A stretch of 63,437 nucleotides of DNA, counting the filler, from Licmophora abbreviata (lineage: Eukaryota): the NCBI GenBank assembly GCA_900291995.1. It is 14 parts of 14 records of this genome, joined end to end, with 100 filler letters (N's around TTAATTAATTAA, not from the genome) between each part and the next. Parts side by side here need not be neighbours in the genome. Positions count along the whole stretch, not along the records: positions 20,957 to 38,975 come from OLMU01001712.1; 13 more parts are not named here. The stretch is one strand, 5' to 3'. The notes below the pieces were generated by a model. It searched no databases. It saw only the letters and a list, made by a program, of their open reading frames with translations, and was not told the origin of the DNA. The position numbers were made by a program, and so were the translations under genes. Positions 1-63,437 of the stretch are shown here, in pieces. Positions within the stretch are counted from its first letter, which is position 1. The number at the start of each line of letters is the position of its first letter.

Positions 1-11
1 AGAGCGACGGC

Positions 12-1106
12 ATGATTCATATTCCTACTCGACGTCATGACGACGACCCCAAAACTACAAACTGTTGGTGGACAATGAGGATGCGGCGACTGAAGGCGAT
101 GGTGCAGTCTCGACCACAGCAAGCGAGACTGTTGATCTACTTGTTTATAGCGTTGGTGTCAGTTTTGTCTGTTTCCAAAACTCTCTTTTGGAATACCACC
201 ATTCTGGAAGCATTCTCATCATCATCATCGCTATCAGCCGCGGGGAGAATTCCAAATGTGCTGATCGCGGGACCGCAAAAGGCAGGGACGACGTCGATCT
301 TTGCCTACATGGAAGCACGCGACGATGTTTGCATCTCTCATCGCCTAAGCATATTTGAGCCAATCCAATATAGAAAAGAAGTTCATTTTTTCGACAATGC
401 CGGCCGCTATGGAAAAGGGTTGCAGTTCTACAAGGATCGATTTCGTCATTGCAACGACCGGTATGCCTACGTTATCGATGGGTCACCGAAAACTCTTGAA
501 CATCCCGATCGGGTCTACACGACCTATAAGGAACACGGGACACTGGAGGAACTCAAGATGATTGTTGTCTTGAGGGAGCCCGTCAGTCGCGAAATATCAG
601 AATACAACATGCGCATTCGCAATCTGAAAAAGCCATTCTGGCTTGGGAGAGCAACACCTCGGTCAGATATCGTGAAGGAAGATGGCACTTTTTATACATT
701 CGAAGAATATGAAGAGCGTAAGATTACGTCGGATGCGCGCGGCAACACGAGGAATCACGGACTGTATGGGGCAATCCTGAACCGAGTCTTCGAGTTATTC
801 AATCGCAAGCAGGTCCTCGTACTTTCCTTCGACGAGATGCGGTCAAACCAGACCGCCTTCTTGGAACGTATCCATCAATTTCTAGATCTGCCTGTGAAGG
901 GACCGATGACTTTACCGGCGACAAACAGTGATCACGGCTACTGGGCAAAAGAAATTGTACCATCGTGCGCCATCCAGGATAAGCTTGCTTCGCTTTACGA
1001 AACGTCGAATGCTGAAGCCTTCGCTCTACTGGACGAGTATCCAGGCGCACACATGGAGCAGCGACCTTTCCCTCGGTATGAGTATCGTTGCAAAGAGGCA
1101 AGCTGA
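12..1106 (+). CDS. Type II membrane PAPS-dependent sulfotransferase (heparan sulfate 3-O/N-sulfotransferase-like)
   Basis: N-terminal TM (LLIYLFIALVSVLSV), 5'-PSB loop PNVLIAGPQKAGTTS, KEVHFFD, and 3'-PB motif VVLREPVSREISEY. True start may be a downstream ATG (75). Confidence 0.85.
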   Translation: MIHIPTRRHDDDPKTTNCWWTMRMRRLKAMVQSRPQQARLLIYLFIALVSVLSVSKTLFWNTTILEAFSSSSSLSAAGRIPNVLIAGPQKAGTTSIFAYMEARDDVCISHRLSIFEPIQYRKEVHFFDNAGRYGKGLQFYKDRFRHCNDRYAYVIDGSPKTLEHPDRVYTTYKEHGTLEELKMIVVLREPVSREISEYNMRIRNLKKPFWLGRATPRSDIVKEDGTFYTFEEYEERKITSDARGNTRNHGLYGAILNRVFELFNRKQVLVLSFDEMRSNQTAFLERIHQFLDLPVKGPMTLPATNSDHGYWAKEIVPSCAIQDKLASLYETSNAEAFALLDEYPGAHMEQRPFPRYEYRCKEAS

Positions 1107-1718
1107 GAATATATGACCAGACGAACTGCACTTTGCAAACGTGTCTATCGACTTCTCGGATCTGCCTATCATATTACGAATCCGATTGCTCTCGATCGCT
1201 AGAGACACTGAACGCTGCTTGTGGTCGAAGTAGATCGTAGCACTGTGTGTCATTCAGAGTACGCTTGCTGCGGGGATTGGCAAGTCAGCTGTTGCTTTGC
1301 TGGGTGGGGCAGGGGTGTTTCCTTGGCGTCAGTTTATCGTTGCGAAGATGAGAAAGTGCTTGTTTTCTACTACTACTTTAAAAGCGTATACTGACCCTTC
1401 TAGCCGGTCCTAGCCTGCACGTAGTGTCTTCTGCAGCTTTATAGAGTGATCACTCTCTGTTTGCCCACTTCAACACGACAATATGTTAGCGAAAGAGAGA
1501 GCCCCTACCGGTATAAGTCTCATGCACAGTCCGTCAACGCGATGGGATGAAAGGTGCCACGTGTCCTTCGTTTGCGCGCGGATTTTTTATGTGATGTGAT
1601 GGCACACAATGCCTTCATCGTCTCGTCGTCTCTCGTGATCCATGTTAGCTGACAAGGTGCTTGCTGCTGTCAGTATTCCTGTCTCATTCGCATCGTTTCT
1701 TCAGAAAGAACGCACCTC

Positions 1719-4198
1719 ATGACAGAAACGACGGAGGGAATTTCCCGGCCTGCAGAAGTTGGAAAGAAGAAGATTCCAGCATTTCTGTCGGTCTCATGCG
1801 GCGCCACGGTATTGATGGTCTTCTATCTGGGTATCGGCATGCTGAATCTGTACAAACTCATGTATCCACTGGCATTTCTCGACGTGAAATCTAGCGACGC
1901 CTTGGTAGGACCACTGTGGAACCAAGAGTCTAACTTGCGAATGAAGGTGTATCTGAGTAAGCGAAAACAGTTTCGGCTTGACTTCTTGGAATCGGAATAT
2001 CAATCCAAGGCGGCGACGCAAGGAAAGGACCGGGACGAAGATGCACCAGCGCTAAAGAAAGACGTGGACAGTTTCTTACTATGGGAAAGTGATCTCACTG
2101 AGGCGTCATTGTCGAAATCCGTCTTGTTGACTACCCTGGACTGTGGTGACGACGTCGATGCGGTGACTTGCCCCGCTGTAGAAGTCGACCCTTCATATCA
2201 GTATGCGTCCAGGTGGCTGGATCAAGCCGAAGATGCAGCACAAACAGAAGGCGGCATAATGTCGGAACTGTCAGCATCGGCAGGCGAAGGGATCGAGTCG
2301 ACCAGTGCACTGCTCACGGTCTACAATATCGTTTCGGATAGTGTTGGGCGAGCCTTGTCGATCCTATGGACCGCTGATCCATCCGAGAATGACGATGGCG
2401 AACAGGAAGGAGCCGGCAAGTCACAGGATCGAACTATTATAACTGTCTCACGCGATTCGCAGCTTTGGGTGGCGCTTCAGTCAACCACACTGCATGTGCA
2501 CGTTCTAGTGGTGCGAGATGGAACCCGGCACACCACATTGGTGGATGCTCAACGCGACTTGGAGCGATCGGCGCGGTCGCACTCCTTGGTGTTGGGGCAC
2601 ATCGAAATGGTCAAGTACAACTGGCCACATCACATTGTGCCCCCCAAACGAATCTTGTTTCACGACGTTGTATTTCTACTGAAACTTATCGTGAGTTGGG
2701 ACTTGTCATCCCAGCCGCCGTGGGATATGGAGTACCACCANNNNNNNNNNNNNNNNNNNNNNNNNNNNNNNNNNNNNNNNNNNNTTAATTAATTAANNNN
2801 NNNNNNNNNNNNNNNNNNNNNNNNNNNNNNNNNNNNNNNNAAGAGTTTGCAAAATACCAGAAAGCTCGCAATCAAACAGAAGAGAAGATTGCAGTTCGCT
2901 ATTGGAAACCGGAGGTATCTATCAAGTACGTCAATGACGACGTTTGGTATCCGACCGAGTATGCTGGCCTTTCGGGTTTTGATACCGTGCGACTTGACCG
3001 CGAGAGAGCGCTGCACCCATCGGGTTTCGCTTACAAACCGGCGGTATATGCCGACGAACTTAGACTCACCGTTGACAGGCACATTCCACTGAACGAAACT
3101 GTGACGAGTCTACCGCTACGAATCAGTTTTGATCGAAATGATATGGAAAAGAAGCAAACAGCATCTACTGCTACGGCTGGCGGTATTGGCCCGGCAAGGT
3201 GGCGACTCTTGACGCACTTGACGACGACATTAGAAGCACAGCGCGAGCTTGGCTTCGAGGAGTCAGATATTGATGACATGCGACGGCTCGTTGCTGATAC
3301 CAATGTTACCTTACTGGCGATCACGATGCTGGCAAGCGGTCTTCACTTACTTTTTGAGTTTCTCACGCTGAAAAGTGAAGTCTCGTTCTGGCGCAACAAC
3401 AAGGACTTGACTGGTCTCTCAGTGCGCTCGCTCTTTCTAGACATGATTGGCCAGGTTATCATTCTGCTGTTCCTTCTCGAGACTAACACCTCGTTGCTCA
3501 TGACGGTCCCTAGTGGGCTCGGATGTCTCATTGCTCTATGGAAGTGTCAGCGAGGGGCGGGTTTCAAATTTGTCCGCCTCAGCACCGCATCCCGAGAGAT
3601 TACTCCATCTTGGTGGAACGTTGTCCCACGACTGTTTGGGTACGATCTTTGTGCTACTCGCCTTCACGTCGCAAAGACAGAGAATACATCACTCGGCAAG
3701 CAGGGAAGTACCGTATTGTCACCCGACCAACTCGCGGCACTCACGATCGAAACCGACGAGATCGCCACTCGGACCCTAGGTGTCGTGTTGCTTCCTTTGG
3801 TGCTTTCATACGCGCTCTACTCTCTTATCCTTGAAGAGCAAACCGGCTGGTACTCATGGCTCATCACGACGGCGTCGTCTGCGGTGTACGCCCTCGGTTT
3901 TGCCCTTATGACGCCGCAATTATTTCTCAACTACAAGCTCAAGTCTGTCGCCCACTTGCCCTGGCGCGTCTTGGTGTACAAGTTTCTCAACACGTTCATT
4001 GATGATTTGTTCGCATTCATCATTCGCATGCCAACCTTGGCACGGATAAGTTGCTTCCGAGACGATATTGTCTTTCTCGTGTACCTATAACAGAGATGGC
4101 TTTACCCAGTTGACTCGTCGCGCCCAGTGGAAGGAGGCGATGGACCCACACCAGCGAAAGCAACGGAAACGAAGGGGAAACTAAAGAAGAATCAGTAG
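1719..4198 (+). CDS. CLPTM1: CLPTM1-family ER membrane protein; spans a spacer gap and has an in-frame TAA at 4088-4090
   Basis: Motifs LHLLFEFLTLKSEVSFW, GLSVRSL, GFALMTPQLFLNYKLKSVAHLPWRVLVYKFLNTFIDDLFAFIIRMPTLARISCFRDDIVFLVYL. The frame is open from the gap edge (YWKPEV). After the TAA it continues QRWLYPVD...KLKKNQ to TAG at 4196-4198. Confidence 0.88.
2741..2840. other. Artificial contig spacer N44-TTAATTAATTAA-N44 (also at 6229, 13473, 14668, 19566, 20857, 38976, 46100, 47525, 52065, 57009, 59645, 61859)
   Basis: Identical 100-nt block with stop codons in all six frames, occurring 13 times. Confidence 0.97.
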
Positions 4199-4288
4199 CA
4201 TTTAAAAAAAAGGCGGGCTTTTATGGGTGTACTGTCATGCTCCAGATGTGCGGATCGGCTTGGACCAGGTGTCAAAGCTGAATAGGAT

Positions 4289-5254
4289 TCATGTCTTTCC
4301 TGTCCACAGTTCGACAGCAAAGAAAGAAGCAGGAGGACTGGTCATGAAACGAAACGGGTAGAGTTCACGTAATATCATCTTGTCGCAAGAGTGCTCGCTG
4401 GCCGTGACGAATCCGGCATTCCTCTTACTGTCCTCCTGGTGAACATGGCCATTGACATATCGGATTGCCGAATTCTGAGTGCCTCGGACAAGATTCGTGA
4501 GAATGCCGTGAAACCAGATACCACTCCGGGACGCACGAGAGAGACAAAAGTACATTTGCCAGTGAAGTATAGAGCCTTGCTGAACCGACAGCTGGAAACC
4601 GCAGAGTCTGTCGTCTGTGTCGTAGTATAGATCCAATACAGCGTACGGATACATGACGACAACAAGGAATCGCTTGACAAACTCTACCACAAAGTTCTTC
4701 CCGTCAGTCTGACAAGAACGTCGTTCGTGTTCCAACATGATGGGGACCACGTCGGCAAGACACAAACGTTCGTCCGACCAGACGGATGTGTGTCGTATTC
4801 TGGCTTGTCGAAAGATCATTTCCATCTTGCGATACCGTCTCCGCACAGAACGTCGGAGGCTTCTCACTACAGCTTTCGTTGATTCATCGAATGGAAGTTC
4901 CTTAGTGTGGGAGGATCTGATCTTGGACGCATCAAAATATAAGGTAGGTTCTTCCTCGCGAATTGATGTCTCGAGTCGAATAATCCAGACGACGACCGGC
5001 ATGAGGAGCATGCGGATGGGATAGACCAGTCGACGAACTGCTGCGAGATACCTGGCAGACAACCAGAGTAGCCGCACGTGGACGGCTTGAACTGCCACGA
5101 CGGCAACTACTTTGCCGGTCGTGTTGTCTGCTGATTTCCACCAGCAGACCAATCCAATGACGACAGGTAGAAATGCGACAAAAAGGACCAGACCGACTCC
5201 CGCGAGCACCACGAAAAGGGTAGCACTACCGAGAATCATTGACTGCAATACCAT
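4289..5254 (-). CDS. Membrane-anchored hypothetical protein with possible GNAT/FemAB-like acyltransferase C-terminal domain
   Basis: 321-aa ATG ORF with 2-3 N-terminal hydrophobic segments. The C-terminal pattern LCGFQLSVQQGSILHWQMYF...SGIWF...YVNG....SKRNAGF resembles a GNAT-like fold (weak, by eye). Confidence 0.5.
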   Translation of the reverse strand: MVLQSMILGSATLFVVLAGVGLVLFVAFLPVVIGLVCWWKSADNTTGKVVAVVAVQAVHVRLLWLSARYLAAVRRLVYPIRMLLMPVVVWIIRLETSIREEEPTLYFDASKIRSSHTKELPFDESTKAVVRSLRRSVRRRYRKMEMIFRQARIRHTSVWSDERLCLADVVPIMLEHERRSCQTDGKNFVVEFVKRFLVVVMYPYAVLDLYYDTDDRLCGFQLSVQQGSILHWQMYFCLSRASRSGIWFHGILTNLVRGTQNSAIRYVNGHVHQEDSKRNAGFVTASEHSCDKMILRELYPFRFMTSPPASFFAVELWTGKT

Positions 5255-5707
5255 GATGAAAGCGAGAACGGTATAGTAGCAGAGGCGATGGTGCTACCCG
5301 ATGGTACAGGCGGGACCTCATGTCATCATCATGCTGTCATGCTTCAAATGTCATCGCATCATCGTGTTTCGTTTGATGGGGTTGACTCGTGACTTACACC
5401 TCGTGACTGGACTACGCATCATTGCTCGTCATGACTCCATCACACGTCCACGCGACTATACGTTTGGTGTAACAGAGACCAGCAATCGCACAACACATGC
5501 CCTGGTATGGCCCATTCTTTTAGTAGTCTATTTGTAAGGAAGGGTCGGTCGGACTCAGTGATGAATGCTCTATACTATGCACCCCCCTAACACTATGAGT
5601 CGTCTCTCATTCCCTAACCCAACTGCGTTCATACGAAAGCAAGATGGTTGACAAACGCTACTCCATGGAACGATTTCGAGTTATAGCTTTCTACTAGAGC
5701 GCAAGAT

Positions 5708-6360
5708 TTACAGGACTTTCAGCATAAAGTCAACTTCTCCCTGTAGAACTCTAGCATTGCACTCCTTGGCATCCGGGACTCCCGCCGTTTTCCGCAGTCC
5801 ATCGTCTCGACATGCCGACATGGCCCTGCGTTTCTTCGAGGCGTCGCTCTCCTCTCCATCCCGAAGGTCCACATTTCCTGCCCCTCGAGCGGCATTAAAG
5901 ATCTCACCCGACGACATACTCTGAGCCTTGTCCAGTCGGTTCTTCCATGCGGTCTGCCAGTCTTCTTCTTCAAACTCTTCATACTCGCCGTCCTCGGTGA
6001 GTCTCAATGCGGCGCTGGATGGTAGTGGTGCTCCGACTAGTAGCATGCAGGAAAACAACACAGATCTTCGAGACGTCCATGGCGGAGAGGCGACGATGGT
6101 ATGGATGCCATCGCCGGCGACGGATTTCGTAGCATCGCCGACGGAGTTTAGACTGAGTGCATCAATAGCCGGATAATTCAAACAGACAACGAAGATCCAC
6201 ACGGCACCAACAAAAAGCGCTTTGCCAGNNNNNNNNNNNNNNNNNNNNNNNNNNNNNNNNNNNNNNNNNNNNTTAATTAATTAANNNNNNNNNNNNNNNN
6301 NNNNNNNNNNNNNNNNNNNNNNNNNNNNACAAAAAGCGCTTTGCCAGTTAACTGGGGCAT
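5708..6360 (-). CDS. Hypothetical plastid (probably thylakoid lumen) protein
   Basis: Merging the 19-nt overlap either side of the 6229-6328 spacer gives MPQLTGKALFVGAVWIFVVCLNYPAIDA-LSL (signal peptide). This is followed by a twin-Arg lumenal signal, SRRSVLFSCMLLVGAPLPSSAA. Confidence 0.65.
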
Positions 6361-7022
6361 GATGGAGGCAAGAATACAGGAGAGAGTGTCGAAGACTATA
6401 GGTGCGATAACATGTACTATACACGCATCGCGATCTGACTGGCTCGAAACGTGTCATCACCGGCGCCTTGTTGAGAAAATCCTACCCGTAGTGAGCGAAT
6501 TCTGAACACTTAGTTATCCATGCTTGGGCAGTCCCACTAGAGTAGCTCAAAACATTCAGTGGTAACTGCCCATGACAGGGCGGCCTTGACATTGATAACC
6601 GGTGCTTCTAACCTTATCTACAGTTAGCAGGGTGTCGCCAGGCACTCCTGGCTATATTGGAACAACCATGCACCGACTGCTCCAAATCGCGCTCCCGACT
6701 CTGTCTTCCATTGAGTCCTATAACCCACGTTACATTGTCACCTATGAAACCAAACCTCGCACTCCCACTGGATTCTTTCATTGTGTCGGCGCCGCGAGTC
6801 ACCTCTGATTTAGAGTTCAGAGTATGAGAAGCTTTTCTCGGTAGAATGCGAATGAAGGTTCTGCCCGGACAATCCAGCCATCTGAATGAATCTGCGGCCA
6901 ACATATGGGCAAGAAAGTCTTGACAGAAATTAAGGCAACTATCCGCATCTGAAACAATTCTGCTGAATCCTCTATTGATGGTAACGAGAAGCGTTGTTAA
7001 GTTTCAACCTCCAGCGCCGCCA

Positions 7023-9870
7023 CTACGAAGGTGCGTCCTTCTTGGACTCGATCAAAGCGAAACAAAGATCAGTGCGCATCTTTTCTGTCGTAGGAAGGGG
7101 CTTCGGCCAGAATATGTCATATGGGAGATCGCCTTCGGGTGCCCTCATGAGCGATCCAGAGTTAAGCACAACGATGGCGTTACGATTGACCGCGTGCTCA
7201 CGAACGAAGCGCGCCACAGAGCTACCTGAAATGCCCTCACCGAGATACTGATCCACAACAACAAGATCGAACCACTCATCCCGTAAGAGCTCAACGGCTT
7301 CCTCGCCCGAGGTCCGTGAGGATATATCCCATCGCTGTGTGCGAATGGAAGAGAGGTGCAATCATTAGATATTTTTCACGAGACGGGGGCGCAGCGAGAA
7401 TGGATGGCAAAATTCACATCGTACCTTCTCAGCCTTCTGGAGCGATGTGAAATGGGGCGCCGACACCTTGCGCAGCCTCCGGGATAAGAAATGAATGTTT
7501 ACCTTCACATCATCGACTATCAGTACCTTCCAATTTCCTGGTGGGGCGATCTTCTCTAACATCCGAGTTACGAGGATTTCGTCATTTGGTATCGGCTTCT
7601 GGAAGAAGTCTTCGGCCCCAGCCGCAAGATGTTCATCTTTCTTGAAGTTGCCGGAGATGCCGATGACAAGCGAGTCTACGTCCCGAGTTCGGAGCTCACG
7701 GATAGTTTCTTCTCCACTCAGCTCATTGACCGCCATGAAATGGTCAACCGTGATGATATCAAAAAGGGTATTTTCGACGACTCGCAACGCCTCCTCGCCA
7801 CTCGCTACCTCTGTGATCTCACTCTGAGGGAACAGTCGAGAGAATCGTCGAGCTAAAAGTTTGCGGCCCATATTGTCGTCGTCGATTACCAGTATCGTAA
7901 ACCTGCCTCCAATGGCTGTGTCTAGGGCTGGCATTTTTCTGTCGTTCAGCTCTGATAAGCCAGTCACATACAGATCGGCACTCATAGAAGTATCGGATAT
8001 TTCGGACGGCTTGTTGGTAGGAGATTCGCCGGAGAGTTTGCCACGATTCTCCTCTTTTGATGCGACGACAGCCGCCGAGAGCGATTCAAAAGCAGGAATC
8101 CGAGTAGCATCTACATCAAGCATAGAAGAAAGTGGGATCTCTACGATGAATTGCGCTCCCTGTAAGACATGAAGCGAAATCCAGGAAAAGGTAAGACTAC
8201 ATGCTCGTCGACAACCAGCCCATGCTGCTGAGACCACTTCACTATGATACTCACTGGAAAATCCTCCAGTCCAGAGCGATAGGACTTGTTTAGCAAGACG
8301 TCACCGCCCATGGCCTGCGCGAGGGCTCGGCTTAAACATAGACCGATTCCTGCACCGTTGGCTTTGGAGCCGAGCACTTCCCACTTGGAGAAAAGGGCAT
8401 CGTAGTCCGAGGCTTTGACACCACACCCAGAATCGCTCACGACGATGCGCATTATTCCTTTCCCGAGATTTGATTTTTCTTCATTTAGCTCAACCTTAAT
8501 GAAACCGTGGGTCGTGAACTTCATGGCATTCGAGATGAGATTTGTAACGACCTGTCGAAGACGAAGCTTGTCGATCACCCCTGTGACTTCGTTTCCTTGC
8601 ACAAATTCAAGGTTAACATTACCCTTGTGCAAACTCATCATGCGACAAGTGGGGACCAACACTTCTTCGCGGACCTTACACGTAGCCAAATTCAGACGAA
8701 CTTTGCCCTCGAGGCACTTGTTGAGATCCAGCATATTTGTTAGCAGATCAACGATATAGCGAATTGATTCCGAAATCAAATCAATGTACCAACCGTCTTG
8801 TTCAATGTTGTGGTCGTTGCCTTCTTTCATTGCCATGACAGCCTCCATGGCGACCGACAACGGATTTCGCACCTCATGGCTCAACCACTCTGTCAGTCCC
8901 CGTTCAGCATCGACAAGCTTCAGCGCCGCATCCTTCTGCTTCTCGGCTTCCTTGACCATTGTATTGTCCTGGCAGAAAAAGAGGCGCCCCGTTTCACTCC
9001 CGTTCGCATCGTGACTGACCGTACACGTGGTGTAGAGGAAAACTCTTCTTTTCTTATCCTTTGTCTCAAGTGTACAATCATATAGAAGCGGCTTCTTCAC
9101 GTCGTCTTGGTCCATGTTGCTTCCGTCTTTCGTGTCACACGAGCTGGACACGAGCGACGCAAACGAGGCGCGCTCGTCTTCCGGCAAAAACGCTACAAAT
9201 GGCTGCCCCAATGCTTCTGTCCGACTGTAATCCGTGAGTCGCGCCATCGGTGTGTTCCATTCAATGATTCTTCCATTTGTATCGATCTCAAATACTGGCT
9301 GTACGGTCTGATCCATCATCTCTTGCAATTTGGTCCGATTGCTTTCTTCGTTCGATACCTGCCTCGTGACGTCAAACACAATACCGTCCCAGATCGTATA
9401 CTTGGTGACTTTTCCGTCAAGTTCATTTGTTTCTTCCACAAATCTAGGTCGTGACTTGTAATGTACATTAATGATTCGTCCGTCGGCACGACGCATACGA
9501 CCCAGTCGATCGAATGGCGTAAGATGCTCCATACTCTCCATGACAGCCGCCGCATACTGCTCGGCTTCTTCCTCCAAGATCGCATTGACGAGAACTTTGG
9601 GGTCCTCCATGACTTCCGATGCCGAGAATCCAAACATTTCCTCGCAAAAGTCTGAGACAAAAGGAAAACTGGATTCACTATGAAGCGCGAAGAACGGCAC
9701 GTCATGTATCATGGTGAGATTGCATGGGTCGAGGTTTGTGCACAGAAGACAATAGCAGTACAATCAACATATTCGGCGTTCTCTCTCACTTACCCGTTTT
9801 CATGGTTTACAGCGTACACGTAAAGCATGGCTGGAACATGCTCCACAACGGACTGAATGTTGATTTCCAT
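7023..9870 (-). CDS. Soluble hybrid sensor histidine kinase, PAS-PAS-HisKA-HATPase-REC-REC (4 exons: 9870-9794, 9677-8255, 8159-7425, 7334-7023)
   Basis: GT-AG introns join the frames. PAS1 (VEHVPAMLYVY...FPFVSDFCEEMFGFS), PAS2 (VFEIDTNGRIIEWN), H-box SHEVRNPL, N-box LRQVVTNLISNAMKFT, G1 VSDSGCG, G2 GAGIGL. REC1 ILVIDDD..FDIITVD..FQKP; REC2 VLIVDDV..FDLVVVD..WPKP. Confidence 0.92.
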
Positions 9871-10438
9871 GGTTCACTACTATCGTTTCAGTGAGATGAA
9901 GATCTCAAAACTGGTTTCCGAAAATCGATGCAAAATCAGTCGACACAATCCAGTTCCGCGGAACTATACGCTGCAACACTTCGCTACTTCTTGGGATAAA
10001 GGCTGGGGGGGGGTTCCTACTTGTAAGGGCGTTTGAACTGAAGAAAAAACAGAATGCAATGAGCAACATCATATACATCATCACTCATCACGCTTTTTGC
10101 GTGGACGGTGGTCGCGCAGAGTATCGTACTCGCAGCCTTGTATTTTTAATAAGTATCAAATGTGTCGTTGTGACATTTTGTCGACATTAATTCTGTGGTT
10201 TATGTGCTATAAAATGACGTAGCCTGGACTCTGTGATATTTTGGCTTGTCCACAAACACGCCGGCAGCGCCTTTATTCGAATAATGACTCGACTGACTCG
10301 ACTCGGGCCTGACACGATAATAGACTAGCGCAACATTATGATCAGCAGATATGTGATTATTCTCTTACTGCTACTTGCATAGAACGCTGATGGGATAAAA
10401 GAGATAAACAACATGCCTATATCCTCATTCCCTCGCAG

Positions 10439-12295
10439 CTAGTGGTCCCAAACAACTTTTGCCGAGGCTGTGTCTGTTTTATGACGAGGGGGCTTTCGAA
10501 GCAAGGGGCTCTGAATCATGCTGACCACGGACGCATCATCGCCAGAGGGTCGCAATGCTTTGGTCGCATCCATCGTTTCTGTCTTCTTCGAGCCAGACCA
10601 AATCACGCACAAGGTGCCTGCTGCTACTACCGCATCTCCAAACCAGGTTTGCGCACCCGGGAGAGGTGCTGTTCCCACCGCCGTCCCCAGCAACGCCCCT
10701 ATTGCAGGCTCAAGTAGCATAACAGTGGCGGGGACGATTGGCTCAAAATACTTCATGACCGCAATATACCCCGTAGTCCCCAAACAGTTGCAGATCAGTG
10801 CAATGTAAATCTCCAAAAGTAATCGATCAGGTGTCAAAGTCAACCAACCAAAGACGCCGTGCAGCGGATCCGTACCGCACGTGTACTCTTCACCGCTGAC
10901 AATCAAGTAACAAAGCAAAGCCAGGCTTCCCAACGACATGACTGCAAACATGAATACGAACAGATCAAGCGACGATCGCAAGTTTTTGGCGATAATCAAG
11001 TAGAGGGCTGTGGCGAAACTAGCGCTGAGTGCCACAAGATTTCCAAGCACTTGAGACGTGGAGCTTGTCGACTCGGCAGCAAGACTCGATGTACCGGCAG
11101 CAGTCGCACAAATGGCCGCACCTAAAAAGCCAATGACGGCACCCAATCCTTCCGATCGCAATATCGGTAGTCCGAGTGCGGCACGACCGAAGATAATAAC
11201 AAGGGATGTCATATTGCTCAGGACAAAGGCGTTCGCCATGGTGGTGATGTTGAGTGAGATGACAAAGGCGAGAGACATGTAGGCATACGCCAGGGCACAG
11301 ACTGGCAAAAGCAACCACTGTGCGATAGTCAATTGCGGGACACCATCATGGTAGATTGACTTGAACACCATAGGTAATATGATGAGGGAGGTGGACATTT
11401 GACGCCACAGGCACTTGAGAGTAGGAGACGGGCCTTGCTGCAAGCCTAGTGCGGCTCCAATAGACGCGAGTGCGATGAGACCCGAAATTAGGATAATATA
11501 GCCAATGAGCGGCACTTTGCGTTTGACAACCAAATCAAGATGCAAATTCGTCGGATCTTTCTTGGTTGGCAGGTGTGTATGGGCCTCGAGGTGGACCGCT
11601 TGGACGTCCGACGGTAGATGATCGGGCAGCAAAGACATGGCTCGTTCCATCATGGGGACCGACGCTGTGGAAAGAGTTGACTCTGCAACACTCCCTTCCA
11701 CATGAATTTCAGGCAAGGCCAGCACAAAGTGATCTTCTAGTCTCCCGTTACTCATTTCTGTTGGGATGTTCAGCAAAAAGGCATCATGCGCCAAGTGCTG
11801 ATCCCCATCTGTTCTAGTCGCGGCTGCTTCTGTAAATTCCCCTTGTTCTTCCTCTGTCACTTGTTTCTCTGTCTCTTCTTTTGTGCTAGGAAGAACGTCC
11901 GCTAAAGTTGCGATGAAGGGATCCGCAGTAAGCGAAATGCGGTCGCTGATGAGGGCCTGCTCTTCTGGAGGTGGTGCCGGGATTAGTGGTTGTTCCTCGT
12001 CTGCCACAGGCTGCTCGCCGTTCTCTCGCTCAAACTCCCGGTCTTCATTGACTTCTGCGTGCAAATCGGCAATGAATTCTTCCTCGGAGACTCCCATGAG
12101 CTCACTGAGGACCTCTAGGTTCACCACCGCAGAGATTTCCGACGGGTGTTCCGTCCCTTTGATGTTGTCCACTGTGTCCTGGAGGGCTTCCAGCACGACC
12201 TCGTCACCGTCTCCGGCTTCCAGACCATCTTGAGCCGCATGCGAGGGCAGAACCAGAGTGGCAAGCTCGACGGTATCGGTGTTTGGAGTCGTCAT
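10439..12295 (-). CDS. Drug/metabolite transporter (EamA/DMT superfamily) with long acidic N-terminal extension
   Basis: About 10 TM segments with EamA-like motifs (SLNITTMANAFVLSN, GNLVALSASFATALYLII, ATVMLLEPAIGALLG). ATG at 12295 is preferred over the repeat-derived upstream extension. Confidence 0.85.
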   Translation of the reverse strand: MTTPNTDTVELATLVLPSHAAQDGLEAGDGDEVVLEALQDTVDNIKGTEHPSEISAVVNLEVLSELMGVSEEEFIADLHAEVNEDREFERENGEQPVADEEQPLIPAPPPEEQALISDRISLTADPFIATLADVLPSTKEETEKQVTEEEQGEFTEAAATRTDGDQHLAHDAFLLNIPTEMSNGRLEDHFVLALPEIHVEGSVAESTLSTASVPMMERAMSLLPDHLPSDVQAVHLEAHTHLPTKKDPTNLHLDLVVKRKVPLIGYIILISGLIALASIGAALGLQQGPSPTLKCLWRQMSTSLIILPMVFKSIYHDGVPQLTIAQWLLLPVCALAYAYMSLAFVISLNITTMANAFVLSNMTSLVIIFGRAALGLPILRSEGLGAVIGFLGAAICATAAGTSSLAAESTSSTSQVLGNLVALSASFATALYLIIAKNLRSSLDLFVFMFAVMSLGSLALLCYLIVSGEEYTCGTDPLHGVFGWLTLTPDRLLLEIYIALICNCLGTTGYIAVMKYFEPIVPATVMLLEPAIGALLGTAVGTAPLPGAQTWFGDAVVAAGTLCVIWSGSKKTETMDATKALRPSGDDASVVSMIQSPLLRKPPRHKTDTASAKVVWDH

Positions 12296-12300
12296 GGGGT

Positions 12301-12340
12301 GATGTGATGATGTGATGTGATGATGTGATGTGATGTGATG
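12301..12340. repeat. Imperfect (GATGT/GAT)n microsatellite in a 141-bp divergent promoter
   Basis: gatgtgatgatgtgatgtgatgatgtgatgtgatgtgatg read directly between the ATGs at 12295 (-) and 12437 (+). Confidence 0.85.
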
Positions 12341-12436
12341 GATGGGTTTAGTGTCGTCAGTCAGTCGTCGCGCGAACTTATCATCTCGCAGGATGGGCAA
12401 GTGACCATGACGGCGGTGCATTTACAGCCCTTTGCA

Positions 12437-14491
12437 ATGATGCTGTTGCGTTTCGCAAGCGTCTTGCTTCCTCCACTGCTGGTGATACACGCACAGGACC
12501 TGCAACATCACTCAGCCTCTACAATCCGACCTCACAACTACCTCGATTCCTTTCCTTCCAACGACGACTATGACCACACCATTCTCGATGTCTCCGCTGC
12601 GTATGGCTCGCCGTATGGTGGGTTTTCGCGTCACACTCAAAGCCGATTGGCAAAATTACCATTGTATTTACCGGAAGAGATCCAGAACGGCTCTCCTGAT
12701 GAAAACGACGACTCGCCATTGTCCTACGTAATGCGCGATGCCCAAGGGCGGCTCTTTGCGTGCAAAACTTACAGTGAAGACGAGCTTGACCCAGAAAGCT
12801 TGACTGAATCCATGTTTACGGCACCGAGATTTCGAGAAGAACCGCACGAGCAAGAATTTAAAGCGGTGGGCGACACGAACGGTGATAGTGTTTCCGTATC
12901 GAGCCATGACTCGTCGCAAGGTACAGCCGCGCCAAAGACGGATGTCGAGGCAGGAGAATGCAGACCGGACGACCCCTCGTGTACCGCTGACGCGGAGGAT
13001 GCAACGCTAAATGCAGGTAGTACGTCTGGTTCTGAGTCGTCCACCAAGGGTGTTCCCGACTCTGCTGCACCGCCTGGACAAGCCTCTCTTGAAAACACTG
13101 CCGGAAAGACTATTCGCGAACCGAACCCGCTTCATCAGATTCAATTCGGCGCATTTCCTCAAGCCTCCGATGCGAGCCGTGTCCTCAGTAGCAATGTCGA
13201 TCCATCCGAGGAAGCGGTGCGTATCGTGGAGGCGTTCTCCGCACTGACCAAGTTGAAGGGTGTCTGCGCACAGATTCACTTAGGCTGGTGGTCGTATGAG
13301 TGGTGTCATGAAGATCGAGTCACGCAGTTTCATATTGCGATACAACCGGGTGGACGGGACGAGCCACTATTACAGCGAATTGAATTGCAGGATATTACGA
13401 GCTTGGGAAGTCAGTTCACAATGTCTTTGGATTCCGAACCCACTGACGACGTGATAATGAAAGGTCGCAGAANNNNNNNNNNNNNNNNNNNNNNNNNNNN
13501 NNNNNNNNNNNNNNNNTTAATTAATTAANNNNNNNNNNNNNNNNNNNNNNNNNNNNNNNNNNNNNNNNNNNNGTTCTCGTAGCGAAATGAATAGGTTCAA
13601 AAGCGGTGCATTAGTACAGGGAGAGCAATCGCAGGCCCAGATTGCGGCCTTTGTCGTGCTCAATGAAGATCCTGCACATGTTTGCAATTACGAAGCCATT
13701 ATTTGTACATCCGTCCTGTGTCGAGGCGATGCGGGGGCAGATACTCGCGATCCTTCCACAATGAGAAATGCTGGTCAGAAAGGCATGGTGGTCCGAAAGA
13801 AGCCACGAAAGGAGAATGAGAGCATTCGGGAAACACTAGAACGCACATTGGCGAGTTCTTGCCTTCAGCATTCCGACGGCGGGTGGTAAGCAAGCCTGCA
13901 AAGTGGACGAATGTGCCCCTTTTCACTTTCTTGGCTCACATCTTACAATTCCTCCCTCTTTCCAGGTGGATTTACGAGATTTGTCACGGAAAGCACGTGC
14001 GGCAGTTTCACGAATCAAACGTAGTTGATCGTGTTACCGGTATGCAGTCGCGCTCCATTGAGACGCAACACCTCTTAGGGCTCTACTCCTCGGACGAGCT
14101 AGAGGGATTTCCGAATGCAGACGAAATCAAGTTTGTTGTGAATGCGACGGACGATCATGGTGTGTCTGACAAGAGAGCGTCAGACCAAAGAGGCAGCGGA
14201 GCATACTTTGCGCAGGAATATAGGCGAGGGGAGGTTTGCGACCACACCGACGTGACAGACGCAGCCATTAAAGCTGGGGAGCTCGGCCAAGGAGGGGTTG
14301 AACGGTCAACCACGGTGCGCTGGTTTTGCGGCAAGCGCCTCGAACTCGTCCAAGCAAGCGAGGACAGCACATGCCACTACGTGATTGACGTGGTCCTTCC
14401 GGACTTGTGCGAGAATCCATTTTTCAAGGCACCGGTGTCCAAGAAGAAGGTCGTCAAGTGCCTTCCTACTGAGCAGTCTGACATAAGATAG
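12437..14491 (+). CDS. OS-9/ERLEC1 (XTP3-B)-like ER lectin with two MRH (PRKCSH) domains; spans a gap, intron 13886-13965
   Basis: Signal peptide. MRH1 CAQIHLGWWSYEWCHEDRVTQFH; MRH2 (spliced) CLQHSDGGWWIYEICHGKHVRQFHE...QEYRRGEVCD...RSTTVRWFC...EDSTCHYVIDV. Confidence 0.85.
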
Positions 14492-14767
14492 CTGAGGATA
14501 GGATGCTTGTTTAGACACCTTTTTGTCTACCTAGGATTGTTTACCATGAGAGCTGCCCGAGTATTGATTACAATTGCGGTTAAATTTTGAAGACTGATCG
14601 ATTCATATTTTTGGATATGTATTGTAGGCGCTCAAGAGTTGACAATGTCTTGAGAAGTTTCAACATGNNNNNNNNNNNNNNNNNNNNNNNNNNNNNNNNN
14701 NNNNNNNNNNNTTAATTAATTAANNNNNNNNNNNNNNNNNNNNNNNNNNNNNNNNNNNNNNNNNNNN

Positions 14768-15762
14768 AAATGGCGGCGAAGCTGAGGAGTTGCCGACGTT
14801 GGCGTTCGATGGAAATCTCGTTCCATTCGTCTTCGTTTGTCGACCGCCATGAGAGCAGAGCGCATGCCATATTCGACTGCCACGATTCGTTGTTCGCTTG
14901 TGTGAGCTGTACATCCCCAGCGACGTGCGATGGTAGCAATGGTCTAAAGAATGGGCCCGTTAGGTCAATCCCTTCCGTCGTGCTGTCAAATTCGTCAGTC
15001 ACAGTATCGTCGCGACTTCCATCAGAAATATCTTGTATGCCCGCATATCCACGTCTTCCGAGCATGCATTCACAGATCTGTTTCTCAAGTTCTAATACAT
15101 TCGCGTCCTCCTTGGAATCAAAATTCACTATGAAATCGTCAACATGCTCAGCCTCTACCAATATGAATTGGAGCGCCTCTTCCCTTGTACCCTCCTCCTC
15201 CATATCCATTGTGAAGTACATTTATGACCCGAAAGCGCCCGACTGCAACGCCACGGAGCTTGATTCTTCGACGTGTCCCACTCGGCTCATTTCTTAGCAC
15301 AGGAACTATACTGTCCTCATTCTGCAAGACTTGGCACACGACCCCGACATCTCCCTCATCGATCATGGGGACGATCGGTCCTTGGGCACTCTTGACGATC
15401 TGAGGCTTATGCGAACAGTACAGCGCCCCAAACAGCCCATCATGATTCAGCACGTACTCCGCAAGCTCCATGTATCTTTCTTCATACAGATTCAGAGTGA
15501 TTGGTTCCGAAGGAAGCTTGACTGACTTGCGCAGTGGAAACACCGGCAGTACAAAGGAGCCATCATCGTTGGCTGCACACAGTGCTGATGTCTGAATTCG
15601 AGAACAGCGGTCAGAGGACGATCTTGAACTTCCTCTAAAGGCTATTCTTTTCAATGCTCCTCTGTAGGGATCTCTTTGCTGCCCAGGATAACTAGGAAAA
15701 CCTCCTGAGCGCCCAGATAATAGCAAGATCGATACAAAAGTTGTCCAACCCACCAGCATCAT
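14768..15762 (-). CDS. Stand-alone Lon protease N-terminal (substrate-binding) domain protein, organelle-targeted; frameshift near 15190, 3' end lost in gap
   Basis: Signal peptide MMLVGWTTFVSILLLSGRSGG-F. Lon-N motifs LPVFPL..VKLPSEPITLNLYEERY and GVAVGRFRV. Continues in a shifted frame as ALQFILVEAEHVDD...ERQRRQLLSFAA. Confidence 0.72.
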
Positions 15763-15966
15763 CGTCGCCGAGCCGTCGTGGCGCGGGATGTGACGAGATT
15801 TCGCGCCGAGGAGGACGAGAGAGAATCGGAATCGCCGACGGGCGCCGCACACGACCCACGCGCGATTATCGTCGACTAAGGAGAGATAAGATTAGTGAAG
15901 AGTGTTGGTCGCCGTACGTGTGATGTGGACTGTCTCTGTGTTGGAACATGCACTTGCCAAGAATAG

Positions 15967-17250
15967 TTAATCATTAGCCGTCTCTTGGTTCATATCGCTT
16001 AGTTCAGCTATCGTCAACCAGTTTCCTGTCTTTCGGTGATGGTTGACTACAGAGTGTTCGGTTTCGGTCAACCAAAGGTCCGACCAATTCAAGCCGATAT
16101 GGTCCATCTGATAGCTAGTGCTTCGGCAAAACTCGGCGTCCCATTGCGCATGAATCTTACTAGTCAGCATTGGCGCACGAAAGAACGACGGATGTGTCGT
16201 CACATGAATGCACTGTCTCCCAAGCGACGCCATGACTTGCCTGGGCATGACCTTGTCGACCGGCTTGACCATGTAGCATCTATTTCGTTTCCCTTTCCAT
16301 AGCAATGCCCCCACATCCTTTTGCAGTGAATCAAGAAGACACTCATATCCCTCTGGAGAGATCCAGTAGGCGTACGCACCCCATATTGGAGTGCCACCTG
16401 GCTTCCGGTGCGCCGAGGCTGGGCCTGCGATTGGTACATCGTTAGCCATGTCATTCTCGGGGAGGTCCACGACGTTGTCGCCGTCCCCTGGCATCAATTC
16501 GAAGTCCTGTGACACTGGGAATGGGAAAATAGAAGCACAAGACTCGTCACTTCTTGCAAACCGCAATCTTTTCGAATGGGTTTCAAGTACCCACTTGACA
16601 TTTGGTATCGACCCCAACCATCCGTAGTACCGCAAATGACATTCTTCGCCGCCGTCTTCCTTCAGCTTTTCTCGACTGGCTTGAATGGATTCCCAGATGC
16701 GCCGTGCACAGTCCATAGGAGGGGCACGAACATTGTCTTCTAAAATGAAATCAAGTCCCTCTTCGACACATCGTTTCATAGCCAGCAAGTGCGCCAACGT
16801 ACACGCTAGCACAGATCTCCCGCGATTCACACCTTTTGCCTTTTGCCAAATTTCTACCGAATAGTGCAGCTTGACATCACATTCGTTCCCTCGTCGACCC
16901 GGAGTGACAGGCACATCCTTCAGACAGTCAAAGAATCGCTCCGGATTTCGTTTATACTCTGGTTTATCCTGGGCTGCTTCGACAGCCTTCCACTCGTCGT
17001 CGGGTATCAGCCCAGCTTGATGAGCTATTCGCAGAAAGCCGACCCGTGATCTCAGGCTTCGAGACGGGACACCAGGACTGAACACGGGTTGTTCAAAGTG
17101 ATCAGCCAGGCTTGGATGCGAGAAAAGGGCCAGTATATGCTCTTTGCGTTCTCCGCCCATGCTGATGACGAGAGGACGTAGCTTGCGGCGCCGCCCATCA
17201 GCATCATCAGCGTTGCCGATGGCGACAGCACCATCATCCTGTAGACCCAT
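15967..17250 (-). CDS. Glycosyltransferase family 25-like protein
   Basis: SVLACTLAHLLAMKRCVEEGLDFILEDNV resembles the GT25 GC.LSH...ILEDD motif. GAYAYWISPEGYECLL and KPVDKVM match GT25 C-terminal motifs. First in-frame ATG is at 17250; the ORF is open to 17325. Confidence 0.65.
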   Translation of the reverse strand: MGLQDDGAVAIGNADDADGRRRKLRPLVISMGGERKEHILALFSHPSLADHFEQPVFSPGVPSRSLRSRVGFLRIAHQAGLIPDDEWKAVEAAQDKPEYKRNPERFFDCLKDVPVTPGRRGNECDVKLHYSVEIWQKAKGVNRGRSVLACTLAHLLAMKRCVEEGLDFILEDNVRAPPMDCARRIWESIQASREKLKEDGGEECHLRYYGWLGSIPNVKWVLETHSKRLRFARSDESCASIFPFPVSQDFELMPGDGDNVVDLPENDMANDVPIAGPASAHRKPGGTPIWGAYAYWISPEGYECLLDSLQKDVGALLWKGKRNRCYMVKPVDKVMPRQVMASLGRQCIHVTTHPSFFRAPMLTSKIHAQWDAEFCRSTSYQMDHIGLNWSDLWLTETEHSVVNHHRKTGNWLTIAELSDMNQETAND

Positions 17251-17636
17251 ACTCAAAATCACTTTCTTGGCTAATTCGTTCGGATTTTCTCTCGCTTCAT
17301 AAATGGTCGATCGGGCCACCAACAAATTGGAGAAGTGAGATCAGCTTTGCCGTTCCGATGCACGCCGTGTGGCCGGAACATGGAACGTGCCATCACTCTT
17401 TTAGGAGTGTCGTGAGAGCTTCGCGCTTCGCGAACCTCCAATGAAGCGCGTGACGCTCGCTCGTCGTATGGCCACCCATTTTTTCTGTTCCAACACATTC
17501 GCGCATTCAACACATAGGGTCTACATGGGCCCATTCATCACGACGCACCACACACAGCATGCTAAGATCGCGACGGTGCTGTTGCCAATGGTGAAAAAGA
17601 GACCCACCAGGCGCTTCCCCGGGAAGAAGAACGTCC

Positions 17637-18368
17637 ATGGAAAAGAAAAAAGCAGCGAAATCTGGGCTCACTTCGTCTTCCGATGATTGGATTTCGGCTC
17701 TCGCCAAGTCGTCGGCAGCCAGCGACGCGGTGGTCAGCAGTGTTCCTTTTGCCAAGTCATCGAAAGCGGAGCGAATAGAAAAGCGAGCTGCCAAGAAGCG
17801 GAGACGAGAGGAACGCAAGCAACGACCAGGAGTTGCTACCGTGCGGAATGAAGAATTCAAGGAGGACGAACGAGATTCATCAATGCGACCAATGTCGAGG
17901 CGTAGAAAACAACATCGAAGGAGCCGGGATTGCCTGAACAAACTTTCCAGCGTGCTTTATGAATGTACTTCCGCTTCGGACAGAGAATCTGGGGCTTACC
18001 AAGTACCGTACAGGCCATCTGAGTCCGCCAAAAAAGGAAAAGCCACGTCTGGGAATCAGTTAGATGAAGATAGAGTCCAACCTCGACCCCGAGATTACGG
18101 TGGCCTCGGCCTTGCAAGACCCAGCCTGTTGATAAGTCTTCGCGATCCATCTTTTGTCCCAAGGTTAGAAGAAGAGTTCGCAGAGCACATTCCCGGGTTT
18201 TTTGGAAAGCAACGGACGAAAGCGATGAAACGGCAGATCGACGGAAATATGCTTTGGCGTCGGCTTGCCGAGAAGCGAACAGGAAATCAAAAGTTGGGAG
18301 GAAAACAGCTATCAGACATGTCACCGGATGACCGAGTGGAGGCCATGATTGAGGCGGGGATGATATAG
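17637..18368 (+). CDS. Hypothetical basic (likely nuclear/nucleolar) protein
   Basis: 243-aa ORF, K/R-rich NLS-like tracts, ordered-looking C-terminus (DYGGLGLARPSL, EEFAEHIPGFFGKQRTKAMK). May start at ATG 17588 via an indel in the A-run. Confidence 0.65.
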   Translation: MEKKKAAKSGLTSSSDDWISALAKSSAASDAVVSSVPFAKSSKAERIEKRAAKKRRREERKQRPGVATVRNEEFKEDERDSSMRPMSRRRKQHRRSRDCLNKLSSVLYECTSASDRESGAYQVPYRPSESAKKGKATSGNQLDEDRVQPRPRDYGGLGLARPSLLISLRDPSFVPRLEEEFAEHIPGFFGKQRTKAMKRQIDGNMLWRRLAEKRTGNQKLGGKQLSDMSPDDRVEAMIEAGMI

Positions 18369-18615
18369 CATCCTGTTGCTGAAGTAGAGGCTGACCTGCT
18401 CTAGCTAGAGTTCGATTCTACAATGATACAGTACTGTAACTCAAATTGCAATCTCTACCAGCACGGTCGACTTTAGCTTATCCCCTCTCTATTTAAATTG
18501 CGACTTTCGCCCCCTCTATCCGCTAGCTGCTGTCGCAGATGAACAGACGCGGTCATGTTTTTTGCCGAGACCTCGCGCTGATCATATGCAAGGAGGTCTA
18601 CAACTGGAATGGGAT

Positions 18616-19017
18616 TCACTGCGGCTTGACGGGCCACACCAAGAAACGCCCCCGTTTCTGCCAGATTTGGCCATCCATCCCCAGAAAAGATTGTCGCGGT
18701 GCGCTTCCTGAGGTAGCTCCCCGAGTCGTCGTTTCGCCCTTGTCTTCCTCTGTTGCCCGTTTGTTGGCATCAGTAGTATTTGTTCCGTCTTCTTCGTCCA
18801 CGCAACAAATCGAACTTAGCTGTTCGCATACAACCTCTGGCTCGACACACCAAGGCTCATCTGGATCGTCTTCACGAGTGATTATGCTCTCCGACGCAGG
18901 GGGCATGCCAAGTTGCTCTCGCGACGAATTCAGAGTCGTGGGAGGTCGTATTTTGAGCTCGGAGGGAGGGGCCGCCAATGGACTTTGTTGCGAAGCTGGG
19001 ACCGTTTCATGATTCAT
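18616..19017 (-). CDS. Small hypothetical protein
   Basis: 133-aa ATG ORF filling an otherwise gene-free space. Low-complexity, with a C-terminal WQKRGRFLVWP segment. No family recognised. Confidence 0.4.
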   Translation of the reverse strand: MNHETVPASQQSPLAAPPSELKIRPPTTLNSSREQLGMPPASESIITREDDPDEPWCVEPEVVCEQLSSICCVDEEDGTNTTDANKRATEEDKGETTTRGATSGSAPRQSFLGMDGQIWQKRGRFLVWPVKPQ

Positions 19018-19432
19018 GATATACTCCAGCCAAGTGTAGATCTACTGATAGCTAGCGTTGCGGTAGTCTATACAAAAGAAGCAGTAGCGCTGTCGATCAC
19101 GAAGAGGCAATGTCGTGACGACGGCAACACGTTGAACAAGGAACAGATGTGTGCTTGTTCGCAAAATCGAAACTTTTTTGCAAGGCTCGGAGTTGAACAA
19201 GATCCAATGCCAAAAGCCTACCGTCATGAAGATATGTAATTTTTCGGGATTCTGTTAAGCGAAGTCCAGTCATAAATCAGTTGGGCCCAACAGAATATCT
19301 TCGTCGCTTAAGCAATTTCTTAATTTCTTGGCTTCCTTGCACCACGTGTTGTTTGTGTGTTGTCATGAAGGACACCTTGTGCAACCATTTCCTTTGTCAA
19401 AGCTTGCATTAAATACACCTTCCAAGCCGAGC

Positions 19433-20205
19433 ATGCGACAGACAATATCCTCGAGATTTGTTCAAAGAGCTTCACGGCAGAAGCCGAGTCTTCTTCTCGT
19501 TCTTTCGGTGGCGGCTGTCGTTGGTGGCGGTGCACACGCACTCGTCACTACTAGTATTTCAGCTCNNNNNNNNNNNNNNNNNNNNNNNNNNNNNNNNNNN
19601 NNNNNNNNNTTAATTAATTAANNNNNNNNNNNNNNNNNNNNNNNNNNNNNNNNNNNNNNNNNNNNAGGAACATTCAGCAAACGACGATGTGCTTCACTAG
19701 GAAGGGAGCAGAAGAGGTGGAGCCAGTGGAAGACGTAGCGTCGTCTGGCGAACCCACGAATCACGCGCAGACTTGGAATACTCTCCGACTGGCTGTATTA
19801 AAACTCGGACTTACGGAACCAGCATGGACGTCGCCGTGGAACTATCAGAAGAAGCAAGGATCGTTCAAGTGTGCATTCTGTGGAGCGCAGCTGTTTGAAT
19901 CGAATGCGAAATACGACTCTGGGAGTGGGTGGCCTTCGTTTTGGAGAACGAGTGCCGACGGGTCAGTGGAACTCAAACGCGAGTTTGACGGTCGAGTGGA
20001 GTGTCGATGTCAGAAGTGCAGTAGCCATTTGGGTCATGTTTTCATGGACGGTCCGGCTCTGGGGGATGTGTCACAAGAACTTCTGCAGAGTGCTCCGGCG
20101 ACGGACCCTCGCAGTACGAGTGGCACCCGCCTTCCTCGATACTGCGTCAATGGTGCAGCATTGATGTTTGACGAAACCCAATCGAACGACGTGCAAAAGG
20201 GGTGA
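19433..20205 (+). CDS. msrB: Peptide methionine-(R)-sulfoxide reductase MsrB, zinc-type, with signal peptide (probably plastid); spans a gap
   Basis: TEPAWTS, CAFCGAQLF..KYDSGSGWPSF, RVECRCQKCSSHLGHVFMDGP, RYCVNGAAL. N-terminal LLLVLSVAAVVGGGAHA-L lies before the gap. Confidence 0.92.
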
Positions 20206-20221
20206 CTCTAGCTATCTGCAA

Positions 20222-21265
20222 TCAATCAAAGATACCTGCTTGGGATCGAATAAGCTCCTTTTGTGCCTCTGTCATGCTTCCCTTGACAATTTTCCCACTG
20301 GCCCTCTTGGCTGCCTCCATTTGGGCTCGATCGTCGTCGTACACATCTTCTCCAATTCCAAGCTTCGGATTTGATAGGAACTCGTTCTGTGCATCAGCAC
20401 TCTTGTACACGCAACTTAGCTGCGGCATATCCCCCAATTCGCCGACGAAGGCCCACGTATTCATGTTCTGTTTGCAAGCACGAACTTCGTTGTCGTCAAT
20501 CAACTTTCGATCCTTCAACACCGATACCACATTCGATTGTCGCAATACACAGGCCGGCTTGACATCTGCCTGAGCGACGTACACATTGAACGGATTGAAG
20601 GATACAAACACCCTTTGATCAAAGGCCATGGCGGAAGCACCGTATGTGCCACAGAGATTCGGATTGGGCGCCGCCTGGTCGACGGCATCTCGTGACGCCA
20701 AGTCGCGCGGATTTGTATTGATGGCCGAATCGACAGTGACGCCCAAACCTACTCCCAGAATAAAGACACCTGCTAGCAACGCCTTTGAAACGGCATCTGG
20801 CAGGCGCCATCCGGACCTTCGTCCAAATGAAGAAGGAACATAAAAACCGCTATCCTNNNNNNNNNNNNNNNNNNNNNNNNNNNNNNNNNNNNNNNNNNNN
20901 TTAATTAATTAANNNNNNNNNNNNNNNNNNNNNNNNNNNNNNNNNNNNNNNNNNNNATAAAAACCGCTATCCTGACGACCCGCATCGACTTCTCCGAGAT
21001 TGTCAATCGGTGTGTTTCTTCTTGATCGTCGTCGATCATCTTCGTAGAGGAAGTCATCCTCGTCTTCATCGAAAAAGTCAAAGTCATCGTCGTCATTGTA
21101 GCGATTCTTTCGTGCCACGAGAGACGACGCTCGAGATTGTACATATCCCGATGCTCTGTTCATGGGCGTCGCCGTTGGCCTGACAGCTGGAACCACCAGA
21201 GCCTCGCTGATACTCGTAAGCAAAATGAGGGGCGCTGCCCTTCTCAACCATACGCATCGACACAT
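20222..21265 (-). CDS. Cyanobacterial-type DUF3172 family protein, plastid-targeted; continuous across a false gap
   Basis: LAGVFILGVGLG...ASRDAVDQAAPNPNLC..YGASA...RVFVSFNPFNVYV...CVLR..N...CKQNMNT matches DUF3172 as recalled. Signal peptide ends ISEA-L. Both gap flanks share ATAAAAACCGCTATCCT. Confidence 0.8.
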
Positions 21266-21638
21266 CGTTATGATTCTACTGCTCTATGATTCATAAACGA
21301 GACTAAAGGCTCACTAGAAGCAGACTATCAACCACCGACGATGATTGATTCATCATGACATCCGAGATTATGTTGCGATGAGGTGTGAGTGATATGACGG
21401 GTGGCTATGATAATATTTAGGCGGACGGAGCAAGACGTGATCTAGTCGAGGGAGTCTATTTGAGTCGATTGAGTCGTTTTCTCCGAGTCGAATCAATCGA
21501 CTGACTCAATTCAGTCCCAGATTGAAGATCTCCGATTTCGAATCTTTCTGTCATCGATAGACACCTGCATCTTTCTTATTGCCATTGACCCTCGCCTGTA
21601 TTGCATTGCACTTCGTGTCAACACTCTCGCGGTTAACT

Positions 21639-22520
21639 ATGCCTCTCAACAAGCTCTCATTCATCCTTGCTCTCTTCGCGCTTGTCGTTTCGGACGGCGT
21701 CCACGCAGGCGTGACATCTAACAAGGCGTTCGCCCCAAAGAGCAAGCTCAACGTGGATACGAATACTCACGCATTGCTCAAGATCCGTGGAGGATCCGGA
21801 TCTCTAGACCCCATGATGGTTGCCAAAGCGGTCAATGGTCTTGGATTTGCACAGGGAATGGTGTCAGCGCTAGCTCCAGAGAAGTCCCTTGAAGGGTATG
21901 GATTGCCCGACTCACCGATCCTCCGTTGGATGTTTCGCTTCTTGGGCGTGGGTGCCGTATCACAGGCAGTAACTTTCTACTGCCTCCTGGTCAAACAAAT
22001 GTCCTTACCTGACGCATTCGCCTTGGGTCTCATCCCAGGGATCGTTGAGAACCTTCGCAACGTTCTCACTGGCGATCACGTCAAGGTTGGATTCTCGAGG
22101 GAGGGCCAGCTCATGGCACTCCTACTAAACAGTGCGGTTGCTTTGGGGTCTACACAAGACTGGGGCCCCACTGCTATGAAGGCCCTCTCCACGCTCTGGG
22201 CGACCAACGGCATCATAATGATCTTGAGGCCTCAGACCGCGTGCAAATTGTGGGGCCAGGAGAGTGACGTGGGTGAGGCAATGGCCATTTGCGTCAAGAG
22301 CTTTGGCTTCTATTTGCTTGCAAGCTACGGGTCCATGCTTTTGATGCTCTTCAAGGACACAGCTCCTCTTACTGCATACGGCTATGCAATGGTGATTTAT
22401 TTGATTGATTGTGTGTCAAGTTTGGCGATGGGCGAGTCCGACAAGCTTGGTACTCCAAAGGGGCCTATGATCCTTTGGTCGTTCCTTGGTGCCGTAGCTG
22501 CGGGGACCATCTTGCTCTAG
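21639..22520 (+). CDS. Hypothetical multi-pass membrane protein with signal peptide and internal two-fold repeat
   Basis: Signal peptide MPLNKLSFILALFALVVSDGVHA, an LKIRGG motif, and about 8 TM segments arranged in two similar halves. Confidence 0.7.
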   Translation: MPLNKLSFILALFALVVSDGVHAGVTSNKAFAPKSKLNVDTNTHALLKIRGGSGSLDPMMVAKAVNGLGFAQGMVSALAPEKSLEGYGLPDSPILRWMFRFLGVGAVSQAVTFYCLLVKQMSLPDAFALGLIPGIVENLRNVLTGDHVKVGFSREGQLMALLLNSAVALGSTQDWGPTAMKALSTLWATNGIIMILRPQTACKLWGQESDVGEAMAICVKSFGFYLLASYGSMLLMLFKDTAPLTAYGYAMVIYLIDCVSSLAMGESDKLGTPKGPMILWSFLGAVAAGTILL

Positions 22521-22698
22521 ATGACATGGAAAAATTCGCCATTCGCTTCGCTTCCACGTTGGGTGAAATGGCACTTTAGTTCGATACGCGCCGAAGATCT
22601 CCCCTGTCTACACTACCAGCAAGAATCGTCAATCATTTTAGATAAGACACACTGGCACCCAAACCATAGGTATCAGTTTTTTTGGACGAGTTCTCTTA

Positions 22699-25258
22699 TC
22701 ACGGTTTGATTTCGTACGGTGCTGTCCCTTCCTCGGAGCCCTCGTCGACTGTCTCCTCCAAATCCCCACTGCCGTCATCAAAGATATTGTCCAGACACAT
22801 AGAGAGTCGAGACGATACTGGCGACCACGGATCAATACGGAGACTATTTCGGAACGAGTCCAACGCCAATTGATAGCGCCTTGTTTCGTACTGAATGAGG
22901 CCCAGTCCGTTCATCGCTTGAAAATGGAGAGGCTCCAGGACCAAAGTACGCTCTGTTGCTTCCATGGCCGACTGCATGTTACCCAGCATGAACTGACACG
23001 TCGAAACTTTATTCCAAGCCTCTGCATAGGTTGGATCATCGCCAACCAACTGATTAAATGTAATCAATGCCTTCTCTTTGTTTCCGTGCAGCAATTGTGC
23101 AATCCCAGTATCTAGTTTTTGACGCAGGTCTGGATTTGGATGAACCTTCCAGAGCTCCTTTATGGTCTCCTCGAACACAACTGCGGCGTCCATGGAGTCC
23201 GAAAGTTTGAGTAGCTCCATCAGATTGCCCATGGACAGTTTCTCTACAATGGATGCTAGTGCCCGTTCTTCTTCCAATGATGGATCCTGAATCGCCAGCT
23301 GCAACCGAGTGATTTCGGACCTTATCCAGGAGAAACAAGAAAGCGTGGCGCCATCGTCTTCTATGTGTTCCGCATATTTGAACTGCGATTGATGGAAGAG
23401 AAAAGTGGTGTAAGGCCAAAGACAAAAGTCCTCCTGCAAGAAGATCGGTGTACCACGCGCTCGCACCTTGAGATCGTCCGGTGGGGTATACCTTGCTTCG
23501 GCACTGTTGTATACCCATTCGGGATCCAGATCGACGTTCAAAATCGTTCTTTTCCGAGGACACTGCTCAAGATTGGCTTCGCAGACGTAGCGAAAGGGTC
23601 GCGCAGCACCAAACGCTTCCACACAATCGTTGGAATCTGGGATGACGTGATAGAACGGAAGTTCCGACGCATTCTCAATGTCAACAAGCCCATCCCAGTG
23701 AGACACATCGACCGTAGGCGTGGGATCCCAGGCGACTACCACGCCTCGAAATCCGTATTTGGTGTGCTGTACAATCTCACCCAAGCTGAATCTTATCCGA
23801 TCCCGATTCTCCTCGGCAATCCGTCGCGACCACAATATTTCAGATAGCTCTAATGAAACATTGAGCAAAGCTCGAAGATGCAGTACCGCTAGATCGAAGG
23901 AGGAACGCTCCTCTGACGACAAGAGGTCTCGTTGTGTTAGTACATCACCCTTGGCGAGAGCATCAAGGCGGCTATGAATCTTGACAAGGAGAGGATACCC
24001 ACGCGATTCTTCGTAGATACAACGAGTAAGCCCAGCAGCAAAAGCCTGTATCCCCTCGATGACACCCTGGCCTAATTCATTCCGCCGCAGAGAGACCGTA
24101 TCGCTAGGATCCACTTCTTCCAGGGCCACAGTGTCAATCGGATATTCATACCCTCGAGATTTGTTGGGAATGAAGCACTTCTGCACAGGATCGAAGCGAT
24201 CGAAGTGTTGCTGGATCCAGTTACTGCGTATTCTTAGTAGCCTGCAAAGCAAAGATAGATACGACATATGAAAGTTGGCTCACAGATATTGACATTGATA
24301 AACATCGTCGCACGCAGTCATACCCATCGTCCTTGACCAGCTCCAAGTCTGTCTGCATTGCTACCGGCATGCCCGATGAATTATGCTGTTGCCGCCTGCC
24401 GCCGAGCATGGTCGCATCCCCAGAATCCAACACGATTGTATACTGAATAAGATCTTGCTCCTCAGAATCTCCTTGATCCAGCGATTCCAGTGGATCGCCA
24501 GAGAGCTTCTCGTCCCGTTCGTAGCTCTTCATGGTCAAAGACGTCCTGTTCGATGACGGCTCGATACGTTGCCATCCAGCAACGACCCCTCGCCAACGTT
24601 CCGTCTTGTGTTGCACGACTTGACCGATGAGGAATGACACCCCCTCTCGATCCAAATGCTTCTCTCGCTGTACCTTCATATCCACCAGTGCCTGCGTCAG
24701 TTCATTCAACGATTTCAGAGCTTCAAACGCAATCGACGTCCGTTGTTGGAAAGTTGCCTTATCAATCTCTTTATCAAGCTGGTTCATTCGAAACACAGCA
24801 CGAAGCAGCTGTCCCACATGAGATGCACGATGGATGGGTACAAGCAACCTATGTGACTCCACTTGACTCCTGGGCGGTAGCATGGTCAGAATCCGTGCGA
24901 ATTCTGGATCTAGCGTGGTGGTGTCTTGTAGTGTTTCCTCTGCCTTCCTATCGCCGCCGGCACTCCTCGCGAGTTCCTTCAGCGACTCGGGCGATACTGC
25001 GTGCGGCGGTTGGAGTGTTACAGGTGGCACTACATTGGACAAGGGAATCTCGTCGTCCGCATCATGCGACCACCGTAGAAGCTGTCGATACAAGGTCCGT
25101 CCCAGGCGCTCTCCGCCGTGAGAAGAAGAAGAAGAAGAAAAGACACGTAGTGCCATTGTGATACCATTGCAATTTGAGTTTGCAAACTGGGTGATGGGTG
25201 TCCGCGAGGATAGACGTCTCAGGACGGTCACCCGAGAATTTAACATCCGACTGATCAT
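22699..25258 (-). CDS. Mitochondrial-type protein with LYR-like N-terminus, two YccV/HspQ (hemimethylated-DNA-binding-like) domains and C-terminal TPRs (introns 24242-24323 and 23383-23466)
   Basis: R/S-rich presequence. YccV motifs FLIGQVVQHKTERWRGVVAGW and FSLGEIVQHTKYGFRGVVVAWD..PFYHVI..RYVCEANL. TPRs PTYAEAWNK, EPLHFQAMNGLGLIQY, SLRIDPW. GT-AG introns keep the frame. Confidence 0.8.
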
Positions 25259-25598
25259 GGTTGATGTGTCTGATGTATCGTTTGCTGCGGTTGAGGCTAC
25301 GGCACTATCAGTTCTCTGTGATGAGATTGGCCAACGGATCGGGTCTATAGCGTCATGGTCGCGACCACATTCTTGTTGCGGTTGGGGGTGACGCGATCTC
25401 GGATTGATTGATTCGCGGCAGAGAAGGACACTTCCGGTCGACGGCCAGAGTGACGGTTGGTTTTCGCGCCCTCATCGCGCCGTACACGCATACGTAGCAA
25501 CCTACGGCGGTTTCGAATTTGGAACGGGAGCCTCACCCGCCCACGGCGCGACGCGTCGCTGCCTTCACTGTGTTTTGCCACATACCACACACACCACC

Positions 25599-27278
25599 AT
25601 GACAGCAATGATGCTGCGTTCTCGCATTTGCCTGGGCCGAGCGGCCGCCGCGACTCTCGTAAGTTACTTGCTCTTCGTGTCTCCCCTCTTTGTAACGTCT
25701 TCTCCTGCGTATCGTACTCGTGGAAGAGGAGGAAGCAATAACAAGGAGGAAGTAGACAGCGAACAATCCCCCAAACATCAACAACAACAACATGATGGTA
25801 TGACTGCTGCTGACGTCGTTGTCGATTCCACGGATGTTCACATCCAGGTATCTCCGAACCATCCATCGCAGCGACAGAGCTCCGCTGTGGTCGACTCGTT
25901 CTTTCGAGCTCCATCCTCCGCTGAGGCTCATTCGAAAAGTTACGGCAAGACATTCACAGTCGGGCCGGCAACTTGACCGACTACTTGATTTCGACACGAC
26001 GGACCTTGCATCGTCATCCGGAACTCATGTATCAAGAACGTGAGACATCGGCGATTGTACAAGAGCGACTGAGGGAACTGGATGTTGTCTATTCCACAGG
26101 ATGGGCTGTCAATACGCACCCAGACGTGATTGCGGGGAAAGGAGGTTATGGTATCGTGGCAGACATTGGGACTGGAAGCGAGCCTTGTGTGTTGCTTCGC
26201 GCAGACATGGACGCTCTTCCCATTTTGGAGCGAACAGAAGGTATTGAAGATTTTAAATCGCAAAAGCCGGGGACCATGCACGCATGTGGCCATGATGCGC
26301 ACACTACGATGCTCCTGGGAGCAGCGGCAATGCTCAAGCAGGTGGAAGATAGTCTGCAAGGGACTGTACGCGTCATGTTCCAGCCGGCGGAAGAAGGTGG
26401 TGCTGGAGCCAAGCGCATGAGAGAGGAGGGCATCTTGGAGATGGCACCTAAACCTCAACACGCGTTTGGCATGCATGTTTGGCCGACGTGAGTTATTTCG
26501 ATTGTTTTCGTTTTGTTTTGGGTGTGTATTGATATAATGCTTACACACTTCGTTCTTTAGCATTCCTTCCGGTTCCGTTGCTTCTCGTCCAGGACCTTTG
26601 CTAGCGGCTTGCGAACGTTTTGAAATTCTAATTGCTGGCGTTGGCGGTCATGCTGCCATGCCGGAGTTGACAGTAGACCCCATCGTTGCAGCTTCCTCCA
26701 TTGTTATGAACTTGCAAACTTTGGTTTCTCGAACGCTCAGTCCCTTGGAGAGCGGTGTGTGCAGTATCACCAAAATGCAAGCTGGAGAAGCATTCAACAT
26801 TATTCCTGCTTCGGCGCTGCTACGTGGTACGATTCGTGCCCTGAGCACCGAAACCCTGCTGTCTTTGAGAGATCGCGTCCATCACGTGGTAACAACCACG
26901 GCGGCAGTCCACGGATGCAATGTTACCATAACATACAGCCCCGACTACTACCCACCTACAGTGAATGATCCTCTTTTATTTGAAGACTTTTCAAAGGATG
27001 TGGGTGCACTGGTGTCAGAAGAAGGCCGTGTGCGGGACATTGAACCGACCATGGGCGCTGAAGACTTTTCGTTCGTCGCAGAGAACGTGCCATCAACATT
27101 CTTTTTGCTGGGCCAGGGCAGCGGCGAAAATCCCCCCACTCACTATGGACTGCATCATCCTCATTTTGCCTTGGACGAAAGTGTCTTGACGAGAGGAGTG
27201 GAACTGCATGCGAATCTTGCCATACGAGCTTTGAAGAAGCTCGCTGACGAACAGGAAGCTGTCGTCGCTTCCTCGTGA
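25599..27278 (+). CDS. Peptidase M20D amidohydrolase (IAA-amino acid hydrolase ILR1/hippurate hydrolase-like); frameshift near 25925, intron 26488-26560
   Basis: RRTLHRHPELMYQE, LRADMDALP, MHACGHDAH, FQPAEEG, GGHAAMP, MGAEDF, GLHHPHF.LDE. N-terminal signal-like segment lies in a different frame upstream of the indel. Confidence 0.9.
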
Positions 27279-27348
27279 TATCTGGCTACTTGCCGCTCTT
27301 AGAGATAGAATGATCGTCATTTGACACTATGGATTAGGACGAAATGAG

Positions 27349-28143
27349 CTACATGTCGGCGAGACAGGTTCGACACGGGTGCAACCCTTGATCGGTAGCC
27401 TCGCTAGCTTTTAGGGGACGGAGATTTCTTGACTGCCTCACATGCCTGCACGTTGGTTTGTGATACGCCGATCCAAACTTGGTAGCCACCACATTGAGAT
27501 CACGAAAGTTGCTCCAAATGCCGCGACCGGCAGTCCTCGCTTTCCGCTGCAAAATGAGCATCTTTCTTAGGTTTGGCAATCTGGTATTTTTCTTGGCGAG
27601 GTAAACAGTCGCAAGTCCTTCCGAGACTAGCCCTTCGTTAACACACATGTATCCCGACTCCAAAGGGACCCACACTAATGCAAGCCATCGCCCGTACTTG
27701 TCTTCTTTTTCATCGCTAGGAAAGGTGAGATAGATCTCACGTCTATGACAATAGTCCTTCGCGTACTGCTTCGCTTCTGGTGCAAAAGCTTGCTTTTCCG
27801 CCAGCTCCGGCGTGTCTATTCCAAGGAATCGAACCCGTTTTGAGTTCGTCAATGTCAGGGTGTCTCCATCGTACACATTTCGAACGGTATATTTGGTCGC
27901 GTCTGTAGGAAGGCTGACATAGACGCCAGGAACATGTAAACTTCCGGTTCCACGATTGGACAACTTCCGCTGCTGCTTTTGAATGGTGGGATCTTCCTTT
28001 GCCGTATGCTTGACGACAGTCTCGGGTGGAGTGGGCGTGTCGGCAACGATACTTGCCCAGCTCTTGGCGTCGCAAAAAGCATCTTGACTTTGTGTCGTAG
28101 CTGCGACGACGAGAAAAACCGTCAAAATGAGTCGCGGCATCAT
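27349..28143 (-). CDS. Secreted staphylococcal-nuclease-like (thermonuclease) protein with C-terminal Ada-type Zn-binding domain
   Basis: Signal peptide. SNase motifs VYDGDT, VRFLGIDTPE, DKYGRWLA, VNEGLVSEGLA, ARTAGRGIW. C-terminal AYHKPTC...ASEATDQGLHPCRTC. Confidence 0.88.
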   Translation of the reverse strand: MMPRLILTVFLVVAATTQSQDAFCDAKSWASIVADTPTPPETVVKHTAKEDPTIQKQQRKLSNRGTGSLHVPGVYVSLPTDATKYTVRNVYDGDTLTLTNSKRVRFLGIDTPELAEKQAFAPEAKQYAKDYCHRREIYLTFPSDEKEDKYGRWLALVWVPLESGYMCVNEGLVSEGLATVYLAKKNTRLPNLRKMLILQRKARTAGRGIWSNFRDLNVVATKFGSAYHKPTCRHVRQSRNLRPLKASEATDQGLHPCRTCLADM

Positions 28144-28542
28144 GGTAGTCGTCTCTTCAGAGAGGGATAAGGTCGCCGCTGTGTTGCTGCTGTCGTCGCG
28201 GTATCGCCAAAGACGGTACTGATGTGGACGGGACTGGTGCTCTCATTACATTGTCACATCACATCATGGCAAAAACACGTCTGACCGCCTGTTTTGTTGG
28301 CACAAATTCGGGGTTTCTTGAAACGCTTGAATCAGGAGGCGGGCGGACGGGCGCGCCAAATTTTGAACGAACTTCCTCACTTTGGCGGGAAGTTCAAAAC
28401 ATGCCGGCGGCGCCGTTCCAAAGAACGATGGCGTGCGCGTTCAACAGAAGAGTACACAGCGTCTTGCTCCTTTGGCTTTGATTCGTCAGGCGGCCTCAGC
28501 TCGTTTGCCTACGACCCTTGAAGCTACTTAGTTCAGTCTGCC

Positions 28543-29895
28543 ATGTCTCGTCACGGTGATATTTCAAGCTCGGAAGGTAAGAGAAACACGTGGCGCGAGA
28601 ACTCGAGTGCAGCTTTCCAGCGTGAATCTGACGACCGTTTGCGCCCTCCCCACGGCCGATCTTTGCGGTAGATACGGTCGGCGTCTGTGTCTTTCAGTAT
28701 CCTATGCCTCGTCTCCACACCTTGGACGAGGTGATGGAAAACGCCGAGAAGATCTGTGAGGTTGTCAAGGGCACAAAGATGGGTCTCCCTGGAATGGACT
28801 TGATTATCTTTCCCGAGTATTCCACCATGGGAATCATGTACGATCGTCAGGAAATGTTCGATACTGCCAGTGAAATCCCGGGCCCGCTTACTGATATGTT
28901 TGGTGAGGCGTGCAAGGAAGCGGGTGTCTGGGGAGTCTTTAGTCTCACGGGCGAACGTCATGAGGAGCACCCAAAGAAGAATCCCTACAACACACTTGTC
29001 TTGATCAACGACCAAGGTGAAATCGTTCAAAAGTATCGTAAGCTCTTGCCTTGGACTCCTATTGAAGGCTGGACTCCCGGAAATCTCGGTACGTCCGTGA
29101 CGGAAGGTCCAAAGGGAATGAAAGTGTCCATGATTATCTGCGACGATGGAAACTACCCGGAAATATGGAGAGATTGTGCCATGCGAGGCGCGGAACTTGT
29201 TATTCGTCCCCAAGGATACATGTATCCTGCCAAGGAACAGCAGGTGCTTGTGTCAAAGACAATGGCGTGGTGCAACCAAGTGTACGTGGCGGTGGCGAAT
29301 GCAGCAGGATTCGACGGTGTGTATACGTACTTTGGTCACAGTGCCATTATTGGCGCGGACGGGCGGACGCTGGGTGAGTGCGGAACCGAAGCCAATGGTA
29401 TCCAGTATGCCCAACTGAGTATCTCTGGCATACGTGATGCTCGTGCCAATGACCAATCCCAGAATCAGCTCTTCAAATTGACCCACCGGTGAGTACGCTA
29501 GTTGCATTGCCTATCACACGCTACAAGTCGTGTTCTCGATAGTGTCGTCCAGGCTAATCCAGACTGTTCTGCCGTATCTAATTCAGTGGCTATACTGGCG
29601 TGTATGCAAACGGCGATGGCGACAAAGGGGTAGCAGAGTGCCCGTTCGAATTCTACAATACGTGGGTGACGAACCCAAAGCTGGCCCAGAAAATGGCAGA
29701 GGGCGTCACTAGATCTACGATTGGAGTCACGTGTTGCCCTGTGGTACGTTATACCATGCAATGGATCTATACCCTTTTCTCTACACACGCAACTCACAAA
29801 CTTCTTCGCGTACGCTTGCGTAACAGGCCGGTATCCCCGCTCCAGTAGATACCAACGACATCGAAGAGTTGACGAACGAGTTGAACCTGACTTAA
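28543..29895 (+). CDS. amiE: Aliphatic amidase (nitrilase superfamily), AmiE-type; 4 exons 28543-28576, 28672-29488, 29587-29743, 29827-29895
   Basis: Spliced N-terminus [15 protein letters not shown]...MPRLHT. Catalytic triad motifs [19 protein letters not shown], and C-terminal [15 protein letters not shown] match bacterial AmiE closely. Confidence 0.95.
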
Positions 29896-29995
29896 ATGGA
29901 GCAGTTAGATATCTTCTGGTCTATGGCACCGTGCCATACGTTGCTAATGTACTAGCGGCGTTGTTTGAAAGAGTTTCAGTAGCCTAGCAGGTCAC

Positions 29996-30021
29996 GAGAG
30001 AGAGAGAGTGTGTGTGTGTGT
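29996..30021. repeat. Compound (AG)n(TG)n microsatellite
   Basis: gagagagagagagtgtgtgtgtgtgt read directly. Confidence 0.85.
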
Positions 30022-30184
30022 ATCTTGAGACGTACTAAACATTACTCACTTTTCTCACTCCGTTAGGCTGTGGCATGTCCTTCGTACGACGAGAGCTCGC
30101 GCATCCGAGCGAGATTTTGATTTTGGCGCCAAACTTTTTCGTCTTCTTCGTGCGTCACATCTCAAGTTCCCCGTTGCATCGACC

Positions 30185-30955
30185 ATGGTGTTGATGCCAC
30201 CATCCACGACTATTTCCGCGAGCCGCATCATCATGATGAGACGGAGATACCCTGCTGTGGTACTCTTACTCTGTTGCCGATCGCTCTCATCGTCGGCATT
30301 GAAAATTGCCGTCATCACTGGGACAACTAGAACAGAGGGCCCGCCGAAGCCAATTCTCGGCCCGAGAGTAGCATCGTTCGTCCAGTTGTCACTGGAAAAA
30401 CGAGGCAACGAAGTGACAGTGATCGATCCACGAGAGATGGATATAAATTTGTTGCAAAAGCCGCATTTTTCCTATGCCAAGAGCCAGGTACCCGACTTGC
30501 TCAAAGAGATTCATGCCGTGCTCGAGAAGGCCGATGCATATGTAGCGGTGACTCCCGAGTACAACCATGCGCCGTCGCCGGCCTTGCTGAATGTTTTGAA
30601 CCATTTTGGCTCGTCAACGTTTGGGTTCAAGCCAAGTGCGATTGTGAGCTATTCCGCGGGACAGTGGGGTGGCACGAGAGCCGCACACTCGCTACGACCC
30701 ACATTGTCTGAGCTTGGTTGTATTCCAGTGTCGGCCATGATACACGTACCAATGGCACAGGAAGTATTTTCTGAAGACGGGACAGTTCTGGGAGGTCCTG
30801 AAGAGGAGAAACGATGGGGAGGATACATGGATCGATGTTTCTCCCAGCTTCAATGGTGGGGAGAAGCTGCCAAGCAGCATCGTGTCGACGTAGATCCGTT
30901 TGAGTCTTCCCCAGCCTTTCAATCCAGCCCCTCTCAGAGGAACGCGCCTTCATAA
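30185..30955 (+). CDS. NAD(P)H-dependent FMN reductase (flavodoxin-like fold)
   Basis: KIAVITGTTR, ADAYVAVTPEYNHAPSPALLNVL, KPSAIVSYSAGQWGGTRA. N-terminal signal-like segment; exact start uncertain. Confidence 0.9.
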   Translation: MVLMPPSTTISASRIIMMRRRYPAVVLLLCCRSLSSSALKIAVITGTTRTEGPPKPILGPRVASFVQLSLEKRGNEVTVIDPREMDINLLQKPHFSYAKSQVPDLLKEIHAVLEKADAYVAVTPEYNHAPSPALLNVLNHFGSSTFGFKPSAIVSYSAGQWGGTRAAHSLRPTLSELGCIPVSAMIHVPMAQEVFSEDGTVLGGPEEEKRWGGYMDRCFSQLQWWGEAAKQHRVDVDPFESSPAFQSSPSQRNAPS

Positions 30956-31182
30956 GAGCGCAATGGCGACGAAGTACGATGCAGGTGACGAGAATCTGAG
31001 ATGCGCATTTTGGTGGGTTTCCCATCATTTCCTTGCGCCCGCTTGCGCTTGCTTTGGATTGCAGCGGCCCAAAGCCGTTGACTGTGAAGTTCACGATCAT
31101 TAATTCGTCATGAACAGAAGGAAACGAAGCACGTGCACTAGAAATAAAAGCATCCTTTAAATCATGTCTTTTCGGATATCAA

Positions 31183-31644
31183 TTAAACATCTGCGACCTT
31201 GTCTGTATCGCAATCGCTCACATGATCATCTCGAATAAGTTGAACGACTTGGTCCATGAGATGATTTGGAATCGGTACTGTGAGATGGAACTGTGAAATT
31301 TTCCATTTATTTTCTTCTCGGATCAAAACTCCCGAGCTTCTCGTTTCCCCGAATCGTTCATTCTGCAGAATCTCGTCAAACCAAGCAACATGTTGCGGCG
31401 ACGACGCATAGAAGGAAACGTGTCGGCGCACAGGACGATACGTCCATCCCTGACCGCGGTTGAAATGTGGCATGGCATATCTGCGAAATTCCGCCACAGT
31501 CCATCGCTCACTGGCATCCGTGCCGAGAAAGACGCCATCGGTAGCAAACAAGCCAAAGTACGTGCCGGCGTCGGCTCTGGATGCGGAAGCATGGAACAAG
31601 TCGAGCGTTTGTTCGATCGACAAAGAGGCAGGAGGTATTGACAT
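31183..31644 (-). CDS. SnoaL-like (NTF2-fold) domain protein, bacterial type
   Basis: LDLFHASASRAD..YF...DGVFLGTDASERW...AWFDE.L....G..RSSGVL....WKISQFHLTVPIPN. Confidence 0.82.
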   Translation of the reverse strand: MSIPPASLSIEQTLDLFHASASRADAGTYFGLFATDGVFLGTDASERWTVAEFRRYAMPHFNRGQGWTYRPVRRHVSFYASSPQHVAWFDEILQNERFGETRSSGVLIREENKWKISQFHLTVPIPNHLMDQVVQLIRDDHVSDCDTDKVADV

Positions 31645-32033
31645 GGGGAAGACGAGGTTTAGGAAGGTAACACCTAGACGATCGGCGTATCCTACAAGCT
31701 GTACTGAGCTGGTCTGGAATGACCCCGCGATGCCTATTGTTGTGATGATGCACGCCGTCGTGTATGGCCATTGCCATCACACAAGACACAAAAGATCCAA
31801 AATCCAATGATCACAATTTTGGCGCGCCGGCCAGCGAGTCAAAGTAGTCGTCGTGGTGTGATTGACAATAAAAGAGCGCGCGCTGCTGTGATGCGAGTTC
31901 GAAGCTCGACGATGCGCTTCGACGTCTCAACCGCCGACACAATAACACACAACATCACAGGTTCAAAGTCCCAGTGTACCTCAGATCTCGCCGTGCTGTC
32001 GACGCTGCGAGACAGAATCACCTAAGGTTGCTC

Positions 32034-34481
32034 ATGTCGCTTGCCAGAACGCGTCTGACTTATTCTAGGCTCTATTCGATTCGCTTCATCCAACCCCGCC
32101 TGATCTTCTGCTTCTCCTTGCTGTTGGCACGCCCTTGCCGATCCTTTCTACCCACCCGACAGTCAGCACTGCTCGCTACCGTCCCTCCACCATTCGACGC
32201 CCGCTCCATCATGTCTTCTTCTAAGACTCCAGAGACCGCAGTTCTTTCTACGATCATCGCTGCTGACGACCCGTACACGTGGCTCGAAGAAGTCGAGAGC
32301 AAGGAGTCGCTCGACTTTGCCAAGAGTGCCAACGACAAGTGCTTGGCGGCACTCGGCGACCCAACAAAGTCAGACTCCGACACTTACCATCGCGTGCTCG
32401 AAGTGCTGGAGAGTAATGATCGGATTCCGTATGCGACGAAATTTGGAGTCGATGAGGATGATACCGAACTGCTTTACAACTTTTGGAAAGATTCCAAGAA
32501 TCCCAAGGGGCTTTGGCGAAAGTGTACACTGCCGTCGTATTGTACCGATACCCCGGAGTGGACGACTGTGTTGAATGTGGATGAACTCGCCGAAAAGGAT
32601 GACATCTCGTGGGTCTGGAAGGGGTCGACCTTGTTGCCCAGGGCTCGGGATCCACTTTCGGGAGGCAAACGTGTGACGCGGGCCTTGTTGAATCTATCGC
32701 GGGGTGGGAGCGATGCGACGCATGTAAAGGAGTTTGACCTGCTGAGCGGAACCTTTGTGACAGAAGAGCCTTTCGTCTTGCCCGAAGCTAAGACAAGGGC
32801 CAGTTACAAGAGTCGAGATGTTCTGTTGGTAGGAAGTGACTTTGGACCGGACTCGCTGACTGATTCCGGGTATCCACGTACAGTGAGAGAGTGGGTGCGT
32901 GGCACCGACATCAAGGATGCGCCTGTAGTGTTTGAAGGAGACAAGAAGGATGTTTCCGTGTCGATGTATATTGACGATCAGCGTCATCACGGTGGGGGTA
33001 TCTACGAACGGCGAAGTCGCTCCATGACGTTCTACACATCCAAATACTGGGTGCGCAAGATCCAGCACGAGCACCTTCTGGCTCCCGACGATCCGGCTCG
33101 TCAGGGCGTAGAGGATCCAGGTGACTTTGTCGAGATTGATGTCCAAGAAGACGCCGATGTTGACTTTCAAGGGAGCATGATGTTCATTACACTCCGGTCC
33201 GACTGGGAACCGATTCCGGGAAAGATCTGCAAGCAAGGTTCCATCGTGTACGTCGACGCTGATACTTTCTTGACCAAAGGCAAGGAAGCCTGCGAGTACA
33301 CGGTCCTCTTTGAAGAAACAGAGCGCACGGCTTACGAGTACTACTCAGTCACGAAGAACTATCTCATTCTCTCCATCATGGACAACGTCAAGTCCAGACT
33401 CGAGTTTTACAAATTTGAGGACGGAGGGTCTTCGCTACGTCTCGTTGGTGGCGACAAGGAAGCGCTTATTGTCTCCAGTGGTGTTCGCGCTCTGGATGCG
33501 GTCGAGAGTGACAAGTTTTGGTTCACAACGAGTGGCTACACCGAACCAAGTACCTTGCATATGGCCGATGCGTCGCTCATCGAGTCGAGTGCCCCGGGGA
33601 AGGTTGAGCCATACGTCGAACAAGAACTCAAATCGCTACCGGAGCAGTACGATGCTTCGGGCATGGAGGTCACGCAGCGTTCTGCCATTAGCAAGGACGG
33701 AACGGAGATCCCGTACTTTCTTGTCACCAAGGGCGATGTCCAGATGAACGGCAAGACACCGACGTTGCTCTACGGATATGGAGGATTTGAAATATCCCTT
33801 GGGCCCCACTATGTCCCGACCTCGGGCATTGCTTGGCTGGAAAGAGGAGGCGCGTACATTGAAGCAAACATTCGCGGCGGAGGCGAATTTGGCCCCAAGT
33901 GGCACCAAGCTGCGCTGAAGGAAAATCGCAACAAAGCCTACGAGGACTTCATCGCCGTTGCTGAAGACCTCATCGCTAGCGGTCTGTGCAAGCCCGAAAC
34001 GCTGGCGATCCGTGGAGGGTCGAATGGTGGCTTGCTAATGGGAAACATGTATGTTATGCGTCCGGATCTATTTGGTGCCATTCACTGTGCCGTGCCACTG
34101 CTGGACATGAAGCGCTTCCATACACTTCTTGCGGGTGCTAGTTGGATGGCCGAGTACGGCGACCCCGACACAGACGAGTGGGACAAATTTCTCTACAAAT
34201 ACTCTCCGTACCACAACATTGACTCGAACGTGGAGAAGTATCCGCCTATGTTGGTAACCACCAGTACACGCGACGATCGGGTACACCCCGCACATGCACG
34301 CAAGATGGTCAAGAAACTGTGGGACATGGCGGGACCGGACAAGGACTGGCCCGTCTACTACTACGAAAATATCGAGGGTGGCCATGGTGGAGCTGCCGAC
34401 GCTAAACAGCAAGCCTTCATGACGTCTCTGGCCTACGATTTCATGTTCGAAACGCTCTCCAAGAATGCAGATAACCTGTAG
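32034..34481 (+). CDS. Prolyl oligopeptidase (peptidase S9A), intronless, with N-terminal targeting extension
   Basis: DDPYTWLEEV, SKDGTEIPYF, LLYGYGGFEISL, ANIRGGGEFGPKWH. Catalytic motifs GGSNGG, DDRVHP and GGHG. Confidence 0.95.
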   Translation: MSLARTRLTYSRLYSIRFIQPRLIFCFSLLLARPCRSFLPTRQSALLATVPPPFDARSIMSSSKTPETAVLSTIIAADDPYTWLEEVESKESLDFAKSANDKCLAALGDPTKSDSDTYHRVLEVLESNDRIPYATKFGVDEDDTELLYNFWKDSKNPKGLWRKCTLPSYCTDTPEWTTVLNVDELAEKDDISWVWKGSTLLPRARDPLSGGKRVTRALLNLSRGGSDATHVKEFDLLSGTFVTEEPFVLPEAKTRASYKSRDVLLVGSDFGPDSLTDSGYPRTVREWVRGTDIKDAPVVFEGDKKDVSVSMYIDDQRHHGGGIYERRSRSMTFYTSKYWVRKIQHEHLLAPDDPARQGVEDPGDFVEIDVQEDADVDFQGSMMFITLRSDWEPIPGKICKQGSIVYVDADTFLTKGKEACEYTVLFEETERTAYEYYSVTKNYLILSIMDNVKSRLEFYKFEDGGSSLRLVGGDKEALIVSSGVRALDAVESDKFWFTTSGYTEPSTLHMADASLIESSAPGKVEPYVEQELKSLPEQYDASGMEVTQRSAISKDGTEIPYFLVTKGDVQMNGKTPTLLYGYGGFEISLGPHYVPTSGIAWLERGGAYIEANIRGGGEFGPKWHQAALKENRNKAYEDFIAVAEDLIASGLCKPETLAIRGGSNGGLLMGNMYVMRPDLFGAIHCAVPLLDMKRFHTLLAGASWMAEYGDPDTDEWDKFLYKYSPYHNIDSNVEKYPPMLVTTSTRDDRVHPAHARKMVKKLWDMAGPDKDWPVYYYENIEGGHGGAADAKQQAFMTSLAYDFMFETLSKNADNL

Positions 34482-34542
34482 AACCTAGCGTCTTCCCCTT
34501 TTGAAGATTACTATCATAAGTAGTCAAGTCGACTCCCATTAA

Positions 34543-35808
34543 TCAAAACTCAGTGTCGTGTGACTCACTTCCCGTGGGTGATTTAATTCCATCATTCAGA
34601 CTGTAGCCAAGCTTGACGGTGAGCGCCTTGAGCTGTTCTTCCAAAGAAGTGTCACCCTCCGATTTCTGACTTCCGTGTTGACCACCTCTCAGATCGTCCC
34701 ATGTAAGAGTCACTCGCCCCTTGTTGACGTTTGTGCGTCTATTGGACACCATAACTTTCTGTGCGGATTCGGAACCTTCAGTAATGTCGCACATTTTAGT
34801 AATGCGGTCGAAATTGGGAGCGTAGACCGTCGTGTTCTTATCCATCAGGCCGGCCATTCGAGCGATATCACATGGACTCGATTCCTCAACCTTGTACATT
34901 CCATCTAGCAAACCCGCCTCTCCCGCGTCGAGGAGGATCGTATTGTAGTCGACCACGTATTGAGCAGCTGACTCGATACACGACAAACTGTCCCATTCAC
35001 GTTCAGGAAGGAGCGCCGACATGTATTTGGAAAACGATGGCTGCACGGTTCCATTTATCCCACCTTTGCAAAATTTCACGACCAGACTTGCAGTCGTAAG
35101 GAGCGGGTGGCGAATCTGATGGAGTGTCGATGCAAACGGCGTTTCGCATGTTTGATCAAAGCCACACCCCCATTCGTTCACTAGCACCGAATAGCACTCT
35201 TTCGCCCAACATTTCGACCACTTCTTGAACGTGGAGCATTTGGGCGACGCTCGGTACATACGGGGATGAAAACCCATATTTGCAGTGTGGTTGGTGCAGA
35301 TCTTTCCAAGCGCAAGGAATTTGGTCCTCTTGTCCTCGGGTGGTTGCAAGTAGCGAATGAAATGAAACCATGAGACCGTTCCATCGCGCGTAAAGTCTGT
35401 TTCTGTATTACTGATTTCGTGTGCGATTTCCAGCTTCAGGTGATCGTGTAAGTCCGCTGTCGTCTGGCTAGTACCACTGCTCATACTGCCGAGAATCAAG
35501 AGCTGCCGTTCGTCCGTCATCGTTACGGCCGGGCGCAGGTTCACTGCCCCGAAACTGGCCGTGGCGAGCAGATCTGGGCGTTTCAAGACCAAAAAGAAGA
35601 AGGATTTGTATAGCGCGAGGAAGACTAAGAAGAACGGAAGGACCCTGACCAACGGATGTTGCGAAAACACCTGCCACGGCGTTTCTTCATCTTTGACAGG
35701 CTTGGGCTCTAACTTCGCCTCAGGCTTGGGAGCTTTCGTTGAGGAATCGAAGGAGATCTTCTTTTTGCCCTTATCCTTCTTCTTACCACGATTTTGGGGC
35801 TCTGCCAT
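34543..35808 (-). CDS. Type II membrane sulfotransferase-like (P-loop) protein
   Basis: Basic cytosolic N-terminus followed by a TM. LLILGSMSSGT (5'-PSB-like) and LHQIRHPLLTTASL (3'-PB-like). Cys-rich lumenal domain. Confidence 0.6.
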   Translation of the reverse strand: MAEPQNRGKKKDKGKKKISFDSSTKAPKPEAKLEPKPVKDEETPWQVFSQHPLVRVLPFFLVFLALYKSFFFLVLKRPDLLATASFGAVNLRPAVTMTDERQLLILGSMSSGTSQTTADLHDHLKLEIAHEISNTETDFTRDGTVSWFHFIRYLQPPEDKRTKFLALGKICTNHTANMGFHPRMYRASPKCSTFKKWSKCWAKECYSVLVNEWGCGFDQTCETPFASTLHQIRHPLLTTASLVVKFCKGGINGTVQPSFSKYMSALLPEREWDSLSCIESAAQYVVDYNTILLDAGEAGLLDGMYKVEESSPCDIARMAGLMDKNTTVYAPNFDRITKMCDITEGSESAQKVMVSNRRTNVNKGRVTLTWDDLRGGQHGSQKSEGDTSLEEQLKALTVKLGYSLNDGIKSPTGSESHDTEF

Positions 35809-36211
35809 GATGAAGCGGCGTCGTTAATCGAGGATTACTGGGGGGAGAGCTAGGAGACGAAGTACGAGGTGATGGTGCTGTCTTCTACACAGATACGATG
35901 AACACCATGAAGTACGCGGCGGCGCTTTTCTCTCTCGTCGTCTCTCTTTGTCGGCGGGTCGCGCGCGTCGTCACTGCAGCGGCTGGTCGAAGTAGTCAAA
36001 ATGAATTTGTACCTTTTCTTCCAGCCGTTTGTTCACTACGAAGCACGTAGACCCCTTTTATATTAAAGGCGTCATTCTTCTACTGCTATGGCGCACGGGC
36101 TTGTCTTGTAAGCAGTGGCGCACTGACCTCGCACCCTCCTCATGGAAGCTGACAAGAGTTGACTGTGGCGTTGTTGCTCCCGTATCACTGCTAGTGTGTA
36201 CTAATACTTAG

Positions 36212-37057
36212 CTAGTCAATTCCCATATCTTTGAATTTCCGTAGAAGTGGGTCTTCATCAGCCAGCGTGAACTGAGATGAAGTCTCCTGCAGAGCCTTAG
36301 CGCCGACAGTCCGTCTGAGAAGAGACTCGATTTCCATGGCTCGTTCTTCCAGCACCTGCACGTTCTTTTCCATGGTCTCGAGTCGCGCCTTCTCGTCAGA
36401 GCAAGAGAGCAGAACCTTCTTCAGTTTATCTTGCCTCGACTTTCGATCAAACAGATATTGTTTCGCTGCCTCGTCCTCGCTGTCCCGCACGGCAGTTTGT
36501 GCCTTTTCGTACAACTCGTCGACCTCGTTGCTCAATCGCTTGGCAAATGACTGTTGTGTCTGTAGACTTTCTCGTGTCGCCCGGAGTCCCTCAAAACCCC
36601 TTTCCAATGCCGCTCCCGCTTCTTTCATCATCTCCAGCATTTCCGGGGTCACACCAAGTCGTTGCATTTCCTCTTGCTTGGCACGATCGACGGCTCTGGA
36701 GGCCCCGACATTGGCACCAATTTGGGCACCAAACATTAGACCAAACGGCCCTCCCAACAGTCCACCTAAAATAGCACCAGCTGCCATTTCTCCTCCACCT
36801 TGCTTGGCATTGCGACGACTCTTCTCATCCAAATCTCGATCGAACCGATCTCCCATGTATCTTTGTATGAGACTAGCATCATCTGTCGTCCACGTGGCAA
36901 TGTAATTCTGGCGGGAGTGTGGGTGGAATGCTGATCTCGCTGATGGCACTGTATGAACGAACGCCGTCGCCTTAATCCATCGATGAGTGGTGCATGTCAC
37001 TGTGAATATAAAGAAGACTGCCAGTGATGCAGTCGGTATACGGCAAAGAGATCCCAT
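36212..37057 (-). CDS. Plastid-targeted glycine-zipper plus PspA/IM30(VIPP1)-like coiled-coil protein
   Basis: Signal peptide ending ATA-F. Gly zipper GAILGGLLGGPFGLMFGAQIGANVG. PspA-like LYEKAQTAVRDSEDEAAKQYLFDRK and C-terminal EDPLLRKFKDM. Confidence 0.65.
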   Translation of the reverse strand: MGSLCRIPTASLAVFFIFTVTCTTHRWIKATAFVHTVPSARSAFHPHSRQNYIATWTTDDASLIQRYMGDRFDRDLDEKSRRNAKQGGGEMAAGAILGGLLGGPFGLMFGAQIGANVGASRAVDRAKQEEMQRLGVTPEMLEMMKEAGAALERGFEGLRATRESLQTQQSFAKRLSNEVDELYEKAQTAVRDSEDEAAKQYLFDRKSRQDKLKKVLLSCSDEKARLETMEKNVQVLEERAMEIESLLRRTVGAKALQETSSQFTLADEDPLLRKFKDMGID

Positions 37058-37359
37058 GGTGACACCATGAAATACCTCGATGTTCAATATTGAGGACTGA
37101 GACTGACTCTTTTCTTCGTTCGTCTTTCACCTTTCCCGCGCAAACTTCTTGATGTGACGTCATTGCAAAATTATCAGAAACCCGGAGAAAGCCGGCCTAC
37201 CTCGCGCCCACTTTTGGAGCTGGCGCACTACATTGAACATCGTCGTCATCATCGGCCGACCTCAACAAAATGATCACAAAAGCGTACCTTTGCTGGTGTT
37301 AGGAACAACTTTCTTATTCTTGGTGCAGCATTCTTTCTTACAAACATATCACGCCCTCC

Positions 37360-40300
37360 ATGGCGACGCCCTATAAGACGCCTCGGAGGGGTCAGGGAAA
37401 GGAAAACATGTTTCGTCAGGGTGGATCGGGAGGAAAAGTGAAGGCCGTCGATTTGGTGAGTTGGTTGGATGGAGCGAAATTTGTAATTTGCGTGTAGACT
37501 TTGTACTGAGTCGTACGGCAGATTTGAACCGGAGCAACTTGACACACTGCCACCAAGGGTATCCAAGTCATTTGCTAGCCATCCACGTCCCGATTGTCGC
37601 TTAATTTGACCAAATTACAATATTCACTATACTGACGTATTAACCATGTATCGTTTGTTGTGTCTCCGTCCTAATTCAAGGTCACTGGGAAAGCCAAAGT
37701 GGAGTACTTCTTTGATCCGTCACTCGTGCTTCAAGACCGTGGGTCCGACACACCGTACAAGGGAGGCGCCCCTGCTACCCCAGCCACCCCATTTCGCCGG
37801 GAACTATCGACCAACAGTGACGGAAGCAATGATCCTTTGGAATTTTCGTCGAAACATTTGTTCTTGCCCTGTACCATTATCAAGCCTCTCGACGAAACTG
37901 GTAATACGGATGCTGTGCCAGGCGGCCCAGTAGCTGGACCTACTTTGGTCAAGACCTCGGATGGAACACTCCACAAGATTCGGGATAGTACCTTGCTGAT
38001 CCCAGTCACGTCCCCTGACGATTATATGGGAATCGAAGACGTGTTACATCTACCGAATGGTGAGAATGACAAGGACGTGGGAGTGGTGATACTACGGAAG
38101 CAATTGTATCGTCGCTGACATGCCAAATCTTTCTAATTGTTTAGTTACAGAAGCGTCTCTGGTCAACACACTCCGACTGAGGTATCGTCGTGATGACATT
38201 TACACGAGCGCCGGTCCCATCTTGTTGTCCATCAATCCATACAGGACCATTTCCTTCCCAAATGGCGAATCGCTCTATTCGGAAACGCACATGATGCAAT
38301 ATCGCAACAAAGCCGATTATGACGAGGAACTGCCCCCTCACTTGTTTCAAGTTGCAGATCGTGCCTACTCGGCGCTCATGTCATCCATCGAGCCTGTCGA
38401 TTTGCCCCAAGAGGAAGATGCGGCATTGGCATTGGAGCATCACGTTCCTCCAGGGACTGTGCGAAACCAAAGCATCATTATCAGTGGCGAGAGCGGCGCA
38501 GGGAAGACGGAGGCGACCAAATACATTATGCAGTACTTGGCGCGAATTACCAAGAAGCCAAGTGCAACCGAGTCCATCATGAGTCCCGATGGAAGGCTCA
38601 TTGCTGCATTGGAAGATCGTGTCTTGTCGTCCAATCCGTTGTTGGAGACATTCGGAAATGCCAGGACTTTGCGGAACGACAACTCGAGTCGTTTTGGAAA
38701 GTTTATTCACATTTACTTCAGCACTGGGACCGGGACCATCACAGGTGCTTCGATTTCGAACTATCTGTTGGAGAAGACTCGCATTACACACCAGATTGAT
38801 GGTGAGCGGAACTATCACATCTTCTACCAACTCTTGGCGGGCGGCCAAGACGAGCTGCTCGATTCTCTCGGATTGACAGATGGAACGTCGGGCTTTCAAT
38901 ATCTCATGAATCGGGATGCATCCAAAAGTCGTCGCGACACGAACGGCTTTGCCGAGACGAAGGAGTGTCTCTCTCNNNNNNNNNNNNNNNNNNNNNNNNN
39001 NNNNNNNNNNNNNNNNNNNTTAATTAATTAANNNNNNNNNNNNNNNNNNNNNNNNNNNNNNNNNNNNNNNNNNNNCTTTGCCGAGACGAAGGAGTGTCTC
39101 TCTCGTATCGGTCTTGATGAGGAGGACCAGCAGACTGTCTTTCGCATTGTTGCCGCCGTACTGCATCTCGGCAACATCAAGTATGAAGAAAAGGGGGATA
39201 CGGACGAGGGAGAGTCCGAGAATGCAAGTTTATCAGAAGACTCGCGTGCAAGTCTAAGCAAAGCTTGTAAGCTGTTGGGATTGGACGAAGGGAAGGTGTT
39301 GGAAGCAATGCTAACAAAGCTCTTGACAATCGGAGGGAAGACGATCCACAAAGCACAGAATGTACCACAAGCTGAGGACAAGCGTGATGCGTTCGCCAAA
39401 CTGACATACTCTTGCTTGTTCTTGTGGCTAGTGAAGCGTGTCAACGAAACGCTCAAATCGCAAGAAGTCATGGACGACGACTCCGCAGACGGAAACTTCG
39501 CTCTAGCGACCGCGGGCGAAAACGAAACCGGGTTCATTGGAGTTTTGGATATCTACGGCTTTGAAGTGTTCGAGACGAATGGCTACGAACAGCTTCTGAT
39601 CAACTACTGCAATGAAAAGTTGCAACGCCACTTCAACCGTCACCTTTTTGAGGTGGAGCAGGATCTGTACGCATCCGAAGGCGTGGATTGGACGTACATT
39701 ACGTTCAACGACAACCGTCCGTGCCTGGAGCTTATCGAAGGCGTTGCGAGCTCTGTCGGTATTCTCAATACGCTTGATGACGCATGGGGTGGTATGGGAA
39801 CTGCTTCAGAAAAAGATGTAAAGTTTGTGAGTCACCTTCACAGCATCTTTGGCGGCAGTACTCCAAAATCATCCAAGAAGGCCGCGCCTGACGACAACAA
39901 AGGGCACAAGCATTATGTCATGCCAAAGTTTGGCAATGATCGGCAATTCATTATTGTTCATTACGCCGGAGATGTAAGTTGAGCGTGATCTCTTTTTTTT
40001 TCATCTCTAGACGAGTCTCTCATCTTCTCCACACGATTCGATTCCCTCTTTCTTCAGGTGCGCTACACGGCCAACGGGTTCGTCGAGAAGAACATGGAGT
40101 CACTGAGTAATGAGCTGAAGGATATTGGCGCTGAGTCGTCCATCTCACTCACGCAGAAAATATTCTCCTGTGGGTCGCGAGAAGAGGATACATCGACCGT
40201 CGCAGCGTCGCGGAGATCCTCCATCCGAGGAGTCAGCGTGGCCTCTCAGTTTCGATCGTCGTTGCAGTCTTTGGTCGAGGATCTCGAGTGTACTCAACCC

Positions 40301-43300
40301 CATTACATTCGATGTATCAAGCCTAACTTGGCCAAGGCGCCAAACTCGCTTAACTCAGGGGAAGTGCTTCGGCAACTTCGCTATTCAGGAATGATGGAAG
40401 CCATTCGGATTCGTCGCGAGGGATACGCTCTCCGCGAAGATCACGAAAGTTTTTACAACCGTTTCTCCGTTCTTCTCGACCGCGAGGATTTTGGTGAAGA
40501 GGCCGGTATTGAGCAACTCGTGTCTTCACTGTCCAAGCGACTAAACGTAACGGACGCTGATTGGCAGATCGGTCATTCCAAGATATTCCTTCGGAGGGAG
40601 CTTGCCGACAAACTGGAACGGCTTGCTAAGCTCAAGGTGCATGTTGCCGCGCGTACTGTCAGCAGGTTTGGTAGATTTGTTGCCGAAAGAAGAGCAGCGG
40701 GAGTTCTGGCCGTCTGGGGCCGATTTCGTCTTCATATGCTCGAAATATACAGGCGCCGTCGAGCGGCAACGAAGATTATCGCTTCTTTTCGACGACATCA
40801 ACAGGCAACACGGTTTTCTACAATGCGTTCGGTGGCGGTCTTCCTCCAGTCACATCAGCGACGCAAGACCGCCCGGAAGCATGTGGACAAAATCCGCAAT
40901 CCGTACGGCGACATGTCTTACAAGGAAATGAAGCGTCTCTTCAAATTAGAACAGGCCCGATTGGATGAAGCAGTCAGCAAGAGTGACTTTAATGCTGCAT
41001 CTGAAATCGGCTTTCTATTGGCAACAATGGAGGAAGTGATTCAATCAAAGAAACCCTTTACTCGTTCGATGCTTGAATCAGAAATATCTAAAGTCCAGGA
41101 CTCTCTCGACGACGCTCTTGCTCGCAAAGCGTATCCGGAGTGCGGACCTCTTCAACAGCAGCTTGAAGAGATGAAAGGAAGACGTGCTGAGTTGCCAACG
41201 ATGGATGAGCTTAAGGAAGACGTCGCTACGGCAGAGGCAGAAGTTGCTGCTGCAGCTAGTAGCCGAGACTTTTCTTCTGCGGCATCAGGTCAAGCGCGTG
41301 TTGAAAAAGCGAAAAAGAAGCTCAACGAAGCAATCGAGGCAGAAGCTGGCGAAATAGAGAGCGACGACGAAGAGGGTCGCGCAACGGAGGAAAAAGCAAG
41401 CAATCACGGCTTTGAGTCACGAACCGATCTCGAGCGAGCAATCGTCGACCTTACCCAGAAGATAAAGACGGCGATCGATTCGAAGGACTTCCAAACCGCA
41501 ACTTCGCTTCAGATCACTCTCGAGGGCCGAGAGCGACTGCGACCTTTTTTCCCGACCGTGCAAGAACTCAATGCTCAGGTACTACAGGCCAGGGACAAGC
41601 TTGAAAAATCGCTCTCAAAGAAGGACTTCATCAAAGCTGGTGAGCTTGATGAGCAAGTGGCCGCTCTGGAAGCGAAGCTTGCAGCGGAAGTCGAGCGGTC
41701 TAGGAAAAGAGGAAATCTCGACAGCGAATGAACTGACAGGAAGCCGCGCCGCCATCACAGAATCGGATGGAACGGACGTATTCTTTGAGTCTAGGTTTGA
41801 TCTGGAATCTGAAATCTCTGTCTCAACGAAGAAGGTGGACGCAGCGGTCGCTGCCAAAGAGTTCAAGAACGCCGAGGCCTTGCAGGTGAGGCTTGATGAG
41901 CTCGAGAAGTTAAGATTGTTGTTGCCGTCCGTTACAGAGCTTGAATCTGATATTCGAGACAAGAAGACGGCGATGGATAAGGCCATACGCGAAAAGAAGT
42001 TCGCCACTGCCGAAGACATCAATGGCGAACTAGAAAGACTTCAACAGAAACTTCAGGGTGAGCGAAGCAGGGTCGAGAGCCGTGTTTCAATCAAAGGAAG
42101 GGACGGCGATGTTGATTCGGTTCGTTCAACCCCTTCAGTCCGCCCAAGAATGCCTGTCGTTGCCAAGGCGACGAGCGTGTCAGAGGGAATACAGCCGCGA
42201 CGTCCTGTCACGAGGCCACTTTCTCAAATCAGTGCTCAAAGTAGGAACGACGATATGTCGGATGTGAGCTCCTCAAACAGTCTGAACAGAGGCTTTGCCC
42301 CTGTGTCCAGAACGAAAGTGCAGCAACTGAACTCACTTGAAGAGTCAATTGTAGAGCGACCAGTATCTAAATTGCGCCCCAAGAAGCCCCTTCTGTCCTC
42401 TCCCGATGACAGTGTTGTGTCAATAACAAGGCTTCTCGCGAACAAGAGAGGTGACGCTGCACTCGTAGTCAGTACCGATGGTGGGCTTGCCGGTATCATA
42501 ACCGACACGGATATCACACGGCGCGTCGTTGCCAAGAATATTGATCCGGCGACGACCAGAGTTTCATGTGTGATGACCCCCGATCCCACGTGCGTATCCA
42601 TGTCTGATTCGGCTATGGATGCCCTTCAAACGATGGTCGAGAATCATTTTCGCCATCTTCCAGTTGTGAACGACGAAGGAAGAATCGTTGGTTTGTTAGA
42701 TATCGCCAAGTGTCTCAACGATGCAATCTCCAAGCTGGAAACAAGAAATGAGAAGACCGGTACGACGGCCGAAGCGGCCCTTCTACAAGCCGCCGGCATG
42801 CAAGGGGCAGGTAGCGCTCAGGCGGCCGCCTTGCAAGCTCTGCTTGGACCTCTGATGGCACAAGCGTTCGGCGATCAGAAGTCTCCGACACTACGTAGCC
42901 TGCTTGCTGGGAAACCCGCGACAATTGTGCAGCCAGAAACGACTCTCCGTGACGCTGGTATTGTGATGGCGGAGCGCAGAAAGGCCGCGCTTGTTGTAAA
43001 TGACGGCTCTTTGGTAGGCATTTTCGGATTTAAGGATATGATGAGCCGCGCAGTTGCCAAGGAGCTTCCCCTGGACCACACGTTTGTGAATGCCGTGATG
43101 ACCGCCGATCCTGAGTGCGTCTCTCCAGATATCACCGTTCTGGAGGCATTGCAGATAATGCACGACAACGAATTTCTGACTCTGCCCGTCTGCGAGTCGG
43201 ATGGCCGCGTCGTTGGTCTCGTGGATGTCATGGATGTGATATACGGCTGTGGCGGCGCTGACGGCTGGCGCTCTGTGTTCAGTAGCGTGATGCAGATTGA

Positions 43301-46099
43301 TGACGACTCTGATACGAGCTCCGTGCTCAGCTTCAGCGAGAGGTCCCATGCAGGTCAATCGACGCGTAGTGCACGAAGTACCAGTCACAAGGACGAGCGT
43401 CCTGTCTCCAGACTGCGTCCGAAGAAGCCTCTGCTGTCGTCTGCAGATGACAGCATTCTGTCGACAACTCAGATGCTCACTACTAAGAGAGGCGATGCGT
43501 CGCTTGTCATCGGAGCAGACGGCACACTCGCAGGCATCATCACAGATACGGACATCACCCGTCGTGTCGTGGCGAAACGTGTCGATCCCGAATCGTCATC
43601 CGTATCTACTGCCATGACTCCCAACCCCACCTGTGTGGCAGCATCAGACCCCGCAATCGATGCGCTCCAAACCATGGTCGAGAACCACTTTCGTCATTTA
43701 CCCGTCGTTGACGATACTGGAGCAGTAGTGGGATTGCTAGACATTGCGAAATGCTTGAACGATGCTATTGGGAAGCTGGAGAAGGCTCAAATTAAGGATA
43801 GCCGGGCGGCTGAAGATGCAGTCAAGCAAGCCGTTGGGCTGAACGGAGTGGGCAATTCTCAGGCGGCAGCTCTACAGGCCCTACTTGGACCCTTGATGTC
43901 GCAGGCATTCGGGAACAAATCATCTCCAACGCTTCGCAGTATGCTTGCTGGAAAACCCGCTACAGTCGTCTCACCTGATACAAATCTACGTGACACAGGT
44001 ATCATGATGGCAGAACGACGAAAAGCCGCTTTGGTCGTCGGAGACGGCAAATTGGTCGGAATTTTTGGTTTCAAGGATATGATGAGTCGAGCTGTAGCGA
44101 AAGAGCTGCCCATGGAGGACACTCCGGTGTCAGCCGTGATGACGCCAGACCCCGAGTCTGTATCACCGGACATGACAGTGTTGGAGGCACTCCAGACCAT
44201 GCACGATAATAAATTCCTGACTCTGCCTGTTTGTGAAAAAGGTGGAGACATAGTTGGACTTGTTGATGTCATGGACTTGATTTATGGGTGTGGAGGAGCG
44301 GAAGGATGGCGATCGGTTTTCAGTCAAGCAATGGAGCTTGACGATGGTTCAGACGCAAGCTCAGTTTACAGCAGGGGGGAAGCTTCTCATGCTGCGAGGT
44401 CGATGGCGAACGCAAGAGGCAGCACGGATGCTCGACCCGTGTCGAAATTACGACCCAGGAAACCAATTCTATCTTCTGTCAACGATAGTATCCTTTCTAT
44501 GACCCAAATTTTGGCGAATAAAAGGGGTGATGCTTCTCTCGTAACGACTCCAAATGGAAGTCTCGCTGGTATTATCACCGATACCGACATTACGAGGCGC
44601 GTGGTCGCCAAAGATGTCGATCCCGCCTCGACGACAGTGTCCGTCGCGATGACCCCAGATCCAACGTGTGTGTCCATGTCAGACTCTGCCATGGACGCTC
44701 TGCAGACGATGGTCGAGAATCACTTCCGTCACCTCCCCGTTCTAGATGACGAAGGCGCGGTCGTCGGCTTGCTGGATATCGCGAAATGTCTTAACGACGC
44801 AATCAGCAAGCTCGAGCGCGCTCAGAACAAAAGTAGCAAGTCAGCCGATGATGCTGTGAAGCAGGTTGCGGGCCTTCAAGGAGCTGGAGCAGCCCAGGCA
44901 GCTGCACTTCAGGCGCTGCTAGGCCCTCTAATGGCCCAGGCGTTCGGAAACCAGGCTTCTCCAACCCTCCGAAGCCTGCTAGCTGGAAGGCCAACAACAA
45001 TAGTTAGCCCTTCGACCACTGTAAGGGAGACGGGCGTTCTGATGGCTGATCGACGAAAAGCGGCTCTTGTGGTTGAAGATGACAATCTCGTTGGAATTTT
45101 CGGGTTCAAGGACATGATGACTCGCGCTGTTGCGAAGGAGATCTTGATCGACAAGACTCCCGTGTCTACAGTCATGACCCCCAACCCGGAATCTGTTTTG
45201 CCTGATGTGACTGTCCTTGAGGCCTTGCAGACCATGCACGACAATGGATTTTTAACGCTGCCTGTTTGCGAGGAAGACGGACAAGTGGTTGGAATCGTCG
45301 ATGTCATGGATCTCATTTACGGTTGCGGAGGCGCAGAGGGTTGGCGATCAATATTTAGTCAGGCGATTGATCTCGATGACTCATCCGAAACGAACAGTGT
45401 GTTCAGTCGCGAGAAATCTGTTCGTTCAAAGCGTATCAGCAACCGAAGCGTCGACAACCAAAAGCAAGACTCGAGGTTGGTGTCAAAGCTACGTCCAAAG
45501 AAGCCTTTAATGTCCTCGCCTTCAGACAGTATTTTGTCAATGACCCAGATGCTATCAAAACGGCGAGGCGATGCCTCCGTTGTTGTGGACGAAAGGGGAA
45601 CTTTGGCTGGAATCATCACCGACACTGACATTACGCGTCGTGTTGTTGCCAAGCACGTGGACCCCGAGTCGGCAGCTGTATCTGTTGCGATGACACCAAA
45701 TCCAACCTGCGTGGCGACGACAGACTCTGCCATGGATGCACTGCAGACCATGGTGGAAAATCATTTTCGCCATTTGCCTGTGATAGGGGAGGATGGGACT
45801 GTTATTGGGTTGCTTGATATCGCCAAGTGTCTCAACGATGCTATCTCTAGGCTTGAGCGGGCACAGGAGAAGAGTAACAAGACTGCCGAGGACGCTGTCA
45901 AACACGTTTCTGGGCTCCAAGGGGCTGGTGGTGCACAAGCAGCCGCCTTGCAGGCTCTACTGGGCCCCCTGATGGCGCAAGCGTTGGGTAGCCAGTCGTC
46001 ACCAACGCTTCGTAGCTTGCTTGCTGGGAAGCCCGCAACTATCGTTGGCCCCGAGACAAGCTTGCGTGAGGCCGGAATGTTGATGGCGGAACGGCGAAA
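37360..46099 (+). CDS. myo29: Giant myosin (class 29-like): motor, IQ, UVR-like helical repeats, tandem CBS arrays; introns 37456-37680, 38060-38144, 39974-40057; frameshift ~41705; 3' end lost in gap
   Basis: P-loop GESGAGKTE, NDNSSRFGK, LLEKTR, ERNYHIFYQ, IGVLDIYGFE, PHYIRCIKPN, QLRYSG, IGHSKIF. The tail carries repeated GIITDTDITRRVVA / ENHFRHLPV / GIFGFKDMM / FLTLPV CBS units. Confidence 0.92.
42355..46099 (+). repeat. Coding tandem repeat of about 1.04 kb (about 347 aa, four CBS motifs per unit); 3 full copies and 1 partial
   Basis: Units begin at about 42355, 43395, 44430 and 45470 with (E/A/S)R(P/L)VS(K/R)LRP(K/R)KP. Protein sequence is conserved while synonymous sites have diverged. 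Confidence 0.9.
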
Positions 46100-46399
46100 N
46101 NNNNNNNNNNNNNNNNNNNNNNNNNNNNNNNNNNNNNNNNNNNTTAATTAATTAANNNNNNNNNNNNNNNNNNNNNNNNNNNNNNNNNNNNNNNNNNNNT
46201 GTCATACGTTGAGGTTCCAAGCTCCAGATTCCACTGATCGCAATGCGCGGAGAATTCACACAACACACATCACAAAGCCACGACAAAAGCGACTAGCGTT
46301 GAGCTGAATTGAACGACAAAACCGCCCGCCTCCTCTCGCTCTAGTGTTGCTAAGGCTCTCTGAGTCATCTGGGGAAGTATAGGATCGAGATATTCGCAA

Positions 46400-47236
46400 A
46401 TGAGTGCCGCAATCGACCATGGATCCGACGATTCGGTTGTGCCCCTAGTCAAGAAAGACAGGAGCTCGCGCCCAGTCTCTTCGCTCGATCCCGAGACGAT
46501 TCGAGTCTATATCATGTCCATGTAAGAATGAGTCGGATAATGTCAGCGTATCTCTTGGTTGGAAATGTTTTCATAACTCATGAATCCATTATTTTCGTTG
46601 TCATGTACATACTTCAGTTTGACGCGACTGCGCGGCAAGGTAACCATGGACACACTGCGTCCGTTGCCCATGTTTCTGGGTCTGACAGGCCCCGCTTTGT
46701 GCATCTCGGCGGGGGCATTCAACCCTCCGGTGAGAAAAATGGATAAGTCGCTGGTTGAAAAAGTTCGATCCCGAATTCGTTTGAACTTTGCCTTTTTCTT
46801 GACGAATTATGCGCTCGTCATGCTTGGAGTCGCCATTGTTGTGGCCCTAAGTCACCCCGGCATGTTGCTATTTATGGGACTTGTGAATTCATTGTGGTGG
46901 GTACATTCCTATATGATCCGAAACGAAGTGGTTGTGGGAGGCGTCAATCTGGGTACGGTACTGAGTATATCGCAGCGAACGACGGTGCTCAGTGTCGTCA
47001 CTGCTGTTGTCATTGTCTGGAAGTGTTTGATACCAGTCATCAGTTTCGTGTCCATAAGTGGACTATTGGTGCTCTCGCATGCGTGCATGCGAGATCCTAA
47101 TCATATTGAGAACTCAGGGGATCTGTTTGGCGACGGCGACGAGCAGGAAGATGATCTTGGTGTAAGACGACCAATCACCTCTTCCATTAGCTCGGCGGAG
47201 AGCGGTGTCATGGTGGAACGTGGAGATGTCATCTAG
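46400..47236 (+). CDS. PRA1 (prenylated Rab acceptor) family protein; intron 46522-46617
   Basis: LRP...F, RIRLNFAFFLTNYALV, four TM segments, LVLSHACMRD. The GTAAG...CAG intron joins ATG 46400 in frame. Confidence 0.85.
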
Positions 47237-47518
47237 TAGGCGCGATACCCAGCGCTTCAGACGAGGAGTCAGGATGTGGGAAACTGTTGAAGTAAATTTC
47301 GCCTAGTGTGCAGTAGCATCGTCGGAGGCAGAACTATATCCTTTTCTATCGACGAAAATGTATAGAGGGAGTTGATTGACAATAGTAAAGCGTGTTTGCA
47401 GTCGAAAGCTTCCTTTATCCACAGAAGATTCCGGTGCCTTTCTTTTACCATTTTTCTCAACTGGCTTTCGCCACTTCCTTTGCAACACTTTACTCCCTCT
47501 CTTCCATCGTCACAATCA

Positions 47519-48407
47519 ATGAGTNNNNNNNNNNNNNNNNNNNNNNNNNNNNNNNNNNNNNNNNNNNNTTAATTAATTAANNNNNNNNNNNNNNNNNNNN
47601 NNNNNNNNNNNNNNNNNNNNNNNNTTGAGCCTGCGGTTGCGGGGCTGGATCCCCGAACGCAAGCGCCGTCGCAAGTAAACGAACCGTACGTATACATTGT
47701 ACGAGAGTATTGTGCATGTCGCATTTGCGTCTCATGAGTGTACATGTACGTTTTCCTGATATCAGGTTCCCCGGCGAGCTTTCTCAGATCAACGTGGCTG
47801 CTTTGCGAGGGACCACAGGAGCGGACTTTGAGAGCAAGGCGGCAGTGCTTCGAGGAGCGCCGGAAAAGAATCTACTTAAGCGATGGCTTCCTTGGTGCTT
47901 TGACGAGCGTGATTTTGTCGCTTACGGCGAGGTGGGTCTCGGATGATGTCCCTATGCTCGAAAGATGTTGTTGCTGTGTGTCCAATGACCTCTCATCCTC
48001 ACACTACCTATACTCCATCGCAGGCTCTTCGATTCGTCTTAGTTAAAGGCGACTGCTGTTTCGTCTTTGCAGAAGAGACTGATCCATCACCACTGTACGC
48101 AATTCCATTGGAAGGAATCAACCCGATATTGGAAGATCCTAAAAGACCGGATCGAGATGCAGTCACGATATCACCGACCGCCAACGCCAAGAAGCCACGA
48201 GAAGAAATGGTGACTATCTTGCTCAAGTACCTGAACGGCAAACAAGCCTACCAGTTTACCTTTGATACACGTGACGACAATAGTGTCGCGAAACGATTCT
48301 TCGATGTCGTAGTCCACAATACGCGACGTAAGGGACGGGTGACGGCGTCCGTTGTGACGGCCAATCAACTCGGCAAAGCAGCGGCCAAGGCGCAACCAAT
48401 GCTTTGA
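47519..48407 (+). CDS. PH-domain-like protein; 5' part interrupted by a gap, intron 47932-48023
   Basis: Spliced ...YGE-ALRFVLVKGDCCFVFAEETDPSPLYAIPLEG...YQFTFD...AKRF fits a PH strand pattern. Start codon is uncertain. Confidence 0.55.
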
Positions 48408-48658
48408 GAATCGTAGGAAGTGTAAAGTAGTAGAGAATTGCAAAATAAGCACGAGAGGTTCGCATCTTGTTCGCCCATGCTCTGGTTCAAAATCGCCGCA
48501 AGCGTAGCGTCGTAAGAGGACATACCTCTAGCTCATTAGGGATAGCGATTCAGACAAAACACAGTGGTGGCGATTTTTGAGATGGCAGATCGCGATGCTG
48601 TATAGTGGCATTACATCAGGTCCACCACCATACAGTTCCCATAAGAAACAGTAGAGCA

Positions 48659-51600
48659 ATGAGCTCATCTTTTACGCTTGAAAAGCTCAACACTTTGTTG
48701 GTACAAGACGAGGAACACCGGAGGAGCGAGGAAGAAGAGTTGAGACGGAAAAACGCGCAATTGGAGCCAATTCAAGAGTCCATTCGCGACATCTACCGAA
48801 AGCACGGTATCCTGACACCCTCTACCGGCCACTACAAGCGCCCCATTTCAGCCAACTTGTTTCGATGCTCAATTTCAGCACCCCAGACAACGCTGGTGTC
48901 GTGGTCGCTTTTGCCAAACAAGATCCGATCCAGACTTACGGCGCCGCCGACCGACGAGAATGGTATCGTCGAAGTGCCAATCTCTTATCTAGTACCCGAC
49001 GACGACGAAGATCAAGACGGCACCTCAAATACACTACAGCGACGTCCCCTCGGTGGAAACCTTAGCTCGAAGCTCACCGAATATACACGGGGTGTTGCGG
49101 GACAAGCGCGGCCCTTTCGACCCGGTGGCTTGGACGCCTCTGAACTTTCGAGCAATACTTTGGATGACGAACAAGAATTGCTAGAGGCGATGCTTCGGGC
49201 CAGAGAAGTGTTCAAGAAAGGCTCGGAAGCCGCGTGGAGAGACGGAACGCTTTTGACGGCCCCGCCAGGCGTCGGGTTCAAGGTGGGACTTGGGTGGAAA
49301 CATGTGTCCGGCGAGGATATCCCGAAAGGTATGGATGTCACCGGCGGAACGTCTGCCGTTGATGATGTAGCAAGATCTACTGATGAGGTGGCCCGGGGAA
49401 TGGGAAGAAAATCTGCGTCTCGAGATACGGCGAATGGCTCCGTGCAGCCTGGAAGATCAGAGCGCGTGTGGGACAAGGCTGTCTTTGATGACGATTCGTT
49501 GTTCGGAGATAGTAGTAGCGAGAGAGACGAATCATCCTTGGACGGAGAGACTGGGTCCGAAACAGAATACGAAAAGGAAGGAGCGAGCTCAAAGCCAGTC
49601 GAGGAAAGCGTAGCTTCAACAGTATCGCAAGCACGGGAAGTGGTAGCCGGGAGCATTGACGAAGTAGATTACTTGCTCGCAGAGCTCTCCCTGGCTGACA
49701 ATGGCACATACACAAAAAAGAAACCGGTCGAAGCTTTCGGGTCGAACCCCCTCCGGCTCGCTCAGGAACAGGAAAACCTAGCGCAGAACGCTTCAAGAAA
49801 GTCTTGGGCAGATACAGTACCACTGCGCATTGACGACTTCGACACGCACATTCCAAATCCAGCCTTACGATTTCCATTTCAATTGGACGACTTCCAGCAA
49901 CAGGCCGTAGCCCGTATCGAGAGATCGGAGTCCATATTTGTCGCGGCACATACATCTGCTGGCAAGACAGTTTGTGCTGAGTACGCGATCGCTCTTTGTC
50001 AACAACACTGTACCCGTGCTGTCTACACATCACCAATTAAAGCATTGTCGAATCAAAAATTTCGTGATTTCTCGAACAAGTTTGGAGCTAAGAATGTGGG
50101 GCTCATTACGGGCGACATGCAGCTCAATGTCGACGACTCTACAGTTCTCATTATGACAACAGAAATCCTTCGGTCGTAAGTCCGTTCTCTCGGTATCTAA
50201 CATTGACCTTTTGCCGTGCTCACGCCGTTCAATCCTTTCGCCACAGCATGCTGTACCGAGGAGCAGACCTGATCCGGGACATCGAATGGGTGATATTCGA
50301 TGAAGTTCACTACGTAAACGATTCAGAGAGAGGTGTCGTTTGGTAAGTTGTTGTTCAAACATTACTTACGGTGATGGACTTTTGACGCTTCGAGCCGCCT
50401 TCTAACCTTTGCCTTGCATCGTACGACAGGGAAGAAGTCATTATTATGCTCCCCTCGTACGTGAATTGCATTTTTCTGTCCGCGACAACGCCCAATACTA
50501 TCGAATTCTCAGATTGGATTGGCAGAACGAAGCGAAAGCCGGTTCATGTCATCCGCACCAGTTATCGCCCAGTTCCACTTTCGCATTTTCTCTGGGCGGG
50601 TCTCAAACTCCACAAGATCAGGGAGGGCAAAGGAAACTTCCTAGAGAAAGGTTACAAGGAATCAGCCAGGGCTTTGCTCCCCCCCTCGTCCACAAAGAAG
50701 GGTGCGAATGACAAGAAAAGCTCTGGGTCGAGACCGACTGCCGGAGCCAAGCACATGGCTTGGCAGCAGCAGGGCAGCAAACAGAACTGGCAATCCCTAG
50801 TGAAGTTTCTGGATCGCGAGAGCATGACGCCGACCGTAGTATTCTCCTTTTCGAAAAAAGTAAGTAGATCGAACAGACATGCATTTATTACTTGATCGCA
50901 TGCGAAGATCTTAAACACTTCGTGTTTCGCCCTCTGATAGAAATGCGAAGAGATAGCGTACATGATTCGCAGCCTCGACCTCAATACCGGGGCGGAGCGG
51001 AGTGCGGTTCAAGCATTCACGATACAAACCGTTGCACGGCTGTCGCCCAACGACGCTACTCTACCGCAGGTTCTTACAGTCTGCGACATGTGCAAACGAG
51101 GTATTGGAGTTGTAAGTTTTTGAGTGCCTCCTTTTTGTCAGTCGTGAGGGGAACGAGTCATTCTTTTCTCACATTTTAAAACTTCTTCCAGCACCACGGG
51201 GGTCTACTCCCGATCTTGAAGGAGATGGTCGAGATCCTTTTTTCGCGAAACCTCATAAAAGTGCTTTTTGCAACTGAAACGTTCGCAATGGGAGTCAACC
51301 TTCCTGTTCGTTCCGTCGTCTTCAACTCAATACGCAAGCACGATGGCACTCAGTTTCGGATACTCGAACCTGGAGAGTATACACAGATGGCGGGTCGTGC
51401 TGGTAGAAGGGGCATTGACTCTGTCGGAACGGTTATTCTGTGCTGCTTTGGGGAGGAGCCACCGCCTATGCCTATTCTGCGTCATATGCTGACGGGATCA
51501 TCAACAAAACTTTCTTCGCAGTTCCGCCTTACATATAACATGATTCTGAATCTACTCAGAGTAGAAGATATGAGTGTCGAGGGCATGATCAAACGATCCT

Positions 51601-53339
51601 TCTCTGAGTTTGCCACTCAGCGCGCTCTCACCGCAAACGACTACCCAAAGCTCCTGGCCCGTGGCGAGAAGACGCTGGAGAAACTGGATGACCAATTCCG
51701 TCGAGGCGCCAGCAGCAGAATTGGAGCCGATGACCTGGAGGCGTATTTCGATGCATGCTCCGATCTCATTGCGCTGAACTCCGAATTGCTCTCCTATATT
51801 CTACAGTCACCCGACGGAAAAGGATCAGATGTTTACGGGCGAAGGCGAATTGTGCTCGTGACGGCGGCCCGCAAACACGGCTATGTGAGGGCACCGGCGA
51901 TCGTACTTCGACCACCGTCTTTGTTGGGAGGCGGTGATTCGAGGTCGTCATTGAGAAAAATGGTGTGTATGGTGCTACTCCCAGAGAGCTATGTTCCACA
52001 AGATGATGTGAGTGCGACCAAAGCGCTTACAAAGTCAGGAACACTCGGCTTCACGGGAACAAGCNNNNNNNNNNNNNNNNNNNNNNNNNNNNNNNNNNNN
52101 NNNNNNNNTTAATTAATTAANNNNNNNNNNNNNNNNNNNNNNNNNNNNNNNNNNNNNNNNNNNNACCGTCATTATGCTATTCACGAGATCGATATGGACG
52201 AAATTGTGCTTGTTTCGTCAAGAGCACCCAAAGTAGAGGTAGAAGCAGTGTTCAGGGACGTCGCGACTCCGCATACGAAGGGCCGCACCGGTCCATCCTC
52301 GAGATTAGACACATTTCCTAATGCTTTTCCTGCGGTAAGGAATGGCGGTGGCGACTTCGATGCATTCATGGGTGTGAAACCGAAGGGCAAGAAAGGCGCT
52401 GAATCGCAATCACTGCTTTTCGGCTCGAAACTAGCATCAGCTGAAGAAGAGAACATTAAAAAGATCGTAGAACATCTTTTGGAAGCAGAGGCAGACGAAC
52501 GAAGCTCAGATCTCAATGTATTGGATTTGCGCGACAAAGTGAAGAGAGGCAATGAGGTTTTGGAATTCCGAAAGGCCTGCGATAAGATGGAATCTCTGGT
52601 TGTCTTCATGAGAAGCTTTCAATCCCACCACCACCCGAATATTGAAGGCCATTACACCGTTTTAGAACGCAAGGAAACGCTTCGTTCACGCGTCGCCACA
52701 CTTCGTCACTTGCTTTCCAATGAGTCACTGCAACTCTTCCCCGATTTCTTACAACGCAAGGCTCTGCTCCGGACACTTGGCTATGTTGATGAAAGCGAAA
52801 CTGTATGCGTCAAGGGAAGAGTAGCATGTGAAGTGAACACATGTGAAGAGTTGATTGTAACGGAGATGGTTTTCGAAGGCGTCTTGAACGACCTCGAACC
52901 AGCTGAAATAGTGGCGGCGCTGAGCTCGCTTGTGTATCAGGAGAAGCGAGACACGGAAGAATTTGACGCGGAACTCCCTGAGACACTGATCCTTTGCTGC
53001 GAGAAAATGAAGACGATCGCAACGAATCTGGGACAGCTTCAAAAGGAACATGGGCTTGACATTGACCCAAAAGACTACAGCGACGCATCCCTCAAATTCG
53101 GGCTCGTCCACGTGGTTTATGAATGGGCACTGGGTGTCCAATTCAGTAGCATATGTGAGCTTACTCTCGTTCAGGAAGGATCCATTGTTCGGTGTGTGAC
53201 GCGACTGGACGAACTCTGCCGAGAAGTACGAAATTGTGCTCGTGTGGTTGGCAATCCGACACTGTATCGGAAAATGGAGCTGGCAAGTGCAGCTATCAAG
53301 CGCGACATCGTATTTGCGTCGAGTTTGTACGTGACCTAG
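48659..53339 (+). CDS. SKI2: Ski2 (SKIV2L) DExH-box RNA helicase; introns 50176-50246, 50343-50429, 50860-50940, 51112-51191; spans a gap
   Basis: PFRPGG (Ski2-N), [57 protein letters not shown] end [12 protein letters not shown]. Confidence 0.95.
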
Positions 53340-53854
53340 ATATCCCCGAAAATAAGGAAATCGTGTTTGCTAGCACTTTTCAACCTGCTACCAGTTGCAA
53401 CATACAGTCCCGATTGCACCCTAGGAGGAGGTCTAAGGATAGCTTTCCTTCTCCTGGGGTGGGCTATAAGTTAGGAACCGACAGAGAGTCATGTAAGCAT
53501 CGAAAATTGGAAGATGCATAGACTATGGCGCAGAGAGCTCTCACGAACGTTCTTTCGAATGAGAGCAGAGAGGCGGAAGTTGATGTCCGTCATGATCGTT
53601 TTTGTCAGTGCGTCGGTCGTCAACCCACAGGCCACGTCACCAGCATGGAAGATGGCGGCTGGCCCGGCTCGGCCACCACCCTCGCGTCTCGCCGCGTTGC
53701 TTCACACGGAGAAGAAAGATTGACCATGGGAATTCGTTTGCGACAGCAACGCATTATTTCGTTTCTCATTGCTTCTTTGTATTCTTCTGGTCAGAATTAA
53801 AGCCACAAGACCGTCCGAAAGCGACAAGCAATATCGACCTTGACCGAAACAAAA

Positions 53855-55228
53855 ATGTCCAAAACTTCGTCAACGCCGCCAAAGGCGGCTTCCTCGGACG
53901 ACGACTCGTCCAGTTCTTCCACCTCATCTGATGCGCCTGCAGAGCCTTCTACCCCGATGTTGGACTTTCGAACTCGGACCGAATGGTTCAGTTTTTCAGT
54001 CGGAATTGGTTTGCTGGTTCTGACTGGTCCCTTTGTCGGAGTGGTTGTGTTTGCAAGCATGATCTGGGAGGCGCTGGACCGCAAGTTCGAGGGAGGCTTT
54101 GTCGACAGCGGCAAGGAGCTGACGGGATTCCTCTTCACGACAAGTATTCCATGGCTTCAACGAAAGACAGAGGGCTTCAACAAACGGTTTGTCAAGAGAC
54201 CCGACGACGCATACATGATGAACTGCATTGTGTCGTACGGTGTGTTCGTGCCAATCATGTTCTTCGCTTGTGCCTGGTATGCTTACAACCACGCCGAGAA
54301 TCACATGACACCCTACACTGTGCTCTTTGTCTATCACCTGATAAGAATCGGCCCATACTTTATGAACTTTGCGTACGTTTACACGCTCTGCCACAAAGAA
54401 GGCCACTCCCGTGCTGGTCTCTATGCCAAACCCTACAACGATTCCCTCTTGCTTAGGAATATCTTCAACTGGTGGATTGGTATGTTCTACGGTGTCCTTC
54501 CCGCTACTTTTGCCTACGGTCACTCGATCAATCATCACAGATACAACAACGGTAAACTGGACGTCATTAGCACTGCCGACAAGCCGCGTGACAATTTTTG
54601 GAACTGGGTGGCGTACTTGCCGCGGTACGTGCTCTATGCCGTGAACATCAGCACTGTGAAACAGTTTGCGAGCGAAGCGAACTGGAACGTTGTAAACAAA
54701 GTGATTCTGGGAAGTCTTTGGTTCTTTGCATGGCTGGCCTTGAATGCCGTGATGATTGGACCGATGTTTGCTCTGTGTTTCGTCGCGTTTCCGTTCTTTG
54801 AAGCTTCGTTGTTGCTTGCTGCTGTGAACTGGAGCTGGCACGCATTTTTGGATCCAGCCGATCCTTCCAACGAGTATGTCCAGAGTATTACTATTTTGGA
54901 GGGCAGCATCAACGTACTGAACGAAGACTCGCATGTAGTCCACCATCAAGTACCTGGCTCGCATTGGACGGACCATCCGATGCACATGCGCAAGGTGTGG
55001 GACAACTATGTGGAGAATCGTGCCAGCTGTTTCCGAGGTACTCATGCCTTTGAAGTTTTTGGTATGTCGGTAGCACGTGATTACGACGCGCTTGCACGTA
55101 AGTTTGTCGATCTGAAGGGAGAGCGAGATGGCTCGCCGATGTCGCACGACGAAAAGGTTGAGCTCATGAAAGAACGCCTCCGAGGATGCTGGTGGGGTCC
55201 TCGCTTGGTCGATACAAAGACTGCGTAG
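53855..55228 (+). CDS. Membrane fatty-acid desaturase/hydroxylase superfamily protein
   Basis: Three His boxes (HKEGH, HSINHH, HVVHH) and multiple TM segments. No cytochrome b5 domain. Confidence 0.8.
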   Translation: MSKTSSTPPKAASSDDDSSSSSTSSDAPAEPSTPMLDFRTRTEWFSFSVGIGLLVLTGPFVGVVVFASMIWEALDRKFEGGFVDSGKELTGFLFTTSIPWLQRKTEGFNKRFVKRPDDAYMMNCIVSYGVFVPIMFFACAWYAYNHAENHMTPYTVLFVYHLIRIGPYFMNFAYVYTLCHKEGHSRAGLYAKPYNDSLLLRNIFNWWIGMFYGVLPATFAYGHSINHHRYNNGKLDVISTADKPRDNFWNWVAYLPRYVLYAVNISTVKQFASEANWNVVNKVILGSLWFFAWLALNAVMIGPMFALCFVAFPFFEASLLLAAVNWSWHAFLDPADPSNEYVQSITILEGSINVLNEDSHVVHHQVPGSHWTDHPMHMRKVWDNYVENRASCFRGTHAFEVFGMSVARDYDALARKFVDLKGERDGSPMSHDEKVELMKERLRGCWWGPRLVDTKTA

Positions 55229-55988
55229 AAGGCAGAAGCAATCTTCTAGAGCAGTAACGTAACGGGTGCTGAATGTGCACGTAGGATGAGCCTCTTATGA
55301 GACAAAACAGCCATAAGTCGTATCTCGCAATGTCGCTCTTCATCGACTTTTGTTCTCGTACAGTGGCATACATAGTACTCGAACCTTTTACCGCGTCAAG
55401 TTGATCCTTTCTGTGTGTATCCTGCACTGTCTGTGAGCCACAGTTCGACCTATCATACGAAGTTTGAAGAATAACGTTGCCGAGCCGGGTATAGATCGGC
55501 CCACAAAATCCAAAAGCGTATCAAACACCGTGGGGTGTGTGTACCGCCGGACCGTCGCCGGGAAGTGCCTCCACAAGCCGTGGTTGGGTGCAATAAGTAT
55601 CACAATGACCGAGTGATAAATCTTAGAATTTACGTATCTTCTACAGAGATTCTGTACAAGCGATTCCGAAAATATTGCCCCAGCGGAAATTCTCACCTTC
55701 ATACGATGACCCCACAATTTCGAAACTGGCATTTTTGCGGCTCATCCGTTGCTCACTCCATTGTTTGTCAACGTTGAGTGTCCCATCCCGCGCTTGTCAA
55801 GTTAGAGGTGAACCGGAATCTCCCATCAGAGAGACTTCCGATCAGAGATTGCCATTATTATTGCTGAGTTCTGTCTCTGTAAACACATACGAATCCATAG
55901 AAAGACCAACGATCCTTCGCTTTGCGACAAAACAACAAACTGAGTCTTACCCGGATCGGATAACAATCATACTTGATCACTCACTATC

Positions 55989-56564
55989 ATGATGAAATAC
56001 TCCACAAACGATGAGCTTGAAGCCATTGAACGCTCCGCACGTATGGCAACATCCACTTCCTCTTCCAAGCACGATTCTCGAAGGGGCTCTTCATTGTTTG
56101 CAGTCCATGACGCCGCCGGAGATCTTCTCGTGGACTTCCCTCTCGACGACGAGCAGCCAAACAAGTACGACACCCATAAGGTCACGAAGGGAGCCTCGAG
56201 CATTCCTCCTACCAAGGTCAACCCCCTTTCAGCGGCAGCCCGTGGTGATGGAGGAGGCGGTGGACCTCGTCGTGACAGTGTGGTCCTTCAGCCTCTGAGT
56301 GGACTTGGTGGACTTATCGACTTCGATGATTCAGACTTTGAAGATTCCGAGGATGAAGAGATTCCAACATATTCGCGTCGTCTCCCTGGAGCGCCCATGC
56401 CTGGTATGGGAAACGCTCCTGGCGGTCCGAATCATCGTCCCATGGTCGGAGGTTTCGCAGCAGCGGCGTATGAAGCTGCTCGAGCCGACCACTACCAAAA
56501 GGGCCCGAAAGGAAAGAGCAAGGTTAACATTCCTAAGAGGACTGGACCGCCTCCCTCTATCTAA
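55989..56564 (+). CDS. Hypothetical low-complexity protein
   Basis: 191-aa ATG ORF with an acidic tract and a structured-looking C-terminal motif HRPMVGGFAAAAYEAARADHY. Confidence 0.6.
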   Translation: MMKYSTNDELEAIERSARMATSTSSSKHDSRRGSSLFAVHDAAGDLLVDFPLDDEQPNKYDTHKVTKGASSIPPTKVNPLSAAARGDGGGGGPRRDSVVLQPLSGLGGLIDFDDSDFEDSEDEEIPTYSRRLPGAPMPGMGNAPGGPNHRPMVGGFAAAAYEAARADHYQKGPKGKSKVNIPKRTGPPPSI

Positions 56565-56951
56565 AAGAGGTTTGCCGTTAGCGCGTGTATGTAAGGAATG
56601 AGGGAGAGAGAGAGAGATTGCGCAGAAGAGATTTACGGTCCAAACATGTCTGATGCGCGCACTTTAGCCGATATCATAACTTGTACATTGCAGTTTCTTA
56701 ATCTTACATCATACTAATCCCTCGCACCTTGAAGACCAATAGAACGTTGGGGGCGCATCAAAGGGTGGAGTGCCCGCTATATCTGCGTTCGTCCATTCAA
56801 TACGGATACGCACGACCCTGGTGATGACGACAAGAGCATGAGCGGACGACGGACAGCACATTGTGATGCCTGATGACTGATGACGACACGCGAGAGATGC
56901 CGTGAGATGTGATGTGCTGACACTTTTTCATCACACACCCGCCATTACACC

Positions 56952-57685
56952 ATGATGAGCCGACTGCTCGTTCTCGTTTGTTTCTTTTTGCACCTGTCGC
57001 TGTGTTATNNNNNNNNNNNNNNNNNNNNNNNNNNNNNNNNNNNNNNNNNNNNTTAATTAATTAANNNNNNNNNNNNNNNNNNNNNNNNNNNNNNNNNNNN
57101 NNNNNNNNAGCCTCTTCCTTCCTTCTGCTCCCCCAGTACCCGGCAAACGCAAAATGTACAGACATTGATAGCTGCCGTGAGGTGGGTGAGCGCAAAGACC
57201 AAGCGAGACTCGATGCCAATCCGATCATCCGACTGGGTGATGATGGCCTCGTCTACAAGGTCTTGAGAGCTGGAGTTGGCGATGATACTGTGTCAAGCGG
57301 TGCCAAAGTAAACCTCATTTTTAGCGTCTCGCAGGCCAACGGGTCGTACATGTACTCGCGTGGCTTTGGGTACAACAAGATAGATGTCGGAGATAGTAAA
57401 GTGAGCGATTTGGGACTGGACTCTTTGATGGCGACTATGGGAAAGAAGGACATGCCCGTGGGAGTGCAAACGGCCATGATGGGCATGAAGAGAGGAGAAC
57501 GACGGCGAATTGAGTGCCCACCCTCTGTAGGCTTCGAGACAAGCGATTGGAATCCGGAACCGACGTCCTTCCGGGGGCGTCAACAAATCAAAGACTACAA
57601 GAGTCGCCTGTACGGTCGCGGAAGCACCCAGCCGCCCTTTCCGGCCCCGACTATCTGGGACGTGGAGGTATTGAGCATACGGTAG
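56952..57685 (+). CDS. FKBP-type peptidyl-prolyl isomerase, plastid/thylakoid lumen type; spans a gap
   Basis: Signal peptide MMSRLLVLVCFFLHLSLC. GLVYKVLRAGVG, GVQTAMMGMKRGERRRIECPPSVGF, TIWDVEVLSI. Confidence 0.85.
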
Positions 57686-57737
57686 ACTACGTCAAAAACT
57701 TACGCTAGAAAATTGAATTAAACCACAAAATCGTCCC

Positions 57738-59531
57738 TTACGCACGATGCGCCTTGTTGTAGACACGTCGTGACATGAACTGTAGCACCAAGCTTGATGC
57801 CACGCAAGACAATGCCAAAACGGCGACTGTCAGATGAGTCATTCGAAAGCACGAGGGCCCAAAACAGGACAGACCATCACCCACATCCGTCTCTACATGT
57901 GCCTCGTACACGTTACCAGCCACATAAGTGGACAAGAAAATCGTACCAATTGCTTTGGTGAAGCCATCGTAGAACATATAGTTGGCACCGTGATTCTCGA
58001 GTCCAAAGATATCCCCGACGATGAGAACCATCAGCGGCCAAGCCATACCAAACGCGATGCCTGATATAGTACAACCGATCACAAAGGCCACCTCGGTGGT
58101 AGAGAATACCAGCATGACGTGCGCCACCACAGCAATAGAAGAAGCTACCACCAGAAAGAAGGGCCTCGGCACTCCGTAGTTGACGCAGCAGTTTCGTACG
58201 TTCCAATGAAGTGCCGCCTCAGAGACAACGCCGGTGACGATGCGAGCCCCAGCTTGTGCCACGGAAAAGATGGCGAGCGTCGCAGGCGTCAAAGAGTCAG
58301 CGAAGCCCAATGCCTCGACCATTTCTCCCATATTGTTGGTCTTGTAGGTACCAGAGCCGACCAAGATTGTGGTCGTCCATAGCATGAGCCAAGCAGACGG
58401 AGTCCGAAGCATTTGCGTTAGATTCAATTCGACGCGGTCGTGCTCTTCCAAAAGAGCGGGGTCGGCTAGCGGTGGAGAGTCATGCTGATAGGTATTGCTA
58501 ATCAAGGCTTTGTTTTCGTCATTGGTTTGGGTTTCCTCATCGTCAAGAGCCATTGCATTCATGGCATCGAACGACCGCGATTCAGGGAGTTTGCCTCGTT
58601 CGCTGAAGGGCTCGGGGTCCTCAAGATTGCGAGGCAAGTAGAGAACTGAGATGATGGGCCCAAGCCATAGGAGGATAATCATGGTAACCTTGTTGTAATC
58701 TCGCGTCGTATGACTCAAGGCGGATGGATCGTCTTGATCGATAATGTCGGTAATGGCACTTGCAACAATGACAGTAGCCAAGATAAACAAGGAAACAAAG
58801 AGAGTTCGAAAGTGCAGGGGCGTCGTTTCAATCAGAATCAGATCCGGAGACGTCTGAGCTTTGGTTGGAAGCAGCAGGTACGCGGGGAGTGCGGCACAGA
58901 GGATGAAAAAGAAGGCAATGACGGGCAAAAAGTCCAAGGCAGACTCATGCGTGGTACGTAGCGCTTGAAAAATGGTCGCATAGACTCCAGCTCCTAGTCC
59001 GACAAAGCCCTTGGCTACACCCACGGCCGAGCCTCTCGTCCCAGGGCCGCCGCACAAGAGCGTCAGCTTGAAAATACTCCCAATGATCAATCCGCAACTG
59101 AGACATATACAAACTGCCAGCAAACTCAATACCACCACAACATGCGACCCTACAGTGATAAACTGTCTCGCAATAGTCCAGTAGAGCAACACAAATGTGG
59201 CCCCTGCTACGCCGCCAAGACACATACTGACACGCATGCCAAATCGGTCTACTACCAATCCTGGCATCCAGCTGAACAGTCCCGCAATGAAAAAGGTCGC
59301 ACTGATTGCATCCAGCTGCAATTGAGAGAGATTGAGTGACTTCTTGAGCGCATCGCCGTAAATTCCAAAGGCGTAAATGGTGCCGCCCGTTGTGACGGAT
59401 GCCGAAAAGGCACACACCAAACTCGGAACATTGGAGAGTCGTTGCAACGGCGGTTCGTCAACAGCAGTAGGCCCCGTAATCTTGTCAAAGTAGACGACAG
59501 GCGCTGTCGTCGACGTCGATGTGTTACTCAT
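57738..59531 (-). CDS. MFS transporter, nodulin-like/NFD4/Mch1 type
   Basis: About 12 TM segments. GTIYAFGIYGDALKKSLNLSQ, GLVVDRFG, RGSAVGVAKGFVGLGAG, IVGDIFGLENHGANY. Confidence 0.9.
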   Translation of the reverse strand: MSNTSTSTTAPVVYFDKITGPTAVDEPPLQRLSNVPSLVCAFSASVTTGGTIYAFGIYGDALKKSLNLSQLQLDAISATFFIAGLFSWMPGLVVDRFGMRVSMCLGGVAGATFVLLYWTIARQFITVGSHVVVVLSLLAVCICLSCGLIIGSIFKLTLLCGGPGTRGSAVGVAKGFVGLGAGVYATIFQALRTTHESALDFLPVIAFFFILCAALPAYLLLPTKAQTSPDLILIETTPLHFRTLFVSLFILATVIVASAITDIIDQDDPSALSHTTRDYNKVTMIILLWLGPIISVLYLPRNLEDPEPFSERGKLPESRSFDAMNAMALDDEETQTNDENKALISNTYQHDSPPLADPALLEEHDRVELNLTQMLRTPSAWLMLWTTTILVGSGTYKTNNMGEMVEALGFADSLTPATLAIFSVAQAGARIVTGVVSEAALHWNVRNCCVNYGVPRPFFLVVASSIAVVAHVMLVFSTTEVAFVIGCTISGIAFGMAWPLMVLIVGDIFGLENHGANYMFYDGFTKAIGTIFLSTYVAGNVYEAHVETDVGDGLSCFGPSCFRMTHLTVAVLALSCVASSLVLQFMSRRVYNKAHRA

Positions 59532-59847
59532 TTTGCTGCACGGGTGGTATAGTCTGGCGGTGGTGATGTCTCTCCGATCAAAAGTAAGTGCCGATGCCGA
59601 AGTGATGATGGGATCACAAACTTCTCGCGGCGAAAAGCGCGGCANNNNNNNNNNNNNNNNNNNNNNNNNNNNNNNNNNNNNNNNNNNNTTAATTAATTAA
59701 NNNNNNNNNNNNNNNNNNNNNNNNNNNNNNNNNNNNNNNNNNNNGCAAGTTGATAATGATGTGCTGAGACTGAACAGACCGCGGCATCCCACCAGCAACC
59801 GTGTTTCGACAAGAAGGAGTAGCATCACTGCCGATGGAGATCAAAGG

Positions 59848-61285
59848 ATGTCTCATTTTTCAGATACTAGTCAAAAGATAGTCTTGGTCATTGGATCTTG
59901 TGGGCTGGATCGGCTGTTGACTGTCCCAAAATTTCCCACAGCGGATTCCAAGATTCGGACCACATCCTACAACGAAATGGGTGGGGGCAATGCTTCTAAC
60001 ACAGCCGCTGCAATCGGACTGCTCTGCACTGCGTCATTCCTATCTCACGCAAATTTGTCGGTCAAGCTATTGACCAAGGTGGGGGATGACACTATGGGAC
60101 GGCAGCTGACGGACGAATTGGACTCATCGGGTGTGGACGTATCGTCACCGTTGTTTCGAGTAGGACATCGGGGCAGTACCACTTCGTTTACGTCCATTAT
60201 TGTGAGTGAACAGGAGAACACACGAACGTGTTTGCATACTCCAGGCACTTGTGGAGAACTCACCGCGACGGACGTTGAGGAGGCAAATATGGACGAGCTC
60301 TTTTGGAATGTTGTGCACGTTCATTCCGATACGAGGCATACGGAAGCGTCATTGGTAGTAGTGCAGGAAGCAAGGAAACGAGGTATTTCAGTGTCGGTAG
60401 ATGCCGAAAAGGACCGAGACTCGCATTCTTTCGATCACTTGCTGGAAGCTGCCACCATGATTTTCATCAATAGCACGCAATTGCAAGACTATCTTGCGAG
60501 ACGGAACAAAGAGATGGAAGCGCATTATGAACGACATCCTCTTCCAGATCCCATAATACTCCCGGGAAGTAATATTCTCTTGACAGATCCTCTCTTGAAT
60601 ATCTATGCCAAAGCTGTGGAGCCAAGCTTTTACTTTCAACGATTCAGTTTGACCGAATGCGAAACCAAGGAAGTTATCAGTACTGGGTAAGCTACAAGTG
60701 TGGTTCTTTCAAGCTGAGGAGTCTACAGGCCCACACTGTACTTCTGACAATGAAACCCTTTGTTGATTTCTCGCTTTCAGAGGAGATATGGGCGCATTGC
60801 ATGTGACCTGTTCCAGTCGCACAACGGAAACAGACATGGAAGACGGCGATAACGATCCGTATCAAGAGATTGTAATCGACAAAAACGACGATGGAAGCAT
60901 CCGCGCGAATCAGATTGCCAATGAGCGAGCTTGGGCTGCCATCTATCAGGAGTCCAAGCTTTCTTATGAGATTCTTTCGGCCGGAGTGATTCCGAATGCG
61001 CATGTTGTAGATACGACGGGCGCAGGTGATGCGTTCATAGCGGGATATCTCGTGTCCTTGCTCGGGACAGACGAGAGATCAAGGAAAGTGTGTCAGCAAT
61101 GCCTTCAATTTGGAAGCTGGGTCGGGGGGTGTAAACTGAACGGGGCAGGTGCGAGGGCCGCACTGCCTCGTGGAATCGACGTGGACTCGAGGTTGGGTCG
61201 GACGTTCGATGAAGTCGGCGAAGCGTTAAGGGACGTGATCGGTCAGTACGGCGAATCCAGGCAGCAACTTGAGTCGCCTACATAA
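59848..61285 (+). CDS. PfkB/ribokinase-family carbohydrate kinase (ketohexokinase-like); intron 60687-60780
   Basis: GGGNASNTA, KVGDDTMG, TRTCLHTPG, SVDAEK, VDTTGAGDAFIAG. Confidence 0.9.
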
Positions 61286-62007
61286 GAGATGAGAATTTCC
61301 GTGTAGAAGACGAATGCGACAATCTGTACACAAGTGAATAACACATAGATCCATCCATCGAGGGTACGATAGCTAGTAGAGGAATGGCAACGATACAGGC
61401 TCACACAAGGCACTAGCTATAATAAAGCTCCAAGCGTGAGCTTCTCTAGGAGGAGATAGACATGTCACCATAAGGGTTACAGGCCACTCAATTTGTAAAT
61501 AGCAAAGTGTGGATTGTTCTAGGCTTCCATCTTGCTCCTTGTCTACCTATCGTAGTGCCACCCATCGACATGTCTTCAGTCGTCTGTCATCTGCTGCATC
61601 TTCATTGACATTGACAAGCGAATCAATCTACGATTTGGCCGATAGAGAAGCTCCGGATTCCCTCTGCATGGCGACCACAAAACCGCGAGCGGGTCGCGAA
61701 CTCTCGCGAAATGAAAAATATACTCGTAATGAGATCGCCGTCGCCATGTGCTGCGCCATCGCTATGCAACATCCGTTAAGTCACACGGCGTCGTCGAAGC
61801 TGCCTTGTCGCTGCCACCGTGCTTGTTTCAACCTATTCTGGTCTCCGGAAACATATTTNNNNNNNNNNNNNNNNNNNNNNNNNNNNNNNNNNNNNNNNNN
61901 NNTTAATTAATTAANNNNNNNNNNNNNNNNNNNNNNNNNNNNNNNNNNNNNNNNNNNNTTCAGGCCCTGTTGACTCTCTGTTATATTGACGAAAATTGAA
62001 CGTGAAA

Positions 62008-63437
62008 ATGTCAGGAAGAAGGCGCAACCTCGACCTTGAGGATTCCCTTGCCGCGCTGCAACAGCAGCAAGACGACAACTTAGCCGAAGATGACAATGCG
62101 GCCCCGGATATACAATCGGAGGTGGAAGAGAAAGAAGATCCGTTACTTCTAGCCGTGGATGACTTGGAAGGACGCGTCGTGTCAGCTCTGGACGATATCA
62201 AGATACACGCTGGAGTGCGATCGTCGCCCACCACGACGGTTCACGAAGAGCTGGCGACACTCTTGCGCCCTGTGTTGGAGGTGGCGGCGCATACGGGACC
62301 TTCCGTCGCACGAACATATTATTCGTCCATCATGGGCGCCGAAGGGGTTGAGGCGAGCTGCGAAGAAGTTTATCAGCGTTTGCTATCGGATCTTGTATTG
62401 CCAGTCATGCTGGAAATGGCCCAGTCGGATACGATACCGGCGAAACGGGCAGCTGCTCTCGAATTGTTTCACAACTTGTGGAAGGAGACTCACAAGGCAG
62501 GCAGTTGGTTAGACAAGACCACGACAGGACCGAATGCGGGCCCGTACGGTCCAGGAGGATCGTCCTCGTCAGGAGGTCATGGGCATGCCCCTGGAATGCG
62601 AGTTCTTCAGAAACGACGTCAAGTCAAGCGACTCGCACGGGAGGGTGAAATCTTGCGTTACTGGATCCAAGCGTCTATTGCCGCCACCGTACCAGGTGCG
62701 TTTACATCAGAGGAATCCGAGGGTGCGATTGCATCTCGCGGAGTGATTGCCGCATCGGCGTCTCTTCGACCGAGCCTGCGTCACATTTGTCATCGCATTC
62801 AAGATGCTGACGATCGCGGTGCCGCGAGATTGTACAGTCCAGTGATGAAAATGGTAGAGGGAGTACTTAAAAAACTCTTATTGAGCGCCCCATCAGAAAT
62901 GACGGGGACAGGAGATGGTCTCAGGAGTGCATGCATCAAGTTTCTCGAAATTGTCATCTTGTGTTGCTCAAGCAACGCTCAACTGGGTGGCGCCCCAAAT
63001 TTAGCGGCTCGAAGAAGGGGGCAAAGTAGTGTGAGTACCCATTGAACTTACCCGGTGTGTTGTTGGATTAGCTTTCCTGTGGACTAACGCGTGCCTTCGC
63101 TCTCCTCCTTACGCTGCAGACGGAAGATTTCTCGCTTGAGGACCTTCCTGCTGGTCACCCCGTCATTACCCGGGAGGCACTCGAGTCGATCGCCGAATAC
63201 GCCTTTACTGCACTCCGAGGTCTCACCCTCATGGGTGGACAAGTCAAAATTGAAGTAAATTTGCTCTCAGACATGATGCTTGGGAGCGATGCCGACGGCT
63301 CGCCTTCTGCCCAAGTTGTTTCTATAATCAAGCCCGCCGCTTTGGCGTTTCTGGAAATCGAGTCATCCGTCATGCAGGACGACGAGACGTCTCCAGAATT
63401 CAATATTGACCGTGGCAATGTTGACATGGATTTTGTT
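62008..63437 (+). CDS. Symplekin/Pta1-like HEAT-repeat protein, 5' part (intron 63031-63119; runs off window)
   Basis: LRSACIKFLEIVILCCS followed (after splicing) by EDFSLEDLPAGHPVITREALE resembles the symplekin N-terminal domain. Confidence 0.6.

What the first reader, a model, noticed from the sequence alone, without database searches (positions are those of the whole stretch)
22699..25258. Split LYR-like domain + two YccV/HspQ domains + TPR: candidate mitochondrial protease adaptor
Seen: R/S-rich presequence, then RTLYRQLLRW, a long insertion, then QLLRAVFRMN and SIAFEALKSL. These match the three helices of a LYR motif (LYRxxLR / R..F..N / a...L..l). Two YccV-like domains and three TPRs follow. 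Known: LYR proteins bind acylated mitochondrial ACP, and YccV/HspQ domains occur in AAA+ protease regulators (E. coli HspQ-Lon, plant ClpF, animal POLDIP2-ClpXP). Inference: a stramenopile adaptor that could link acyl-ACP status to ClpXP/Lon proteolysis. I do not recall this architecture being described.
Basis: partly seen in the sequence, partly recalled or inferred. Interest (0 to 1): 0.72.

Follow-up and report, generated by a model that had tools for sequence, protein, structure and literature searches.

The report
Diatom LYR-like, double-YccV, TPR protein
A diatom gene encodes a probably mitochondrial protein that joins an unusual, interrupted version of the small acyl-carrier-protein-binding "LYR" domain to two HspQ-type protease-regulator domains and a TPR array, a combination not found described in print and whose function is still untested.

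Summary
A minus-strand gene at 25258-22699 encodes the quoted motifs, two Pfam YccV-like domains and about three TPRs.

The LYR idea is partly supported.
- Y57, R58, Q59 and W63 are invariant in 41 of 41 family members, and the downstream position is aromatic in 41 of 41.
- AlphaFold2 builds a confident three-helix bundle from the split segments. Its best structural match among 48,161 PDB representatives is human LYRM4/ISD11 (Z 7.4, 2.2 A, 76 of 81 residues).
- A newly found diatom sister family has the same N-domain with a short loop, fused to a Lon N-terminal domain. For it, PDB profile hits and language-model neighbours point to LYR families.

Against: no Pfam LYR model matches, the profile E-values are marginal (0.4-2.7), a broader profile hits ribosomal eL18 equally well, and Z 7.4 is within the chance range for helical bundles.

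ACP binding, mitochondrial location and any protease-adaptor role remain untested. I found no paper describing the architecture. Verdict: a real, conserved, undescribed variant of known domain kinds, with a speculative function.

The parts
22699..25258 (-). Whole coding region: three exons, 797 codons plus stop
   Evidence: The ATG at 25258 is the first Met of the open frame. The stop codon is 22701-22699.
24324..25258 (-). Exon 1 (residues 1-311 plus two bases of Gly312)
   Evidence: The junction ...LVKDDG|LLRIRS matches the relatives' consensus without a gap.
24242..24323 (-). Intron 1, 82 nt, GT..AG
   Evidence: Reading through it reaches a stop. No RNA evidence.
23467..24241 (-). Exon 2 (residues 312-570)
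23383..23466 (-).
   Evidence: boundaries; the 28 codons are absent from 35 of 35 aligned relatives. No RNA evidence.
22699..23382 (-). Exon 3 (227 residues plus stop)
25127..25258 (-). Presequence-like N-terminal extension (residues 1-44): basic, Ser/Thr-rich, no acidic residues, disordered in the model
   Evidence: 0 D+E, 6 R+K and 15 S+T in the 49 residues counted. Across 39 family members the first 30 residues have a median of 0 acidic and 5 basic residues, and 0 of 39 have a hydrophobic core; pLDDT below 50 for residues 1-41.
25061..25126 (-). Helix 1 of the LYR-like bundle (residues 45-66). L56-Y57-R58 is encoded at 25093-25085.
   Evidence: helix 45-66, pLDDT above 90 from residue ~50. 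(Y57, R58, Q59, W63 invariant in 41 of 41).
24827..25060 (-). Insert between helices 1 and 2 (residues 67-144). It has conserved IPL....PPV.L.PP and LLP...T.PI blocks, two short strands and three short helices, and a variable middle.
   Evidence: most of it has no counterpart in the short-loop paralogs.
24779..24826 (-). Helix 2 (residues 145-160) with R153..F156-R157..N159, the 'downstream F' position
   Evidence: F in 23 and Y in 18 of 41, R157 in 35 of 41, N159 in 39 of 41.
24653..24760 (-). Helix 3 (residues 167-202), AFEALKSLNELT, running into YccV-1
   Evidence: It is homologous to the helix before YccV-2.
24139..24640 (-). YccV-like domain 1 (residues ~207-346). It spans intron 1 and holds a variable acidic loop at residues ~249-268.
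   Evidence: PF08755, 24.4 bits. (5ycq_A HspQ: Z 7.4, rmsd 2.2, 59 aligned, 25% identity). (strands).
23809..24108 (-). Middle helical bundle (residues ~357-456), no LYR signature
   Evidence: helices 45-76, 83-97, 114-144 of the exon-2 piece, pLDDT ~90 or more. (only generic helical matches). (bundle against bundle: probability 0.6%).
23467..23793 (-). YccV-like domain 2 (residues ~462-570; it may run a few residues into exon 3)
   Evidence: 48.3 bits. (5ycq_A Z 7.7, 73 of 77 aligned, 27% identity; 6zlx_A PDIP38 Z 7.0). (Foldseek: 5ycq E 1.2e-3, 6z9c POLDIP2 E 2.2e-2).
22819..23109 (-). TPR block, about three repeats (exon-3 residues ~92-188)
   Evidence: TPR_2, TPR_16 and TPR_1 above cut-off. 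(consensus TPR, OGT and PEX5 TPR chains).

Best explanation
This is a nuclear gene of a diatom for a 797-residue protein that probably sits in the mitochondrial matrix. After a presequence-like extension comes a divergent LYR-type three-helix bundle. Helix 1 carries L-Y-R, helix 2 carries R..F-R, and a conserved insert of ~80 residues lies between them. Helix 3 runs straight into an HspQ-type YccV beta-barrel. A second helical bundle, a second YccV barrel and about three TPRs follow. Shown here: the gene model, the domains, their conservation and the predicted fold. Inferred: the LYR-like bundle docks mitochondrial (acyl-)ACP as canonical LYR proteins do. The YccV barrels and the TPRs would hold a client protein or an AAA+ protease (ClpX or Lon). 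The protein would then act as a scaffold or adaptor that ties a matrix proteolysis or stability decision to the state of mitochondrial fatty-acid synthesis.
For: Gene model and domains. Conservation: Y57, R58, Q59 and W63 are invariant in 41 of 41, position 156 is F or Y in 41 of 41, and the core helices are basic (median pI 10.0, median net charge +6, n=41). Fold: the AF2 model of exon 1 has pLDDT above 90 over residues ~50-100 and 120-230, with helices 45-66, 145-160 and 167-202. Of 48,161 PDB representatives, the joint top match is 6nzu_B (Z 7.4, rmsd 2.2, 76 of 81 residues, model range 49-198). One search names that chain 'LYR motif-containing protein 4'. Internal control: the protein's second helical bundle lists no LYR entry. 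Sister family: about 20 diatom proteins carry the same N-domain with a short loop, followed by a Lon N-terminal domain (PF02190; P0195 scores 35.8 bits against a cut-off of 28.7). The two N-domains are homologous (hhalign 99.1%, E 5.8e-19, 87 columns). Their invariant columns are Y, R, L, R, F, R. The short-loop profile hits 8 distinct PDB sequences at E<=10, and all 8 are LYRM4 or the MIEF1 upstream-ORF LYR protein (E 0.6-2.7). All listed language-model neighbours of the short-loop domain are LYR families (scores 0.80-0.85). YccV domains act in regulated proteolysis: the PDIP38 YccV-like domain docks on ClpX, HspQ activates Lon, and ClpF works with ClpS1/ClpC (passages read in PMC7647994 and PMC7966870). 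N-terminal composition fits a mitochondrial presequence and not a signal peptide.
Against: No Pfam LYR model (clan CL0491) matches the window protein at E<=1. None is among the 25 most-matched families in the 41 members at E<=10. None matches five short-loop or Florenciella proteins at E<=10. The profile of the window's own N-domain finds no LYR chain in PDB at E<=10. The LYR hits of the short-loop profile are individually non-significant. With a combined profile only 8 of 29 hits are LYR proteins, and eL18 variants score as well (E 0.23-0.45). Z 7.4 lies in the range the tool reports for chance helical-bundle matches, and a de novo three-helix bundle scores 6.5. Language-model scores below 0.9 are leads only, and the window's own domain gave no usable hit. 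The LYR-to-F distance is ~100 residues, against ~40 in the paralogs. ACP binding was not tested (see Tried and rejected). No localisation data were found. The protease link is by analogy only.
Confidence: 0.4

Rival explanations
1. The N-terminal bundle is only a generic helical stalk of the YccV module, like the second bundle, and the L-Y-R and F residues serve packing. The protein is a YccV/TPR interaction scaffold with no connection to ACP.
For: There are no Pfam LYR hits. E-values are marginal and eL18 scores equally. Z 7.4 is within the chance range for helical bundles. Helix 3 plus the start of YccV is a repeated unit, so part of the bundle belongs to the YccV module.
Against: The invariant residues are exactly the LYR-F signature in two families with different C-terminal domains. 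Helix 3 is kept in the Lon-N paralogs, which have no YccV. The second bundle does not retrieve LYRM4, while the first ranks it first. The short-loop profile and the language model both point only to LYR families.
Confidence: 0.28
2. It is a true LYR-type factor that works as canonical LYR proteins do, as an ACP-dependent assembly or stability factor for a mitochondrial complex. The YccV and TPR domains only recognise the client, and no protease is involved.
For: Known LYR proteins are subunits or assembly factors of OXPHOS, Fe-S and mitoribosome complexes (passages of PMC4381221 and PMC11293456). TPRs are general protein-binding modules.
Against: The characterised YccV proteins covered in the passages read (HspQ, PDIP38, ClpF) all act on AAA+ proteases. 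The sister family fuses the same N-domain to a Lon N-terminal domain.
Confidence: 0.15
3. It is a DNA-associated protein, as the database name 'hemimethylated DNA-binding protein' suggests, for example acting at the mitochondrial nucleoid.
For: Source names. POLDIP2 has reported mtDNA-related roles (titles and abstract starts only: PMC11914606, PMC7913696).
Against: The name is inherited from the Pfam family title, and no DNA-binding test exists for this family. Structural matches are to HspQ and PDIP38 as protease factors. Nothing in the LYR-like or TPR parts suggests DNA binding.
Confidence: 0.07

Closest known systems
LYRM4/ISD11 and the LYRM (Complex1_LYR-like) superfamily
   Same: It has an L-Y-R tripeptide at the start of the first helix of the mature protein, a downstream aromatic residue in an R..F-R helix, and a basic predicted three-helix bundle. 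The best structural match is LYRM4.
   Different: No Pfam LYR model matches it. An insert of ~80 residues lies between helices 1 and 2. It is one domain of a 797-residue protein, whereas LYRMs are described as ~15 kDa polypeptides (PMC4381221). ACP binding was not tested.
HspQ/YccV of enterobacteria (PDB 5ycq), specificity-enhancing factor of Lon
   Same: Both beta-domains are Pfam YccV-like, and HspQ is their best structural match (Z 7.4 and 7.7, 25-27% identity).
   Different: HspQ is a single small domain. Here there are two copies, each preceded by a helical bundle, inside a eukaryotic multidomain protein.
PDIP38/POLDIP2 (PDB 6zlx, 6z9c), ClpX-associated factor of human mitochondria
   Same: It is a mitochondrial matrix protein with a YccV-like barrel that docks on ClpX (PMC7647994). 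YccV-2 matches it structurally (Z 7.0; Foldseek E 2.2e-2).
   Different: PDIP38 pairs YccV with a DUF525/ApaG domain. No such domain is found here. PDIP38 has no LYR-like or TPR part.
ClpF of plant chloroplasts
   Same: It is a YccV-containing adaptor candidate with an N-terminal helical region ahead of YccV (PMC7966870).
   Different: ClpF has a UVR motif, is described as unique to higher plants and is plastid-located. No UVR match was found here, and the N-terminus lacks the signal peptide that, as I recall, diatom plastid import needs.
Diatom 'Lon N-terminal domain-containing' proteins with an LYR-like N-domain (P0195, P0197, P0188, P0194 and relatives; uncharacterised)
   Same: The N-domain is homologous (hhalign 99.1%, E 5.8e-19) and has the same invariant Y-R...R..F-R.
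   Different: They have a short loop in place of the long insert, a Lon N-terminal domain in place of YccV x2 plus TPR, and mostly no presequence-like extension.

Membership tests
[quoted passage not shown] | Conserved L-Y-R tripeptide close to the N-terminus (PMC4381221, passage) | tested here: met
   L56 is L in 38 and V in 3 of 41; Y57 and R58 are in 41 of 41. The motif sits at the start of the first helix after the presequence-like extension.
[quoted passage not shown] | Downstream conserved phenylalanine and basic residues ('LYR-F'; PMC11293456 and PMC4381221) | tested here: met
   Position 156 is F in 23 and Y in 18 of 41; R157 is in 35 of 41. R..F-R is invariant in 13 of 13 short-loop paralogs. 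Caveat: the spacing is ~100 residues here because of the insert.
[quoted passage not shown] | Three-helix bundle fold like solved LYR proteins | tested here: met
   The AF2 model gives the bundle. LYRM4 chain 6nzu_B is the joint top match of 48,161 chains (Z 7.4, rmsd 2.2, 76 of 81 residues). This is a prediction, and the Z is within the chance range for helical bundles.
[quoted passage not shown] | Significant match to a Pfam LYR model (PF05347, PF13232, PF13233, PF23655) | tested here: not met
   No hit at E<=1. None is among the top 25 families for 41 members at E<=10. No hit for 5 short-loop or Florenciella proteins at E<=10. PDB LYR chains are reached only at E 0.4-2.7.
[quoted passage not shown] | Small (~15 kDa), basic polypeptide | tested here: not met
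   The protein has 797 residues and several domains. The core helices alone are basic (median pI 10.0, n=41). Domain fusions of LYRMs are known (about 7% of the collected proteins; PMC11293456).
[quoted passage not shown] | Binds acylated mitochondrial ACP through a hydrophobic tunnel | not testable with these tools
   The co-fold job was not run by the tool.
YccV-like / HspQ (PF08755) | Pfam match above the gathering score | tested here: met
   24.4 bits (half-domain, cut by intron 1) and 48.3 bits, against a cut-off of 22.8. All 41 of 41 members match.
YccV-like / HspQ (PF08755) | SH3-like beta-barrel resembling HspQ and PDIP38 | tested here: met
   5ycq_A scores Z 7.4 and 7.7; 6zlx_A scores Z 7.0. 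Foldseek gives 5ycq E 1.2e-3 and 6z9c E 2.2e-2.
ClpF | UVR (uvrB/C) motif ahead of YccV; plastid location; higher plants only (PMC7966870) | tested here: not met
   No UVR family at E<=1. No signal-peptide-like core in 0 of 39 N-termini. The organism is a diatom, judged from its relatives.
PDIP38/POLDIP2 | YccV-like domain followed by DUF525/ApaG domain (PMC7647994) | tested here: not met
   No DUF525/ApaG match at E<=1.
TPR | Pfam TPR matches above cut-off | tested here: met
   TPR_2 35.6 against 27, TPR_16 35.8 against 32.7, TPR_1 27.9 against 27.8. Consensus-TPR chains in PDB score down to E 1e-64.

The most novel reading that the evidence does not exclude
Ochrophyte algae may have turned the LYR/acyl-ACP handle into a portable input module and fused it to two different AAA+-protease-linked recognition domains: YccV x2 plus TPR in this protein, and a Lon N-terminal domain in the sister family. 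That would create acyl-ACP-gated proteolysis adaptors, which let the output of mitochondrial fatty-acid synthesis (an acetyl-CoA read-out) decide which matrix proteins ClpXP or Lon degrade.
Probability: 0.2. Interest if true: 0.8.

Novelty: new variant of a known kind. Interest (0 to 1): 0.6.

Why it matters
In the papers read here, LYR proteins are small adaptors through which acylated mitochondrial ACP reports metabolic state to respiratory-complex, Fe-S and mitoribosome assembly. YccV proteins (HspQ, PDIP38, ClpF) tune the substrate choice of AAA+ proteases. A conserved protein that physically joins the two would make a long-suspected link directly testable: metabolic control of mitochondrial proteolysis through acyl-ACP. 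The test would be in diatoms, which can be genetically manipulated. It would also show that Pfam-based LYRM censuses miss insert-bearing members. If the LYR-like bundle does not bind ACP, what remains is an uncharacterised YccV-TPR scaffold limited to ochrophyte algae, which is of modest interest.

Tried and rejected
- **RNA support for the introns:** one run was listed, holding 7% of the sampled words. Its only contig covers 23087-23306, so no RNA holder was listed and no joint was seen.
- **Own genome:** none is held, so the organism's own ACP, ClpX and Lon could not be fetched.
- **Co-fold of the N-domain with E. coli ACP as a stand-in:** the queue was full at first. No verdict, and I did not pursue it by another route.
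- **Pfam LYR models:** no hit.
- **phmmer of the N-domain against PDB:** only a TALE-repeat artefact and a designed TPR.
- **Profile A2 against PDB:** 7 unrelated weak hits and no LYR chain.
- **ESM Atlas with the window's N-domain:** no usable hit.
- **Search for short LYR-like proteins with the Florenciella N-region:** 34 candidates, none at E<=10. I therefore had no genuine LYRM alignment for a profile-profile test against the LYR family itself.
- **pdb_via second look:** filled by beta-domain matches and uninformative for the bundle.
- **Combined profile A5:** no gain, and eL18 appears.
- **Middle bundle as a degenerate LYR copy:** rejected for lack of evidence (hhalign probability 0.6%; no LYR row).
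- **Diatom mitochondrial proteome supplements** (PMC6683858, PMC12854811): none of the words hemimethylated, YccV, HspQ or LYR occurs. The tables may list identifiers only.
- **Supplements of PMC11293456:** Table S3, the list of LYRM fusions, could not be read, so a listing of this architecture there cannot be excluded.
- **Earlier findings of this scan:** none.
Full report
**Gene and observation.** The finding's coordinates are exactly the coding limits of a minus-strand gene, with ATG at 25258 and the stop codon at 22701-22699. Exon 1 (25258-24324) gives the quoted strings: RTLYRQLLRW at residues 54-63, QLLRAVFRMN at 150-159 and SIAFEALKSL at 175-184. Intron 1 is 24323-24242 (82 nt, GT..AG). 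Aligning the conceptually spliced protein with 35 full-length relatives showed 28 window codons with no counterpart in any of the 35. These codons are bounded by GT..AG at 23466-23383. I could not confirm either intron with RNA. No genome is held for the window.

**Domains.**
- Pfam finds YccV-like (PF08755) twice: 24.4 bits for the half-domain in exon 1 and 48.3 bits in exon 2, against a cut-off of 22.8.
- It finds TPR_2, TPR_16 and TPR_1 above their cut-offs, and no LYR family at E<=1.
- The TPR block is about three repeats and resembles consensus TPRs, OGT and PEX5.

**Family.**
- The exon-2 ORF finds 81 relatives, at best 55% identical. Sources name Cylindrotheca, Nitzschia, Mayamaea and Odontella, and call the proteins only 'hemimethylated DNA binding protein' or 'HspQ'.
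- Of the 81, 35 are longer than 650 residues and carry [LV]YRQ[LI][LIV] near the N-terminus.
- In an alignment of the window's exon 1 with 40 relatives, Y57, R58, Q59, W63, P72 and P79 are invariant. L56 is L in 38 and V in 3. Position 156 is F in 23 and Y in 18. R157 is present in 35 of 41 and N159 in 39 of 41.
- The three core helices are basic, with median pI 10.0 and median net charge +6.
- A profile of the N-domain alone finds only 133 of 1.84 billion representatives at E<=0.001.
- One of these belongs to Florenciella parvula, a dictyochophyte. It has the LYR-like domain plus two YccV stretches and no TPR at E<=0.01. The family is therefore wider than diatoms.

**Is the N-domain LYR-like? 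Evidence for.**
1. The conserved residues are the published LYR-F signature: an L-Y-R tripeptide near the N-terminus with downstream basic residues and a conserved phenylalanine (passages in PMC4381221 and PMC11293456).
2. AlphaFold2 with the 41-sequence alignment gives pLDDT above 90 for residues ~50-100 and 120-230. It places helices at 45-66, 145-160 and 167-202, with the insert as a small separate sub-structure.
3. VIA-align against 48,161 PDB representatives ranks 6nzu_B joint first (Z 7.4, rmsd 2.2 A, 76 of 81 residues, 18% identity, model range 49-198). One search names that chain 'LYR motif-containing protein 4'.
4. As an internal control, the confident model of residues 313-570 (pLDDT 89.6) has a second three-helix bundle. 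That bundle retrieves only generic helical proteins and no LYR entry.
5. The weakest hits of the N-domain profile revealed a sister family. About 20 diatom proteins of ~400-500 residues start with LYR helix, short loop, R..FR helix and A..L..LN.L helix. They continue with a Lon N-terminal substrate-binding domain: P0195 scores 35.8 bits against a cut-off of 28.7, while two others score about 21 bits, below the cut-off.
6. Their N-domain is homologous to the window's (hhalign 99.1%, E 5.8e-19, 87 columns). Its invariant columns are Y, R, L, R, F, R.
7. A profile of this short-loop domain hits 8 distinct PDB sequences at E<=10. All 8 are LYR proteins: LYRM4 four times and the MIEF1 upstream-ORF protein four times. 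Helix 1 and helix 2 align in the right order.
8. All listed language-model neighbours of the short-loop domain are Complex1_LYR or LYRM_2 clusters.

**Evidence against.**
- Pfam's LYR models never match.
- The window family's own profile finds no LYR chain in PDB.
- The E-values are 0.6-2.7.
- A combined profile does no better. It brings in ribosomal eL18 variants at E 0.23-0.45, so only 8 of 29 hits are LYR proteins.
- The tool warns that helical bundles often reach Z up to ~13 by chance, and a de novo three-helix bundle scores 6.5.
- Language-model scores of 0.80-0.85 are leads only, and the window's own domain gave nothing.
- I weigh this as roughly 70% for true LYR-superfamily kinship. It is not established.

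**Rest of the anatomy.**
- Both beta-domains match HspQ best (Z 7.4 and 7.7, 25-27% identity). YccV-2 also matches PDIP38/POLDIP2 (Z 7.0; Foldseek E 2.2e-2).
- The stretch 'last helix plus start of YccV' is an internal repeat (BLASTP E 9e-6; hhalign 97.5%, E 7e-12 over 56 columns). The bundles alone are not detectably related (probability 0.6%).
- The N-terminal extensions of 39 family members have a median length of 47 residues. Their first 30 residues hold a median of 0 acidic and 5 basic residues, and none has a hydrophobic core.
- That fits a mitochondrial presequence. It argues against the signal-peptide-led plastid route, which I cite from memory. By contrast, the non-LYR Lon-N paralogs begin with hydrophobic, signal-peptide-like segments.

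**Mechanism.**
- Shown: the architecture, its conservation and the predicted folds.
- Inferred from the LYR literature: the bundle docks (acyl-)ACP.
- Inferred from PDIP38, HspQ and ClpF (passages in PMC7647994 and PMC7966870): the YccV barrels contact an AAA+ protease or its adaptor, and the TPRs hold a client.
- The same N-domain is fused in one family to YccV and in another to a Lon N-terminal domain. This is the one new observation that makes the protease reading more than analogy, but it is still only a domain-fusion argument.
- ACP binding could not be examined (see Tried and rejected).

**Comparison and novelty.**
- The protein is not ClpF (no UVR motif, not plant, no plastid-type leader).
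- It is not PDIP38 (no DUF525 domain).
- It fails the Pfam test and the size criterion of LYRMs, while meeting the motif and fold criteria.
- Searches for YccV with LYR found 2 papers, both irrelevant. LYRM terms with diatom terms found nothing relevant. In the search combining LYR terms with Lon N-terminal, YccV-like or protease adaptor, none of the 12 listed papers of 168 holds any of the latter three terms.
- The 2015 LYR review discusses LYRM fusions. Its text never mentions YccV, TPR, protease or Lon.
- The 2024 survey reports extra domains in about 7% of LYRMs, but its Table S3 could not be read.
- I rate the finding a new variant of known kinds: real, conserved and undescribed, with a plausible but untested function.

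Noticed in passing
window 23383-23466 (minus strand): An in-frame 84-nt intron keeps the reading frame open. It would add 28 spurious residues (VRARG...HQSQ) inside or just after YccV-2 if read through. It is absent from 35 of 35 relatives.
   Followed up: yes
proteins P0195, P0197, P0188, P0194, P0223-P0240: This is a diatom sister family: an LYR-like N-domain with a short loop, fused to a Lon N-terminal substrate-binding domain, mostly without a presequence. I found no paper on it in the searches run.
   Followed up: partly
proteins P0241, P0250, P0272, P0307 and others (seen): Related diatom Lon-N-domain proteins lack the LYR-like domain. They begin instead with a hydrophobic signal-peptide-like segment followed by an ASAF-like motif, which suggests a plastid-targeted paralog.
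   Followed up: no
protein P0205 (Florenciella parvula, 612 aa): A dictyochophyte homolog has the LYR-like domain and two YccV stretches. It has no TPR match at E<=0.01 and no presequence-like extension, so the TPR block may be a later addition, or this model may be incomplete.
   Followed up: partly
protein P0146 (1242 aa): A family member carries an N-terminal glycosyl hydrolase 99 / WbsX-like region ahead of the LYR-like domain. It is probably a merged gene model rather than a real fusion.
   Followed up: no
window ~24455-24514 (residues ~249-268 of exon 1): A variable acidic loop lies inside YccV-1. It has low occupancy among relatives and pLDDT ~51-57. PDIP38 is also reported to carry a large insertion in its YccV-like domain (between strands beta2 and beta3; passage).
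   Followed up: no
window 25600-26491 (+ strand): The divergently oriented neighbour starts about 340 bp upstream of the gene's ATG. A downstream + strand ORF (25925-26491) has a Peptidase_M20 domain (99.3 bits). The first open frame of the neighbour begins with an Arg-rich N-terminus.
   Followed up: partly
window 21561-22520 (+ strand): A 319-codon open frame lies just downstream of the gene's 3' end. It has several hydrophobic stretches and no Pfam match at E<=0.001.
   Followed up: partly
window 25111-25147: A (GAA)n-type run on the + strand encodes the Ser run of the presequence. The read-laying tool skipped it as a repeat.
   Followed up: no
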